Source: an uncultured Mycoplasmatota bacterium
Lineage (GTDB): Bacteria > Bacillota_I > Bacilli_A > RF39 > UBA660
DNA length: 56,977 bases
Assembly: GCA_946497925.1 (NCBI GenBank)
Contig: CAMMMG010000003.1
Span: 1 to 56,977 of the forward strand
Direction: 5' to 3'
Part shown: piece by piece, positions 1 to 56,977 of the stretch
Position numbering within the stretch: the stretch's first letter is position 1
Layout of the letters: each line of letters begins with the position of its first letter
The notes under the pieces: model-generated
Seen by the model: the letters and a program-made list of their open reading frames with translations, nothing else
Told to the model about the DNA's origin: nothing
The model's database searches: none
Program-made: the position numbers and the translations under genes

Positions 1-69
1 ATTATCAATTCCTTGTATCAAATTATTGTCTACCAACACTATTTGACAAAGAACCTAAAGTTCTCTTAT

Positions 70-363
70 TTACATACCTATTAAATCAAAGTTAATAGGG
101 TCTTCTTTAAGTAATTCAATAATATTAGTATTAGAATGTTTTTCTATTCTCATCTTTATAGAATTAACATCATCATAAAACAGATTAGGTTTATTTATTA
201 TAATATCTTTTATATTAGTAAGTCCTATTGATAATAAGTAATCTATTATCGATGATACTCTTTCTTCATTTAACTCTAATTCTAGTTTATCATCTTCATC
301 TATAGAACTAGTAATATCTTTTATATCTTCAGTAGTTAGATTATATTTAGTTAAATACTCCAT
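70..363 (-). CDS. 97-aa helical-repeat protein (mTERF-like motif); last gene of the four-gene operon
   Basis: ORF track. The ATG at 363 is preceded by GAGGTGA and overlaps the end of the upstream gene by 13 nt. The motif IIDYLLSIGLTNIKDIIINKPNLF resembles an mTERF-type repeat. Confidence 0.55.
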   Translation of the reverse strand: MEYLTKYNLTTEDIKDITSSIDEDDKLELELNEERVSSIIDYLLSIGLTNIKDIIINKPNLFYDDVNSIKMRIEKHSNTNIIELLKEDPINFDLIGM

Positions 364-2192
364 CCATACTCACCTCTTCCTTTTACTGATGTTTTAATTA
401 AGTTAAATGTCTTTTCATCTAGGTACATACCTCTAGTAACTGAATATAAGATAGCATTATCATCAGTAATACCTTTTTCTTTTAAAGCACTATAGCATCT
501 TAAAACTTTTAACCTAGAGATAATTTCATTACCTATTTTATATTGATATGGATTGTTATCAACTCTATATTGTTCTTCCAAAGTCTTTATCTTCTCATCT
601 GTTAAAATATCATCTTGATAATTAAGAGGATTTTCCCTTGTTATTACTTCTTCATATTCACTAGCATTAGGAATATAAGTATCATTCATTTGATTTATAA
701 AATTTTCTTGTTTGAATGTTTCTATTTCTTCAATTGTCCCAAGATTATATCCAAATTTTTTAGAGCATTTAGTAGTTAAGCATCTATTTAGCAATTGCCT
801 ATATCTTTGATATTGTGAAAATATAATATTATAATAATCTTCTATACTATTTTCTCTTTTTAATTTATATAGTAGAGCAAAGTTTTCTTCTCTCATACAA
901 TTAATGACAGATGGATTGCCAACAGCATAATTAATATTAAAATTATGTAATAGACCTAGTTCTACTAATCTGTCACATTTATCTGCTACTTTGGAAAAAG
1001 AAAAAGCAGATGGTGGGAAAGAAGACATATCTCTGTTGAAGAAACCATACGTTTTATAAGTTCGAACATTCTCTTCTATTTTTTCTCTAGATGTTTGTAA
1101 TACTTTAATATTAGTCTTATTAGAAATAGAAACATTAAGACCTAAACTTGTCAAGTATTCTTCATTAGATAGCATCTCTTCATAAGAAATCATATTAGCA
1201 TAACCACGCAACCTATGGTTATTACCACTTCCACCTCTATTGCTTGATGGAGATTTATGTCTCGCTCTTGCTTTTTTAGGTAAATTGTTTACCCATATAC
1301 TAGGCATCTCAAAAAGTGCTGGAAATAGAGCTTTACGTTCTTTTAAATCTTCATAACGTTTACTAACGGTATTCTCATTACTATATAAAACAATTGCTAG
1401 TAAAGCTCCTTTTGAAAATTTGTCTAGTATTTTCTTGCTTCCTAAAAAGGTTAATATTTCTCTTGCATTACTTAAATCTATATTTCTAGATATCTCTTCT
1501 TTATTTCTATCAATATATTTTAGCATATCTTCGTTAAAGCCAAAGCTTCTAAAACATTCTTTGACTTCTTCTATATCAGTAGTTACTAATATTTTTTTAT
1601 TTTGTTTTTTGATAGTTTCGTTATATTCAATTACACTGCTTAATAAATCTAGTTTAATTTTAGAAGAAGTATCTTTATCTTCAAGTATTATAGATAAAGT
1701 TTTAAAGTCTTCTAAATTTAACAAGGAATAATCTTCTTTATCATTAACTTTTTCATATAAGTATTCTAAATTTAAAATAGCTTCTTCAATAGATGATACT
1801 TCTTCTTTATTTTTATTAGCTTTTTCTTCTTCTGTTCTTAGAGTTTCTGCTAATGAGTCTTTCTTTTCTACTAACTCTTCTATTAGTTTTTTGATAGTTT
1901 CTAGTTGCATAGAGGTTAAATCAACTGCTAAGTTAGCTTCATATTTAGCTTTTAAAACGAGCTTTATATTATTTAAATCTTCTTCTTTTATTGAAATATA
2001 ATTACTTATATCTTGATACTGTAAATCTTTTATATTTTTTATATCTTTATTTAGTATTTCAATTAAGTTTGTAAGTTTATTTATTTCTTCTTTTAAAGAT
2101 TCAATCTTTTCCTTGTTATTTTCAAGATTAAAATTATTGTAAGTCTCATACAAGTTATCACGTTTTGTTTTAATAATTTCTGCTAATGTCAT
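351..2192 (-). CDS. about 613-aa protein: N-terminal coiled coil, basic linker, then mTERF-like helical repeats
   Basis: ORF 351..2207. The ATG at 2192 has an AGGTGA Shine-Dalgarno; the ATG at 2207 has none. The first ~200 aa are E/K/L-rich heptads. Repeated turns: FRSFGFNEDML, LTFLGSKKIL, YLTSLGLNVS, YKTYGFFNRD, LVELGLLHNF. Confidence 0.6.
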   Translation of the reverse strand: MTLAEIIKTKRDNLYETYNNFNLENNKEKIESLKEEINKLTNLIEILNKDIKNIKDLQYQDISNYISIKEEDLNNIKLVLKAKYEANLAVDLTSMQLETIKKLIEELVEKKDSLAETLRTEEEKANKNKEEVSSIEEAILNLEYLYEKVNDKEDYSLLNLEDFKTLSIILEDKDTSSKIKLDLLSSVIEYNETIKKQNKKILVTTDIEEVKECFRSFGFNEDMLKYIDRNKEEISRNIDLSNAREILTFLGSKKILDKFSKGALLAIVLYSNENTVSKRYEDLKERKALFPALFEMPSIWVNNLPKKARARHKSPSSNRGGSGNNHRLRGYANMISYEEMLSNEEYLTSLGLNVSISNKTNIKVLQTSREKIEENVRTYKTYGFFNRDMSSFPPSAFSFSKVADKCDRLVELGLLHNFNINYAVGNPSVINCMREENFALLYKLKRENSIEDYYNIIFSQYQRYRQLLNRCLTTKCSKKFGYNLGTIEEIETFKQENFINQMNDTYIPNASEYEEVITRENPLNYQDDILTDEKIKTLEEQYRVDNNPYQYKIGNEIISRLKVLRCYSALKEKGITDDNAILYSVTRGMYLDEKTFNLIKTSVKGRGEYGWSI

Positions 2193-2200
2193 AATATCAC

Positions 2201-2401
2201 CTACCATTCCATTAATATTCGATACGTTTCTAAATAAAAGGAGAAGTCTTTAATTCTAGTTTGAAAATTAGAGATAAATTCTCTAGAACTGATTCCTAAA
2301 GCAAAAGATATCTCTTCTAAACTCACATCTTTTTCTCTAATTAGGTTCATGCAGTCATTTTTAATGTTTAGAAATAAACTATCTAGTTTTTCATCTATCA
2401 T
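2201..2401 (-). CDS. 66-aa XRE-like helix-turn-helix protein (antitoxin-like position)
   Basis: ORF. Its ATG shares one nucleotide with the upstream stop (TAATG). The HTH-like segment is VSLEEISFALGISSREFISNF. Confidence 0.55.
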   Translation of the reverse strand: MIDEKLDSLFLNIKNDCMNLIREKDVSLEEISFALGISSREFISNFQTRIKDFSFYLETYRILMEW

Positions 2402-3798
2402 TATTTATGTTCATCTCCTTTTATTGCCACTATAGTTTTAAATTGTTCAGTAAATTCTTCTTGTTGTTCTAAGAAAAGGGCATTCTTACTTTCTATATTT
2501 TTTAATGTGTTTTTAATAAGAGAAGTATAATTTTGAGCGATACTATTAGAGTCGTCAAAAATATTATTTAGGTGAGCGAATGTTAATATTAAGACTTTAT
2601 TATCTTTAGCTCTTATATAAGAAACACACATATTAGAACTTTTATTAATATAGATATCGAATTTATGTCTTCTTGATTGTAATTTAGTATGTTTTTTACC
2701 TTTTTCATGATCATGAATACCTTTTTCAAACTTTTCTACAAGAGATAAACTGCGTTTTTTCTCTTCCTTACTAAATTTATCCATATCAAAGAAAGGACTA
2801 TTACTTTCATCTAGTAGAAAATATATTTCATTAGTTGTTTTTTCTTCTTCTATTTTTTCTTCTGTTAGGATACTATCTAATGCTATAGCTTTATTATAGT
2901 CTTCTTTAAGAATATTAAAATAATCGTTTATGTCTTCTAACGTAGTGTTAGTATTATTTAGTTGTAATTCTAACTCTTGTTTTGTTTCAAGCATATCTAA
3001 TAACAATACTGTCATAGAAATATCTTTATATTGAAATTCATCTATGCCAAGGGCAGATAGGTTTAGGTTATCTTTGCTTTCCTGTGCTTTAATAGCTTTT
3101 GCCATTTCTCTATTGTAATTTATATACTTTTCATCTTTACCTTTTATTAAATAATAGTATTTACTTATAATACTCTCTATACTATCTTTAATTTTTAGAT
3201 ATTCTTCTTTTAGTTTCTTAAGTTCTTCTTCATTTACATTTACAGTTGCTTCTTCAGAAAATAGTGTCTCTATTTCTTTGGATTCTTTATCTTGAGTTTG
3301 AAGCTTAGCTTCTTCTTTTGTTGTGGCATTTTTACAACTTTCATATGCAAGTTCTTTTAGAATACTTATTTTTTCTTCATCAGTAATATTTGCTTTTAAG
3401 ATAAAAGAAGCTTTAGCACTAAGACTTTTTTCATCTAACTCTTTTATTTCTGACTCTAATTTTTTTGCTTGAAGTTGATACTTTTCTTTGTTACTAAAAC
3501 AGTCTTTTACTCTCTCATCTGTTAATATATTATTTAGAGCGATTGTAACTTGTTCTATTTCTAAGGCATTGTTTTCCCAAAAGAATTTAATAATTTGCAA
3601 ATTAGAAATTAACTGGGGAAATAAAAGAAGTAGTGTTTTTTGATTTTCTAATAAATTTGATATATATTTTTGTATATCATCTTTAGGCATACTTAAAATT
3701 TCGGCACTTTTTATCATGGCTCTGTAATTATCAAGTTCTCTTTTTAGCTCTTGTGATTGTTCTTCTATTAATTGTTCATATTTTTCTTTTGGTTCCAT
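2401..3798 (-). CDS. 465-aa protein: long coiled coil plus a C-terminal RelE/HigB (Gp49)-like domain
   Basis: ORF with an AAAGGAGGA Shine-Dalgarno. The C-terminus IYFLLDESNSPFF...KFDIYINKSSNMCVSYIRAKDNKVLILTFAH aligns by eye with Gp49/HigB-type toxins. The first ~330 aa are coiled-coil-like. Confidence 0.6.
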   Translation of the reverse strand: MEPKEKYEQLIEEQSQELKRELDNYRAMIKSAEILSMPKDDIQKYISNLLENQKTLLLLFPQLISNLQIIKFFWENNALEIEQVTIALNNILTDERVKDCFSNKEKYQLQAKKLESEIKELDEKSLSAKASFILKANITDEEKISILKELAYESCKNATTKEEAKLQTQDKESKEIETLFSEEATVNVNEEELKKLKEEYLKIKDSIESIISKYYYLIKGKDEKYINYNREMAKAIKAQESKDNLNLSALGIDEFQYKDISMTVLLLDMLETKQELELQLNNTNTTLEDINDYFNILKEDYNKAIALDSILTEEKIEEEKTTNEIYFLLDESNSPFFDMDKFSKEEKKRSLSLVEKFEKGIHDHEKGKKHTKLQSRRHKFDIYINKSSNMCVSYIRAKDNKVLILTFAHLNNIFDDSNSIAQNYTSLIKNTLKNIESKNALFLEQQEEFTEQFKTIVAIKGDEHK

Positions 3799-3823
3799 AT
3801 ATTTATCCTCCTTTATTTTAACA

Positions 3824-3856
3824 TTAAAAAGAACAGAATATATTTATCCTGTTCTT
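3824..3856 (-). terminator. intrinsic terminator/attenuator between the leader ORF and the 465-aa gene
   Basis: On the minus strand: AAGAACAG, a 12-nt loop, CTGTTCTT, then TTTTT. The perfect 8-bp stem lies about 25 nt upstream of the 465-aa start codon. Confidence 0.6.
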
Positions 3857-3948
3857 AACTCACCATGAAAGAAAGTAATTTTATTATTACTTATGTTTTT
3901 ATTAATACTGCCCCCCAGGTAATAAATTGTAAACGTATATTTTGTCAT
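3844..3948 (-). CDS. 34-aa leader ORF (MTKYTFTIYYLGGSINKNISNNKITFFHGELRTG)
   Basis: ATG with a GAAGGT Shine-Dalgarno 6 nt upstream. The last codons AGA ACA GGA form the 5' arm of the terminator, and the TAA stop sits in its loop. Too short to appear in the ORF track. Confidence 0.4.
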   Translation of the reverse strand: MTKYTFTIYYLGGSINKNISNNKITFFHGELRTG

Positions 3949-3978
3949 TTTATTACCTTCTTTCTTTTTACTATCTTA

Positions 3979-4007
3979 ATAGTATCACAATATACTTAAA
4001 TTTACAA
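3979..4007 (-). promoter_or_regulatory. sigma-A-type promoter for the leader and four-gene operon
   Basis: Minus strand: TTGTAA (-35), a 17-nt spacer, then TGaTACTAT (extended -10). Confidence 0.5.
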
Positions 4008-4066
4008 TTATTACTTTGTTTTTACTGACATAATTTTACTTTTACTTTTTGGTTTTTTACTAGATT

Positions 4067-4264
4067 TTAAGATATCTTTAAACCATTTTCTACTTTACTA
4101 TCTAGATTTAGTAAAACAACTCCTAGTACTAAAACTTCACTTGTTACTTCTGATATATGAATAGGCTTAAAGTTAACTACTGCTATTATTTGTTTTCCTA
4201 TTAAATCTTCTAACGTTATCATATTAAAAGCATAGGTTTTACCTATGCCATAATTATCTTCCAT
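4067..4264 (-). pseudogene. truncated CsaA/EMAP-type tRNA-binding domain (C-terminal two thirds only)
   Basis: LIGKQIIAVVNFKPIHISEVTSEVLVLGV...VENGLKIS matches the C-terminal part of a CsaA-like OB fold. The N-terminal ~35-40 aa are missing. The ORF overlaps the M23 gene end by 11 nt. Confidence 0.4.
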
Positions 4265-5411
4265 TCCACCAAACTCTTAGTCCTGATGGAAAGCCTATAT
4301 ATTGTCTTGGATTAATTGTACTTTTCTGGTATGTTGCCCAAGTACAACCACCACCTGCATGCCAATCACAAGTTGTAAGTTCTAGATGAAGATGTGCTCC
4401 AAAAGAATATCCTGTATTACCCATTCTACCAATTACAGTATCTGGTGTTACTACATCTCCAACATTTACATACCATGCTGATAAATGTGCATATGTTGAG
4501 TAAATATATCTACCATTAACATTATGTCTTATTTTTAAAACTAAAGCTCCATATGTGTCATAGTATTTTGCAAATACTACTCCACTTGCTACTGGATATA
4601 TTTCTATTGTTTTATTTGTATTTGATAAATCAATTCCTAAGTGTCCCGCATTCATCCAATTTTGTGTAACATAACCACTAACCATTGGACGATAGAATCC
4701 TGATGCTGATGGAACAGAATTACCATTTACTCTCATTTCACAAGCAGTTATATCTTCGTTTTCCCCACATCCTAGTTTTTTATAATAAGCTAGTTGTTTT
4801 TCTGCTTCTTCTTTTTGTTTTTCAACACTTGGCATTGCATCTTTAATAGCAGCAGTTTCGGCATTAATTTTAGACTGTTCTGCTTCTAGTTCATCTGTTA
4901 ATTTTTCCAACTCACTATTTTTAGTCGCAAGTTCTTCTTTTCTTTTATTATTATCTTCAATTAGTTTTGTAAGATCATCCATAACTTGCTCATTATATTC
5001 TGTTAATTGCTCAACTATAGCTATACGATAAACCATATCAGTAACATCTGTCGCTCCAAAAATATACTCTATATAAGCATTTTCACCTTCACTAACTTGA
5101 AGATATTGAAATAAAGATTTACTTTGTTCACTCTTTTCAGCAATTTCTTTATTGGATTCATCTATTTCTTGCTCCAAAACCTCTGTTTCACTTTTTATTG
5201 AGCTAATTTGATTTTCATAATCTGCTATTTTCTTTTTAATTTCTGCTACTTCAGCATCATTTGCAGCGATTTGATTATTCTTACTTTCAAGGTCTGCTGT
5301 AAACTTATTTACTTCATCTTCTAGTTGTTTCAAAGTTTTAGCATTTGTATTAACTGGTATTATAAATACTGCTAATAAAATTAATAATATAACTGAACTT
5401 ATCTTTTTCAT
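4254..5411 (-). CDS. secreted coiled-coil M23 (LytM) peptidoglycan hydrolase, likely FtsEX partner
   Basis: Signal peptide and a ~200-aa coiled coil. M23 motifs GHLGIDL (HxxxD) and AHLHLEL (HxH). Lies directly downstream of ftsEX. Confidence 0.8.
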   Translation of the reverse strand: MKKISSVILLILLAVFIIPVNTNAKTLKQLEDEVNKFTADLESKNNQIAANDAEVAEIKKKIADYENQISSIKSETEVLEQEIDESNKEIAEKSEQSKSLFQYLQVSEGENAYIEYIFGATDVTDMVYRIAIVEQLTEYNEQVMDDLTKLIEDNNKRKEELATKNSELEKLTDELEAEQSKINAETAAIKDAMPSVEKQKEEAEKQLAYYKKLGCGENEDITACEMRVNGNSVPSASGFYRPMVSGYVTQNWMNAGHLGIDLSNTNKTIEIYPVASGVVFAKYYDTYGALVLKIRHNVNGRYIYSTYAHLSAWYVNVGDVVTPDTVIGRMGNTGYSFGAHLHLELTTCDWHAGGGCTWATYQKSTINPRQYIGFPSGLRVWWNGR

Positions 5412-5440
5412 TGAAACACCTCCATTTATTCTCTTTTATC

Positions 5441-6340
5441 TTATACTTTTAAATACTTTCTAACAGCAGAAGCTGAACCTATCATACCTACAATTATACC
5501 TATTACTAAGACTATTCCTGATACCATATAGATAAATGGTTCTGGCTCGATTAAAGTTATCATTCTACTATATAAATAACCATCAAAGTGATTATATAGA
5601 GCAATATAGCCAAAGCATACTATTAATATTGGAATAATTGAACCTAATAGTCCTAAGACCATACCTTCTATTATAAATGGTGTTTTAATTGTAAAGTTAG
5701 ATGCTCCTACTAATCTCATTATAGATATTTCTCTTTTTCTAGAGAATATTGTTAGTTTAATTGTATTGATAATTAAGAATACTGTTACAAGTATTAAAGC
5801 TATTACCATTCCATATGAGACATTTTGTGCTGCTTCAAATGCTTCTATTAAGTTATCTACCATACCTTCACCATATTTAACAGAACTTACTTTATCAATT
5901 TTTTCTATTTTTTTAGCAGTATTTGAAATTCTTTCAACTACTTTTACTTTTACTTGAAAAGTATCTTTTAGTGGATTATCTTCATCATCCCAAGTACTCA
6001 TTACTTCATTGAAAACTTCATTTTCTTGACTCATTTCTTCTTTTACTGAAGCTTTACTTTGATAAGTCAAAGATTCAACATTGCTCATAGATTCTAATTT
6101 ATCTCTTATTTCTTCTACTTCTTCTTCAGTTGTATCAGTATCTAAAAAGACCACTATTGTTAAATCTTTTTCCATTTCTTTAGTGAAGTTTTGAACATTA
6201 AAAGTAACTACTATTGAAACTGCAACTATAATTAGTGTAATTGTTATACACGAAATAGAAGCTAGGGAAAGACTGAAGTTTCTAAAGACACTTTTAAAGG
6301 CATCTCTTATACTTCTTCTTAACATTCTGAAAAATTTCAT
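5441..6340 (-). CDS. ftsX: cell-division ABC transporter permease FtsX
   Basis: Four-TM topology with a large first extracellular loop. The start overlaps the ftsE stop (ATGA). Confidence 0.85.
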   Translation of the reverse strand: MKFFRMLRRSIRDAFKSVFRNFSLSLASISCITITLIIVAVSIVVTFNVQNFTKEMEKDLTIVVFLDTDTTEEEVEEIRDKLESMSNVESLTYQSKASVKEEMSQENEVFNEVMSTWDDEDNPLKDTFQVKVKVVERISNTAKKIEKIDKVSSVKYGEGMVDNLIEAFEAAQNVSYGMVIALILVTVFLIINTIKLTIFSRKREISIMRLVGASNFTIKTPFIIEGMVLGLLGSIIPILIVCFGYIALYNHFDGYLYSRMITLIEPEPFIYMVSGIVLVIGIIVGMIGSASAVRKYLKV

Positions 6341-7026
6341 TCTTCATAGCCTCCTTTCTCAAGATGTTTAATAAGTCTACCATCTTTTAGGAGAACTACT
6401 TCTTTTTGCATTTTATTAACTATTTCTTTGTCATGAGTTGCCATGATAATAGTTGTACCACATGTTTTATTGATTTCCTCTAGGACTTTGACTATTTCCA
6501 TACTACGGTCTGGGTCAAGGTTTCCTGTTGGTTCATCACAAAGTAATATTCTTGGTTCATTAACAATCGCTCTTGCAATGGCAACACGTTGTTGTTCTCC
6601 TCCTGATAATTGGTCTGGGTAATTATGTATCTTAGCTTTAAGTCCTACTAGTTCTAAAGCTTTTAAGACTTTTTTTCTTGTTTCCCCTTTAGTCGCACCA
6701 AGAGATTCCATGGTAAAGGCAACATTTTCATAAACTGTTAACTTTGGTAATAAGCGGTAGTCTTGAAAAACAATTCCTAGTTTACGTCTTAATTTATATA
6801 CTTTACTATTTCTTAATTTTGCAACGTTAATACCACCTACATAGATTTCACCACTAGTTGGTTTTTCTTCACGATATAGCATTTTGATAAAAGTACTTTT
6901 ACCAGAGCCTGAACCACCGATTACAAAGACAAAAGAACCTTTCTTTATATTAAGGCTTAAGTCATAGATAGCAGTTACACCATTTTTATATTGTTTATTT
7001 ACATTTTTAACTCTAATTAAATCCAT
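6337..7026 (-). CDS. ftsE: cell-division ATP-binding protein FtsE
   Basis: Walker [10 protein letters not shown], signature LSGGEQQR, Walker B ILLCDEP. The start was chosen at MDLIRVKNV (ATG 7026); the ORF track extends to 7095. Confidence 0.85.
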
Positions 7027-7126
7027 TAACATCATCCTATTCATAGAACAGTATAACATATTTCGACAAGTTATGTATATAGCAATTATTGGCAACTTTA
7101 CATTTTAGAGTCAAAAAAAAGAGGAT

Positions 7127-7972
7127 TTATTTTCCTCCACCTACTTCATAAGCATCTGTTACGACAAAGAAAGCTTTAGGATCTATTTCTTTGATACCTT
7201 CTTTTAATCTAAAATAATCTCTTGTAGGTACAACTGCTAGTAATACTCTTCTTTTCTTTTGTAAGAAACCTCCTTTAACATCAAATATCGTAACTGTATG
7301 ATGTAATTTATTTATTAGATATTCTTTTACTTGTTCTTCTTTACTTGTTGTTATATAGAAAGCTTTATTTTTAGATATTCCTAGTATTACTTTATCTATT
7401 ACAAATCCACTAATATATATAATTATAAAAGCATATAACATCATATTAAAGCCAAAGTAGACACCACCGATTAGAACAACGATAAAGTTAATTACCATGG
7501 TTGTTTTAGCAAGAGATATATGAAAGTATTTATAGACTATTTGGCTAATTATATTTAGGCCGCCGTTACTAAAACCTACTTTATACATGAGACCATTAGT
7601 TATTCCTAGTAGTATTCCTATTAAGATACTCATTAAGATTAAGTCACTAGTATCTATTACAATATATCTTGCTAAGGGTTCTGTTAGAGATACAAATAAA
7701 GGATAAACTAAGGTTGCAACTAGAGAACCGGCTGTTTGATCTAGTCCTAAGAAAAGATAACTTATACCTAATAAAATAAGTGAACCTACTAGAATAACTA
7801 ATGATGGAGATATGTCAAAGATGTGATTTAATATTATGGCAACACCATTCATTCCTCCTGTTACTAAATCAGTTGGATATAATAAAAGATTAAATACTAA
7901 TGATGAGATAAAAAGACTAAATATTAAAACTCCATATCTATACCATAGTTTTGTTTTATCTATTCTTAACAC
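7127..7972 (-). CDS. YitT-family membrane protein (DUF2179 C-terminal domain)
   Basis: Multi-TM N-terminal region plus C-terminal TIFDVKGGF...AFFVVTDAYEVGGG, typical of YitT/DUF2179. Confidence 0.7.
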   Translation of the reverse strand: MLRIDKTKLWYRYGVLIFSLFISSLVFNLLLYPTDLVTGGMNGVAIILNHIFDISPSLVILVGSLILLGISYLFLGLDQTAGSLVATLVYPLFVSLTEPLARYIVIDTSDLILMSILIGILLGITNGLMYKVGFSNGGLNIISQIVYKYFHISLAKTTMVINFIVVLIGGVYFGFNMMLYAFIIIYISGFVIDKVILGISKNKAFYITTSKEEQVKEYLINKLHHTVTIFDVKGGFLQKKRRVLLAVVPTRDYFRLKEGIKEIDPKAFFVVTDAYEVGGGK

Positions 7973-7974
7973 TG

Positions 7975-8823
7975 CTAGGCACCACCTTTTACTTCATAGG
8001 AATCCATGGCAACAAAGAATGCATTTTTATCTATGTTATGGATACCTTCTTTTAATTTATAGTATTCTCTTGTTGGAATTACACTCATTAGAACTGTTTG
8101 GTTTTCACTATTGTAACCACCTTTAGCATTAAATTCTGTTACGCCATGTTTTAATTCATTTATAACAAAGTCTTTAACTTCTTTTTCTTTGCTAGTAATT
8201 ATATAAAATGCTTTAGAATCAGATATTCCTAGGACTACTTTATCTGTTAGTGTAGAAATTAAGTAAAGAATTATAAGTGAGTACATTAAGTGATTAAAAC
8301 CAAAGACAAAGGCTCCTATTACTATGATTGTACCATCAGTAAAGAACATACTATTACCAAGACTAATTTTAAATATTTTAGATACTATCATATTTAGTAT
8401 ATCTGTTCCACCTGTAGAATAACCTGCTCTAAATATAAGACCAGCGCCAAGTCCTTGTAAAACTCCTCCAAAGATAGCGATTAGTATCATTTCACTTTCT
8501 TTAAAACTTATATAAGTAGATAAATGTTCTGTTAGACTTACAAATATTGGAAAAAGAATAGAGCCAAGTATTGTCGCTTTAGTTTTTTCTTTGCCTAAAA
8601 CTAAGAATGATACTATTATTAATAAAATATTAGCGACAGAGATAATAGTTGAAGGATTAAGGCCAAAGAAGTGTTTTAATATTAAAGAAAAACCACTCAC
8701 TCCTCCTGCTACTAAATTGTTAGGAGACATGAAAAGATTAAAGGCTAGGGCTACTAAGAAGCAACCTATGATAAATTCTATTAATTCTTTAATTCTAATT
8801 TTTTGCTTTATCACTTTCTTCAT
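7975..8823 (-). CDS. YitT-family membrane protein (DUF2179), tandem paralog
   Basis: Same architecture as 7127..7972 (TEFNAKGGY...AFFVAMDSYEVKGG). The start overlaps the prfB 3' end. Confidence 0.7.
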   Translation of the reverse strand: MKKVIKQKIRIKELIEFIIGCFLVALAFNLFMSPNNLVAGGVSGFSLILKHFFGLNPSTIISVANILLIIVSFLVLGKEKTKATILGSILFPIFVSLTEHLSTYISFKESEMILIAIFGGVLQGLGAGLIFRAGYSTGGTDILNMIVSKIFKISLGNSMFFTDGTIIVIGAFVFGFNHLMYSLIILYLISTLTDKVVLGISDSKAFYIITSKEKEVKDFVINELKHGVTEFNAKGGYNSENQTVLMSVIPTREYYKLKEGIHNIDKNAFFVAMDSYEVKGGA

Positions 8824-9920
8824 TTAGTCCTCCTTTTAGACTACTTTCAATAAAACTATCTATCTCTCCATCTAGTACTCCTTTAGTATTGCTGGTTTCA
8901 TAATTAGTTCTATGATCTTTAACTAGAGAATAAGGATGTAAAATATAACTTCTTATTTGACTACCAAAATCTATATTAGATTGAATACCTTTTTCTTTAG
9001 CAAGTTCTTGTTCTTTTTTTTGTTCTTCTAATACATATAACTTACTTTTTAATACTTGTAAAGCGGTTTCTTTATTTTGAATTTGACTTCTTTCATTTTG
9101 ACAAGTTACAACTATTTTAGTAGGTAAGTGAGTAATACGTACGGCACTATCTGTTGTATTTACTCCTTGACCTCCGGCACCTGTTGAACGATAGACATCT
9201 ATTTTTAAGTCTTTTTCATTTATATCTATCTTAATATCTTTAGATATTTCTGGAGTTACATCGATGCTTGCAAAGGATGTATGACGACGATTAGATGAGT
9301 CAAAGGGAGATAGTCTAACTAGACGATGAACTCCTTTTTCATTTTTTAAATAGCCATAAGCATATTCACCTTTTACTTTGAAAGAGACACTCTTAATTCC
9401 TGCTTCTTCACCTGCTTGATAGTCAAGTAGTTCTATTTTAAAGTTCTTTTTCTCACAGTATCTTGTATACATTCTATAAAGCATATTAGCCCAGTCACAA
9501 GACTCAGTTCCTCCTGCACCAGGATGTATTTCAATGATACAGTTATTTTTATCATATGGTTTATTAAATAGTAGATAGATACTTAAACTCTTTAAATCTT
9601 CTTTAATAGTTTTATTATCTTCCTCAATTGTTTGTAATAATTCTTTATCACTTTCTTCATCTAACATCTCTAGTAATTCTATAGAGTCAAATATTTTTTT
9701 CTTTAAGTCTATTAACTTAGATGTTCTTTCCTTTAAACTCTTTAACTCACTAATAGTAGTCTCTGCTTTACTAGGGTCACTCCAAAAGTCTTCCTTAGTG
9801 GTTTCTTTTTCTAGTTCTTCTTGTTCTTTAAGTTTTTTATCAGTGTCAAAGTGACCTCCATAAACTTAGTATTTCTTCTTTTTCACTTGTTAATTCTCTT
9901 AATAATTCATTTTTATTCAT
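8795..9920 (-). CDS. prfB: peptide chain release factor 2, requires a programmed +1 frameshift
   Basis: Frame 0 reads MNKNELLRELTSEKEEILSLWRSL then TGA (9920..9846). The +1 frame continues DTDKKLKEQ... into ORF 8795..9667. SPF tripeptide (RLSPFDS) and GGQ ([18 protein letters not shown]) are present. Confidence 0.9.
9845..9860 (-). promoter_or_regulatory. prfB autoregulatory +1 frameshift site
   Basis: Minus strand reads GGAGGT CA CTT TGA C: an internal SD-like element, then the CUU-UGA-C slippery/stop context as in other bacterial prfB genes. Confidence 0.85.
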
Positions 9921-10025
9921 TCTTACCAACTCTCTTTATTAGTATTATACAAGATATTTATTTTTATAACAAAATATTTTTTGTATATTTTATAGAAACT
10001 TGCATATAGTATTAATGAGGAAGGT

Positions 10026-10973
10026 TCACTGATAAGTGTGAAGATCCTCTATATTATAGATTGAACTGTTAGATATTTCTAGCAGTTCTTTTTGTTGTAT
10101 TAATTCAATTAACTTTTTAGCACTATAGTTAGGAATAGTTTTATTTAATGTAACTATACCTACTTCTCTTTTAGGGACTTTAGGTGTTACTTTAATTTCA
10201 TATAGTCTTTTTTCTTTTAAGTCCTCTTCTATAAATTCTTTAGTGGCATATCCAATACCAAAACCTGCTTTAACAAAATCCATGATAAGACTATAACTAA
10301 CTATCTCATTTGGAATATTAGTGGAAATATTATTACTCTTTAAATATTTATTTAAAAATCTTCTTGTATTACTAGGTTCTTTCTGAGTAATTAAAGGATA
10401 ATTAAATAAGTCTTCTATTTTTAGTTGTCCTTTTGTTTTATTATAATAGTCTAGATTACCTACAAAAATATCTTGTACTTCACAGATTGGAACAATTTTT
10501 AAATCTTTATTCTCTTCCATAGGAAGATTCACAACTAATAAGTCTAAATCACCATTTCTTAAAGATGTTATAAGGTTAGAAGTTAGGTCATTTGTTATTT
10601 TAATATCTACTTTAGGATATTTTATATGAAACTTTTCAAGATATGGCATAACTATATTTCTTGTTATAGTTGTACTTGCTCCTATTCTAATAGAACCACT
10701 ATCTAAATTTAGATAGTTTAAGAAAGCATTTTCACCGTTTTTAAAATTTTCTACTCCTTTTTTAACATAATCAAATAATACTTTACCCTCATCTGTTAAA
10801 ACTATTCCTTTCTTTGTTCGTATTAGAAGTTTACCTCCTAGTTTTTCTTCTAAATTCTTAATCGATTGAGTAACAGCAGGTTGAGATATATACATAGATT
10901 CACTTGCTTTGGAAATACTTCCATTTATTACTATTTCATAAAATACCTTGTATAGTTCATAATTAATATTCAT
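10026..10973 (-). CDS. LysR-family transcriptional regulator
   Basis: N-terminal HTH (FYEIVINGSISKASESMYISQPAVTQSIKNLEEKLG) plus a LysR substrate-binding domain. Divergent from the 11059 operon. Confidence 0.85.
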   Translation of the reverse strand: MNINYELYKVFYEIVINGSISKASESMYISQPAVTQSIKNLEEKLGGKLLIRTKKGIVLTDEGKVLFDYVKKGVENFKNGENAFLNYLNLDSGSIRIGASTTITRNIVMPYLEKFHIKYPKVDIKITNDLTSNLITSLRNGDLDLLVVNLPMEENKDLKIVPICEVQDIFVGNLDYYNKTKGQLKIEDLFNYPLITQKEPSNTRRFLNKYLKSNNISTNIPNEIVSYSLIMDFVKAGFGIGYATKEFIEEDLKEKRLYEIKVTPKVPKREVGIVTLNKTIPNYSAKKLIELIQQKELLEISNSSIYNIEDLHTYQ

Positions 10974-11058
10974 ATAAGTTCTCCTTATGTTTAATATAAA
11001 TAATATATATTATACTTATATCATGTTTTTAAGTATAATGCAATTGAGGAGGGAAATT

Positions 11059-11904
11059 ATGAGTGATTATATTAAAGTATTAGGATTTCAATTAGCTCTG
11101 GAACTAAAAAGTGATAATATTTATGAATACTTAATTAATAATGATTATTATGAGGAAGAGATAAAAAAATCTTTAGAAATAATTAATGAGCTTAATCCTG
11201 ATATTGTTATTTACCCGGAGATGAGTTATATAGATAAATATAAAAATACTTTCATAGAACTTTCTAAAGATAAATTAATAATCGCAGGAAGTATTTATAG
11301 AGGGATGATTAATACTACTATTATTTTTCAAAATGGAGATATGTTTGAAATTCCAAAACAGTATGCAAGTGGTGCTGAACCTATGATTAGGCATATCGAT
11401 AAAATTAAATCTAGTGAATTTTTAAGAGATAGTTTAGATAGTCATACTTTTATAATAAAGAATAAAAAAATAGTTATATTAAACTGTATGGAGTACTATA
11501 ATCTAGCTTATTATGTTGCAAGAGAAATTAAAGATATTTTTGCAATTGTTAGTCCTTGTTCTAATAATAATCAAAAAGTATTTAGGATGGAAAGTGATGC
11601 AATTCATAATCATAATGAGAATATTTATTCTTTTGTTGTTAACTGTGTCTCTAATTATAATGGAGAAAGGTATGCGAAAGGGGAGAGCTATGTTTATGGT
11701 CCCATTCAGTATCATGAGAAGGATTGGTTAAAGTTAGAGAATATTTCTAGTTATGAGCATCTTAGTTCTATTTTAGTGCTAGATAATAATCCTAGTTATT
11801 TCTATGGAGAGTTTACTAATAATTTAGTTCCTTATGGAAGAAGTGATAATTACTATAATAACCCTCAAAATATATTAGTTAAGAAGTTAGAGAGGAGAAA
11901 ATAA
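11059..11904 (+). CDS. divergent carbon-nitrogen hydrolase (nitrilase superfamily)-like protein
   Basis: GAGGAGGG Shine-Dalgarno before ATG 11059. Candidate E-K-C triad contexts: IVIYPEMSY, FEIPKQYAS, VILNCMEYY. The stop lies 1 nt before the coaB start. Confidence 0.45.
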   Translation: MSDYIKVLGFQLALELKSDNIYEYLINNDYYEEEIKKSLEIINELNPDIVIYPEMSYIDKYKNTFIELSKDKLIIAGSIYRGMINTTIIFQNGDMFEIPKQYASGAEPMIRHIDKIKSSEFLRDSLDSHTFIIKNKKIVILNCMEYYNLAYYVAREIKDIFAIVSPCSNNNQKVFRMESDAIHNHNENIYSFVVNCVSNYNGERYAKGESYVYGPIQYHEKDWLKLENISSYEHLSSILVLDNNPSYFYGEFTNNLVPYGRSDNYYNNPQNILVKKLERRK

Positions 11905-11905
11905 G

Positions 11906-12670
11906 ATGAAGAAAAATATAATTGTAACAAGTGGTCCTACTAATGAGAGGATTGATGCCGTTATGAAAATTACTAATATGTCTACAGGGACTTTGGGAGC
12001 AATAGTGGCAGATGAATTGTTGAGGGAAGATGAGTTAGGTAAATTATACTATATATCACCTAAACTTGCTTATAAGCCTAGAACTAAAAGTGAAAAACTT
12101 GAACTTGTTCAAATAGAATCTGCTGTTGATTTACTTAAGGCCCTAAAAGATATTATTACTAATAATGATATTTATGGAGTAATACATTCTGCTGCAGTTG
12201 GTGATTATTATGGAGAGTATGCTATTACTGGAGAACAACTTGCTTCTTTAATTGCTAGTGAAGTATATAATAAAGAGTTAGATAAAGAAGAACTAAAAAA
12301 GACTATTTTAGAAGTTATAAAAAATCCTGATATGATAACTGATAATACCCATAAGATATCATCATATCAAGATAATTTAATGGTTAAGTTAGGACTTACT
12401 CCTAAAGTTATTAGCAGCATTAAAGAATTTAATCCTAGTATAAAATTAATTGGTTTTAAGTTACTAGATAGTGTTTCTAAAGAAGAACTAATTAGTGTTG
12501 CATCTAGGTTAAGAGAAAAGAATAAAGCAGACTATATTGTTGCAAATGACTTATCAAGGATTGGCAATGGGAGACATTATGCTACTATAATTAATGAAGA
12601 TGGTATTTATAGTGAATGTGAAACTAAAGATGATATTTCTAAAACACTTAGAAAAATATTATTTAAATAG
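11906..12670 (+). CDS. coaB: monofunctional phosphopantothenate--cysteine ligase (CoaB-like)
   Basis: N-terminus IIVTSGPTNERIDAVMKITNMSTGTLGA and ANDL near the C-terminus match the streptococcal-type CoaB/DFP C-terminal domain. Confidence 0.7.
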   Translation: MKKNIIVTSGPTNERIDAVMKITNMSTGTLGAIVADELLREDELGKLYYISPKLAYKPRTKSEKLELVQIESAVDLLKALKDIITNNDIYGVIHSAAVGDYYGEYAITGEQLASLIASEVYNKELDKEELKKTILEVIKNPDMITDNTHKISSYQDNLMVKLGLTPKVISSIKEFNPSIKLIGFKLLDSVSKEELISVASRLREKNKADYIVANDLSRIGNGRHYATIINEDGIYSECETKDDISKTLRKILFK

Positions 12671-12672
12671 TA

Positions 12673-12698
12673 AAAGACTCCGTCATGAGTCTTTTATA
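12673..12698 (+). terminator. intrinsic terminator, possibly bidirectional (coaB / proS convergent)
   Basis: AAAGACTC, a 6-nt loop, GAGTCTTT, then TATAAA. The stem is 8 bp. Confidence 0.6.
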
Positions 12699-13968
12699 AA
12701 TTCTTAAAGTAATCAACTATTTCAGATACATTAACTGTTTCAGTAGAATTATCTTTTGTATTTTCTATACAATAATTTTCTCCATCAAATTTATTTCCTA
12801 ATATAATCATTTTAGGAGTACCAAGTACATATACATCATTAATTCTATTACCAATTGTTAAATTTTCTCTATCGTCAATAATAGCATTAATGTTATTATC
12901 TGTTAATTCCTTATATAAAAACTCAGCTTTATCTTTATTATTCTCATTATAGATAATTTGTACTTTATAAGGAGCGATTTCATAAGGTAGAGCGAAGCCT
13001 TTAATTTTATCATCATTTCTAATAACGTTGTTTTCTATTAGACAAGCGATTATTCTACCTAATCCTATACCATAGCATCCCATATAATATGGCTTATTAT
13101 TACCATTTTCATCTATATAGAACAATTTCATGCTTTCTGAATATTTTGTTCCTAATTGGAAATTATTACCTAACTCTACTGCTTGATATTCTTTTAATTT
13201 ACTAGTATCATTAATATTTAACTGTTTTAAATAATCATCTTTATTATCAAATTCTAATACTTCTTTATTAATACCTAGATCTTGTTCTTCATCATATAGA
13301 ACTGTATCTTCTCCAAGTTTAGTTGCAGCTTGGAACTCTTCGGCAACACTTCCACCTATTACACCATTATCACTTACTGTAGGCATTATTTTTATACCTA
13401 GTCTTTTAAAGATATTTAAGTAAGCTTCATGCATTAAATCATATGTTTTTCTCATATCTTCTTCTGTTTTATCAAAAGAATATGCATCCATCATGACAAA
13501 TGTTCTTGGTCTAAAAAGATATCCTCTAGTTCTTATTTCTTTTCTAAACTTCTCTCCTATTTGATAATATATTGCAGGTAAATTCTTATATGAAGGGAGC
13601 CTATTGGCACCAAATAGGGTTGCACATTCTTCTGCTGTAGGGGCAAGTCCATATTCTCCTAGATTATTATCTAGAGTAAACATAATATCTCCTTCTTTAG
13701 TATACATATCCCATCTATTAGATTGTTCCCATATTTTCTTTGGTTGTAGTTTAGGAAACTCTACTTGAATACATCCTACTTTATCTAATTCTTCAATAAT
13801 GATATTTTCAACTATTCGTTCTAATTTAGTCCAAAGATTTCCATATCCATAAATACCACTTTCATATTGATAAAGTTCTCCTAATTTCATTAAGATATCT
13901 TGTCCTGAATAGTTCTTATCAATATCATTTAAGTTAATCTTTTTAATATTTAATCTACTAAGTCTCAT
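12694..13968 (-). CDS. proS: bacterial-type prolyl-tRNA synthetase lacking the INS editing domain
   Basis: AAGAGGAA Shine-Dalgarno before ATG 13968. Class II motifs: LAPTAEE, FRKEIRTRGYLFRPRTFVMMDAYSF, GCYGIGLGRIIACLIE. An anticodon-binding domain is present. At about 424 aa there is no room for a ~180-aa INS. Confidence 0.7.
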   Translation of the reverse strand: MRLSRLNIKKINLNDIDKNYSGQDILMKLGELYQYESGIYGYGNLWTKLERIVENIIIEELDKVGCIQVEFPKLQPKKIWEQSNRWDMYTKEGDIMFTLDNNLGEYGLAPTAEECATLFGANRLPSYKNLPAIYYQIGEKFRKEIRTRGYLFRPRTFVMMDAYSFDKTEEDMRKTYDLMHEAYLNIFKRLGIKIMPTVSDNGVIGGSVAEEFQAATKLGEDTVLYDEEQDLGINKEVLEFDNKDDYLKQLNINDTSKLKEYQAVELGNNFQLGTKYSESMKLFYIDENGNNKPYYMGCYGIGLGRIIACLIENNVIRNDDKIKGFALPYEIAPYKVQIIYNENNKDKAEFLYKELTDNNINAIIDDRENLTIGNRINDVYVLGTPKMIILGNKFDGENYCIENTKDNSTETVNVSEIVDYFKNL

Positions 13969-14089
13969 AATAATTCCTCTTTTCTTTAATGATATTATAT
14001 GTGTATTTTTCTTGTACGTCAAATTAAACTTTAAAAGATGCTAGCATAAACTAACATCTTTATCTTTTTCCACAGATATTGTGGATATT

Positions 14090-15151
14090 TTAATTATTAG
14101 ATTCTTTTATGTATTTTAATTCTCCCATACGTGATGTTGGGATGAAACCAGATTCACTTGCAATTACATCAGGAATTCTATTAACAATGGCTGCACAAGT
14201 TAATCTTACTGTATCTGGTTTTTCAATTACTAGAGTTGTATCAGGTTCACCATAAATTGTCCATTCATTTCTATCAAACTCATCTTTATTGTAAACTTTA
14301 CCAATACATTCTGTTTCTAGAGTAATACCTTCTTTTGTTTTTGTTGTAACAACAGCACTCATACCTGTAGCCATACCAGATTTAACTGTCATTCCTAAAG
14401 TAGATGATTCAATATCATAATCATTGAACTGAGGAACACATTTTTGACGTTGACTCACTACTGTTAAACCTAATTTATCGCAAAGCCAACCATTTACATT
14501 CCACATATATGATGGAGAGTAAGCACCACTTTCTATTACTTTTCTTCTTTCTTCATCACTTATTTCATCAGCTTTAGCTACTTGTGCATCAAACTCTTCT
14601 TTTGTAAGTCCTGCTCCATGAGCTTTAGCAAGAGCGATACCATAGTCTTCTACATTGTAAGATGAACTACCTTTTATCTTAGTAATATTATGACTTGATC
14701 CAATTAAAGTAGTAATTAGATTACCCCAGAAAGCATCTTGATAACCACTACCTGTAATTGTACAATTATTTTCTTTAGCAAGTTTATCAATTTTGGCTGT
14801 TAAAGTAGGATTAGAGTTCATTGGGAAGAATGCTTCTTCACATGTAGTAATAGCATTAACTCCACATTTTGCACATACCATTAGGGCATCTTCTACATCA
14901 GAAAGTAAACTCATAGTTGTAACGATAACACAATCAGGTTTTAATTCAGTTAGAAGTTCTTCTGCCTTATTAGCATTATCAACAACTACTCCTACTTTAT
15001 CTCCTCCCATAATTTCTCCGATATCTTTTCCTATAACATCTGGATTAATATCAACAGCACCAACTATAGTACCACCGTTTTCTATGACAAATTTCATAGT
15101 ATAGACACTCATTTTTCCACAACCATATTGGAATATTCTTAATCCTTTCAT
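14090..15151 (-). CDS. NAD(P)-dependent amine dehydrogenase, DapB-like / 2,4-diaminopentanoate dehydrogenase family
   Basis: Rossmann N-terminus LRIFQYGCGKMS...GAVDINPDVIGKDIGE and overall resemblance to the Ord/DapB-like family. Start chosen at ATG 15151. Confidence 0.5.
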   Translation of the reverse strand: MKGLRIFQYGCGKMSVYTMKFVIENGGTIVGAVDINPDVIGKDIGEIMGGDKVGVVVDNANKAEELLTELKPDCVIVTTMSLLSDVEDALMVCAKCGVNAITTCEEAFFPMNSNPTLTAKIDKLAKENNCTITGSGYQDAFWGNLITTLIGSSHNITKIKGSSSYNVEDYGIALAKAHGAGLTKEEFDAQVAKADEISDEERRKVIESGAYSPSYMWNVNGWLCDKLGLTVVSQRQKCVPQFNDYDIESSTLGMTVKSGMATGMSAVVTTKTKEGITLETECIGKVYNKDEFDRNEWTIYGEPDTTLVIEKPDTVRLTCAAIVNRIPDVIASESGFIPTSRMGELKYIKESNN

Positions 15152-15290
15152 TTTTACCATCCTTTCTAAATTCATTATAACATTTTAATTTGATAGAATG
15201 TGTGATTAACAAAAAAAGTTATACTTTTTATCATAACTTTACATTTCTTTTTTATTACCAATTTTATTACTTATAGCTTTTTTATTATCT

Positions 15291-15316
15291 AACATGTCGG
15301 AGTTTCCGACATGTTG
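15291..15316. repeat. perfect 11-bp inverted repeat (hairpin)
   Basis: AACATGTCGGA gttt TCCGACATGTT. It sits just beyond the DinD-like remnant. Confidence 0.7.
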
Positions 15317-15348
15317 AGTTCTTATCAACTTTTTTAACAATAGACTTT

Positions 15349-15504
15349 TTATATGATTTTTTTCTCTATTGGCATTGGCACCGTTTTGCCGACGTTGGCA
15401 AAACGGTCACTTACATTAATGTTACTAACATTACATGATATTTTAGTTTTATTAATAATCTTTTTAAAATTTCTCCATCTAGAATATCCTAAAGCTGTTA
15501 TTAG
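15349..15504 (-). pseudogene. DinD-like (DNA-damage-inducible protein D) N-terminal fragment
   Basis: The minus-strand frame reads LITALGYSRWRNFKKIINKTKISCNVSNINVSDRFANVGKTVPMP, compared with E. coli DinD LLGYSEYRHF..AKEACENSGHTIDDHF. It is bounded by stops and has no start codon. Confidence 0.5.
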
Positions 15505-15599
15505 TTATCTTACTCTCCAATATTTAGTTAATATCTTATCAATATTTCTAATATCATTGAAATGATTATCTATACTTATTTAAACTAATTTTTAAAGTT

Positions 15600-15900
15600 T
15601 GACTAAGTATTTCTTTTATAACAATATTATTTAGATTTTTCTTACATATGCTATCAAATAAAATGGTATTTTGTGAACAATGTTAACATTCCTATTTTCT
15701 TCTTTTTGAACTGTCAAGAATTTCTTGACAGTTGAAATTCTCACTTACCTCCCCTTCATTAAAAATATTTTTTATATGCGAACTAATATTATGTTTACTT
15801 GTATCATATAAATCAACCATTTGTTGTTTGTTTTATCTTCTAATTTTACATCTATCTTTGTCTTACCGTCCTCTAATTGATATATTATAATGTTATTTTT
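15600..15900 (-). pseudogene. RhuM-family gene remnant with multiple frameshifts
   Basis: Three minus-strand frames read NNIIIYQLEDGKTKIDVKLED / QQMVDLYDTSKHNISSHIKNIFNEGEVSEN / TVKKFLTVQKEENRNV, which is the conserved RhuM N-terminal order. No start codon, and in-frame stops are present. Confidence 0.6.
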
Positions 15901-16040
15901 CTTAAGGGAATGAATACTATATTTATATATTTTCTATAATATTAAATCACGAATATTTTGTAAAATAGTGTACTCGTTCTAATAGTTATGTGTATGTATT
16001 AACATACAGCTTTACAAATGTATAGTATTATTTTTACAGA

Positions 16041-16075
16041 AAAAACACTTATGACTTAATGAGGTCACAAGTGTT
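16041..16075 (-). terminator. intrinsic terminator after the RibD_C-like gene
   Basis: Minus strand: AACACTTGTGAC, an 8-nt loop, GTCATAAGTGTT, then TTTTTC. Confidence 0.65.
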
Positions 16076-16091
16076 CTTAATATGTTTTTTA

Positions 16092-16784
16092 TTATCTAAT
16101 TATTTTATATTTTAATTGAATATAAGAGTCTTCTAATTTATTACATTCAATTAATTGTAAAGCTTTCAACTTATTTAATTCGTTTACTGTGCTAATAGCA
16201 TCTCCATCTATTAATGTAGAAGTATCTCTACCTCCTACTAATAATGGAGCAATTACAATATTAACATAGTCAATTAAATCTTCTCGTAAGAATTTTCCAT
16301 TTAAATTTCCACCAGATTGGATTGTTATTTTTTCAGCATTATATTTTTGTTTCATATCAGTTAATAAAGTTTTTAAATCTAAAACTTCATAATAGAGAAT
16401 ATCCAAGTTTTCATACTTTTCTTTTAAGGAAAAAGCTATATGATTTTTATTTGTAGTTACTAATATTAACTTTTCTACCCAATTACATAGATAATCAATT
16501 CCATGTTCATTTAAATGAGGTTTATTGTCAATAATTATAAAACTGATATCTACTTTCTCATGATATTCTTTTCTATCATTAATGCCGATTTTAGCCATTA
16601 CTCTACCAGTATTTAAAGAGTAATAATCTGTTGTAGCTTCTATTTCATAATATTGATGTAATCCTTCTTTTACACCTTCAATTTGACACCAATCTTTATC
16701 AGCATCTAAATTATCACTATTTCCACTATTTATTTTTCCATCTAATGATTCTAGCATAAATAGCGTAGTTATAGGTCTTTCCAT
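16092..16784 (-). CDS. dihydrofolate reductase-like / RibD C-terminal domain family protein
   Basis: N-terminus RPITTLFMLESLDGKINSG and C-terminal SGGNLNGKFL...VIAPLLVGG are typical of the RibD_C family. Confidence 0.6.
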   Translation of the reverse strand: MERPITTLFMLESLDGKINSGNSDNLDADKDWCQIEGVKEGLHQYYEIEATTDYYSLNTGRVMAKIGINDRKEYHEKVDISFIIIDNKPHLNEHGIDYLCNWVEKLILVTTNKNHIAFSLKEKYENLDILYYEVLDLKTLLTDMKQKYNAEKITIQSGGNLNGKFLREDLIDYVNIVIAPLLVGGRDTSTLIDGDAISTVNELNKLKALQLIECNKLEDSYIQLKYKIIR

Positions 16785-16831
16785 TTTTTCTCCTTTAATG
16801 CAATTTTACAAAATACTTATATAATAAAGTT

Positions 16832-19330
16832 TTATTTATTTTTTCCACAGCATTGTTTATATTTCTTACCACTTCCACATGGACATGGGTCATTTCTACC
16901 TACTTTTTTTACTTTCTTAGGTGTTCTCTTTGTATCTTTAACATCATTAGTCTGTTGATTCTTTGCAACTTGCTTTCTTTCGATGTTTTGTCTTATTTCT
17001 GCTTTAAGTAAGAATACAGTTATATCTCTATCTATTTTTTGAAGCATATCATCAAATAGTCCATAACCTTCTGTAGTGTATGCTCTTAGTGGGTCATCTT
17101 GTCCATATTGACGAAGATAGATACCTTCTCTTAAGTGAGACATAACATTTATTTGTTCCATCCAGTAGTTATCTATAACTTGTAGTGATAAAGCTTTTTC
17201 AAATTCATTACTAATTTCTACTGGCACTTCTTTAATCTTAGCTTCATATTCTTCTTTAGCTTTTTCATAAATATATTCTATTATATCATCAGCATCTCTA
17301 TTTTCTAATTCTACTTTACTTATATCGTTCTTTAGTAAGTTTTCATTAGCAAAATCTGTAATACTTTGTAATTCTTCTTCAGTAATTGTACTATCAGCAT
17401 TTCTTGATTTAACTAAATCTGTAACATGATTATGAATAGAGTTTAATACTGTTTCATGAATAGATTCACTATCTAGGATTTCATTACGTTTACCATACAT
17501 GATTTCTCTTTGAGTATTCATAACATCATCATATTGTAGTAAATGTTTTCTAGCATCAAAGTTATTTCCTTCTACACGTTTTTGAGCAGTTCCTATTGCT
17601 TTTGTAAAGGTTTTACTTTGAATAGCTTGATCTCCAAAACCAAAGCTTTTCATCATCTCTCGAATATGTTCACTACCAAATCTAATCATCAAGTCATCTT
17701 CCATAGAGACAAAGAACTGAGTATAACCTGGATCTCCCTGACGACCAGAACGTCCTCTTAACTGATTATCAATACGACGTGATTCATGACGTTCAGTACC
17801 TATTACACAAAGTCCTCCAAGTTCTCTTATTTCATCTGATAGTTTGATATCAGTACCACGTCCTGCCATGTTAGTAGCGATTGTAACAGAACGATGTTCT
17901 CCGATTTTAGAAATTATTTCTGCTTCACGAGCATGGTTTTTAGCATTTAATATTTCATGAGGAATATGAGCTTTCTTTAATAAGTCACTAATTAATTCAC
18001 TGGTTTCAATGGCTATAGTACCAATTAAAACTGGTTGTCCTTTATCATAACGATTCTTTACCTCATTAATAATAGCTTTATATTTAGCACTACGTGTTGC
18101 AAATACTAAGTCTGGTGCATCTACTCTTATAACTGGTTTATTAGTAGGTATTTCAATAACATACATATTATAGATATCTCTAAATTCTTCTTCTTCTGTT
18201 TTAGCAGTACCAGTCATACCTGATAGTTTTTTATACATTCTAAATAAGTTTTGGAAGGTAATAGTTGCAAGTGTTTTAGTTTCTTGGTTGATTTTAACTC
18301 CTTCTTTAGCTTCTATCGCTTGATGAAGTCCATCACTATAAGCTCTTCCTTTCATTAAACGTCCAGTAAATTGATCTACTATTACTACTTCATCATCTTG
18401 AACAACGTAGTCTACATCTTTTTTCATAGCATAATTAGCACGTAGGGCTTGGTTAATATAATGTAGTAAAGTAGCATTTTCTATTTCATATAGATTTTTA
18501 ATCTTAAACATTTTCTCTGCTTTTTCACTACCTTCATCAGTAAGTGATACACTGATTGTACTTTTACCTGTCTCATCACAGATATAATCAGTCTCTTCTT
18601 TAAGAGATTTAGCAAATTTATCGGCATCTATATATAGATTTGCACTATGCTGTGCACCTCCTGATATTATTAATGGAGTTCTCGCTTCATCAATTAGAAT
18701 AGAGTCAACTTCATCGACGATAGCAAAGTTTAGAGGACGTTGTACCCTATTTTCTTTTCTAATTACCATATTATCTCTTAAGTAATCAAATCCTATCTCA
18801 TTATTAGTAGAGTATAAGATATCACAGTTATAAGCTTCTTGTTTTTCTTTAGGAGACATATCTCTTGTATTAACACCTACTGTTAAACCAAGAAATCTAT
18901 GTATTCCTCCCATCCATTCAGCATCACGAGTTGCAAGATATTCATTAACTGTAATAATATGAACACCTTTTCCTTCTAAGGCATTAAGATAGGCAGGCAT
19001 TACACAAGTTAGGGTTTTACCTTCACCAGTTTTCATCTCGGCTATATTTCCATAGTGAATTGCTAGGGCACCTAGTATTTGAACATAGAAAGGCTTTTCT
19101 CCTATAACACGATATGCTGCTTCTCTTGCTACAGCGAAACCTTCTACTAAGATATCTTCTAGTGTTTCTCCATTTGCTAATCTTTCTTTAAACTCTTCTG
19201 TTTTATGTTTTAATTCATCATCACTTAACTTAGTCATCTCTTCATCAAGAGCGACTATTTTGTCAGCTTGTGCTGTAAACTTTTTTAATTCTTTATATTC
19301 ATGATCAAATAGTTTTCTAAATAATCCCAT
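16832..19330 (-). CDS. secA: preprotein translocase ATPase SecA
   Basis: DEAD motor motifs (MKTGEGKTL, DEVDSILIDEARTPLIISG) and the C-terminal zinc finger CPCGSGKKYKQCCG. ATG 19330 lies 9 nt after AAGGAG. Confidence 0.95.
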   Translation of the reverse strand: MGLFRKLFDHEYKELKKFTAQADKIVALDEEMTKLSDDELKHKTEEFKERLANGETLEDILVEGFAVAREAAYRVIGEKPFYVQILGALAIHYGNIAEMKTGEGKTLTCVMPAYLNALEGKGVHIITVNEYLATRDAEWMGGIHRFLGLTVGVNTRDMSPKEKQEAYNCDILYSTNNEIGFDYLRDNMVIRKENRVQRPLNFAIVDEVDSILIDEARTPLIISGGAQHSANLYIDADKFAKSLKEETDYICDETGKSTISVSLTDEGSEKAEKMFKIKNLYEIENATLLHYINQALRANYAMKKDVDYVVQDDEVVIVDQFTGRLMKGRAYSDGLHQAIEAKEGVKINQETKTLATITFQNLFRMYKKLSGMTGTAKTEEEEFRDIYNMYVIEIPTNKPVIRVDAPDLVFATRSAKYKAIINEVKNRYDKGQPVLIGTIAIETSELISDLLKKAHIPHEILNAKNHAREAEIISKIGEHRSVTIATNMAGRGTDIKLSDEIRELGGLCVIGTERHESRRIDNQLRGRSGRQGDPGYTQFFVSMEDDLMIRFGSEHIREMMKSFGFGDQAIQSKTFTKAIGTAQKRVEGNNFDARKHLLQYDDVMNTQREIMYGKRNEILDSESIHETVLNSIHNHVTDLVKSRNADSTITEEELQSITDFANENLLKNDISKVELENRDADDIIEYIYEKAKEEYEAKIKEVPVEISNEFEKALSLQVIDNYWMEQINVMSHLREGIYLRQYGQDDPLRAYTTEGYGLFDDMLQKIDRDITVFLLKAEIRQNIERKQVAKNQQTNDVKDTKRTPKKVKKVGRNDPCPCGSGKKYKQCCGKNK

Positions 19331-19402
19331 TATAAACATCTCCTTGCATATAGTATTTTATCAAAAAATAAAGATAATAAAAAGCTTTTAAGGTTATTTT
19401 GT

Positions 19403-19434
19403 CAAAAAAAGAATGATATTTTTAATATCATTCC
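19403..19434 (-). terminator. intrinsic terminator after hpf
   Basis: Minus strand: GAATGATATT, a 3-nt loop, AATATCATTC, then TTTTTTTG. The stem is a perfect 10 bp. Confidence 0.8.
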
Positions 19435-19458
19435 TTGTTTACTTGGCTTTATTCAGTT

Positions 19459-19986
19459 TTACTCGGCTTCTATTATACCATAGCCACCATTTTTTCTTTT
19501 ATAAACCACTGCTTCTTTGTCAGTGTCAACATTTTTAAATAAATAAAATTCATGACCTAGTAATTCTAATTGAAGTATTGCCTCTTCTTCATCCATTGGC
19601 TTTACTTCTATTTTCTTATGTTTGATAATATTATTTTCTTCATGTTCCTCTTCTTCAATATCTACAATACTAAAGTCAATTCTAGTCTTTGCTTCTTTAG
19701 CTTTAATCTTAGTCTTATTCTTTCTTATTTGACGTTCTATAACATCTATAGCTTTATCTACTGATGCATAGAAATCATCCTGTGTCTCTTCAGACCTAAT
19801 AATAAAATTGTGAAGTGGAATTGTAATTTCGACAGTTTGCATATGTCCTTTAACTTTTACTACTACGTTAGCACGTACATTATCACTATTTTCTAGATAT
19901 TTCTCTAGTCTTTTCAATTTCTCATTAATGTAGTCTTTCATAGCAGCAGTTACTTCAATTTTGTCACCACGAATAATAATTTCCAT
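19459..19986 (-). CDS. hpf: long-form ribosome hibernation promoting factor
   Basis: MEIIIRGDKIEVTAAMKDYI... S30AE domain plus the C-terminal dimerisation domain (FYLFKNVDTDKEAVVYKRKNGGYGIIE). AAGGAAGGTGA Shine-Dalgarno. Confidence 0.9.
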   Translation of the reverse strand: MEIIIRGDKIEVTAAMKDYINEKLKRLEKYLENSDNVRANVVVKVKGHMQTVEITIPLHNFIIRSEETQDDFYASVDKAIDVIERQIRKNKTKIKAKEAKTRIDFSIVDIEEEEHEENNIIKHKKIEVKPMDEEEAILQLELLGHEFYLFKNVDTDKEAVVYKRKNGGYGIIEAE

Positions 19987-20036
19987 ATTATCACCTTCCT
20001 TAGTATTAATATACCACAAAAGGAGCAAAAAACCAA

Positions 20037-20255
20037 CTATTTTGATAAAGCTGGTTCTTTTATTGGTGTTACATCGACTGCTTGATATCCTTTGCTAGTT
20101 TCAAGTAATGTAAATTCTACATATTGACCTTCAGACAAAGTTTTATAACCGTCACAATTAATAGTTGAATAATGAACGAAAATATCTTCGTTTTCTTTGT
20201 ATTCAATAAATCCATAGCCTTTTTCATTATTGAACCATTTTACTCTTCCAATCAC
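20037..20255 (-). CDS. cold-shock protein (CspA family)
   Basis: GRVKWFNNEKGYGFI and DIFVHYS are the RNP1/RNP2 motifs. A GTG start at 20255 lies 8 nt after GGAGG. Confidence 0.9.
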   Translation of the reverse strand: MIGRVKWFNNEKGYGFIEYKENEDIFVHYSTINCDGYKTLSEGQYVEFTLLETSKGYQAVDVTPIKEPALSK

Positions 20256-20505
20256 TAGACTCACCTCCACATCTTTTATTCCTTCTTAACTAGAACTACT
20301 TTTCAAACGATGTGAACCTATTATAACAATGATGATTTAAATAACAGCATATTTTCCGTTAAATGTTATTTTCATGCCCTTTTCTGTATTTTTTATAAAA
20401 AAATATGTCGAAATTACAGTTAATAGTTAATCTATCTCTTTTAATGGAAATATTATTCTTTTTATTAAAGATAGAGGTAAAATGATTATAGCATAGGAGG
20501 ATGGT

Positions 20506-21099
20506 ATGAAAGAAGTATTTTTAAATCATACTATGAACTTTATTGCCAGTAATCAAAAAGATTTAAACCAAGAGGATAAAGAAAAATTGGCTTATGGTTT
20601 AGAGGGATTATACATGTCAATAACTAAGCTAGTAATAATTTTTTTAATAGCATTTCTTCTTGGGTTTATTAAGGAATTTATTATTACATTAATATTTTTT
20701 AATATAATAAGATTCCCTGGTTTTGGTTTTCATGCAAGTAAGTCTGTAGTTTGTTTGATAGCAAGTACACTTTTAGTTTTAGGACTACCTTATTTATTTA
20801 CTAATATTGAAGTAAGTCTTACTATTAAAATAATTCTATGTATAGTTTCAGTTATAACATTTATAATCTGTGCACCTGCTGATACTTGGAAAAGACCTTT
20901 AACTAATAAGAGAAAAAGAATTATTAGAAAAGTAGTTGCTTCTAGTTTAGCAGTTATATATAGTATTCTTATTATAGTGTTTAATGGCTATGAAATCAGT
21001 AATTTATTGATGGCTGCATTACTTATTGAAACTATCTTAATATCTCCTATTATGTATTTAATATTTAAAGAACCATATAGAAATTATAAAAAGGTTTAA
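20506..21099 (+). CDS. agrB: AgrB-family accessory gene regulator (AgrD-processing membrane peptidase)
   Basis: Multi-TM protein with FPGFGFHASKSVVCLIAS, which carries the conserved catalytic His and Cys of AgrB. An AgrD-like peptide gene lies directly downstream. Confidence 0.8.
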   Translation: MKEVFLNHTMNFIASNQKDLNQEDKEKLAYGLEGLYMSITKLVIIFLIAFLLGFIKEFIITLIFFNIIRFPGFGFHASKSVVCLIASTLLVLGLPYLFTNIEVSLTIKIILCIVSVITFIICAPADTWKRPLTNKRKRIIRKVVASSLAVIYSILIIVFNGYEISNLLMAALLIETILISPIMYLIFKEPYRNYKKV

Positions 21100-21147
21100 A
21101 CATTTTATGTTTAAATAAATAGTAGTAAAGAAAGGAATGAAAAGGAA

Positions 21148-21270
21148 ATGAAAAAAAGAATGGCTAAAGTTCTAGCTGCTGTTGCTATGTTAGCTACTGC
21201 TAGTGCTAGTATTGGATGTGCTTGGTGGATGATAGAAGAACCAAAAGCATTAAAAAATATGGATTAATAA
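21148..21270 (+). CDS. agrD: AgrD-like autoinducing peptide precursor (40 aa)
   Basis: Own translation: MKKRMAKVLAAVAMLATASASIGCAWWMIEEPKALKNMD. The pattern is Cys plus 4 residues, then the acidic EEPKxL tail, as in clostridial AgrD (my recollection of C. perfringens is ...SACLWFTHQPEEPKSLRDE). Below the ORF-track size cut-off. Confidence 0.75.
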
Positions 21271-21288
21271 CAATTTTTAATATTTTTT

Positions 21289-21320
21289 AAAGATACTTTC
21301 TTAAGTGTCTTTTTATTTTA
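21289..21320 (+). terminator. terminator after agrBD (convergent with the kinase gene end)
   Basis: AAAGATAC, an 8-nt loop, GTGTCTTT (one G-U pair), then TTATTTTA. Confidence 0.5.
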
Positions 21321-22605
21321 ATTTTAGCTCTAACTTTTGAATAAAATAATCATCCATAATTTTTGTTTCGTTGGTAAAATAAGTTGAATTTTTGACTATT
21401 TTATTAGCAAAATATAATCCTTTACCTCGACTATTTCCCTTTGTTGAAAATCCTTTTTTCATTATATTGTTAAGATTAATATTTCCTTTATAACTATTTG
21501 TAATTACGAAAAACAAACTGTTTTTTATTTTATAAACTTCTAAAGCTATTTGTTTTTTTGCAGAGTGGCTCGCTGCTTCAATAGCATTATCAAAATAAAT
21601 TCCTATTAACTGACTCAATTCATTATTAACGTTAGGAGGTAGTTTAAAATCTTTCTCTTCGATTTTTGGACTTATATCAATTGATGTATTAAGGTTCTTT
21701 TTATTTGATACTAATAATTTATAATATATTAAACTTTTAATTTCACCTTTAGGGAGATATTTTATCTTACCTAAAATATAATTTTCATTGGATGAATCTA
21801 CTTTTAAAATGTTTTTTACAATATTAATTACTTTTTCATCTGTAGTAGCATCTATTACTTTAGATAATTGATTCTTATATTCATGCATACATAAATCTTG
21901 TTGTTCTTGGTAGTTTTCAACATTTTGCATACATTCATATAAGGTATTGTTTTGCATCAGTAATTTATCATATTTCATAATTTCATTCATATAGATAAAA
22001 ATTAAGAAAATAAAAGAAACTATAACTAAATTAGCTACAAAATAGTCTTTTGTTGGTGTAAAAATGCTAGAAGTTGTATAATACATTATACATATGGCTA
22101 TAAAGGCAAAAAGTAAATATATAATAATTCTTCTGTTCTCTTGTTTCTGTAATTTATTAACAATAGCAATAGCAATTTTATTAATGAAGGAAATTTTGAA
22201 AATAAAATATGTTAGAATAGACACAAGTGTATTTGTTATAAATAAAACTAAAAAATTATTGTGAATTTCTTTAAAACTAATAAAATTCATTATTATCGCA
22301 GATCCTATTAAATCAGGTATTGTTGATAATATCATAATATATAAAATCAAGATAGCACTAACAAGTATATCTATGTCTAATATTTTTTTAGTACTTAGTA
22401 TTAAAATTAAGAATGTCAGAAATGTTGAAAAATTATATCCTGCTGTATAGAAAACTATTGTTGGTAATATGCTTAGGATTAGCCATAAAAAATTTTTTAC
22501 TGTAAATAATCTTATTTGTGATTTTGTAATTTTTTTTGTAATAAATATTGCTATTATGTTCATCACAAATATATTAACAATTTCAACTATTAGTAACATA
22601 CTCAA
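21313..22605 (-). CDS. AgrC/ComD-like membrane sensor histidine kinase (HPK10-type, GHKL ATPase)
   Basis: About 6-7 N-terminal TM helices, H-box MHEYKNQLS, and a C-terminal ATPase (FDNAIEA, GFSTKGNSRGKGL). Overlaps the LytTR regulator gene by 23 nt. Confidence 0.75.
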   Translation of the reverse strand: MSMLLIVEIVNIFVMNIIAIFITKKITKSQIRLFTVKNFLWLILSILPTIVFYTAGYNFSTFLTFLILILSTKKILDIDILVSAILILYIMILSTIPDLIGSAIIMNFISFKEIHNNFLVLFITNTLVSILTYFIFKISFINKIAIAIVNKLQKQENRRIIIYLLFAFIAICIMYYTTSSIFTPTKDYFVANLVIVSFIFLIFIYMNEIMKYDKLLMQNNTLYECMQNVENYQEQQDLCMHEYKNQLSKVIDATTDEKVINIVKNILKVDSSNENYILGKIKYLPKGEIKSLIYYKLLVSNKKNLNTSIDISPKIEEKDFKLPPNVNNELSQLIGIYFDNAIEAASHSAKKQIALEVYKIKNSLFFVITNSYKGNINLNNIMKKGFSTKGNSRGKGLYFANKIVKNSTYFTNETKIMDDYFIQKLELKLK

Positions 22606-23311
22606 TCAACTCCTTTTTCCCTGATCTAGATATTAAGTTAGTACTCACACCATTAACAAATAGAACTTCATTTTCTTTTGTATCATACTCTCTTATTTTA
22701 TCCGTATTTAAAATTAAACTTTTATGTACTTTTAAGAATCTCTTATCTAATTGCTTAGATATTGCGCTTAATGTAAAAGGGGCTTTGAATGTACCATAGT
22801 CTGTATGAACTATACATCTTTTACTATCTTGTTCTTTCTCTATAAAGATAATATTCTTTAGTTCTATCTTATATAAAGTATAGTTATACTCATAATTAAG
22901 GCACTTTTCTCTACTGTTATATTGCTTATAAATTATCTTTAGAGTTTCTTTTAATTTCTGCTTGCAATTATCAAACTTACTAATGAAATCTAGTAAATAT
23001 AATCTATTTGATAATGCCTCATATCTATATTCTGCAAAGGCAGTTACAATTATAATAATAGAACTCCAATCATCTAGTTCTTCTCTTACGAACCTAGCAG
23101 CATCTAAACCAGAGCCATTTTTAGTTTTAATATCAAAGAAATACACTTTAAAACCCATCTCTTTTCTAGCAAGAGTTTCAAAGTCTTTCTCATAGTTTTC
23201 ACATTCATATTTCTTGTATTCAACATCGTAATTCATCATGAATTTATCAATCTCACCTTTTATTAAATCTCTAAATTCCTTTTCGTCATCACATATAATA
23301 AAATTTAACAC
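22583..23311 (-). CDS. AgrA-like LytTR-family response regulator
   Basis: Receiver domain (ICDDEKEF..., FFDIKT) plus a C-terminal LytTR domain (IIFIEKEQDSKRCIVHT...FLKVHKSLILN). A GTG start at 23311 follows GGAGGAGG. Confidence 0.75.
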   Translation of the reverse strand: MLNFIICDDEKEFRDLIKGEIDKFMMNYDVEYKKYECENYEKDFETLARKEMGFKVYFFDIKTKNGSGLDAARFVREELDDWSSIIIIVTAFAEYRYEALSNRLYLLDFISKFDNCKQKLKETLKIIYKQYNSREKCLNYEYNYTLYKIELKNIIFIEKEQDSKRCIVHTDYGTFKAPFTLSAISKQLDKRFLKVHKSLILNTDKIREYDTKENEVLFVNGVSTNLISRSGKKELIEYVTNS

Positions 23312-23398
23312 TACTACCTCCTCCTTCTCATACTGCACACCCTTAAATTTTACCATATATTTCCAGTTTATAGGATTTTTGTCAAAAAAAAATAGTAG

Positions 23399-24523
23399 CT
23401 ATTTAGCCCTATTTTTAATTTTTTTAGATTTAGGTTCTTTTTTGATGACTTCGCCTACTTTTTCAATAATATTATCTGTTACTTCTTTGTTCTTTTTAGA
23501 GATAACTGTAGTTCTTAATACAAACCAAACTACAATAATAAATATAATTATATATAATATTTTTCCCATGAAAGGATCTTTTAGAGAATAAAAGATAGAA
23601 GCAAAGGCAAATAGTAAGTTAAAACCATATATTATTAGCACTGTTGTTCTTTGAGAAAAGTTCATGCCAAGTAGTTGATGATGTATATGTTCTTTATCTG
23701 GAGAAAATGGTGCTTGATGTTTTAACAGTCTTCTTATGATAGCAAATAAAGTATCTAGTATAGGTATTCCTAAAATCATTAGAGGAACGAATAAACTTGT
23801 TAAAGCTGGTCCTTTAAACTCTAGAAGAGTGATAACTGCTATCATAAAGCCTAAGTACATGGCACAATCTCCACAGAATATTTTAGCAGGATAGAAATTA
23901 TGTAGTAAAAAGCCTAATGTGGATCCTAACATAATAAATGTTAATATCATAACTAAAGTACCACTACGTCCTTGGAAATAACCAATTATACCTATAGTTA
24001 AGAAGAATATACTACTAATTCCTCCACTTAAGCCATCTAGTCCATCAATTAAGTTTATTATATTAACACATGCTACTACAAAGAGTATTGTTAATGGGTA
24101 AGAGAACCAACCAAAATTAATAGTATAACCAAAAGCTGTTATGTTGTTTAAGAGAAAACCTCCATAGAAAACAAGAATTGAAGCAGCAATTATTTGCCCT
24201 ATTAACTTTGTTCTAGCTCTTAAGGGTTTAATATCATCGGCAATACCAGTTAATATTATAATAAAACTACCTATTAATATAGAGTTCATTTGGACACTTT
24301 CTGTTCCAAATAACATATATCCTATTAAGAAGGCTAAAAATATCCCTACTCCTCCTAATTTAGGTGTAGCTTTTGTATGTATATGTCTATGTCCTTCATC
24401 GCTTCTTGGTATATCCATCGCTCCGATATGCCTTGCTATTCTTTTCATAAAAGGCATTATTATAGCAGAACATATAAAGGTTGTTACTACTATTTTTATA
24501 GTTTCTATTATTTCTGGACTCAT
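23399..24523 (-). CDS. MraY/WecA/TagO-family undecaprenyl-phosphate N-acetylhexosamine-1-phosphate transferase
   Basis: Polytopic membrane protein with the IINLIDGLDGL motif and AKIFCGDCAMYLGF, typical of glycosyltransferase family 4. Confidence 0.8.
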   Translation of the reverse strand: MSPEIIETIKIVVTTFICSAIIMPFMKRIARHIGAMDIPRSDEGHRHIHTKATPKLGGVGIFLAFLIGYMLFGTESVQMNSILIGSFIIILTGIADDIKPLRARTKLIGQIIAASILVFYGGFLLNNITAFGYTINFGWFSYPLTILFVVACVNIINLIDGLDGLSGGISSIFFLTIGIIGYFQGRSGTLVMILTFIMLGSTLGFLLHNFYPAKIFCGDCAMYLGFMIAVITLLEFKGPALTSLFVPLMILGIPILDTLFAIIRRLLKHQAPFSPDKEHIHHQLLGMNFSQRTTVLIIYGFNLLFAFASIFYSLKDPFMGKILYIIIFIIVVWFVLRTTVISKKNKEVTDNIIEKVGEVIKKEPKSKKIKNRAK

Positions 24524-24599
24524 AGTTCTTCCTCTTTTCTAAAACAATTATAGCAAGTTAGACAAATTTTGACAACAAAAGAAAAACTAAAGCTTATCT

Positions 24600-25592
24600 T
24601 TAGTTATCTTCTAATAGTTTAATATTGTCTAATAGTACTCCTGTTCCTTCTACTACACAAGTTAGAGGACTATCTGCTATTAAAACTGGTACTTTTAATT
24701 CTTTTTTTAAGACTTCATTTAATCCTTTAAGCATTGAACCTCCTCCAGTTAATATTATACCTTTATCCACAATATCTGCTGATAACTCTGGTGGAGTTTG
24801 TTCTAAAACATTAGTCGCTGCTTTTACTATTTTATAGATTGATTCGTGTAGAGCTTCTTCTGTTTCTGTTTCACTTATTTCAATAGTATTAGGAAGTCCT
24901 GTTACTAAATCTCTTCCTCTTACTTCTAGTTTGTTTTTCTTATCAGGTTCATATAGGTTTGCAAATTCTATTTTTATATCCTCTGCTGTCTTTTCTCCTA
25001 TTAGTAATTTATATTTTTCTTTTACATATTTAACAATATCTTGATCAAAAACATTTCCTGCTATACGAACTGAAGAACTACTAACTATATCATTTAAAGA
25101 AAGAATAGCAATGTCTGTTGTTCCTCCTCCAATATCTATTACCATGTTAGCACTAGGTTTAGAGATATCCATACCTGCTCCTATTGCTGCTACTTTAGGT
25201 TCTTCTTCTAGATATACTTTTCTTGCTCCTGTACGTTCTGCTGCTTCTTTAATAGCATTCTTTTCAACAGGTGTTACATTGGTAGGGCAACATATTAATA
25301 TTCTAGGTCTTGATAGAAAGTTTCTAGCATGTATTTTTCTAATAAAATAATCTAACATTATTTCTGTAATCTCAAAATCAGCTATTACACCATCTTTCAT
25401 AGGCTTAATAGCTTTTACTTTCTCTGGAGTTCTTCCTAGCATTTCACTAGCTTCTTTACCTACTGCTACAACTTTCTTATTATCTGTGTCGATAGCAACT
25501 ACACTAGGTTCATTTAAGACTATTCCTTCTCCTTTTATATATATTAATACATTTGCAGTACCTAAATCTATACCAATATCTTTTGATAACAT
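24600..25592 (-). CDS. mreB: rod-shape-determining actin homolog MreB/Mbl
   Basis: DIGIDLGTANVLIY, VIDIGGGTTDIA, GIILTGGGSMLKGL. ATG 25592 has an AAGGA Shine-Dalgarno. Confidence 0.9.
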   Translation of the reverse strand: MLSKDIGIDLGTANVLIYIKGEGIVLNEPSVVAIDTDNKKVVAVGKEASEMLGRTPEKVKAIKPMKDGVIADFEITEIMLDYFIRKIHARNFLSRPRILICCPTNVTPVEKNAIKEAAERTGARKVYLEEEPKVAAIGAGMDISKPSANMVIDIGGGTTDIAILSLNDIVSSSSVRIAGNVFDQDIVKYVKEKYKLLIGEKTAEDIKIEFANLYEPDKKNKLEVRGRDLVTGLPNTIEISETETEEALHESIYKIVKAATNVLEQTPPELSADIVDKGIILTGGGSMLKGLNEVLKKELKVPVLIADSPLTCVVEGTGVLLDNIKLLEDN

Positions 25593-25674
25593 CTTATCAC
25601 GTCCTTTTACTGTTAATATTTTAGCAGAAATATAATTCATTGTAAATTCCTTTTGTTAGAAAAAAAACGGTATT

Positions 25675-26388
25675 TTACTCCGTTTCTTCATTAGTGTTAG
25701 TATTTTCTTCGGTTTGTTCTTCTGTTTTTGTTTCAGTAGTTGTTTGTTTATTATCTTCGTTACTAATTACTTGATCAAAATATTTACTAGGATCAACTAC
25801 TTCTCCAGATTTATATAATTCAAAGTGTAGATGATTTCCTAAGTCTTGATCGATTGTATTAGTTCCACTTTTACCAATTACTTGACCTTGTTTAACTGTA
25901 TCATTCTTTTTAACTGATACTTCACTTAAACTTTGATAACTACTAATGAAGTCATTATCATGTTTTATCTCTACTACTGTTCCAAGAAGTTCATCTTCTC
26001 TTACATCCAAGACCGTTCCATCTAATACTGATACTACATCAAAGGTATCTGTTAGACCAAAATCCATACCTGAATTTTGAATGTAAGTATTTTCATGATA
26101 AAGTATTGATTTTTCTTGAGAAGATGCTTCTCCAAGATAATCATAGAAATATTTAAGTGTTTCTACTTGGTCATTTGTATATGGTTTTACCATTTTTACT
26201 TCTTCTTTAATTACTTCCTGATCTTTTTTATCATCTATTATGGATGAGTTAACATATTCTATGTCTTCTTCAGTAGGATTATTCGCTTGCATGTTTTGAC
26301 TTACAAAGAAAGCACTCATTCCTGTTAGAGAGAAAGCAATTAAATAAGCACCGATTATAACACCTTTTTTTAATCTTAATTTTTTCAT
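25675..26388 (-). CDS. spoIIQ: stage II sporulation protein Q (LytM-domain)
   Basis: N-terminal TM. YQSLSEVSVKKNDTVKQGQVIGKSGTNTIDQDLGNHLHFELYKSGEVVDP is near-colinear with my recollection of B. subtilis SpoIIQ (YQSLSEVSVEQGDKVKQNQVIGKSGKN..SGNHVHFEI). Acidic, T/E-rich tail. Confidence 0.75.
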   Translation of the reverse strand: MKKLRLKKGVIIGAYLIAFSLTGMSAFFVSQNMQANNPTEEDIEYVNSSIIDDKKDQEVIKEEVKMVKPYTNDQVETLKYFYDYLGEASSQEKSILYHENTYIQNSGMDFGLTDTFDVVSVLDGTVLDVREDELLGTVVEIKHDNDFISSYQSLSEVSVKKNDTVKQGQVIGKSGTNTIDQDLGNHLHFELYKSGEVVDPSKYFDQVISNEDNKQTTTETKTEEQTEENTNTNEETE

Positions 26389-26450
26389 TATCCACCACCT
26401 CATTAAGAGTTTTAACGAAAATGAAAAAATTATACTTTAAATTTTATTTT

Positions 26451-26648
26451 TTAAACAATTATTGCTGATTCATATAAGTCGTAAATACAGTTTGTTACTA
26501 AATAGATTAAGGCAATTGCTAAGAAGAAATAGAATACTCTTGCTTGCCAAATTTTATTTTTTTTAAAAATAGCATTAATGTTAATTGAATCTAAACTCCA
26601 AATAACAATAATTGTTACGATAAAATATAAAAAATATTTAACGCTCAT
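26451..26648 (-). CDS. small membrane protein, DUF1146/YwzB-like
   Basis: 65 aa with two TM helices. Its position next to rpiB and spoIIQ resembles the ywzB context. Confidence 0.45.
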   Translation of the reverse strand: MSVKYFLYFIVTIIVIWSLDSININAIFKKNKIWQARVFYFFLAIALIYLVTNCIYDLYESAIIV

Positions 26649-27084
26649 TATTTACCTCATATTCTTTTATTTGATTTACTCTTCTAATATGTCTTTCTTC
26701 TGTTGAAAAAGGAGTTGTTATAAAGGTTGTAATTAAGTTATAAGCATAATTTGCATCCATATTTTCATTTAAACAAATAATATTAGCATCATTGTCATTT
26801 CTTGTTTCTATTACATCTTCTATTGATATGACTCTAGCAGCACGTATTCCTTTTACTTTATTACAAGCGATTGATATACCTATGCCACTACCACATATGG
26901 CTATACCAAAGTCTATTTCTTTATTAGTTAAAGCTTTTCCTAATTTAAAAGCATATAAAGGATAATCAACATTTTCTGTTCCTTTAGCACCATAATCTAT
27001 TACTTCATAATCTTTTTTTAATTTTTCTAAAAGTTCTACTTTTAATTTATAACCTCTATGGTCATTAGTTATTCCTAGTCTCAT
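26638..27084 (-). CDS. rpiB: ribose-5-phosphate isomerase B
   Basis: LacAB/RpiB family: GIAICGSGIGISIACNKVKGIRAA. Confidence 0.85.
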   Translation of the reverse strand: MRLGITNDHRGYKLKVELLEKLKKDYEVIDYGAKGTENVDYPLYAFKLGKALTNKEIDFGIAICGSGIGISIACNKVKGIRAARVISIEDVIETRNDNDANIICLNENMDANYAYNLITTFITTPFSTEERHIRRVNQIKEYEVNNER

Positions 27085-27293
27085 TTATTTAACCTCCTTA
27101 AAACTAGTTCTCCTCCCATTACTTGATTAAGATGGGAATAGTCTATATAGTTATCTTCTATTTGTAATTTCATTTTATAGTTTAGTTCTTCTAATTCTCT
27201 TATATTTGTAGGTAGTAAATCAAAATATGCTGGTTCTACTTTAATACTTCTTTTTAAAACATATACTTTCTTGGTAGTTAGATTTTCTAACAT
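27081..27293 (-). CDS. hypothetical 70-aa protein
   Basis: ORF whose stop overlaps the rpiB start (ATGA). No recognisable motif. Confidence 0.4.
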   Translation of the reverse strand: MLENLTTKKVYVLKRSIKVEPAYFDLLPTNIRELEELNYKMKLQIEDNYIDYSHLNQVMGGELVLRRLNK

Positions 27294-27324
27294 AGGACGA
27301 TAGTTTAAATAAAGTCCTCCTTTT

Positions 27325-27549
27325 TTAATTAAATTTGTCTCCTAAAAAGAAATCACTATCCATGCTAGTATTAATTGTTTCTTCTTTTAATATGGCTTCA
27401 CATATTTTATTTATACTTTCACCATACATTCTTTCCACTATTTGTTTTGCTATTCTATTAGTTTTTAAAGTTTCTAATTCTTTAAGATATGTTTCATATA
27501 TTTTTTTATTATTAAGATATAATATTTCATCTAAAGTAAAATCATACAT
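27325..27549 (-). CDS. hypothetical 74-aa protein
   Basis: ORF in the operon position between rpmE and rpiB. No recognisable motif. Confidence 0.4.
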   Translation of the reverse strand: MYDFTLDEILYLNNKKIYETYLKELETLKTNRIAKQIVERMYGESINKICEAILKEETINTSMDSDFFLGDKFN

Positions 27550-27614
27550 TTTTATTCCCCTACTTTAGTATAACATAATTTAAAAGAAAAAAGCAGTAAA
27601 CACTGCCTTATTCT

Positions 27615-27824
27615 CTAATCTTTTTTATTAAAACCATATTTCTTATTAAACTTTTCTACTTGTCCTGCTTTAGATGCTCTTCCTTGTTTTCCTGTATAGA
27701 ATGGATGACAATTTGAACATACTTCAACTGTAAGTTCGTCTTTGTTAGACATAACTTCAAATGTAGCACCACAAGCACATGTTACTTTACATGGTCTATA
27801 GTTTGCTGGATTGTTTTTTGCCAT
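27615..27824 (-). CDS. rpmE: 50S ribosomal protein L31 (Cys-containing type A)
   Basis: [24 protein letters not shown]...[21 protein letters not shown] Shine-Dalgarno before ATG 27824. Confidence 0.9.
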
Positions 27825-27898
27825 TTTTCTTCTCTCCTTTCGCCATGATAATTTATTTATCATAGAAATCATCCCTTTAAGGAACTAATTCGCTACTT

Positions 27899-27927
27899 AA
27901 TATATCAAATTATTTAAGATTTGACAA
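27899..27927 (-). promoter_or_regulatory. candidate rpmE promoter
   Basis: Minus strand: TTGTCA, a 17-nt spacer, then TATATT. Confidence 0.4.
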
Positions 27928-28011
27928 GGTTTTTAATGGATTTTCATCCTTAAAAATCAAATCTAAAATTGCATTTACGAAAATTCGTATCTTTTTTATT
28001 ACATTTTTTTC

Positions 28012-28040
28012 TTGTATTAAAAGAAATAGTATGATACTAT
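28012..28040 (+). promoter_or_regulatory. candidate promoter of the plus-strand structured RNA
   Basis: TTGTAT, a 17-nt spacer, then TGaTACTAT (extended -10). The predicted start falls at the base of the long helix. Confidence 0.45.
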
Positions 28041-28101
28041 TAGCTTAGGAACATTTAATAGTTGGGTGAAGCCAAACTCTATAAACGAGGGAGGTGTTAG
28101 A

Positions 28102-28184
28102 ATGAACAAGAAAGATTTTTAATTTTTTCTTTAGTAATTATAATCTTCCTTTTACTATTCTTACTGTTTATAGTATTAATATAA
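28102..28184 (+). pseudogene. possible frameshifted type I toxin-like peptide (MNKK + RFLIFSLVIIIFLLLFLLFIVLI)
   Basis: The ATG frame stops after 6 codons (MNKKDF*). The -1 frame from 28104 reads EQERFLIFSLVIIIFLLLFLLFIVLI*, and one extra A in AAGAAAG would fuse the two frames. The T-rich context makes a chance reading possible. Confidence 0.3.
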
Positions 28185-28279
28185 AAGAAAGTCACCTAAC
28201 TCACAACGTGGATTAGGTGGTTTAACAATTATATGTTGGCTCACTCAACACGGAAATATTAAGTGTTCCTTTTACTATT
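28146..28279 (+). repeat. 14-nt direct repeat TTCCTTTTACTATT, two copies (28146-28159 and 28266-28279)
   Basis: Exact repeat 120 nt apart. One copy lies inside the hydrophobic reading frame and the other just after the 3' arm of the long helix. Confidence 0.7.
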
Positions 28280-28297
28280 GTATGAATTTTTTCTTAC
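28178..28297 (-). ncRNA. candidate antisense RNA convergent with the structured RNA
   Basis: Promoter at 28304-28332. On the minus strand the 28193-28219 hairpin is followed by CUUUCUUUUAUAUU, so it could act as a terminator. The transcript would be fully complementary to the 3' arm of the plus-strand RNA. Confidence 0.3.
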
Positions 28298-28303
28298 ATA
28301 TAC

Positions 28304-28332
28304 ATCTTATCATATAAGTATCTTTTATGCAA
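28304..28332 (-). promoter_or_regulatory. candidate promoter of the antisense RNA
   Basis: Minus strand: TTGCAT, a 17-nt spacer, then TGaTAAGAT (extended -10). Confidence 0.4.
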
Positions 28333-28354
28333 GAGTGTTTTTACTAGCTCTTAT

Positions 28355-29077
28355 CTATAAATAATTCTCTATTATTTTTGTTGCAATCATTTGATATGCT
28401 TCTGTTGTTGGATATATGTTAGTAGGATTATCTATGTAATCTTTATTTTTCTTAAATAGATTATAGATGTCTAAATATTCGATATTATATGTTTTAGTTA
28501 GTTCTTTAGTCTTGGTAATTAAATATGTATACAACCTTTCTGTAGTTAATGTTTCTTCTTCTAAAGGATTGTAAAACCCTATAAAGATTATATCTTCTTT
28601 AGCATATTTTCTTAATTCTTTAAAAAGAGAATCTAACTCATTTACTGTTTTATCTACTATTGTAGTTATTTCTTTGTTAGATAGATTTTCCACAGATACT
28701 GTGGATAAAGTTAATTCTGTTAGAATATCATCCATTCCTACTGATAAAGTTACTAATTCAGCTTCACGAAGACATTTTTTTAAAGATAAAGATTTGCCAT
28801 CTTTTTTTATAGTCCAATTTGTTTCAAGTTTATTTTTTAAATCTATTATTCTAGTACCACTTGTAGAAAAATAATTATTGTAACTTGTTAATAAATCTTT
28901 ATCTTTAAGATAGTTAGCAAGATAATTACTATAACCATAGTTTGTATTACCGTTAGAGTCTATTCCGACACTTAAAGAGTCTCCTATTGATATATAAGTA
29001 ATTTTATCTGTATGGTTGAAGTAATAGATTGTATAAACTAAAAGACATATGATTAAAAGGCATAGTATTTTTTTCAT
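28355..29077 (-). CDS. secreted SGNH/GDSL-family hydrolase
   Basis: Signal/TM N-terminus and GDSL block YISIGDSLSVG. GGAGGT Shine-Dalgarno before ATG 29077. Confidence 0.75.
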   Translation of the reverse strand: MKKILCLLIICLLVYTIYYFNHTDKITYISIGDSLSVGIDSNGNTNYGYSNYLANYLKDKDLLTSYNNYFSTSGTRIIDLKNKLETNWTIKKDGKSLSLKKCLREAELVTLSVGMDDILTELTLSTVSVENLSNKEITTIVDKTVNELDSLFKELRKYAKEDIIFIGFYNPLEEETLTTERLYTYLITKTKELTKTYNIEYLDIYNLFKKNKDYIDNPTNIYPTTEAYQMIATKIIENYL

Positions 29078-29145
29078 TTTTACCTCCAAAAAAAGACTAG
29101 AGTCATATATTATAATTATATTTCTCTAGTCTCTTTTTAATGCTT

Positions 29146-30399
29146 CTATATGTCTTTTAATTCTAGATTAGCTCCTACTCCTAGCAGTTTTTCAACGATA
29201 TTTTCATAACCTCTAAGTATGTGTTCAACATTAGTTATTTTAGTTGTTCCTTTAGCCATTAAGCCAGCTATTACAAGAGATGCTCCTGCTCTAAGGTCTG
29301 TTGCAACTACATCTGTTCCTGTTAATTTAGTAGGGCCAATAATAGTTGAAGTTTGATTTTTTACTCTTATATCTGCACCCATTTGATTTAAGTATGGAAT
29401 ATGCATAAATCTATTTTCGTAAATTGTTTCTTCTATTTTACTTCTACCATTACACATAGTAAGGAGTGGTGTTAGGGGTTGTTGTAAGTCTGTGGCAAAA
29501 CCTGGATAGGTTTGAGTTTTAACATTTACTGGCTTATAGTCTTTTCCACTACTTACAATTATATAGTCTGTTCCTATATCAAGAAATACTCCCATTTCTT
29601 CTAGTTTGCTAGTTAGTGCTTCTATATGTTCTGGGATAATATTAGATATTTTTAGATTATTACCGATAGCAGCGCCAAGTATTACATAAGTACCTGCTTC
29701 TATTCTATCAGGAATTACTTCATGGAAACATTTACCAAGTTTTTCTACTCCTGTTATTTCAATACTACTTGTTCCTGCTCCTCTTATTTTAGCTCCCATA
29801 TTGTTAAGGAGTGTTGCTACATTAACGATTTCTGGTTCTTTGGCTGCATTATCAATGATGGTTGTTCCTTTTGCTAAAACACTTGCTAACATGATGTTAA
29901 TAGTTGCTCCTACACTTGCAAAGTCAAGGTAGATATTGGCACCTTTTAACTCTTTAGCTTCTACGGTATAAATATTTTCTTTATTAGTTACAGTTGCCCC
30001 TAATGCTTCAAAACCTTTAAGATGAAGATTAATTGGTCTTGCACCAATTGAACACCCTCCAGGTAAAGCCATAGTTACTTTTTTATATTTACCAAGCATT
30101 GCTCCCATAAAGTAGTATGATGCTCTTAATTTTTTAGTATACATACTAGGTATTTCTTTATTTTCCATGTTTGATGGATTAATAACTAGACTTTCTGTTG
30201 CCCGTTTTACATCAACATTTAAAAACTCTAATATTTCACAAAGAGCAGTGGTATCAGTAATATCAGGGACATTACAGATTGTTACTTCTTCACTTGATAA
30301 AATCGCTGCTGGTATTAATGCCACAACACTATTTTTAGCCCCACTTATTCTTATTGTTCCAGTAAGAGGATTACCTCCTTTTATTTCAAGCATTTTCAT
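29146..30399 (-). CDS. murA: UDP-N-acetylglucosamine 1-carboxyvinyltransferase
   Basis: ISGAKNS, active-site loop LPGGCSIGARPINLH, and C-terminal LRAGASLVIAGL. Confidence 0.9.
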   Translation of the reverse strand: MKMLEIKGGNPLTGTIRISGAKNSVVALIPAAILSSEEVTICNVPDITDTTALCEILEFLNVDVKRATESLVINPSNMENKEIPSMYTKKLRASYYFMGAMLGKYKKVTMALPGGCSIGARPINLHLKGFEALGATVTNKENIYTVEAKELKGANIYLDFASVGATINIMLASVLAKGTTIIDNAAKEPEIVNVATLLNNMGAKIRGAGTSSIEITGVEKLGKCFHEVIPDRIEAGTYVILGAAIGNNLKISNIIPEHIEALTSKLEEMGVFLDIGTDYIIVSSGKDYKPVNVKTQTYPGFATDLQQPLTPLLTMCNGRSKIEETIYENRFMHIPYLNQMGADIRVKNQTSTIIGPTKLTGTDVVATDLRAGASLVIAGLMAKGTTKITNVEHILRGYENIVEKLLGVGANLELKDI

Positions 30400-30437
30400 A
30401 GTTAATCACACACTTTCTACTATATTATATTATTAAT

Positions 30438-31295
30438 TTAATTTTTGGAACTAATATGATTTGGGTTAAAAACATCTACAAGTTCACTTACTTTATCTTT
30501 CATAGCAGCTTCTCCACTACCTATTACTTTTCTTGGGTCATAAACACTTGGATTTGCATTAATAAAATCAGCTACTGCTTTATGCCAAGTTACTTGTAGT
30601 TCTGTATTTATATTTATTTTACTAATTCCACAGCTTATTGCTTTTTTTATCATATCATAAGGAATACCTGTTCCACCATGTAGTACTAAAGGAATAGATA
30701 AAGTCTCATCTATTTGTTTCATCCTTTCAAAGTCTAGATTAGGTTCTCCTTTGTATAGTCCATGTACTGAACCTAGAGCTGGTGCTAGAGCATCTATTCC
30801 TGTTTTAGATATTTCTATACAGTCTTCTAGAGTTGCTCTAAAAACATCACCATAAACATTATCTTCAGTACCACCAACATGACCTACTTCTGCTTCTACT
30901 GATACACCTTTAGAGTGAGCATAATCTACTACTTCTTTAGTTATCTTTTTATTAGTTTCTAAATCATATTTACTAGCATCTATCATAACACTAGAAAATC
31001 CAGCATCTATCGCTTCTTTACAAGATTCAAAACTACTTCCATGGTCTAGATGTAGACATACAGGGATAGTTATATTTAAATCTTTAATTAGACCTTCTAC
31101 CATACATCTAATTACATAAAAACCTCCCATATATTTTTTAGCACCTTCACTAACTCCTAATATTACAGGAAGATTCTCTTCTTGCATTTTCTCTAAAATG
31201 TATTTTGCCCATTCCAAATTATTAATATTAAAATGAGGAACGGCATATTTCTTTTCTTTTGCGTCTTTTAACATTTCATTAAAATTTACTAACAC
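30438..31295 (-). CDS. fba: class II fructose-1,6-bisphosphate aldolase
   Basis: [43 protein letters not shown] start at 31295 follows AAGGTGA; the ORF track extends to 31346. Confidence 0.85.
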
Positions 31296-31371
31296 TATTA
31301 TCACCTTCATATATATATAATAAAGCAAGTATCTAGTGTTTGTCAAAAGAAAAAGAGGAAAGATTACTTTC

Positions 31372-32682
31372 CTAACTATTGTTTTCTATTATGTTATTTA
31401 TATACTCAATAAGGTATAATGGTATATTTATTACATTACCGCTTTTATCTAAATTATCTAATGATAGTCTTACCATTATATCAGGATTATATTTTTCATT
31501 ATATTTAGTTAAACTTATATGGTTTCTATTTCTACTTGATTTTACTTCTATTGGAATAGTTTTGTTTTTATATTGAATTATAAAGTCTACTTCATTTCTT
31601 TGAAATGTAAAATAATAAGGAATTTCATCATTTATGTAAGTTAACATATTTAAACAGTAGTTCTCTGAAAATGAACCTTTAAATTCTTCAAACAATTTAT
31701 TTTCTTCTAAGATAATACTACTATCTAAATTAGACATTCTTCTTAAAAGTCCTACATCATTCATATATATTTTAAAAGAGTCTAAATCTACATAAGCTTT
31801 TAATGGCACGTCAGGCTTAGTAATGTTATATACTTTTGTAATTAAATTGGCATCATTTAACCAGTTAAGAGCACTTTCATATTCTCTAGCCCTTGCTCCT
31901 TCCTTCAAAGCTTTGTATACAAATTTTTTATTTTCTTTAGCAAGTTGTGAAGGAATATTGTTCCATATTATAGATATTTTATTCGCTTCACTATTAGTTG
32001 TGTGTTTAGAAAAGTCTGTTTCATAAGAATTTAAAATATTTCCTTGAAGATAATTAACTCTTTCTATATCTTTATCTTCAGTCCAAGATTTTACTACTTC
32101 TGGCATTCCTCCAATAATAAAATAAGTTTTTAGTTTTTCTTCTAATTCTATTCTAAATACATCGGGTATTTTTTCTGCTTTGGTGATACCTTTCATAAAC
32201 TCTACTAAATTTTCTTTACCATCGGCGATAAGAAATTCACTAAAGGTCATAGGATACATATTTAGAAAATCTACTTTACCTACTGGAAAAGAAGTATGTG
32301 ATAATCTTATTCCAAGAAGACTTCCTGCACAGACAATATGATATTCATTAGCTTCTTCATAAAAATATTTAAGAGAATTAAGAGCATCACTACATTCCTG
32401 TATTTCATCGAAAAATATTAACGTTTCCCCTGGTACTATTTTTTTACCGTGTACTAATATTAGCTGTTCTATAATTCTTTTAGGATCTTTACTATTTTTA
32501 AAAAGACTTGCTAAAGACTCATCATGATCAAAGTTAAAATATGCAAGGTCAAGATACTCGTTCTTTGCAAATTCTTTCAATATATATGTTTTTCCTACCT
32601 GTCTTGCTCCTTTTAATATTAAGGGTTTTCTATTTTTATCATTCTTCCATTTAACTAATTTTTCCATAATAAAACGTTGCAT
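31372..32682 (-). CDS. AAA-family ATPase with a DUF4143-type C-terminal domain
   Basis: Walker [10 protein letters not shown] and Walker B LIFFDEIQ. The overall pattern is AAA_14 plus DUF4143. AGGAGGTG Shine-Dalgarno before ATG 32682. Confidence 0.7.
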
Positions 32683-32714
32683 ATGTAACACCTCCTATAT
32701 GTAGTATATACTAT

Positions 32715-32742
32715 ATTATAGCATTTAATCACACTTTTGCAA
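32715..32742 (-). promoter_or_regulatory. promoter of the AAA ATPase gene
   Basis: Minus strand: TTGCAA, a 16-nt spacer, then TGcTATAAT (extended consensus -10). The -35 lies inside repeat copy 1. Confidence 0.55.
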
Positions 32743-32806
32743 CGTTTTTCAAACTTTTTATCACGCTTTTGCAAGCATTTTTGCTTAAATTATCACATTT
32801 TTGTAA
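32728..32806. repeat. three phased direct repeats ATCAC(A/G)(C/T)TTTTG(C/T)AA spaced exactly 32 bp
   Basis: Copies start at 32728, 32760 and 32792: ATCACACTTTTGCAA, ATCACGCTTTTGCAA, ATCACATTTTTGTAA. Confidence 0.8.
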
Positions 32807-32812
32807 AAATGT

Positions 32813-33085
32813 TTACTCTGACCAAATATCGCTAAATATTGTTTGTGGGCTTTCACATACAATATTTGATGGATGTCTACTATATCTTCCTTGTACACCT
32901 GATGCTCGTAAATTTGATGTAGCATAATTATTAATTGCGTCTGCTTTCTCTACTTCAGCTTGACATTGATTATAGCCTGCGTGTTGTACCGAATATGCCA
33001 GTAAATCAACTAGAACTATTAAAACAATTATAATAACAATAGATAAAATTGCTTTATAAATAAATACTGCATTCCACTCTTTCAC
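32813..33085 (-). CDS. hypothetical 90-aa membrane-anchored protein
   Basis: ORF with one N-terminal TM helix (AILSIVIIIVLIVLVDLLAY) and two Cys in the extracytoplasmic part. No family recognised. Confidence 0.4.
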   Translation of the reverse strand: MKEWNAVFIYKAILSIVIIIVLIVLVDLLAYSVQHAGYNQCQAEVEKADAINNYATSNLRASGVQGRYSRHPSNIVCESPQTIFSDIWSE

Positions 33086-33143
33086 ATTCTCACCTCTAAT
33101 TCAATATATCATATTGGTTATATAACCACAAAGAAAAGAAGTG

Positions 33144-33254
33144 TTATTTAACTTCTTTTACAAGTGGGTTTACAGTATGAAATCTTAAAGGAAGTATTTC
33201 TTTTTTGATAATCTCTTCCATCTCTTCATCACTGATTAATCTTTTTATACTCAT
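33144..33254 (-). CDS. possible 36-aa ORF (MSIKRLISDEEMEEIIKKEILPLRFHTVNPLVKEVK)
   Basis: ATG preceded by GGGTGAAG. It lies in an otherwise empty 209-bp gap. Support is weak. Confidence 0.2.
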   Translation of the reverse strand: MSIKRLISDEEMEEIIKKEILPLRFHTVNPLVKEVK

Positions 33255-33294
33255 AAAACTTCACCCAATTATAGTTTTTACAAAATTTTACTTT

Positions 33295-33840
33295 TTATTC
33301 GAAGAAATAGGTAAGTGCTAAGACCAATAATAAAATACTTCCTATGATATTGGCGATTTTACCAAATTTTAAAGTTAAAAACTTACCTATATTAAGTCCT
33401 AAAAAAGTAAAGATAAAACTTGTTATGGCAAATAGTGTTCCTGCTAAAATAATATTTTCATTATGAGTTCCTAATGCTATTCCTACTGAGAAACTATCTA
33501 TACTAACACTAAAACCAAAGATAAAAGCATTCGCTAGACTTTTAAAATCTTTTTTCTCTTCATCTAATTCTTTTATATTAAATAACATCTCAATACTTAG
33601 AATAGTAAATATTATTCCTACTAAAATATCAGGATTACTAATTATATGGTGAATAATAAATAGTCCTAATATACTTCCTAATAGTGGCATTATGAAGTGG
33701 AATATTCCTACTGTTATACTTAAAAAGTTTTTAATTTTATTTGATAGATTTAAAGTACCATAAACGATAGATAAAGAAAAGGCATCCATACTTAGTCCTA
33801 TCGCTAATATTATTAACTCTAAAATATCCAAAGTAATCAC
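33295..33840 (-). CDS. mntP: manganese efflux pump MntP
   Basis: Six TM helices with duplicated motifs LSMDAFSLSI and VSIDSFSVGIALG. Confidence 0.8.
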   Translation of the reverse strand: MITLDILELIILAIGLSMDAFSLSIVYGTLNLSNKIKNFLSITVGIFHFIMPLLGSILGLFIIHHIISNPDILVGIIFTILSIEMLFNIKELDEEKKDFKSLANAFIFGFSVSIDSFSVGIALGTHNENIILAGTLFAITSFIFTFLGLNIGKFLTLKFGKIANIIGSILLLVLALTYFFE

Positions 33841-33873
33841 CTATCAAATTTTATTCGGATAGGTGGATATTTA

Positions 33874-34401
33874 TTATAGGTATTTATCTATCATTTCTTT
33901 AACAAATGATTTATACTCTACCTCATCAGTATTAGTTTCTTCGCCTTCCATTAGACATAATGGAGGAAATAAAACACACCACCAATTTTCGCCATTACCA
34001 CTTCCAAGTGTTACAACCAAAGATTCATAATAACCTTCTTCGTAGATAACTCCTTTATAGTTTTTTTCTGGAAAATAATTAATTCCAAAATTAACTTTAT
34101 ATGTTGTATTTATCTTATTTGTTAAAAGCGTTCTTTCTACTAGAGATTCAAAATGATTTTGATTTTCTTTTAAAATAGACCTTGTTTCATCAATTGAAGT
34201 ACTATCCTTTAAAAGTGTATCTAAATCTTCTTCTAAGACTTCTTTTACTATTGTTTTAGTTTCTTGGTCTTCTTTAGTATTAGACTCTGCTACTACTCTA
34301 AATCTAATCGCTTCATCGGGAATAATTATTTCATCACTTTCTTTATTTAAATTTGGTATAAATACTAAGATTAAACTTGCTAAGATTAAATATTTTTTCA
34401 T
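33874..34401 (-). CDS. spoIIR: stage II sporulation protein R
   Basis: Signal peptide. IRFRVVAESNTKEDQETK and GSGNGENWWCVLFPPLCL are the SpoIIR hallmark motifs. Confidence 0.85.
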   Translation of the reverse strand: MKKYLILASLILVFIPNLNKESDEIIIPDEAIRFRVVAESNTKEDQETKTIVKEVLEEDLDTLLKDSTSIDETRSILKENQNHFESLVERTLLTNKINTTYKVNFGINYFPEKNYKGVIYEEGYYESLVVTLGSGNGENWWCVLFPPLCLMEGEETNTDEVEYKSFVKEMIDKYL

Positions 34402-34452
34402 ATAAAAATATCACCCTTTCTACACTTAATTAATGAGTGATATTTTAATTTT

Positions 34453-35280
34453 TTAATCAATATTTTTTTCGACAAAAAGCATTCTATCTTTATTACTTAA
34501 ATCTTTTTTAATAATTACTTTACTATTAGGTATAGTATTTTCTACTAATAGCTTTAATTCTTGTCCTTCAAGATAACCTATTTCAAAGGCGATTAAGTAA
34601 TCATCTTTTAAATAGTTATTAATATCTTTTAAAATATTTCTATAGCAGTCTAGACCATCTAATCCACCATATAAGGCTAGATGTGGTTCATTCTTTCTTA
34701 CTATCTCTTCTATTTCTTCATCAGTTTTAATATATGGGGGATTTGATACTATAACATCATACTTATCTAAAGGTATGTTTTCAAACCAATCACTTTTTAT
34801 GAAGTTAACATCTAAACCTAGACTTTTAGCATTATCTCTTGCTACTTCTAAGGCTTCATAACTTATATCAACTAAAGTAACATCTGCATCTTTAAAAAAT
34901 TTTTTCAAAGTTAGGCCTATAACACCACTGCCACAACCTAAATCTAATATTTTAGGATTAGTTATATTTTTCTTTTCAAGATAATTTTTAATATTTTCAA
35001 CTAACTCTTCTGTCTCAAATCGTGGTATTAGGACATTTTCATTAACTTTAAACTTTAATCCATAGAAATTAACATGACCTATTACGTATTGAATAGGTCT
35101 ATTTTCACTTAAGGCTTTTAAAGATTCTTTATAAGGATTAATAATACTATCATCTACTACTTTGTCTAAAATAGTTAATAGTTCTAGGGGGTTAACTTCA
35201 AGGAATGTAGCAAGTAACATTTTAGCATGAGTACTACTTGTATATTTTTTACCATAGACAATTAACTCTTCAACGGTCAT
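34453..35280 (-). CDS. prmC: release-factor glutamine N5-methyltransferase
   Basis: SAM motif [16 protein letters not shown] motif (VSNPPYI), and stop/start overlap with prfA. Confidence 0.9.
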
Positions 35281-36338
35281 TCTTCTTCTCCTGCTAATTT
35301 TCTTCTTTGGTCTTCCATAATTAAAGCATCTATTATCTCTTCTAAATCTCCATTCATAACTCTATCTAAGTTATTAGTAGTAAAACCAATTCTATGATCT
35401 GTTACTCTATTTTGAGGATAGTTATAAGTTCTTATTTTTTCGGCTCTATCACCTGTACCTATTTTATTACGACGTGACTCACCTAACTCTTCTTCTTGTC
35501 TTCTTAATTCTTGTTCATAAAGTCTTGCTTTTAATACTTTCATTGCTTGTTCTTTATTTTGAATTTGACTTCTTTCATTTTGACAAGTAACTACTGTATT
35601 AGTTGGTAAATGAGTAATACGAACAGCACTATCGGTTGTATTAACTCCTTGTCCTCCACAACCAGATGATCTGTAGATATCTATTCTAAGATCAGATGGA
35701 TTTATTTCAATATTAACATCTTCTGCTTCTGGCATTACAAGTACTGTTGCAGTTGATGTTTGGATTCTCCCATTACTTTCTGTTACAGGTATTCTTTGTA
35801 CTCTGTGAGAACCACTTTCATATTTAAGTTTAGAGTAAGCTCCACTTCCTTTAACCATAAATTCTACTTGACTAAAGCCTCCTGCTGTTCCTTCTTCAGC
35901 ATTGATTAACTCTGTTTTAAATCCTACTTTGTCAGCATATTTAGAATACATTCTATAAAGGTCACCTGCAAAGATATTAGCTTCATCTCCTCCAGCTGCT
36001 CCTCTTATTTCCACAATAACGTTTTTATTATCATTAGGATCTTTTGGTATTAAAAGTATCTCTAAGTCATGTTCTAACTTTTCTTTCTTTTCTTCTAAAT
36101 CTTTTAACTCTTCTTTAGCGATATCTTTTAATTCATCATCTTTTAACATTTCTTTAGTCTCAGGAATAGCTTCAATAACCTTTTTATATTCACGATAAAC
36201 AGTTACTACTTCTTCTAGTTCAGACATTTCTTTTGATAATTCTCTTGTTTTATTAATATCTTTTAGGACTTCTTCACTCATTAGTTCTTTTTGTAAGTCC
36301 ATATATTTCTTTTCTGTAGCTTCAAGACGTTCTATCAT
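35277..36338 (-). CDS. prfA: peptide chain release factor 1
   Basis: PVT tripeptide (RIPVTES) and GGQ ([19 protein letters not shown]). Start chosen at MIERLEA (ATG 36338). Confidence 0.9.
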
Positions 36339-36412
36339 TATAACCAGTCCTTTCTTTTTCTTTGTAATTATAGCATAGCTTATCCCTAAATACAATCTTG
36401 TTTTCTATTAAA

Positions 36413-37696
36413 TCAATATCTATAGTTGTAGTCTATCGTTCCCCATTTACTTTTTACTATTCTTTTAGGTTTTTCTTCTATTACAGTTCCAAGTGGTAGT
36501 TCATATAAATCTTTTTTTATACTGTAATTAGTAAAAGTATTACCTAAATATACTCTATTATTAATATGTCCTATTACGACTGGGGCATTTATAGATGGAT
36601 AATCTATTAAATTTTCTAATACTTTATAGTTAGATTTTTTTATCGCTTCTTTATAAATCTTTAAATGTCTTCTTTTTTCACTTGCAGATAATTGTTCAAA
36701 CTCATGTGAAGGAATTGCATAACAATCTTCATAACTGCAAATTTCTTCTACATAAATATTTCTATCATTAATGTAATTTATTGTCTTTTCAATATCTTCA
36801 TTTGTTTCTTTAGGAAAGCCACTCATTAATATTGTATTTATTACTTTTCCTTTTTCTTGTAATCTTCTTACAATAAAGTCATATTTTTCAAGATTATGGC
36901 CTCTATTCATAGCAGTTAATAATTTATCACTAGCACTTTCTAATTGAATAGTTACATCAATTACTTTAGGATTATTAGCAATCTCTTCTAATAATTCTTT
37001 GTACATATTCTGTACTGTTATTTCATTTAATATGATGTATTTTAAATCTTCTTCCATACTTAAATCATGAATAAATTCATGAAGGACTTGTTTTTTATAA
37101 AGGTCTAGTCCATAAAGAGTTGTATTTTCTCCTGATAAAGCGATTATTTTAGTGCCTGTTCTTATTTTTTCTTTTAAATAATTTAAAGCTGTATAATATT
37201 CAATTGATTCTACTTTCTTAGGATAGTAATGTTGTTTACAAAAACTACATTTATTAGCACAGCCATCTTCTAACATAAACTGGATATAAACATCATTAGA
37301 ACATAATTTTCTAGTAGCATGTTCTAAGGATATTTTTTTGGTAGTTCTTTTGTTTTCCTCATTAATATAATTTGTTATTGGTACTATAAAGTCTTTGTTT
37401 TCAATTATTTTAATATCTTCTCTATTTTTTACAAAATCTAGTTCTTTTATGAGGCTTGATGAGCATCCTGTTATTATTAGAATAGATTCTTTCTTTTTTG
37501 CAATACTAAAATAGTAACTTGTTCTTATACAATCATCAATAGCAGGACCTGTTCCAGCACATGTTGTATAAACTAATATGTCGGCAGTCTTATAATTTGT
37601 TGTTATTGTATGATTAGCTGCTTTTAGTCTTTCCTTTAAACTTTGTGTTAAAGTATCTTCTCTTACACAACCATCATTTAATATAAATACATCCAT
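36413..37696 (-). CDS. radical SAM methylthiotransferase-family protein (MiaB/RimO/MtaB-like)
   Basis: N-terminal three-Cys UPF0004-type domain (NDGC, TTCAG, ITGCSS) and radical SAM motif CANKCSFC. Confidence 0.65.
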   Translation of the reverse strand: MDVFILNDGCVREDTLTQSLKERLKAANHTITTNYKTADILVYTTCAGTGPAIDDCIRTSYYFSIAKKKESILIITGCSSSLIKELDFVKNREDIKIIENKDFIVPITNYINEENKRTTKKISLEHATRKLCSNDVYIQFMLEDGCANKCSFCKQHYYPKKVESIEYYTALNYLKEKIRTGTKIIALSGENTTLYGLDLYKKQVLHEFIHDLSMEEDLKYIILNEITVQNMYKELLEEIANNPKVIDVTIQLESASDKLLTAMNRGHNLEKYDFIVRRLQEKGKVINTILMSGFPKETNEDIEKTINYINDRNIYVEEICSYEDCYAIPSHEFEQLSASEKRRHLKIYKEAIKKSNYKVLENLIDYPSINAPVVIGHINNRVYLGNTFTNYSIKKDLYELPLGTVIEEKPKRIVKSKWGTIDYNYRY

Positions 37697-37764
37697 AGTA
37701 TCACTTCCAATTTATTGCATACTATAACATGAAAGCTACTTTTTTTCAAGATTAAGGTCTTTAC

Positions 37765-37880
37765 TTATAAATTATTATTACTTACACTACTACTATCTCT
37801 TAAATTTAAATAGTAATTATTATTTTCTAAAGACTTGGGTGTACCATCAGCAACTTTCTTTCCTTTATCAATAATAATTA
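37765..37880 (-). pseudogene. C-terminal remnant of an ABC-transporter ATPase
   Basis: The minus-strand frame reads VIIIIDKGKKVADGTPKSLENNNYYLNL...*, the typical last strand and helix of an ABC ATP-binding subunit. There is no upstream coding continuation. Confidence 0.4.
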
Positions 37881-37905
37881 TAACAGAAAAAAGAACTAAA
37901 TATTT

Positions 37906-38355
37906 TTAGCTCTCTTCTAATTCATCTTCATCAACTACAACTAAATCTTTTAAATCTTCATTAGCATCATCATAGTCATCATCGTCATCTGTATCACCAG
38001 AGTCATAGTTATCTTCTTCAGATTCATCTGGTAAGATTGTATCTTCTTTAATTTCTTCATCCTCTTCTTCTTCGTCCTCATCATCTGTTACTTTAACTAT
38101 CTTATCAGAAGTATGACGACTTCTTAAGTCCCAGTTACCATCTTCTAGAAGAATGAATCTTTTATCAGTTGTAAGAAGTGTATAATAGTCACCTATTTTC
38201 TCCTCAAAAGTTTTATTAGGAAGTTCTAGTAATGTTACTACTCTTTTAAAAAGGTCAGCAGTATTCATTTTTCCTTCTTCTTCTAATATATAATATGTTA
38301 TATCCTTATGCGATAATAATTCTAAATCTTCTTTTTTCATTTTAGCTAACTTCAT
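37906..38355 (-). CDS. rpoE: DNA-directed RNA polymerase delta subunit
   Basis: HARE-HTH N-terminus (LSHKDITYYILEE...LTTDKRFILLEDGNWDLR) plus a long D/E-rich tail. Confidence 0.85.
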   Translation of the reverse strand: MKLAKMKKEDLELLSHKDITYYILEEEGKMNTADLFKRVVTLLELPNKTFEEKIGDYYTLLTTDKRFILLEDGNWDLRSRHTSDKIVKVTDDEDEEEEDEEIKEDTILPDESEEDNYDSGDTDDDDDYDDANEDLKDLVVVDEDELEES

Positions 38356-38476
38356 AAAAATTCCTCCTATAGCTAAGACATTATATGTAATAATTTTTTA
38401 TTTGTGTATTAAATCAGATAAAGTTATAGCATGATTTCATATAAAAGGCAATACTTTTTTATATATTTATATTTTT

Positions 38477-40219
38477 TTACATTTTTTCTGGCACTTCAAT
38501 GGCAAGTATATCTAGTAGTTCTTCGTTGGTTTCTTTAACTAATTTTGTTAATGTAAGCCAGCTTTCTTTTATCTTTTCATCACTTTCAGTTAAGATGTGA
38601 TTTGCCTCATAAAATCTACTGTATAAGCTTGTCAAGTTATAAAGATAATCTGCTATAGAACTTAAATCTTTATTATTATAAGCTTTATGTAAAATATTAT
38701 TCTTCTCCATTAATAAAAGGATTATTTCTTTTTCTGTATCTGTTGGTTTATTATAGTAGTTACTATAGTCTATACCTCGTTCTTCTGCTTTCTTTAAAAT
38801 AGATTTCATTCTAATAGTATTATATAAAATATATGGTCCTGTTTTTCCTTCTACATCAATAAATTTACTAGGCTCAAAGATATAATCTGTTGTTCTATTA
38901 GGTAAAAAGTCAGCATATTTAATCGCTGCGATAGTTATTTTTTCAGCTATTTCTTCTTTATTATCCATATCTTTATTCATATGAGTAAGTATTTCTTCTT
39001 TGACACTTTGAATTAGGCTTTTTAGAGTTGCAGCATTACCATCTCTTGTTTTAAATGGTTTACCATCAGTTCCATTCATCGTTCCAAAGCCATAATACTC
39101 TAAAACTGTATCTTTAGAGACAAGTCCTGTTTTATAGGCTGCTCTAAATACTTGCTCAAAGTATAATCCTTGACGCATATCTACTACATACCATATTTCT
39201 TTAGGATTAAATCTTTTCATACGGGAAGTGATAGTTGCAAGTTCCCTTGTGGCATATAAAGTTGCTCCATTACTTTTAATAACTACAAGTGGTGGCATAG
39301 GTGCTTTATCATCATCTTCTATTACTTCAACTATTTTCGCTCCTTCACTTTCTATTAAATAACCAGATTTTTCCATTGTATCAATAGTTTCTTTTATATA
39401 AGGAAAAGCATCACTTTCTCCTTCCCACAAATCAAAGTCTGTATTTAATTCTTTATAAATACTCTTTATATCTTTAGTAGATATTTCTTTTATTTTATTC
39501 CAAAGAGCGACATATCCTTTGTTTTTACCTGATTCTAATTCGGCAGTTATATCTCTTACTTCATCCATTATCTCTTCGTTTTCTTTAGCTTTTATACTTG
39601 CAGTAGGATAGATTTCTTCTAAATCTTCTCCTGTTATAGGTAATTCATCCCAAGTAGTTTCTTCTTTTCCACTAAAATAGTTAAGATTAGGATATCTTTC
39701 TTTTATCTCATATATTACCATTCCAGATTGACGACCAATGTCTCCAAAGTGAACATCAGCGATTACTTCCTTACCAAGATGTTTTGCAAGTCTTTTTAAA
39801 GCTTCACCAATATTTGCACTTCTTAGATGTCCCACATGAAGAGTTTTAGCGATATTCGCACCACCATAATCGATGATGATTCTATCACTATCTAGTTTTT
39901 CCACATCTTTTGTGGAACTCTTAAAAACTTTTTCCACATATTCTGTTAATAACTCATCCTTAAAACTTAAGTTAATAAAACCTGCTCCTGCAATATTAAT
40001 ATCTTTAAAATATTCTGTTTCTTCTAGACATTTAACTAGCTCTTCTGCGATATCTCTTGGTGATTTATGTAGGATTTTAGCAAGCTTCATGGCATCATTT
40101 ATTTGATAGTCTCCTAACTCTTTTTTTCCACTTGTTAATAGTTTTACTTCATCAAGTGGAATATTATTTTCCTTAAACTTATTTAATATATCTTTTTCAA
40201 CAGTATTTAAAAAATTCAT
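38477..40219 (-). CDS. argS: arginyl-tRNA synthetase
   Basis: HIGH-type motif (AKTLHVGHLRS), an Arg-tRNA-synthetase N-terminal domain, and a DALR anticodon-binding C-terminus. Confidence 0.9.
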   Translation of the reverse strand: MNFLNTVEKDILNKFKENNIPLDEVKLLTSGKKELGDYQINDAMKLAKILHKSPRDIAEELVKCLEETEYFKDINIAGAGFINLSFKDELLTEYVEKVFKSSTKDVEKLDSDRIIIDYGGANIAKTLHVGHLRSANIGEALKRLAKHLGKEVIADVHFGDIGRQSGMVIYEIKERYPNLNYFSGKEETTWDELPITGEDLEEIYPTASIKAKENEEIMDEVRDITAELESGKNKGYVALWNKIKEISTKDIKSIYKELNTDFDLWEGESDAFPYIKETIDTMEKSGYLIESEGAKIVEVIEDDDKAPMPPLVVIKSNGATLYATRELATITSRMKRFNPKEIWYVVDMRQGLYFEQVFRAAYKTGLVSKDTVLEYYGFGTMNGTDGKPFKTRDGNAATLKSLIQSVKEEILTHMNKDMDNKEEIAEKITIAAIKYADFLPNRTTDYIFEPSKFIDVEGKTGPYILYNTIRMKSILKKAEERGIDYSNYYNKPTDTEKEIILLLMEKNNILHKAYNNKDLSSIADYLYNLTSLYSRFYEANHILTESDEKIKESWLTLTKLVKETNEELLDILAIEVPEKM

Positions 40220-40248
40220 AGTATCCTCCTTTTATTTTTATGATTTTC

Positions 40249-41253
40249 TTAATCTAATACTTTCTCTACTTCGCTTATTAACTGTTCTTTATTTGGAATA
40301 TAATATGTATATGTTGAAGCGAAAATATTATTTGATAGGCCCCCTAAAGCATATTCCATATCAATTTCTTTTTTACCTTTACAAAGTATTATACCTATTG
40401 GTTTATTATCATACTCATCATTTATTTCAGAATCATAATAATTTAAATACATATTCATTTGACCTGCATATTCTGGTTTCATTTTTCCTATTTTTAAATC
40501 AATAAGAATATAACATTTTAATATCTTATTGTAAAAAACCATATCAACATAATAGTGAGTATTTCCAAGAGTTATTCTTTGTTGTGTACCCACAAACATA
40601 AAGCCTTTACCAAGTTCAAGCAAAAAATCTTCCATATGTTTCACTAGTTTTCTTTCTAAATCTTTTTCTAAAATAGGTTTTGGTTCTTTTAAATTTAAAA
40701 ATTCAAATACATACGGTTCTTTCAATATATCTTCTGGTACATTTATTGTTTGTCCTTCCTTTGAAAGAGCATATACTTTTTCTTTATTACTCTTGCCTTC
40801 AGACAATAATAATCTTTCAAATAATGAAGTATCTATTTGTCTTTTAAGCTCCCTAACACTCCAGTTAGAGTTTATACATTCCTTTTCATAAAAATTTCTT
40901 TCATCTGTATTTTCAATGCTTAATAGTTCACAATAGTGTGACCAACTTAATTTTCCAGACAGTGTCTGGAATTTTGGATATGTTATATAAAATCTACGCA
41001 TATTAAATAAATTACTAACTGAAAAACCAGAACCTAATATTTTTCTTAATTCTTTTGATAGTTCTTTCATTACTTGTTTCCCATATTCGGCTTTTATATT
41101 ACCGCTTTGTTCGTTTTCTACTATTATTTTTCCAACGTTCCAATATGCTAGTAACATTGTATTATTTACTTCATAAGCAACTTTTTGTCTACTACTTACA
41201 ATTACTTCTTTTATATCTTCTATTATTTTTTTATTAAATGTTAAACTTTGCAT
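40249..41253 (-). CDS. DUF1016 / YhcG-family PD-(D/E)xK nuclease-like protein
   Basis: N-terminus ...RQKVAYEVNNTMLLAYWNVGKIIVENEQ...AEYGKQVMKELSKEL..GFSVSNLFNMRRFY and a C-terminal D..(D/E)xK-like core (YVDMVFYN...ILIDLKIGK). Confidence 0.7.
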   Translation of the reverse strand: MQSLTFNKKIIEDIKEVIVSSRQKVAYEVNNTMLLAYWNVGKIIVENEQSGNIKAEYGKQVMKELSKELRKILGSGFSVSNLFNMRRFYITYPKFQTLSGKLSWSHYCELLSIENTDERNFYEKECINSNWSVRELKRQIDTSLFERLLLSEGKSNKEKVYALSKEGQTINVPEDILKEPYVFEFLNLKEPKPILEKDLERKLVKHMEDFLLELGKGFMFVGTQQRITLGNTHYYVDMVFYNKILKCYILIDLKIGKMKPEYAGQMNMYLNYYDSEINDEYDNKPIGIILCKGKKEIDMEYALGGLSNNIFASTYTYYIPNKEQLISEVEKVLD

Positions 41254-41280
41254 AAGTAATTCCTCCTCGTCTTAAAAATA

Positions 41281-41643
41281 TTACAATATCCTCCATTCCA
41301 CCTTAAACACATGTTTAAAGTCATTACCTTCAATTTCATATATTACTTCAAAAGACTCTCTATCTTTATTTATCTTAAATGTCTTCATAGGAACAAAACC
41401 TGTTTGTTTTAAATCTTTTAGAAACACTTCAAAATTAGTTTTTTCGTTCTCCACAAATTTATAACTTAAAATAGTATCTTCTGTTTCTCTTAACATAATA
41501 TTATCATCTAAGAAAATAGTTAGAAGTGCTTTATCATCTTGATACTGGATTAATTTTTTTTCATTGTCTAGAGTTCCTTTGCCTTCAAAAGGTAATTCTT
41601 CGTCTTTATTTTTTATTTTCGCTTTTATAAATACATCTTTCAT
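41281..41643 (-). CDS. DUF1934 (YwiB-like) beta-barrel protein
   Basis: The size, the alternating beta pattern, and a position upstream of argS (as for B. subtilis ywiB) fit this family. The call rests on motifs only. Confidence 0.4.
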   Translation of the reverse strand: MKDVFIKAKIKNKDEELPFEGKGTLDNEKKLIQYQDDKALLTIFLDDNIMLRETEDTILSYKFVENEKTNFEVFLKDLKQTGFVPMKTFKINKDRESFEVIYEIEGNDFKHVFKVEWRIL

Positions 41644-41851
41644 AGAGGTTCTCCTTTTATCATAATTAATAGAAGCCGTCGCCGGCTGAACAAACTACAT
41701 ATAAAACACCACTGTTTCAGTTTTTTTAATTATAAAACCTTTTAACCCTTTTTTCGACTTAAATTATAACAAAAAACTATTAAAGTTACAACTTATTTGT
41801 TTGAATGATAATTTTTTGGACATGATATATAAAGAAAGGATGATTTTGTTT

Positions 41852-43813
41852 ATGAAAGTTTTGAAGAAGTGTTTAAAAATATTTATAATTCTTATAGGAC
41901 TTTTTATTGTGGGTAATATCTGTGTTTATACTTATGCTAAATTAAGTCCTAAGATTGAGATAAAGAATGCTAATAGTTTTATGCTTTTTGATAGTGATAA
42001 TAAAGTGTTTTTTCAAGGAAGTGGTTCTAGGGAATGGATTAGTCTTGATGATATTTCTCCATACTTGATAGAAGCGACAATAAATACTGAAGATAGAAAC
42101 TTTTATAAACATATTGGTTTTGATTATCTTAGAATATTAAAAGCAATGGCTGTTAATATAACTAGCGGTACTACTAGTCAGGGGGCAAGTACGATTACGC
42201 AACAGTATGCTAAAAACTTGTTTTTAGATTTTGATAAGACTTGGAAAAGAAAATGGGATGAGATGTGGTATACAATAGAAATAGAGTCTCATTATAGTAA
42301 AGATGAGATACTTGAAGGTTATCTAAATACTATTAATTATGGTCACGGTAAATATGGAATAGAGACTGCTAGTAAATATTACTTTGGGAAGAGCGCTAAA
42401 GATTTAACTTTAGCAGAAGCTGCTATGCTTACTGGTATTCCTAAGTCTCCTAGCAATTATTCTCCTTTTGTTAATTTAGAGAAAGCGACACAGAGGCAAC
42501 AGATGATTCTTAAGAATATGTATGATGATGGTGTTATTAGTGAAGCGGAATATAATAAGGCTCTTGATGAAGAGTTAAAGTTTATAGGTGAGGAAGAAGA
42601 AGATGAACTTGAGAGTGTTATGTATTATCAAGATGCTGTTATTGAAGAGTTAAAAAGTCTTAAAGAAATACCTGAATCTTTTCTAGAAACTGGTGGTCTT
42701 AAAGTCTATACTAGTCTTGATATGTATGCTCAAAAAGAATTAGAAGAAACTGTTAAAAATACTATGCCTGATAGTGATTTAGAGACTGCTAGTGTAATGG
42801 TTAATCCTAATAATGGGAGAGTTATAGCTTTAGTTGGTGGTAAAGACTATAGTAAATCAGAATTTAATAGGGCTGTTAATGCTAAAAGGCAGGTAGGTTC
42901 AACGATGAAAGCTTTTCTTTATTATGCTGCTTTAGAAAATGGATTTACGGCTTCTACTACTTTTACTAGTGAAGAGACTACTTTTACTTTTAATAATGAT
43001 CAAACTTATTCACCACAGAACTATAATGGCACTTATGGTAATAAACCTATTTCTATGGCCACTGCTATCGCTTATTCTGAAAATATTTATGCTGTTAAAA
43101 CTCATATGTTTTTAGGAGAAGATACTCTTGTTGATATGGCTAAGAGACTTGGTATTACTTCTAAACTTGATGAGGTGCCTTCTCTTGCTCTTGGTACTAG
43201 TGAGATTGGTATGTTAGAAATGGCTGGGGCATATGCTGCTTTTGCAAATGAAGGATATAAAGTAACACCACACTTTATTACTAAGGTTGTAGATAAAGAA
43301 GGTAATGTTTTATATGAAGCGGATGAAGAGAAAGAACTTATACTTAATTCTAGTTTAACTTTTATTTTAAATAATTTGTTAACGGCAACATATGATGCTA
43401 ATTTTATTGATTATAACTATCCTACTGCTGTTAATCTTGCTAGTAGAATGACTCATAAATATTCTTTAAAAAGTGGTACTACTAATACTGATAACTGGTA
43501 TATTGGCTATAATAAAGATATAGTAACTGCAGTATGGTGTGGTTATGATGATAGTAGGGACTTGAAATCTAGTGAATATAAATATGCTCAGAATATTTGG
43601 CTCAATGCGATGGAAAGTTATATGAAAGATAAAGATGAGGCTTGGTATAGTCAACCTGAAAATGTGGTAGGAGTTTTAGTTAATCCAATTACGGGGAAAC
43701 CTGCTGTTGATAGTGATGAGAAAAAAATAATTGAATACTATGTTAAAGGAACAGAACCTAGTGCAGATGATCCTGTTTTTGATGAGATTAGTAGAAATAC
43801 TAGTAGTAATTAG
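41852..43813 (+). CDS. bifunctional class A penicillin-binding protein (glycosyltransferase + transpeptidase)
   Basis: GT51 motifs EDRNFYKHIGFD and GASTITQQ. Transpeptidase motifs STMK, SEN and KSGTT. AAAGGATGA Shine-Dalgarno before ATG 41852. Confidence 0.9.
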   Translation: MKVLKKCLKIFIILIGLFIVGNICVYTYAKLSPKIEIKNANSFMLFDSDNKVFFQGSGSREWISLDDISPYLIEATINTEDRNFYKHIGFDYLRILKAMAVNITSGTTSQGASTITQQYAKNLFLDFDKTWKRKWDEMWYTIEIESHYSKDEILEGYLNTINYGHGKYGIETASKYYFGKSAKDLTLAEAAMLTGIPKSPSNYSPFVNLEKATQRQQMILKNMYDDGVISEAEYNKALDEELKFIGEEEEDELESVMYYQDAVIEELKSLKEIPESFLETGGLKVYTSLDMYAQKELEETVKNTMPDSDLETASVMVNPNNGRVIALVGGKDYSKSEFNRAVNAKRQVGSTMKAFLYYAALENGFTASTTFTSEETTFTFNNDQTYSPQNYNGTYGNKPISMATAIAYSENIYAVKTHMFLGEDTLVDMAKRLGITSKLDEVPSLALGTSEIGMLEMAGAYAAFANEGYKVTPHFITKVVDKEGNVLYEADEEKELILNSSLTFILNNLLTATYDANFIDYNYPTAVNLASRMTHKYSLKSGTTNTDNWYIGYNKDIVTAVWCGYDDSRDLKSSEYKYAQNIWLNAMESYMKDKDEAWYSQPENVVGVLVNPITGKPAVDSDEKKIIEYYVKGTEPSADDPVFDEISRNTSSN

Positions 43814-43860
43814 TATAATTTAAAATTTTATTAATATAATTACTTTGAGAGGATGATTTG

Positions 43861-44214
43861 ATGAATAATAATTTTGATACTTATCCTAATCAAAGTACTG
43901 ATCCACCTTATCAAAACTTTGATTATGATTATAACCCTAATATGAATAATATTCCTAATAACAATGATACTGTTCCAATTAGTGGTGATATGGATTATGC
44001 AGAGAATATTTTAGAATTAAATGTCGGTAAAGAAGCTAGTTTCTATATGTCATATTCTGATTCCCTAGAATGGCGTGATAGAGTATTTACAGGAACTATT
44101 ATAGGTGCAGGTAGGGACTATGCTGTTGTTAAAGATAGTGAGAACCGTATTTTCTTACTTTGGACTGTATACCTTAATTATGTAGAGTTTAGAGAAGATA
44201 TTACTTTAAGATAA
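43861..44214 (+). CDS. gerQ: spore coat protein GerQ
   Basis: YAENILELNVGKEASFYMSYSDSLEWRDRVFTGTIIGAGRDYAVV...LLWTVYLNYVEF matches the conserved GerQ/YwdL core. The N-terminus is N/Q/P/Y-rich. Confidence 0.75.
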   Translation: MNNNFDTYPNQSTDPPYQNFDYDYNPNMNNIPNNNDTVPISGDMDYAENILELNVGKEASFYMSYSDSLEWRDRVFTGTIIGAGRDYAVVKDSENRIFLLWTVYLNYVEFREDITLR

Positions 44215-44264
44215 TTTACTCTTCTCTTTTTCTTTGCTATAATACTATTAAGGATGTGATACTA

Positions 44265-44795
44265 ATGATTTATGCTATTATTGGGGGAATTATTGTATTA
44301 ATTATTTTGATTTGTGTAATTATGGTTTTAGTTTATAAAAATAGATATAACTTTTTATATATAAAGGTAAAGGAAGCAGATAATAATTTAGATATCTTAT
44401 TGCAAAAGAAAGAAGAAATATTACTAAAAATAGTTCCTATTTTGGAAGATGCTAAAATAAAAGATATTCCTGAAGTTATTAAATTAAAATCAAAAAGAAT
44501 TAATCATCATGAGTTATATCAAGAGTTAATGAATATGACTAGCGAAATTTTAAAGTTAATAGATGATTATGAAGATAAGTTAGATTTTAAAAAGTTAGAT
44601 TCTTTAGTTGATAAATTAAATGAAAACGAAAATGATTTAAGAGCTGCTTTAAAATATTATAATGATAATGGGGAAGAAATAATTTATCTTTCTCATAAGT
44701 TTCCTACTAATTTAATTAAGACTTTTTCTCATTATCAAGATATAGAAACTTATAAAATAGAGAAAAGAGAACCTTTTGAAATATTAAAGCATTGA
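44265..44795 (+). CDS. LemA-family membrane protein
   Basis: N-terminal TM followed by YKNRYNFLYIKVKEADNNLDILLQKKEEIL, a LemA-like helical domain. Confidence 0.5.
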   Translation: MIYAIIGGIIVLIILICVIMVLVYKNRYNFLYIKVKEADNNLDILLQKKEEILLKIVPILEDAKIKDIPEVIKLKSKRINHHELYQELMNMTSEILKLIDDYEDKLDFKKLDSLVDKLNENENDLRAALKYYNDNGEEIIYLSHKFPTNLIKTFSHYQDIETYKIEKREPFEILKH

Positions 44796-44821
44796 AATAG
44801 TGTTAAAATGTAAGAAATTGT

Positions 44822-44847
44822 AGACATAGAAGTATGTCTCTTTTTTT
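44822..44847 (+). terminator. intrinsic terminator after the PBP-gerQ-lemA block
   Basis: AGACAT, a 6-nt loop, ATGTCT, then C TTTTTTT. Confidence 0.6.
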
Positions 44848-44962
44848 ATAATAATTTGTTTTAATCGTGTCATAAATAAATATATTTTTCCATTTATTTC
44901 CAATTATTATGCATAAAAAAAGTTAATGATAATTGTATCAGTAACTTTAGTAAAAATTATTT

Positions 44963-46282
44963 TTATTTCAATACTTTTGTATAGCCTTGTTCTATTTTTA
45001 TATTTGTCGCCTCATGAAACTGGTTTGAGATTAAATCAAAAAATTTATCTTTATCTTTGCTAACTAATGTATAAATTTCTTCAAATGTTTTATTAATAAA
45101 TTCCTTTGGTGATAGTTCATCTATTTCTTCTTTTAATCCTTTTTGAACTTCTAATTTATTAATAAAATTTCTTAATTCATTGATAACAGTTTGAATAAAT
45201 ATATTGTCTATATCTTCATTTTCTTTAGCAGTTAATTGTTCTAGTATATTTTGAATTTCTAGACTTGAAATATTATCATCATTAATTTTTGCAACTTGAA
45301 GTTCTTTTGCAGCAATTATAACTTTTTCTTGGTCTGGCGTACCATCTTCTTTTGTTATGCTTTTCCATTTTATCGCTTCATATTTCAAATGTATGTTATC
45401 ATCATTTAAAAGATTATCACTATTAAAAGTTTTGTTTTTTGAAATTGTTAAGAAATGATGAATTCCTTTACCAGTACTACCTGTAAATATGATAGCAGAT
45501 TTACATACATTTTCATTAAAATATTTAGTAAAATCTTTTTCATTTATATTATAAGGTAGATATCTACGGAATTCTTTGTTTATCTTTTCAAAACAAATTC
45601 CATTAAAGCGATGTAATTTATCTTTTATTTCTATATCATTTATTCCATAAATAAAATTTCCAAATTCATTATAACAATATTTATCTTGTCTATCATTATA
45701 TTTTATTAAATGCTGTAATCCATAAGTGTAATCTTGTTCAAAAGTATTACTATCTTTTATTTGATAAATTTTTGTTAATAGCGGTTGTTTTCCTGTTTTT
45801 CTTCCTTCTTTTATATTTTTCATATATCGTATAACAAATCTTGTATCTGCATTAATACCAAAACTAAAATAATTTTCTCTTTCTTTTTCAAAAATTAATT
45901 CATAATCATCTTTTATAAATGTTAATTGAGAAATTATTGGTATAGTTGAATTTGTATAATACAAGCTTTCTATTCTATAGTTAGGGTTAGTGATAATTAC
46001 ATTAATGAATTTTGTGCTACCACTATAGTTTAAAAGTCTTGCATTTTCTGTATATTGTGATGTAACTATTGTATTTTCTTTCTTATCTACTACTTTTATA
46101 AATGGCGTATTATAATCAATTGATTCAATATCATAGTCTTCTAATCTAGTAGTATCTACAGAAATATTAAAAAAATTTAGAACATCAACTATTGTTGCTT
46201 TTTCATCGGTCCTTTCTCCAATATATCTTTTATAAGTCCTTTTTATTGCTCTTTTTAAATATTCTTCTTTGTCATTATACAT
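44963..46282 (-). CDS. hypothetical 439-aa protein (orphan, no recognisable domain)
   Basis: Long uninterrupted ORF, monocistronic between convergent and divergent neighbours. The C-terminal ~100 aa are helical and E/K-rich. Confidence 0.6.
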   Translation of the reverse strand: MYNDKEEYLKRAIKRTYKRYIGERTDEKATIVDVLNFFNISVDTTRLEDYDIESIDYNTPFIKVVDKKENTIVTSQYTENARLLNYSGSTKFINVIITNPNYRIESLYYTNSTIPIISQLTFIKDDYELIFEKERENYFSFGINADTRFVIRYMKNIKEGRKTGKQPLLTKIYQIKDSNTFEQDYTYGLQHLIKYNDRQDKYCYNEFGNFIYGINDIEIKDKLHRFNGICFEKINKEFRRYLPYNINEKDFTKYFNENVCKSAIIFTGSTGKGIHHFLTISKNKTFNSDNLLNDDNIHLKYEAIKWKSITKEDGTPDQEKVIIAAKELQVAKINDDNISSLEIQNILEQLTAKENEDIDNIFIQTVINELRNFINKLEVQKGLKEEIDELSPKEFINKTFEEIYTLVSKDKDKFFDLISNQFHEATNIKIEQGYTKVLK

Positions 46283-46384
46283 AATAGGCCTCCCTTGCTA
46301 TATATCTTAACATATTTTTATTAGTTGTGGTAAAGATTATGATATTTTTATAACAATATAAAAAACTAGTATGGTTATTACTAG

Positions 46385-47047
46385 TTATTCTATTTTCCAG
46401 TCTATTGGTTTTAGTCCTTTAGATATTAGAAAATTATTAGTCTTAGAAAATGGTTTACTTCCAAAGAATCCATTGTAAGCTGATAGTGGTGAAGGATGAG
46501 CTGACTCTACAATATAATGATTTTTGTTAGTTATTAACTTCTTTTTGTTTCTTGCAAAGCTTCCCCAAAGAATGAAAACTATAGGCTCCTCTTTTTTATC
46601 TAATAGTTCTATTATCTTATCAGTAAATATTTCCCAGCCTTTATCTTTATGAGAGGCTGCCATATTTGCTTCAACTGTTAATACGGCATTAAGAAGTAAG
46701 ACTCCTTGATCTGCCCAAGGAATAAGACTACTTGTTTCAGGAAAAGGTATTCCTAAGTCATCATTTAATTCTTTAAAGATATTTTGTAGTGAAGGTGGTT
46801 TTCTAATACCATTCTTTACTGAAAAAGATAGTCCTTCCGCTTGATGTTCTCCATGGTATGGGTCTTGCCCTAGTATTACTACTTTAACATCTTTATAGGC
46901 AGTATGTCTTAAGGCATTAAATATCTCATTTTTAGGTGGATAAATAGTCTTCTCTTTATATTCTTTATTAACAAAATCTATTAGTTTTTTAAAATAATCT
47001 TTATTATATTCTTCTTTTAAATAAATATCCCAATCATTTCCAATCAT
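46385..47047 (-). CDS. ung: uracil-DNA glycosylase
   Basis: GQDPYH, GVLLLN and HPSPLS motifs. AGGAG Shine-Dalgarno before ATG 47047. Confidence 0.9.
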   Translation of the reverse strand: MIGNDWDIYLKEEYNKDYFKKLIDFVNKEYKEKTIYPPKNEIFNALRHTAYKDVKVVILGQDPYHGEHQAEGLSFSVKNGIRKPPSLQNIFKELNDDLGIPFPETSSLIPWADQGVLLLNAVLTVEANMAASHKDKGWEIFTDKIIELLDKKEEPIVFILWGSFARNKKKLITNKNHYIVESAHPSPLSAYNGFFGSKPFSKTNNFLISKGLKPIDWKIE

Positions 47048-47057
47048 ACTTAATCTC

Positions 47058-47510
47058 CTACTTATGATAATTTTCATTATTTCTTATTTTATAAGTTCTA
47101 TATATTTGTTCTAATAATATTACTCTAAATAATTGATGAGGAAAAGTTAGTTTAGAAAAAGATAAACTAAAGTTAGCACGTTTTTTTACTTCTTCACTTA
47201 AGCCATAACTTCCTCCTATTATAAAGGTTATATTACTATTGACTGATTCTAATCTACATAATTTATTAGTAAGTTCTACTGATGATAGTTCTTGTCCATT
47301 AATGTCAAGAATGATTACATTATCAGTTTCTTTTAGGTGCTTTAAAATGAGTTTACCTTCCTCTTTTTTCACTTTATCTATTTCATTGTAACTAATATCA
47401 GGTAGTTCTACTATGTCTAATTTTGTATATTTAGATAGTCTCTTTTTATATTCATCTATCGCATCATTTAAATATTTTTCTTTTATCTTACCTACACATA
47501 TTAACTTCAT
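47058..47510 (-). CDS. rlmH: 23S rRNA (pseudouridine1915-N3)-methyltransferase RlmH
   Basis: SPOUT family: MKLICVGKIKEKYL..., FIIGGSYGLS, LTFPHQLFRVILLEQIYR. Confidence 0.85.
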   Translation of the reverse strand: MKLICVGKIKEKYLNDAIDEYKKRLSKYTKLDIVELPDISYNEIDKVKKEEGKLILKHLKETDNVIILDINGQELSSVELTNKLCRLESVNSNITFIIGGSYGLSEEVKKRANFSLSFSKLTFPHQLFRVILLEQIYRTYKIRNNENYHK

Positions 47511-48270
47511 TATACACCTCTATTTCTTCTAGGGCTTCACTTTGTTTAGCGACTACTATTTTTATATCACTTCTATCTTTTAAAGATTCTCTTGAGGTAT
47601 TGTAAGCGATTTCTTCTTTGTTATTGTGTTCACTAAGGTGAGCGAGTATTATGTATTTAGTATTATCTCCTACTAATTTCTTTAGATACTTAGCAGTAGT
47701 ATCATTAGATAAATGGCCTTCATCACTTATTATTCTTTGTTTTAAATAATAGGGATATGGGCCATCCATTAACATTTTCTCATCATGATTACTTTCTATA
47801 TAATAAATATTTTTATTTTCAAGTAACGGGAAATACTTACGATTTAAATAACCTGTATCTGTTATATATACTAGAGAGTTATTATCTTCAGTTATTAGAA
47901 AACCAACGGATCCTTTAGCATCATGGCTTGTTTTAAATACATTTATTTCGGTATTATTTAAATGTATTAAAGAATTATAAAGTTCTACTCTATCATTATC
48001 TATATCTACTGTTAATTCTTTTATAATATCTTTATTAGTATAAATCTTAAAGTTTGTATGTTTCAATAATACTTTAAGGCCACTAGTATGGTCATTATGA
48101 GCATGGGTTAAAAATAAGGTATCTATGTCATCTGTAGTTAAATTCATCTTCTCTAATTCTTTTTTTAATCTCTGATAGGTAATTCCTATATCAATAAGAA
48201 AGCGAGTAGATTTTGTTTCAATTAATGAACAGTTTCCTTTAGATCCACTCGCTAGTACTTTTATTTTCAT
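47488..48270 (-). CDS. MBL-fold metallo-hydrolase (YycJ/WalJ-like)
   Basis: THAHNDH motif. Its position upstream of rlmH matches yycJ in Bacillus. Confidence 0.75.
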   Translation of the reverse strand: MKIKVLASGSKGNCSLIETKSTRFLIDIGITYQRLKKELEKMNLTTDDIDTLFLTHAHNDHTSGLKVLLKHTNFKIYTNKDIIKELTVDIDNDRVELYNSLIHLNNTEINVFKTSHDAKGSVGFLITEDNNSLVYITDTGYLNRKYFPLLENKNIYYIESNHDEKMLMDGPYPYYLKQRIISDEGHLSNDTTAKYLKKLVGDNTKYIILAHLSEHNNKEEIAYNTSRESLKDRSDIKIVVAKQSEALEEIEVYNEVNMCR

Positions 48271-49787
48271 TAGAATAAACTCATTGGATTCATAGAAGAT
48301 GAACCACGACTATATGGATAACCTCTCCATAATCCAAAGTGAAGATGAACTCCTGTTGCTGCTCCTGTTCTACCCATAGAACCTATTGTATCTCCTTGTG
48401 ATACTTCTTGACCTACACTAACATAACGTTCTGCAAGATGGGCATACATTGTATAGTAACCGTTGTTATGATTAATAACAATATATTCACCATTATCATA
48501 TTTATAACTTGAAGCGACTACAATTCCATTATTAGAAGCATAGATTGGTGAACCAAAACCTGCTCCTGCAATATCCATACCATCATGAAGAGTTCCCCAA
48601 CGATATCCATAAGGACTACTTACATAATATGGAGTTCTTGTTGGCCATAACCAGTATCCTTCTACTTTACTATTACTACTAAGGCCACTGTTTACACCGC
48701 CGCTTCCACCTCTTTGTTTAGTTCCTTTTACTATTATTCTTTTTATTGGTTCTTTTAATACTTGGGTAGCACCATTATCAATAACAGCACTTTCTACTTG
48801 ACCATTAACTTTTTGAACTTTTGATGTTACTAGTTGAGAACCTACTACACCTTCTTGAATAGTTTCTTCATAATTAGAATACTTTGTATTATCATATCTT
48901 GTCTCTGTTTCATAAGGTATATCTTGAGCCCGTACTTGATGATCTATTTCTACTAATCTAAATTGTGGCTTAATGATACTTATTGTAACATTTTGCCCTT
49001 CATATAAAAGGTTATTAGCATCAGTAAACTCTGGATTTGCAATTAAAAATTCTTCATTAGATAATTTATTATTGAAAGCGACATCACTAATTGTATCTCC
49101 TGCTTGAACAGTATATTTTTGTTGTTCATCAAGAGTTCCAAATAATAGATATTTACTTAAATCATCAACATTTTCATAGATAGTTTCGTCTGATGGAATA
49201 TTAGTCTCTTTAACTGTTACTTTATTTTCTATATAGATGTTTTCAATAACAGTACCTGTATCGCCACTTTCTATTTCTTTTTGGTCGTTATTAAGATATT
49301 TATCATAACTATCACTATCTACAAATGATCTTATTGTTTTATCCATTGCTTCTTCAAATACTTCTTTATCAAGGACATAGATAGTTTGGTCTTTCCCTTC
49401 TACTGTTTCTCCTTCTTCATTAGTAGTATCAATACCTTCTATAGTTATTTCATAACCTTTAATAGTAAATGGCTCTATATCTTTAATCTTGTTATATATT
49501 TCTTTAGTTGTAGAGATATTTTCATTGTAAGTTACATCTTTTACTACTTCTAAATCTTCAGGTGCATATACTTTATCGGCATTATATTTATCTTTTAAAG
49601 TTTGTTGTTCTTTGTCTATATATTCATCAAGGGAATCTTTATCATTAATTAATCCCACTGATTTACCTGCTAAATAGACTCTGTAAACATTTTTAGGAGT
49701 TAATGTTTCTTCTTTTGGTACTATAAACATTATAATTAAACTTACCATTAAGGCAATTACTATAGTAATTATAGTTTTTATATTCAT
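48270..49787 (-). CDS. membrane-anchored LysM / G5-like / M23 peptidoglycan metallopeptidase
   Basis: N-terminal TM, LysM (YTVQAGDTISDVAF), and M23 motifs HDGMDIA and VHLHFGL. Confidence 0.75.
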   Translation of the reverse strand: MNIKTIITIVIALMVSLIIMFIVPKEETLTPKNVYRVYLAGKSVGLINDKDSLDEYIDKEQQTLKDKYNADKVYAPEDLEVVKDVTYNENISTTKEIYNKIKDIEPFTIKGYEITIEGIDTTNEEGETVEGKDQTIYVLDKEVFEEAMDKTIRSFVDSDSYDKYLNNDQKEIESGDTGTVIENIYIENKVTVKETNIPSDETIYENVDDLSKYLLFGTLDEQQKYTVQAGDTISDVAFNNKLSNEEFLIANPEFTDANNLLYEGQNVTISIIKPQFRLVEIDHQVRAQDIPYETETRYDNTKYSNYEETIQEGVVGSQLVTSKVQKVNGQVESAVIDNGATQVLKEPIKRIIVKGTKQRGGSGGVNSGLSSNSKVEGYWLWPTRTPYYVSSPYGYRWGTLHDGMDIAGAGFGSPIYASNNGIVVASSYKYDNGEYIVINHNNGYYTMYAHLAERYVSVGQEVSQGDTIGSMGRTGAATGVHLHFGLWRGYPYSRGSSSMNPMSLF

Positions 49788-49788
49788 C

Positions 49789-51135
49789 TTATTCCTCCTC
49801 TATTTCATTTTTACTCATATTTAAGAATGTTGAAGTATCTTTTTTAAATAGTAATTGTATTGTCGCTTGGGGTCCACTACGATGCTTAGCGATGATAAAT
49901 TCACTGATACTAGTTGCATCATTTTTAGCTTCTTTATTGTAGTAATCATCACGATAAAGGAATCCAACAAGGTCAGCATCTTGCTCTATTGAACCTGATT
50001 CTCTTAAGTCTGATAACATTGGCCTTTTATCTTCTCTTCCTTCAACACTACGAGATAATTGGGCTAAGGCAATTACAGGAATATGTAATTCCATCGCTAG
50101 AGTTTTTAGACTACGAGAGATATCTGCTACTTCTTGTTGACGGTTAGCACCATAGTTTTTACCACCAGATATCAATTGTAGGTAGTCGATTATTACTAGG
50201 TCTAGGCCATCTGAAGATGATGATAAACGACGACATTTAGCACGGATTTCTCCTATTGTTATACCTGGTGTATCATCTATATATAGTTTGGCATTACTTA
50301 ACTGACTAACTGCTTGGTCAAACCTTTTCCAGTCATTATTTAACATCTTACCTGTTCTAAGTTTATAACCTTCTATTTGACCTAGAGATGAGATAATACG
50401 GCTTGCTAATTGCTCGGCACCCATTTCAAGGTTGAATACGGCTACTGTTTTATCAGTATGAGTTGTAACATAGGTTGCAAGATTTAAAGCGAAAGCAGTT
50501 TTACCCATACCAGGACGAGCGGCAAGGATTATTAACTCATTTTCATGAAGTCCTGCTGTTACTTTATCAATATCATACCATCCTGTAGGAATACCTGTTA
50601 TTTCTCCTTTAGTTTCTGCTAGTTTTTGTAGGTCTTCTTCTGTTTTTTCTAGAACTTTTTGGATTGACTTAAACTCACTAGCTTTTCTATTTTTAGCGAT
50701 TGTTAGTATTTTACGCTCTGCATCGTCTAAGATGTCACCAATACTTTCTTCACTGTTATAACCTGTTGATGCGATAGATTCTGCTGTTTCTATTAATCTT
50801 CTAAGAAGTGATGTATTCTCTACTTCTTTTATATAGTATTCTATATTACTTGCCGTTGGAACAAAGGTTGTTATTTCTGTTAAGTAGGTAACTCCTCCTA
50901 CATCATTCAAATAGTCTAATTTAGTTAAAGTAGTAGTTAAAGTAGTTAAATCTACTGGAGTTTTTTCTTCTACTAATTTTTTTAATGCAGTAAATATTTT
51001 AGAATTTCTAGCATCATAGAAGTCTGTTTCATCTAAAGTTTCAATTGCCATTAATAAAGCATTATTTGATAAGAAACATGCACCTAAGACACTTTTTTCT
51101 GCTTCTAAATTTTGTGGGGCTTGTTTTAAAGCCAT
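49789..51135 (-). CDS. dnaB: replicative DNA helicase
   Basis: PQNLEAEKSVLG, Walker A ARPGMGKTAFALN, Walker B VIIDYLQLI. AGGTGA Shine-Dalgarno before ATG 51135. Confidence 0.9.
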   Translation of the reverse strand: MALKQAPQNLEAEKSVLGACFLSNNALLMAIETLDETDFYDARNSKIFTALKKLVEEKTPVDLTTLTTTLTKLDYLNDVGGVTYLTEITTFVPTASNIEYYIKEVENTSLLRRLIETAESIASTGYNSEESIGDILDDAERKILTIAKNRKASEFKSIQKVLEKTEEDLQKLAETKGEITGIPTGWYDIDKVTAGLHENELIILAARPGMGKTAFALNLATYVTTHTDKTVAVFNLEMGAEQLASRIISSLGQIEGYKLRTGKMLNNDWKRFDQAVSQLSNAKLYIDDTPGITIGEIRAKCRRLSSSSDGLDLVIIDYLQLISGGKNYGANRQQEVADISRSLKTLAMELHIPVIALAQLSRSVEGREDKRPMLSDLRESGSIEQDADLVGFLYRDDYYNKEAKNDATSISEFIIAKHRSGPQATIQLLFKKDTSTFLNMSKNEIEEE

Positions 51136-51144
51136 TATCATCAC

Positions 51145-51585
51145 CTACTTAACTAAATGTATTTTTACTTTGGCATTTATGTTTTTATATAGTTCTACTT
51201 CAATATTATGAAAACCTAAAGATGAAGGAGAACTTGTTAGTTTAATCATACTCTTATCAAAGTCATAGCCTTTTTCTTTTAAGGCTTCTTTTATTTGTTT
51301 AACACTAATACTTCCAAAGACTTTATCATTATCACCTGTTTTAACTTTAAAAGTTAAAGTTACTTTTTCTAACTTTTCTTTTATACTTAAAGCTTCTTTT
51401 TTAGCTTTCTCTTCTTCTTTAGCTTTAGCTTTGTTCTCATCTTCTAATTTTTCTAGGGAACTTTTAGTAGATTTAATAGCATAGCCTTTTTTTATTAAGA
51501 AGTTTTCAGCATAGCCATCTTTTACTTGTTTTATTTCACCCTTTTTACCTTGTCCTTTTAAATCTTTTATAAAGATTACTTCCAT
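51145..51585 (-). CDS. rplI: 50S ribosomal protein L9
   Basis: [31 protein letters not shown]. Confidence 0.9.
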
Positions 51586-51586
51586 A

Positions 51587-52579
51587 CTATTCCTCCTCTT
51601 TTTTTAAGATTTGTTTTAGTTTTGTTTCAACTTTACTAATAGTACTATCACTAATTCTAGTGGCTCCTACTGTTTTGTTACCTCCTCCACCTAATGGAGT
51701 AAGCATTTTAGAAATATCATAGTTACCTAGACTTCTACCACTAACAGAAATTGTTTTAGAGGTGGTTTTAGCAATGACAAATGATGCTTCTATATCATTG
51801 AAGAATAGAAGGGTATCGGCAATTTTAGCGATATCTTCTCTTCTATATATCATATAAGGACTACCTTTAGCGATAGCGATTGTGCTATCTATAATATCAA
51901 CATTAGTGATTAGTTTCTGTCTTTCTATATACTCTTTTAAATCTTGTTTTAAAAGATACTGAACTTTCTTAGTACTTGCTCCCATACTTGCTAGATAGTA
52001 TGCTGCATAGTATGTTTCAGAGTTTGTCTTTAATGTAAAGTTATTTGTATCTAGGACTATTCCTGATAATAAAAGAGTTGCATAATAAGGGTCTAGTTCC
52101 ATTTTGTAAGTCTCTATTAAATTAGTAATCATCTCACAAGTACTAGATATATCATTATCTATTATTCTAAGTCCAGCATCAATTGATGTTTCTCCTAGTT
52201 CATGATGGTCTAGGATAATGATATTTTCTTTATCAAAATAATTTATGGCATCACTTGCTTGTACTAATTCTTCTTTATTGGTATCTAGTATTACTAGTAA
52301 GTTTTTCTTACTTCTTATATAAAGATTATCTTCTATTTCATTATCTTTAATTATATTTAAACATCCTTCTAATTCTTTAAAGACTTTAGATACACCTGAT
52401 TCATGTTTAGTATCATTAATAATTAGAAAACAATTTTTATTTAGTTTTTCTAAGATAATGTAAAGACCTATGGAACTACCTAGGGCATCTAAATCTAAAT
52501 CTTTATGTGCCATTATAAAAACTGTTTTAGCAGATTTTATTTTTTTTCTTAGTTCATTTTTTCTTTCTATTAATTTCAT
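51587..52579 (-). CDS. stand-alone DHH/DHHA1 phosphoesterase in the gdpP position
   Basis: DHH motifs [17 protein letters not shown] and VLDTNNF. The DHHA1 motif reads [10 protein letters not shown] where GGGH is expected. There are no TM, PAS or GGDEF parts. Confidence 0.7.
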
Positions 52580-52669
52580 TAGATCCTCCTTTTATCCCTT
52601 GGTAATATTATATACTATTTTAAGTGATAAGTAAAACTTGTAATGAAAAAAGTAAATAGTTGTTTCTAT

Positions 52670-52906
52670 TTACTTTGTAAATGGTAATAAACCAATAGCT
52701 CTTGCTCTTTTAATTTCTCTTGCTATATGTCTTTGATGACGAGCACAAGTTCCAGTTACACGACGAGGAACTATTTTACCTCTATCGTTTATGAATCTTT
52801 TTAATGTATCTACATCTTTATAGTTAACGTCTTTTCCAGTACACATTATACATACTTTCTTTTTACGACGTCCAAATTCTTTATGTTCTTTAAAGTCTTT
52901 AGCCAT
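52670..52906 (-). CDS. rpsR: 30S ribosomal protein S18
   Basis: [32 protein letters not shown]. Confidence 0.9.
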
Positions 52907-52925
52907 AGACTATTCCTCCCTTCTT

Positions 52926-53435
52926 TTAAAATGGTAATTCACTATCATCAATTTCAATACTTGCCCCAAAATCGGCGAATGGATTACTTGAGATATCAGT
53001 TCCATTATTTGATGATGGTTCATCTTTAAAGTCATATGGAGTTGGCTCTGCTGGTTGGTTAGATTGAGCAGGTGCTGATTGATTGTTATAATTGCTAGTT
53101 CCTGATGATTGATTATCTCTTTTTGAACCAATAAATTCAACACTATCAGCGATTACTTCAGTAACATAACGACGTTGTCCGTTTTGGTCATCATAGTTAC
53201 GTACTTGAATACGTCCTTCTACTGCTACTTGACTACCTTGTGATAGATAATTTTTAACACTTTCAGCTTGTCTACGCCATACGACAACTGGTATAAAGTC
53301 TGCTTCTCTTTCTCCTGCTTGGTTAGTATAAGTTCTATTAACGGCAATAGTAAAACTTGCTACTGGTGTATTGTTACCTGTATAACGAAGTTCAGGATCA
53401 CGAGTTAAGCGACCTATTAAAAATACTTTATTCAT
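52926..53435 (-). CDS. ssb: single-stranded DNA-binding protein
   Basis: MNKVFLIGRLTRDPELRYT OB fold, a Q/N/S-rich linker, and the acidic tail DDSELPF. Confidence 0.9.
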   Translation of the reverse strand: MNKVFLIGRLTRDPELRYTGNNTPVASFTIAVNRTYTNQAGEREADFIPVVVWRRQAESVKNYLSQGSQVAVEGRIQVRNYDDQNGQRRYVTEVIADSVEFIGSKRDNQSSGTSNYNNQSAPAQSNQPAEPTPYDFKDEPSSNNGTDISSNPFADFGASIEIDDSELPF

Positions 53436-53449
53436 AAATACCTCTTTTC

Positions 53450-53737
53450 TTAATCGTCTATTCTAATAACTAAATGACGTAAAATATTTTCATTAAGACG
53501 CGCTAGACGATCAAATTCAGAAATTGCTTCATGAGTTGCTTCTACAACATATAAGAAATAATAACCATTTTTATATTTGTTCATTTCATAAGCTAATTCT
53601 TTTTGTCCCATTGCTTTTTCTTCATTAATCTTACATTTTCTATCAGTTAAAACTTTCTTTAGATTTTCTGCTTCTTTTTTAATAGCAGCTTCTTCTAAAT
53701 CTGGTTTAACGATAAACATGATTTCATAATTTGTCAT
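53450..53737 (-). CDS. rpsF: 30S ribosomal protein S6
   Basis: MTNYEIMFIVKPDLEE.... GGAGGTG Shine-Dalgarno before ATG 53737. Confidence 0.9.
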   Translation of the reverse strand: MTNYEIMFIVKPDLEEAAIKKEAENLKKVLTDRKCKINEEKAMGQKELAYEMNKYKNGYYFLYVVEATHEAISEFDRLARLNENILRHLVIRIDD

Positions 53738-53841
53738 TAAACACACCTCCTTCTGGACATAAGACCTATTTCTAGGTAAGGAGCATTTTAAATACTCGGT
53801 AGTATTATAGCAAAAGAAAAAAGAAAAGTCTATCTTTTTCT

Positions 53842-54642
53842 TTAATTTTGTATTTCTTTATAAAAACAACCTACAAAGTTTTGACCATTTGGTTTAGGTT
53901 CATTTCTTTTTTCATTAGTATGAGAATAGTAATTAGGATTAGTATAAGTATCATATGGACTTACTTCTATTTGATATTCTTCTATTCCTTGCTCTTCTAA
54001 TTGATTTTTTATAGCAGAAACTAAGTCTATATAATAGTAATTATCTTTTTTCTTTATATTATTTTTCCATACTTTAGTATTCGTTGCCCATTTAGGATAA
54101 ACTTCATAGCGATAACTTTCTTCTTTTATACAACTTCCAATATATACTTTAATATCCTTAATATTACTATTAGACTCTTTTAATAAGGCTTCCATAGTAT
54201 ATCTAGGAACTTCTCTATTTATTTGTTTAGAACCACAATGGGAAATAGCGACAACTTTATTTTTAGTATCTGCTGCTATTATGATTGGGCAGTCTGCCAT
54301 ACCATGTCCTATTACAATATTAGGATAGTTTTTATCTATTATTAGGATATCAGCAAGTAAATCTATATACCAATAGTCTTCTTTTGTTAAGTACTTATTA
54401 CTTATTCTTATATATTTACCATCAGAATAGTCAGTTATAAACTTTACGTCTTTTTGTTTAGGATGTAATATTTTTCTACCATCGAAACCATACTTTTTCC
54501 CTACTTTTAATCTAGTATTTAAAAACTCTTCTTCTATCCTTTTATCTGTGTAATCTTTAGAATAGAACTTTTTATTTGGACTCATGACACCATCACTAAT
54601 ATTTGTTTCAAAAATAACCAATTTATATTTTGAGTTGTTCAT
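53842..54642 (-). CDS. DUF152 / PgeF (YfiH, laccase-domain)-like protein
   Basis: The H..ADC...(n)..SHCG pattern (GHGMADCPIII...VAISHCGSKQ) matches the His-Cys-His centre of the Cu-oxidase_4 family. The sequence is divergent. Confidence 0.5.
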   Translation of the reverse strand: MNNSKYKLVIFETNISDGVMSPNKKFYSKDYTDKRIEEEFLNTRLKVGKKYGFDGRKILHPKQKDVKFITDYSDGKYIRISNKYLTKEDYWYIDLLADILIIDKNYPNIVIGHGMADCPIIIAADTKNKVVAISHCGSKQINREVPRYTMEALLKESNSNIKDIKVYIGSCIKEESYRYEVYPKWATNTKVWKNNIKKKDNYYYIDLVSAIKNQLEEQGIEEYQIEVSPYDTYTNPNYYSHTNEKRNEPKPNGQNFVGCFYKEIQN

Positions 54643-54659
54643 TTAATATATCTTTTCCT

Positions 54660-55757
54660 TTATACATTAAATCTAAAGTGACAGATATCTCCATCTTGCA
54701 TTAGATAATCTTTTCCTTCAAGTCTTGCTTTACCTGCTTCTCTTGCTTTTAATTCACTACCACAGTTTATTAAGTCTTCATATGAGATAACTTCTGCTTT
54801 AATAAAACCTTTTTCAAAGTCTGTATGAATGATACCGGCACAAGATTTTGCATTCATTCCTTTTTTAAAAGTCCATGCTCTTACTTCATCAGGTCCTACT
54901 GTGAAATATGTTGCAAGTCCTAATAAGTCATATGTTGCTGATATTAGTGAATCTAACCCACTTTTTTCAAGCCCTAAAGCCTCTAACATTTCTTTTTCGT
55001 CTATATCATCTAACTCACTTAATTCTTCTTCTACTTTGGCACAGATTGTAATAACTTTAGCATTTTCTTTGCTAGCATATTCTTTTACTTTTTTAACATA
55101 ATCATTGTTTGTACCTAAATCATTTTCATTAACATTTGCTAGATAAATTAAAGGTTTTTCTGTTAGAAGATTAAAACTTTTGATGATAGATTTCTCTTCT
55201 TTTGTTAAGTCAAGTAATCTTATCGGAGTATTTTCTTCTAAGGCTTTTCTTAACTTTTCTAGTGTTTCATACTCTAAAAGTTCATCTTTATCTTTACTCA
55301 TTCTAGCTTTCTTACTAATTCTATTTATTCTATTTGTTACTGTTTCTAAGTCTGCTAGAGCAAGTTCTAAGTTAATTGTTTCTATATCTCTTATAGGGTC
55401 TATATTGCCATCGACATGGATTATATTACCATTATCAAAACATCTTACTACTTCACAAATAGCATCTACTTCTCTTATATGTGATAAGAACTTATTACCT
55501 AGTCCTTCTCCTTTACTTGCTCCTTTAACTAGTCCTGCAATATCTATAAATTCATAACTAGTATAGATGGTTCTTTTAGGATTATACATACTAGATAGTT
55601 TATCAATTCGCTCATCTTTAACATTTACTATTCCAACATTAGGATCAATTGTTGCGAAGGGATAGTTTTCTGCTAAAATATGTGTTTTTGTTAAGGCATT
55701 AAATAATGTACTTTTACCTACATTAGGTAGTCCTATAATTCCTGCTTTTAAACTCAT
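54660..55757 (-). CDS. ychF: redox-regulated ribosome-binding ATPase YchF
   Basis: GIIGLPNVGKSTLFNALT, DIAGLVKGAS, and the C-terminal TGS-like DGDICHFRFNV. Confidence 0.9.
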   Translation of the reverse strand: MSLKAGIIGLPNVGKSTLFNALTKTHILAENYPFATIDPNVGIVNVKDERIDKLSSMYNPKRTIYTSYEFIDIAGLVKGASKGEGLGNKFLSHIREVDAICEVVRCFDNGNIIHVDGNIDPIRDIETINLELALADLETVTNRINRISKKARMSKDKDELLEYETLEKLRKALEENTPIRLLDLTKEEKSIIKSFNLLTEKPLIYLANVNENDLGTNNDYVKKVKEYASKENAKVITICAKVEEELSELDDIDEKEMLEALGLEKSGLDSLISATYDLLGLATYFTVGPDEVRAWTFKKGMNAKSCAGIIHTDFEKGFIKAEVISYEDLINCGSELKAREAGKARLEGKDYLMQDGDICHFRFNV

Positions 55758-55866
55758 AATATTACCTCATTTCTATTTCATATTATAGCATTGTTATATT
55801 TATTTTAAAAGAAAAAGACCTAATTAATTTTTAATAAGGTATGTTTTCTAGAAGTTTTAAATATAA

Positions 55867-56817
55867 TTATATTCTTTTATGACTATTATCATAATAATCA
55901 GTTGGTGTACTATATAAGGCTTCAGTTAGTTGTTTTTCGTAGTATTCTGTTTCATCATTCCATTTTTTTGCATCAAATCTATATGGATTATTTTTTACCC
56001 TTTCATTTTTTACAAAGACTACTGTCATATCATCTGTTACTTTTTTCCTAAAATTGGAATCTTGCATAGTTTTTGCATATAATTTTCCTATTTCGATGTT
56101 ATCAGTTCCTTTAAATGCAGGTTCCATGAAAGGGTAATATACTCTATTATTTTGCTTTTCACTCATAACAATAGAATCTAATATACCATCTGTTGCCATC
56201 ATGAAGCCATCAATTGGCTCTATACACTTACCTACTTCCCACATTTCTTTACCTGCTTGAAGAGGATATACAGAACTAGCTTCATCTCCTTTAATTCTTG
56301 TTGTAATCATTGATAATTTTCCATCACTTGTTAGAGCGACTATGCCATCATCACCTATATGTCCATAATACAAATTATTACCATCATACATTGCAAGTGT
56401 TAAGGTTGTTTGATATGAATATGGCAGTTGTTCATTTATAATTGCTTCTTCCTCAATTGCATCTAGTGCCTTTTGCATTGCAGTTCTTATATGTTCTCCT
56501 ATTTCTTTATCATCTGTATTAGAAATATCTAATTTTTTAAAAACTGAAGTTAAATAATTAGTGGATACTTTTACTGCAATAGATGAACCATAATTAGATA
56601 AGGCACATGACCCTACACCATCTGCTATCGCAGCGACTAAAGTTGGATGATTTTTATTAGTAAATCTAACATAATTAGCATCTTGGCATACTTTTCCTTT
56701 TTCTAGATGACTTTTTCCTGTTAATGTTAAGCCTAAAAAATTAATTACTCCTACTTCTTGAAAACTAAGTTCTCCTGGATTTATTAATTTAGATTCATCA
56801 AAATTTAATTTAGTCAT
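55867..56817 (-). CDS. PP2C-like (PP2C_2) serine/threonine phosphatase domain protein
   Basis: GKSHLEKGKVCQDANYV, AAIADGVGS and MMATDGILD resemble metal-binding PP2C motifs. GGAGGAAAATAAA precedes ATG 56817. Confidence 0.55.
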   Translation of the reverse strand: MTKLNFDESKLINPGELSFQEVGVINFLGLTLTGKSHLEKGKVCQDANYVRFTNKNHPTLVAAIADGVGSCALSNYGSSIAVKVSTNYLTSVFKKLDISNTDDKEIGEHIRTAMQKALDAIEEEAIINEQLPYSYQTTLTLAMYDGNNLYYGHIGDDGIVALTSDGKLSMITTRIKGDEASSVYPLQAGKEMWEVGKCIEPIDGFMMATDGILDSIVMSEKQNNRVYYPFMEPAFKGTDNIEIGKLYAKTMQDSNFRKKVTDDMTVVFVKNERVKNNPYRFDAKKWNDETEYYEKQLTEALYSTPTDYYDNSHKRI

Positions 56818-56977
56818 TTTATTTTCCTCCAAATCGGCAGTTTTGTTATTCATATTATAGCATTGTTTTATATCTTTCAAGAAAAATGAAAAATAAATAT
56901 TTTTCATAAGAATTCCTGACGGAATTCCTTTTTTATGATATTTAGTGCTATCATCATAATAGTGATGTAGTATGTAT

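Follow-up and report, generated by a model that had tools for sequence, protein, structure and literature searches.

What does a tightly packed four-gene operon of no named family do in the chromosome of an uncultured gut bacterium? The window analyzed here, a 56,977-nucleotide stretch from an uncultured Mycoplasmatota bacterium, carries such an operon (genes g1–g4) near its start, and the original prediction read it as a toxin-antitoxin-derived RNase fold combined with nucleic-acid-binding solenoids. That interpretation as a whole is partly supported. The behaviour of the operon is not that of a mobile toxin-antitoxin or defence module; the explanation we tentatively prefer, judging it possible but somewhat less than probable, is a toxin-antitoxin-derived module fixed in the chromosome, in which a RelE-fold domain would act on RNA or the ribosome and g3–g4 would provide a scaffold.

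The layout and joints were re-found as claimed: g1 and g2 meet in a TAATG overlap, the g2 stop and the g3 ATG lie 8 nt apart, with AGGTGA spanning the g2 stop codon, and g4 overlaps g3 by 13 nt across the g3 stop. For g3, a start at 2192 is likelier than the mechanical ORF start at 2207. These junctions and the ribosome-binding sites support a single coupled expression unit. No sequence match to any of the four proteins was found in Pfam, NCBIfam, PADLOC, PHROGs or PDB, and, as anticipated, no housekeeping family name fits any of them. We confirm a real, tightly coupled operon of four unnamed protein families (Table 1).

Table 1. Features of the operon and its leader, with positions in the window.
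Feature	Position	Strand	Description and basis
g1	2401..3798	(-)	465 aa, acidic; from ORF; helical N-terminal ~320 aa, then basic RelE/HigB-fold domain, then three-helix tail
g1 RelE/HigB-like fold domain	2572..2829	(-)	residues about 324-409, pI 9.4; AF2 and Foldseek
g2	2201..2401	(-)	66 aa, acidic, HTH-like (…SLEEISFALGISSREFISNF…), translationally coupled to g1
g3	351-2192	(-)	613 aa
g3 residues 1-204	1581..2192	(-)	long-helix, coiled-coil-like N-terminal region; AF2
g3 residues 205-303	1284..1580	(-)	two three-helix units (FRSFGF, LTFLGS), g4-paralogous; AF2, hhalign
g3 residues 304-334	1191..1283	(-)	basic disordered linker, pI 12; pLDDT, composition
g3 residues 335-460	813..1190	(-)	three further units (LTSLGL, YKTYGF, LVELGL), weakly mTERF-unit-like
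g3 residues 461-613	354..812	(-)	alpha/beta domain, most conserved part across the wide family
g4	70..363	(-)	97 aa, very acidic (pI 4.3), stand-alone copy of g3 central domain
Operon promoter	3979..4006	(-)	TTGTAA (4006-4001), 16-nt spacer, extended -10 TGaTACTAT (3987-3979); sequence reading
5' leader	3799..3972	(-)	~175 nt, conserved, this clade only; alignment and RNAalifold
Leader upstream ORF	3844-3948	(-)	34 codons; SD-ATG start; stop codon inside terminator loop
Intrinsic-terminator-like hairpin	3824..3856	(-)	12 pairs and T-run; terminator scan

A promoter and a structured leader with a terminator, overlooked in the original prediction, precede g1. The promoter is conserved in related loci L001-L009 irrespective of which gene lies upstream, and distant cassettes have a TGnTATAAT promoter of their own. 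Across an alignment of eight loci the leader has a mean column identity of 81%, and the distant segments 3954-3964 and 3867-3877 pair in the RNAalifold consensus; a G-run lies at 3911-3916. The minimum free energy is -30 kcal/mol (z = -3.5), with none of 200 shuffles folding equally well, and no Rfam family match was found. The terminator-like hairpin precedes the g1 ribosome-binding site by about 25 nt, and its stem pairs are all kept in the eight aligned leaders, save for one gapped cell in the outermost pair. The frame of the upstream ORF is broken by the length of the G-run in 4 of 10 sequences, and its substitutions show no bias to synonymous changes.

The N-terminal part of g1 had been described as a coiled coil of about 330 aa. 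A helical, Pro/Gly-poor region of ~320 aa is upheld (three Pro and two Gly in residues 1–320), but it is not a single continuous coiled coil, because heptad-like segments are restricted to three stretches, at about residues 94-137, 183-220 and 261-314. The 31 close homologues are all without a family name, none has a Pfam domain of relevance, and profile searches gave no RelE, HigB or Gp49 sequence-family match for any member; the proposed Gp49/HigB likeness of the C-terminus holds instead at the level of fold. The AF2 model of this domain has the RelE-type topology β-α-α-β-β-β-β, with pLDDT mostly 80–94 per 10-residue block and a loop dipping to 55. The best 10 Foldseek matches in the PDB are all RelE/HigB toxins (probability 0.80–0.99, target-normalised TM 0.49–0.66), with weak E-values of 1e-2 to 0.1 that place the likeness at fold level. 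The modelling thus supports a RelE/HigB-type fold for the g1 C-terminus. The domain is basic and everything else acidic; it is fused to the ~320 aa and conserved together with them, while in L027 the RelE-like part is a separate 164-aa gene. In the wide family, conservation within the domain is limited to S393/Y394 and the hydrophobic core, with H370, K372 and N385 confined to nearer clades, and the putative catalytic residues lack conservation at that breadth.

The second gene, proposed as an XRE-type HTH, has an HTH-like pattern by eye, but the profile search returned sub-threshold winged-helix matches only and no HTH_3/XRE match. Homologues of g2 were found in L001-L020, L025 and L028 and were missing in L021, L022, L024, L026 and L027, that is, in half of the ten most distant cassettes studied (L019-L028); in these five lineages g1, g3 and g4 remain together without it. 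Since g2 is absent from these cassettes and conservation in the RelE-like domain is limited as above, the higBA-like toxin-antitoxin logic attributed to g1–g2 is unsupported.

For g3, whose AF2 model has a mean pLDDT of 84.7, the anticipated 200-aa coiled coil corresponds to a coiled-coil-like run of long helices in residues 1–204, one of them 57 residues at 94-150. Residues 162-188 have a 27-residue motif in common with g1 residues 125-151 (hhalign probability 69%, E 4e-5). The h-x-x-h-G-h motif occurs five times, at residues 214, 247, 347, 379 and 409, against a mean of 0.79 in shuffles (P=0.002). At least five repeats had been placed after a basic linker; the five motifs and the linker (pLDDT <50 at residues 307-326) are both there, but two motifs precede the linker and three follow it. 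In the C-terminal domain, Y551, S559, R560, K562 and V563 form a conserved 'ISRxKVLR' motif among 61 aligned representatives; the domain profile matched nothing in PDB or Pfam, and no relative was detectable. The g3 repeat recurs in g4, as had been noted, with h-x-x-h-G-h at residues 43 and 92. Its hhalign alignment to g3 205-303 (probability 91%, E 1e-6, score 36.6 vs 13.7 for the best of 30 shuffles) shows g4, at the profile level, to be a paralogue of g3 residues about 213-285, and g4 adjoins g3 in every cassette examined.

Co-conservation of the four families is clear. A GTDB scan gave 14 loci with the gene order preserved, further metagenome contigs preserve it as well, and the cassette is co-linear in every related locus examined, down to 27–35% identity. 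The g3 family comprises 346 clusters (50% identity) in metagenomes, and one cassette lies in a 1.2-Mb circular genome (L010). The operon occupies the same locus across the clade, its dN/dS is 0.1–0.34, with g1 (0.22–0.34) the fastest-evolving gene, and its dS is similar to that of the neighbouring ftsEX/pcsB. It is an autonomous operon, passed on vertically under purifying selection in many uncultured gut Firmicutes.

In the chromosomally fixed module that we favour, a toxin-antitoxin pair is the most likely origin. Two large, acidic and helical proteins would assemble in the cytoplasm, each produced in translational coupling with a small acidic partner. In the first pair, g1 would serve as a helical scaffold that carries the basic RelE/HigB-fold domain near its end, and g2 would join it; in the second, g3, with its coiled coil, weakly mTERF-like units, linker and conserved C-terminus, would be joined by g4. 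This reading is favoured by the RelE-type topology and its Foldseek matches, the ribosome-bound RelE-domain protein Cami1 among them, by the basic charge of the domain and by the overlapping acidic HTH-like g2; the weak E-values, the lack of a sequence-family match, the sparse conservation in the domain and the cassettes without g2 weigh against it. The RelE-fold domain, as the sole basic globular surface, may dock on RNA or the translating ribosome and there bind or cleave its target; g2, where encoded, would modulate it, and g3–g4 would be a regulatory or targeting scaffold. Transcription would start from the operon's own sigma-A-type promoter, and in this clade the structured leader and intrinsic terminator may further gate expression.

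A non-enzymatic structural or scaffold complex for division, envelope growth or nucleoid organisation, with the RelE-like fold as a degenerate binding module, would also suit the vertical inheritance and purifying selection, the long, helical, acidic proteins, the unconserved catalytic-type residues and the dispensable g2. Cassette neighbours are housekeeping genes in every context examined, often of division or envelope: ftsEX-pcsB at this operon, and elsewhere murE/F-mraY, ftsA-ftsZ-spoIIGA-sigE | sigG, gpr-spoIIP, ylmH, ltaS and cps. No neighbour, however, is consistent across lineages, and adjacency need not imply co-function, since a promoter of its own and a terminator upstream accompany the operon in every case. 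Searches brought up no membrane or known division domain, and we consider this explanation rather unlikely.

A defence-island setting, which would have suited the conflict or defence module first raised as a possibility, is unsupported, as every context is a housekeeping one. Integrases, phage genes and other defence genes never lie beside the cassette in the loci examined, the phage, plasmid and IMG/VR collections searched hold no copies of its proteins, and PADLOC gave no matches for the four proteins or for 61 g3 relatives. These results, with the constant locus and neighbour-like dS, make it improbable that the operon is an anti-phage or abortive-infection system in which a RelE-type effector in g1 would be released on infection, g2 would inhibit it and g3/g4 would act as sensors, even though the families are unnamed, g1 evolves fastest (dN/dS up to 0.34) and a larger protein with a RelE-fold effector has a precedent in Cami1.

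The mTERF-like repeats ascribed to g3 and g4 survive as a weak, motif-level resemblance above shuffles. An mTERF-unit HMM scored 5 of 14 g4 proteins at 9.6–19 bits (best shuffle, 1.9). In hhalign against an mTERF mini-profile, half of which is an idealised consensus and which was validated only by matches to MTERF1/3/4 in PDB, g4 reached a probability of 81–85% (score 36 vs 19.6 for the best shuffle) and g3 335-460 one of 37–65% (27–30 vs 12). Human MTERF1 alone aligned in the same register, with scores of 17.5 and 20.3, slightly over shuffles (for g3 335-460, 20.3 vs 14.4 for the best shuffle). True bacterial mTERF-family nucleic-acid-binding solenoids controlling transcription or RNA would fit these scores and the three-helix units of about 33 aa in the AF2 model. 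Of about 90 family members searched with the Pfam mTERF model, however, not one gave a match even at thresholds of E <= 1-10, and no mTERF appears among the 50 of 66 Foldseek matches (E <= 10) listed for the g3 model, where the best listed were TALE/BurrH and non-significant. The units number only five, are degenerate and are interrupted by the linker, and because the repeat domains are acidic (pI about 5.5 in g3 and 4.3 in g4), g3/g4 need not bind nucleic acid; the reading as nucleic-acid-binding solenoids is unsupported and seems to us doubtful.

A classical higBA pair beside two unrelated passenger genes is very improbable, for although the toxin-first order and the overlapping small acidic HTH-like gene recall one, five lineages keep g1, g3 and g4 linked but have no g2, the RelE-like domain forms one protein with 320 aa that are conserved alongside it, g1 and g3 have a common motif and no TA-family profile matches.

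Among known systems, the RelE/ParE-superfamily type II toxins (HigB, RelE; PDB 6af4, 3g5o, 9g12, 2khe, 3bpq) share with the g1 domain its beta-alpha-alpha-beta sheet topology and basic character, and higBA shares the gene order. The g1 domain differs in its position between about 320 conserved helical residues and a three-helix tail, in lacking a sequence-profile match and in its unconserved canonical basic catalytic positions; the operon differs in its partner g2, dispensable in several lineages, and in being chromosomally fixed, non-mobile and always linked to two more genes. Cami1 (CARF-RelE ribosome-dependent RNase; PDB 8phj), a weak match at rank 15 (E 0.79) for the g1 C-terminus in Foldseek, likewise bears a RelE-fold C-terminal module on a larger, regulated protein, whereas g1 has no recognisable CARF or other sensor domain and no CRISPR context. 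Human MTERF1/3/4 resemble g3 and g4 in their three-helix units of about 33 aa, in the pattern h-x-x-L-x-x-h-G-h-s…P-x-h-h and in the register of the g4 and g3 335-460 profiles, and a prokaryotic pTERF family, compared here by description only, likewise comes from uncultured Bacillota (PMC11417379). In contrast to tandem near-identical repeats, g3 has five degenerate units and g4 two; their domains are acidic, g3 adds coiled-coil and C-terminal domains, and neither Pfam nor the listed Foldseek matches connect them to mTERF. TALE/BurrH proteins (PDB 4cja, 3v6t), the best g3 Foldseek neighbours listed, are also helical arrays of about 33–35-aa units, but the match is non-significant (E 0.28–1, TM about 0.2) and g3 lacks RVD-type repeat regularity. 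Finally, although the leader belongs to no Rfam family and to one clade only, and its upstream ORF is neither intact throughout (frame broken in 4/10) nor biased to synonymous change, it resembles the leader, attenuator and riboswitch regions of Firmicutes in its ~175-nt structure, its intrinsic terminator directly before the g1 ribosome-binding site and its SD-ATG upstream ORF terminating within that terminator.

The four minus-strand genes at the start of the window form an operon that is real, autonomous and under selection. The ORFs confirmed the predicted genes (g1 to g4 in transcription order) and their junctions: g1 and g2 meet in a TAATG overlap, the g2 stop is followed after an 8-nt gap with AGGTGA by the g3 ATG at 2192, and a 13-nt overlap joins g3 and g4. 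The window is AT-rich (25–31% GC) and resembles chromosomal DNA of a Bacillota organism with a small genome; among named records Candidatus Onthousia is nearest, the remaining matches being MAGs of uncultured Bacilli or 'Tenericutes'. All four proteins are acidic by composition and lack membrane segments, and basic parts are limited to g1 residues 321–412 (pI 9.4) and a g3 linker, residues 304–334 (pI 12). The operon also has a promoter, a leader and a terminator, signals that the original prediction missed.

Genes and transcription signals of the operon, in window coordinates
Feature	Position	Strand	Description
g1	2401-3798	minus	465-aa ORF
g2	2201-2401	minus	66-aa ORF
g3	351-2192	minus	613-aa ORF
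g4	70-363	minus	97-aa ORF
Promoter	3979-4006	minus	TTGTAA, 16-nt spacer, TGaTACTAT
Structured leader, ~175 nt	3799-3972	minus	pairing of 3954-3964 with 3867-3877
Leader G-run	3911-3916	minus	
Intrinsic terminator	3824-3856	minus	12-pair hairpin and T-run, just before the g1 ribosome-binding site
Upstream ORF (SD-ATG)	3844-3948	minus	34 codons, stop in the terminator loop

The four genes had been said to belong to no housekeeping family, and Pfam, NCBIfam, PADLOC and PHROGs scans indeed gave no credible match and no named family. Pfam scans of all alignment members of their relatives revealed nothing relevant, and PDB sequence and profile searches with g1, g2, g3, g4 and the g3 C-terminal domain returned only chance or designed-repeat-protein matches. 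Close relatives number 31 for g1 and 46 for g3. The g3 profile, in an exhaustive HMMER search, recovered 346 clusters (50% identity) at E ≤ 1e-3, and 178 at E ≤ 1e-10; metagenomes or MAGs are the source of all 346, and of the full-length entries listed, nearly all span 560–700 aa.

The C-terminus is the most conserved part of g1, and its likeness to RelE/HigB-type toxins, first called by eye, is supported at the fold level because its ten best PDB neighbors are all RelE-family/HigB toxins. The AF2 model of residues 300–465 has a mean pLDDT of 79 (mostly 80–94 per 10-residue block of the domain, with a loop that dips to 55) and runs strand, helix, short helix, four strands, three helices. The top ten Foldseek matches to this model (probability 0.80–0.99, target-normalized TM 0.49–0.66, E only 0.0095–0.14) include the S. 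pneumoniae toxin-antitoxin (TA) toxin 6af4/6af3, which we take to be HigB, M. tuberculosis RelE2 and RelE1, and RelE of T. thermophilus and M. jannaschii; Cami1, BrnT, colicin D, ParE2 and HigB2 appear lower in the list. RelE, HigB, Gp49, ParE, YoeB and YafQ profiles (Pfam/NCBIfam) matched neither g1 nor 14 relatives at E ≤ 10, and the g1 profile retrieved no RelE-type toxin from PDB sequences. In the nearer clades H370, K372, N385, S393, Y394 and R396 are conserved; across 15 diverse cassettes (copies of the g1-g2-g3-g4 gene set, some lacking g2), only the first strand ('FLLD' type), S393-Y394 and the hydrophobic core of the domain are kept. RelE toxins vary among themselves at basic and aromatic catalytic positions. 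In one distant locus, L027, g1 is split into two genes, one for its N-terminal part (332 aa) and one for the RelE-like part (164 aa), the only stand-alone case, so the RelE-like domain is a separable module.

The long coiled coil predicted for the rest of g1 is borne out in part: the N-terminal region is proline- and glycine-poor, but heptad-like segments are patchy rather than continuous. A 27-residue motif is common to g1 125–151 and g3 162–188 (hhalign probability 69%). In one MAG (L011, 792–4185), g1 lacks its first ~125 residues, leaving a 331-aa ORF that directly follows two large ORFs (430 and 269 aa), and could have been disrupted by insertion or rearrangement.

The small protein g2 (64–76 aa, acidic) overlaps the g1 stop wherever it is present. 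Its proposed identity as an XRE-type HTH protein gained no profile support: the pattern LEEISFALGISSREFISNF suits classical HTH positions by eye, while HTH_3, HTH_19 and HTH_31 profiles matched none of 8 g2 proteins at E ≤ 10, and the sub-threshold matches were to winged-helix types (DDRGK, PF0610-like_N, HTH_10, PCI). The best real PDB match is 1wi9 (E 0.32). A six-frame search of distant cassettes found g2 in L020, L025 and L028. In L021, L022, L024, L026 and L027 g1 abuts g3, and the search detected no g2 up to ±8 kb from the cassette. The loss of g2 while the g1 ‘toxin’ stays therefore argues against classical TA logic, and with it against a higBA-like reading of the pair. Kinship of g2 to the g3 and g4 repeats was considered and rejected (hhalign probability < 2% against g3 and g4, ≤ 14% against an mTERF unit profile). 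Separately, in PDB alignments the g2 motif ELSFxLGISxxxF recurrently matches the designed left-handed toroid repeats dTor_12x31L and dTor_9x31L, and the mTERF consensus matches a related design, dTor_6x35L, a hint that g2 may carry a single helix-G-helix unit of the dTor/mTERF type.

The most economical model, which we favor only tentatively, is that a TA-derived module has turned into a fixed cellular component whose RelE-fold domain faces RNA or the ribosome. The operon would then encode two helical scaffold proteins, g1 and g3, each with a small partner, g2 and g4 respectively, and the RelE-fold domain of g1 would be the putative RNA- or ribosome-facing element. That the proteins instead form a purely structural housekeeping complex seems rather unlikely; the retention of little beyond strand, core and S393-Y394 across diverse cassettes would suit such a complex.

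The genomic setting bears on the module as a whole. Related loci were recovered via g3, and the sample therefore comprises cassette-bearing genomes only. The order g1-g2-g3-g4 is retained in 14 loci (GTDB species representatives), down to 27–35% identity, in agreement with the predicted co-conservation of the four families. For the nine closest loci whose flanks were long enough, ftsE-ftsX-pcsB lies upstream of the operon, and uvrB lies downstream in L002 and L008, the two whose downstream genes were read. Elsewhere the cassette is found after murE/murF/mraY, between PFOR and recG, after ylmH, near RNase III and RNase J, after ltaS, after cps genes, before rpsF-ssb-rpsR and before lysS; its neighbors are always housekeeping genes in the loci examined. 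On a spore-former contig (L020, 4792–11144) the whole four-gene cassette stands between sigE, which follows spoIIGA, and sigG, and in L022 it follows gpr-spoIIP. We dropped a sporulation link suggested by these two cassettes, as their promoters look sigma-A-type and the other contexts do not fit.

A defence system, as envisaged in the original prediction together with a defence-island or variable-region setting, is improbable: the four genes do resemble no named housekeeping family and g1 has a toxin-type fold, but beside these housekeeping neighbors no integrase, phage or defence genes were seen in the neighborhoods read, tblastn searches of phages and plasmids with g1 and g3 gave zero matches, an IMG/VR scan found no copy of the cassette, and a PADLOC scan (PADLOC-DB 2.0) of 61 g3 relatives matched no defence system. 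Values of dN/dS are 0.22–0.34 for g1, 0–0.15 for g2, 0.18–0.26 for g3 and 0.10–0.42 for g4, compared with 0.03–0.15 for the neighboring ftsE, ftsX and pcsB, and dS of the operon genes is close to that of neighboring genes. Because order is retained, the context is housekeeping, mobile copies are absent from these searches, and dN/dS and dS behave in this way, the cassette is best described as a vertically inherited, selected gene set and not an island. It also occurs in a circular 1.2-Mb genome (L010).

Some loci have features of their own. One MAG (BRZ_BV__bin67) holds two differing cassettes, L003 and L004, with g3 82% and 79% identical to that of the window, which reflects either a mixture of two strains in the bin or a duplication. 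In the window, a truncated csaA-like tRNA-binding-domain ORF (4067–4264, minus strand; 65 aa) overlaps the M23/PcsB gene end; a full 108-aa copy is kept in L006 and L008. In L016 the cassette is followed, after 1.3 kb that hold a 163-aa ORF and an HTH gene in divergent orientation, by a type VII secretion locus (13486–19702), which contains an FHA-FtsK/SpoIIIE EssC-like gene, two WXG100 genes, DUF6382 and a kinase.

The AF2 model of g3 (pLDDT 84.7) comprises long helices (1–204), two three-helix units (205–303), a disordered basic linker (307–326), more helical units (335–457) and an alpha/beta C-terminal domain, which holds the most invariant residues of the family (Y551, S559, R560, K562, V563). 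Three-helix units of ~30–35 aa are visible in the model, and h-x-x-h-G-h motifs are enriched (5 observed vs 0.79 expected, P = 0.002); a segment self-comparison of g3 showed no strong internal repeat. As predicted, g4 carries the same repeat: it is a paralogue of g3 ~213–285 (hhalign probability 91%, E 1e-6, score 36.6; the top score among 30 column shuffles was 13.7). Foldseek searches of the whole g3 model found no significant match in PDB or BFVD, the best matches being TALE/BurrH repeats (E 0.28–1).

The description of these repeats as mTERF-like survives weakly, at the motif level. For this comparison, a mini-profile combined an idealized repeat consensus with MTERF1 segments from its PDB matches; the consensus retrieves MTERF1, MTERF3 and MTERF4 from the PDB (E 1e-19 to about 3e-5). 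Against the mini-profile, g4 reached a probability of 81–85% (score 36, best shuffle 19.6) and g3 335–460 one of 37–65% (score 27–30, best shuffle 12.2), with scores ≤ 14 for the remaining parts of g1 and g3. Against human MTERF1 alone the scores were 17.5 for g4 (best shuffle 12.9) and 20.3 for g3 335–460 (best shuffle 14.4), with probabilities that are not significant and alignments that keep register. A one-unit mTERF HMM found five g4 proteins at 9.6–19 bits (best shuffled sequence 1.9) and left the g3 of the window undetected. The curated Pfam model (PF02536), however, matched neither g3 (17 + 61 members) nor g4 (9 members), and no solved mTERF structure was among the best 50 of 66 Foldseek matches (E ≤ 10) of the whole g3 model. 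Since the scores exceed shuffles, yet the curated model and the fold search are silent, the resemblance of g4 and g3 335–460 appears to be a real but weak motif-level signal. By composition, which is not surface charge, the g3 repeat domains have a pI of 5.5 and g4 one of 4.3, only the disordered linker being basic; such acidic repeat domains do not suggest a nucleic-acid groove, contrary to the original proposal of nucleic-acid-binding solenoids. That g3 and g4 are true mTERF-type nucleic-acid binders is thus doubtful, the motif signal notwithstanding.

Upstream of g1, ~200 nt are conserved in the loci L001–L009, including those with a different upstream gene. In folding, the leader surpasses 200/200 shuffles (z = −3.5), and it has no Rfam family at gathering level; a permissive scan gave terminator-driven chance matches only (E ≥ 0.4). 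A stop codon within the terminator loop closes the upstream ORF in the window, L001/L002, L006, L007 and L029, the last being the one true extra leader found by a metagenome pattern scan. The G-run varies from 6 to 9 nt across genomes, and because its length differences are not multiples of three, the upstream frame is broken in L004, L005, L008 and L009. We rejected a conserved peptide gene, the frame being broken in 4/10 sequences and 0 of ~12 codon differences between the window and L006 being synonymous (by inspection). Given these breaks and the lack of bias toward synonymous changes among substitutions, we regard the upstream-ORF region as a probable RNA-level or translation-coupled attenuator. 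Distant cassettes lack this leader and are preceded by a TGnTATAAT promoter of their own with a short UTR. In two distant relatives, L010 (~8290–8380) and L016 (~8290–8360), the AT-rich palindrome GTTAATATTAAAA occurs twice, just upstream of the cassette promoter and overlapping it, and may be an operator site. The sole Rfam match in the window is an L31-Firmicutes ribosomal-protein leader (27834–27865, minus strand; 36 bits, above the gathering score).

These results define four protein families that are inherited together, carry no family annotation and persist in reduced genomes of 1.2 Mb, which makes them attractive for work on structures and interactions. The clade-specific leader may be a new cis-regulatory RNA. 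Should the RelE-fold domain be functional, the operon would show a toxin fold taken up by a stable module of several proteins with vertical inheritance, rather than by a selfish or defence element, and would add a second and far larger group of mTERF-like repeat proteins in bacteria. A bolder reading, to which we give little credence, is that the operon encodes an unrecognized core machine of many uncultured Firmicutes, in which a RelE-type fold, domesticated on a helical scaffold with mTERF-like repeat proteins, would do housekeeping on ribosomes or RNA. A new kind of leader would switch it in the Onthousia-like clade, with an upstream ORF that ends inside the terminator and a variable poly-G that may be a phase switch.

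Set beside known systems, the g1 C-terminus has the compact beta-alpha-alpha-beta-beta-beta fold of the RelE/ParE superfamily in its AF2 model and Foldseek matches. Unlike stand-alone RelE toxins, the domain is fused to ~320 aa, and whereas a RelE/HigB toxin would be expected always to come with a cognate antitoxin, g2 is absent from five loci. In prokaryotic mTERF-like proteins (pTERF), 3–11 repeats follow one another in regular tandem, and the period in pTERF1 is 35 aa (PMC11417379 and its supplement); compared by description only, the units of g3 are degenerate and split by a linker.
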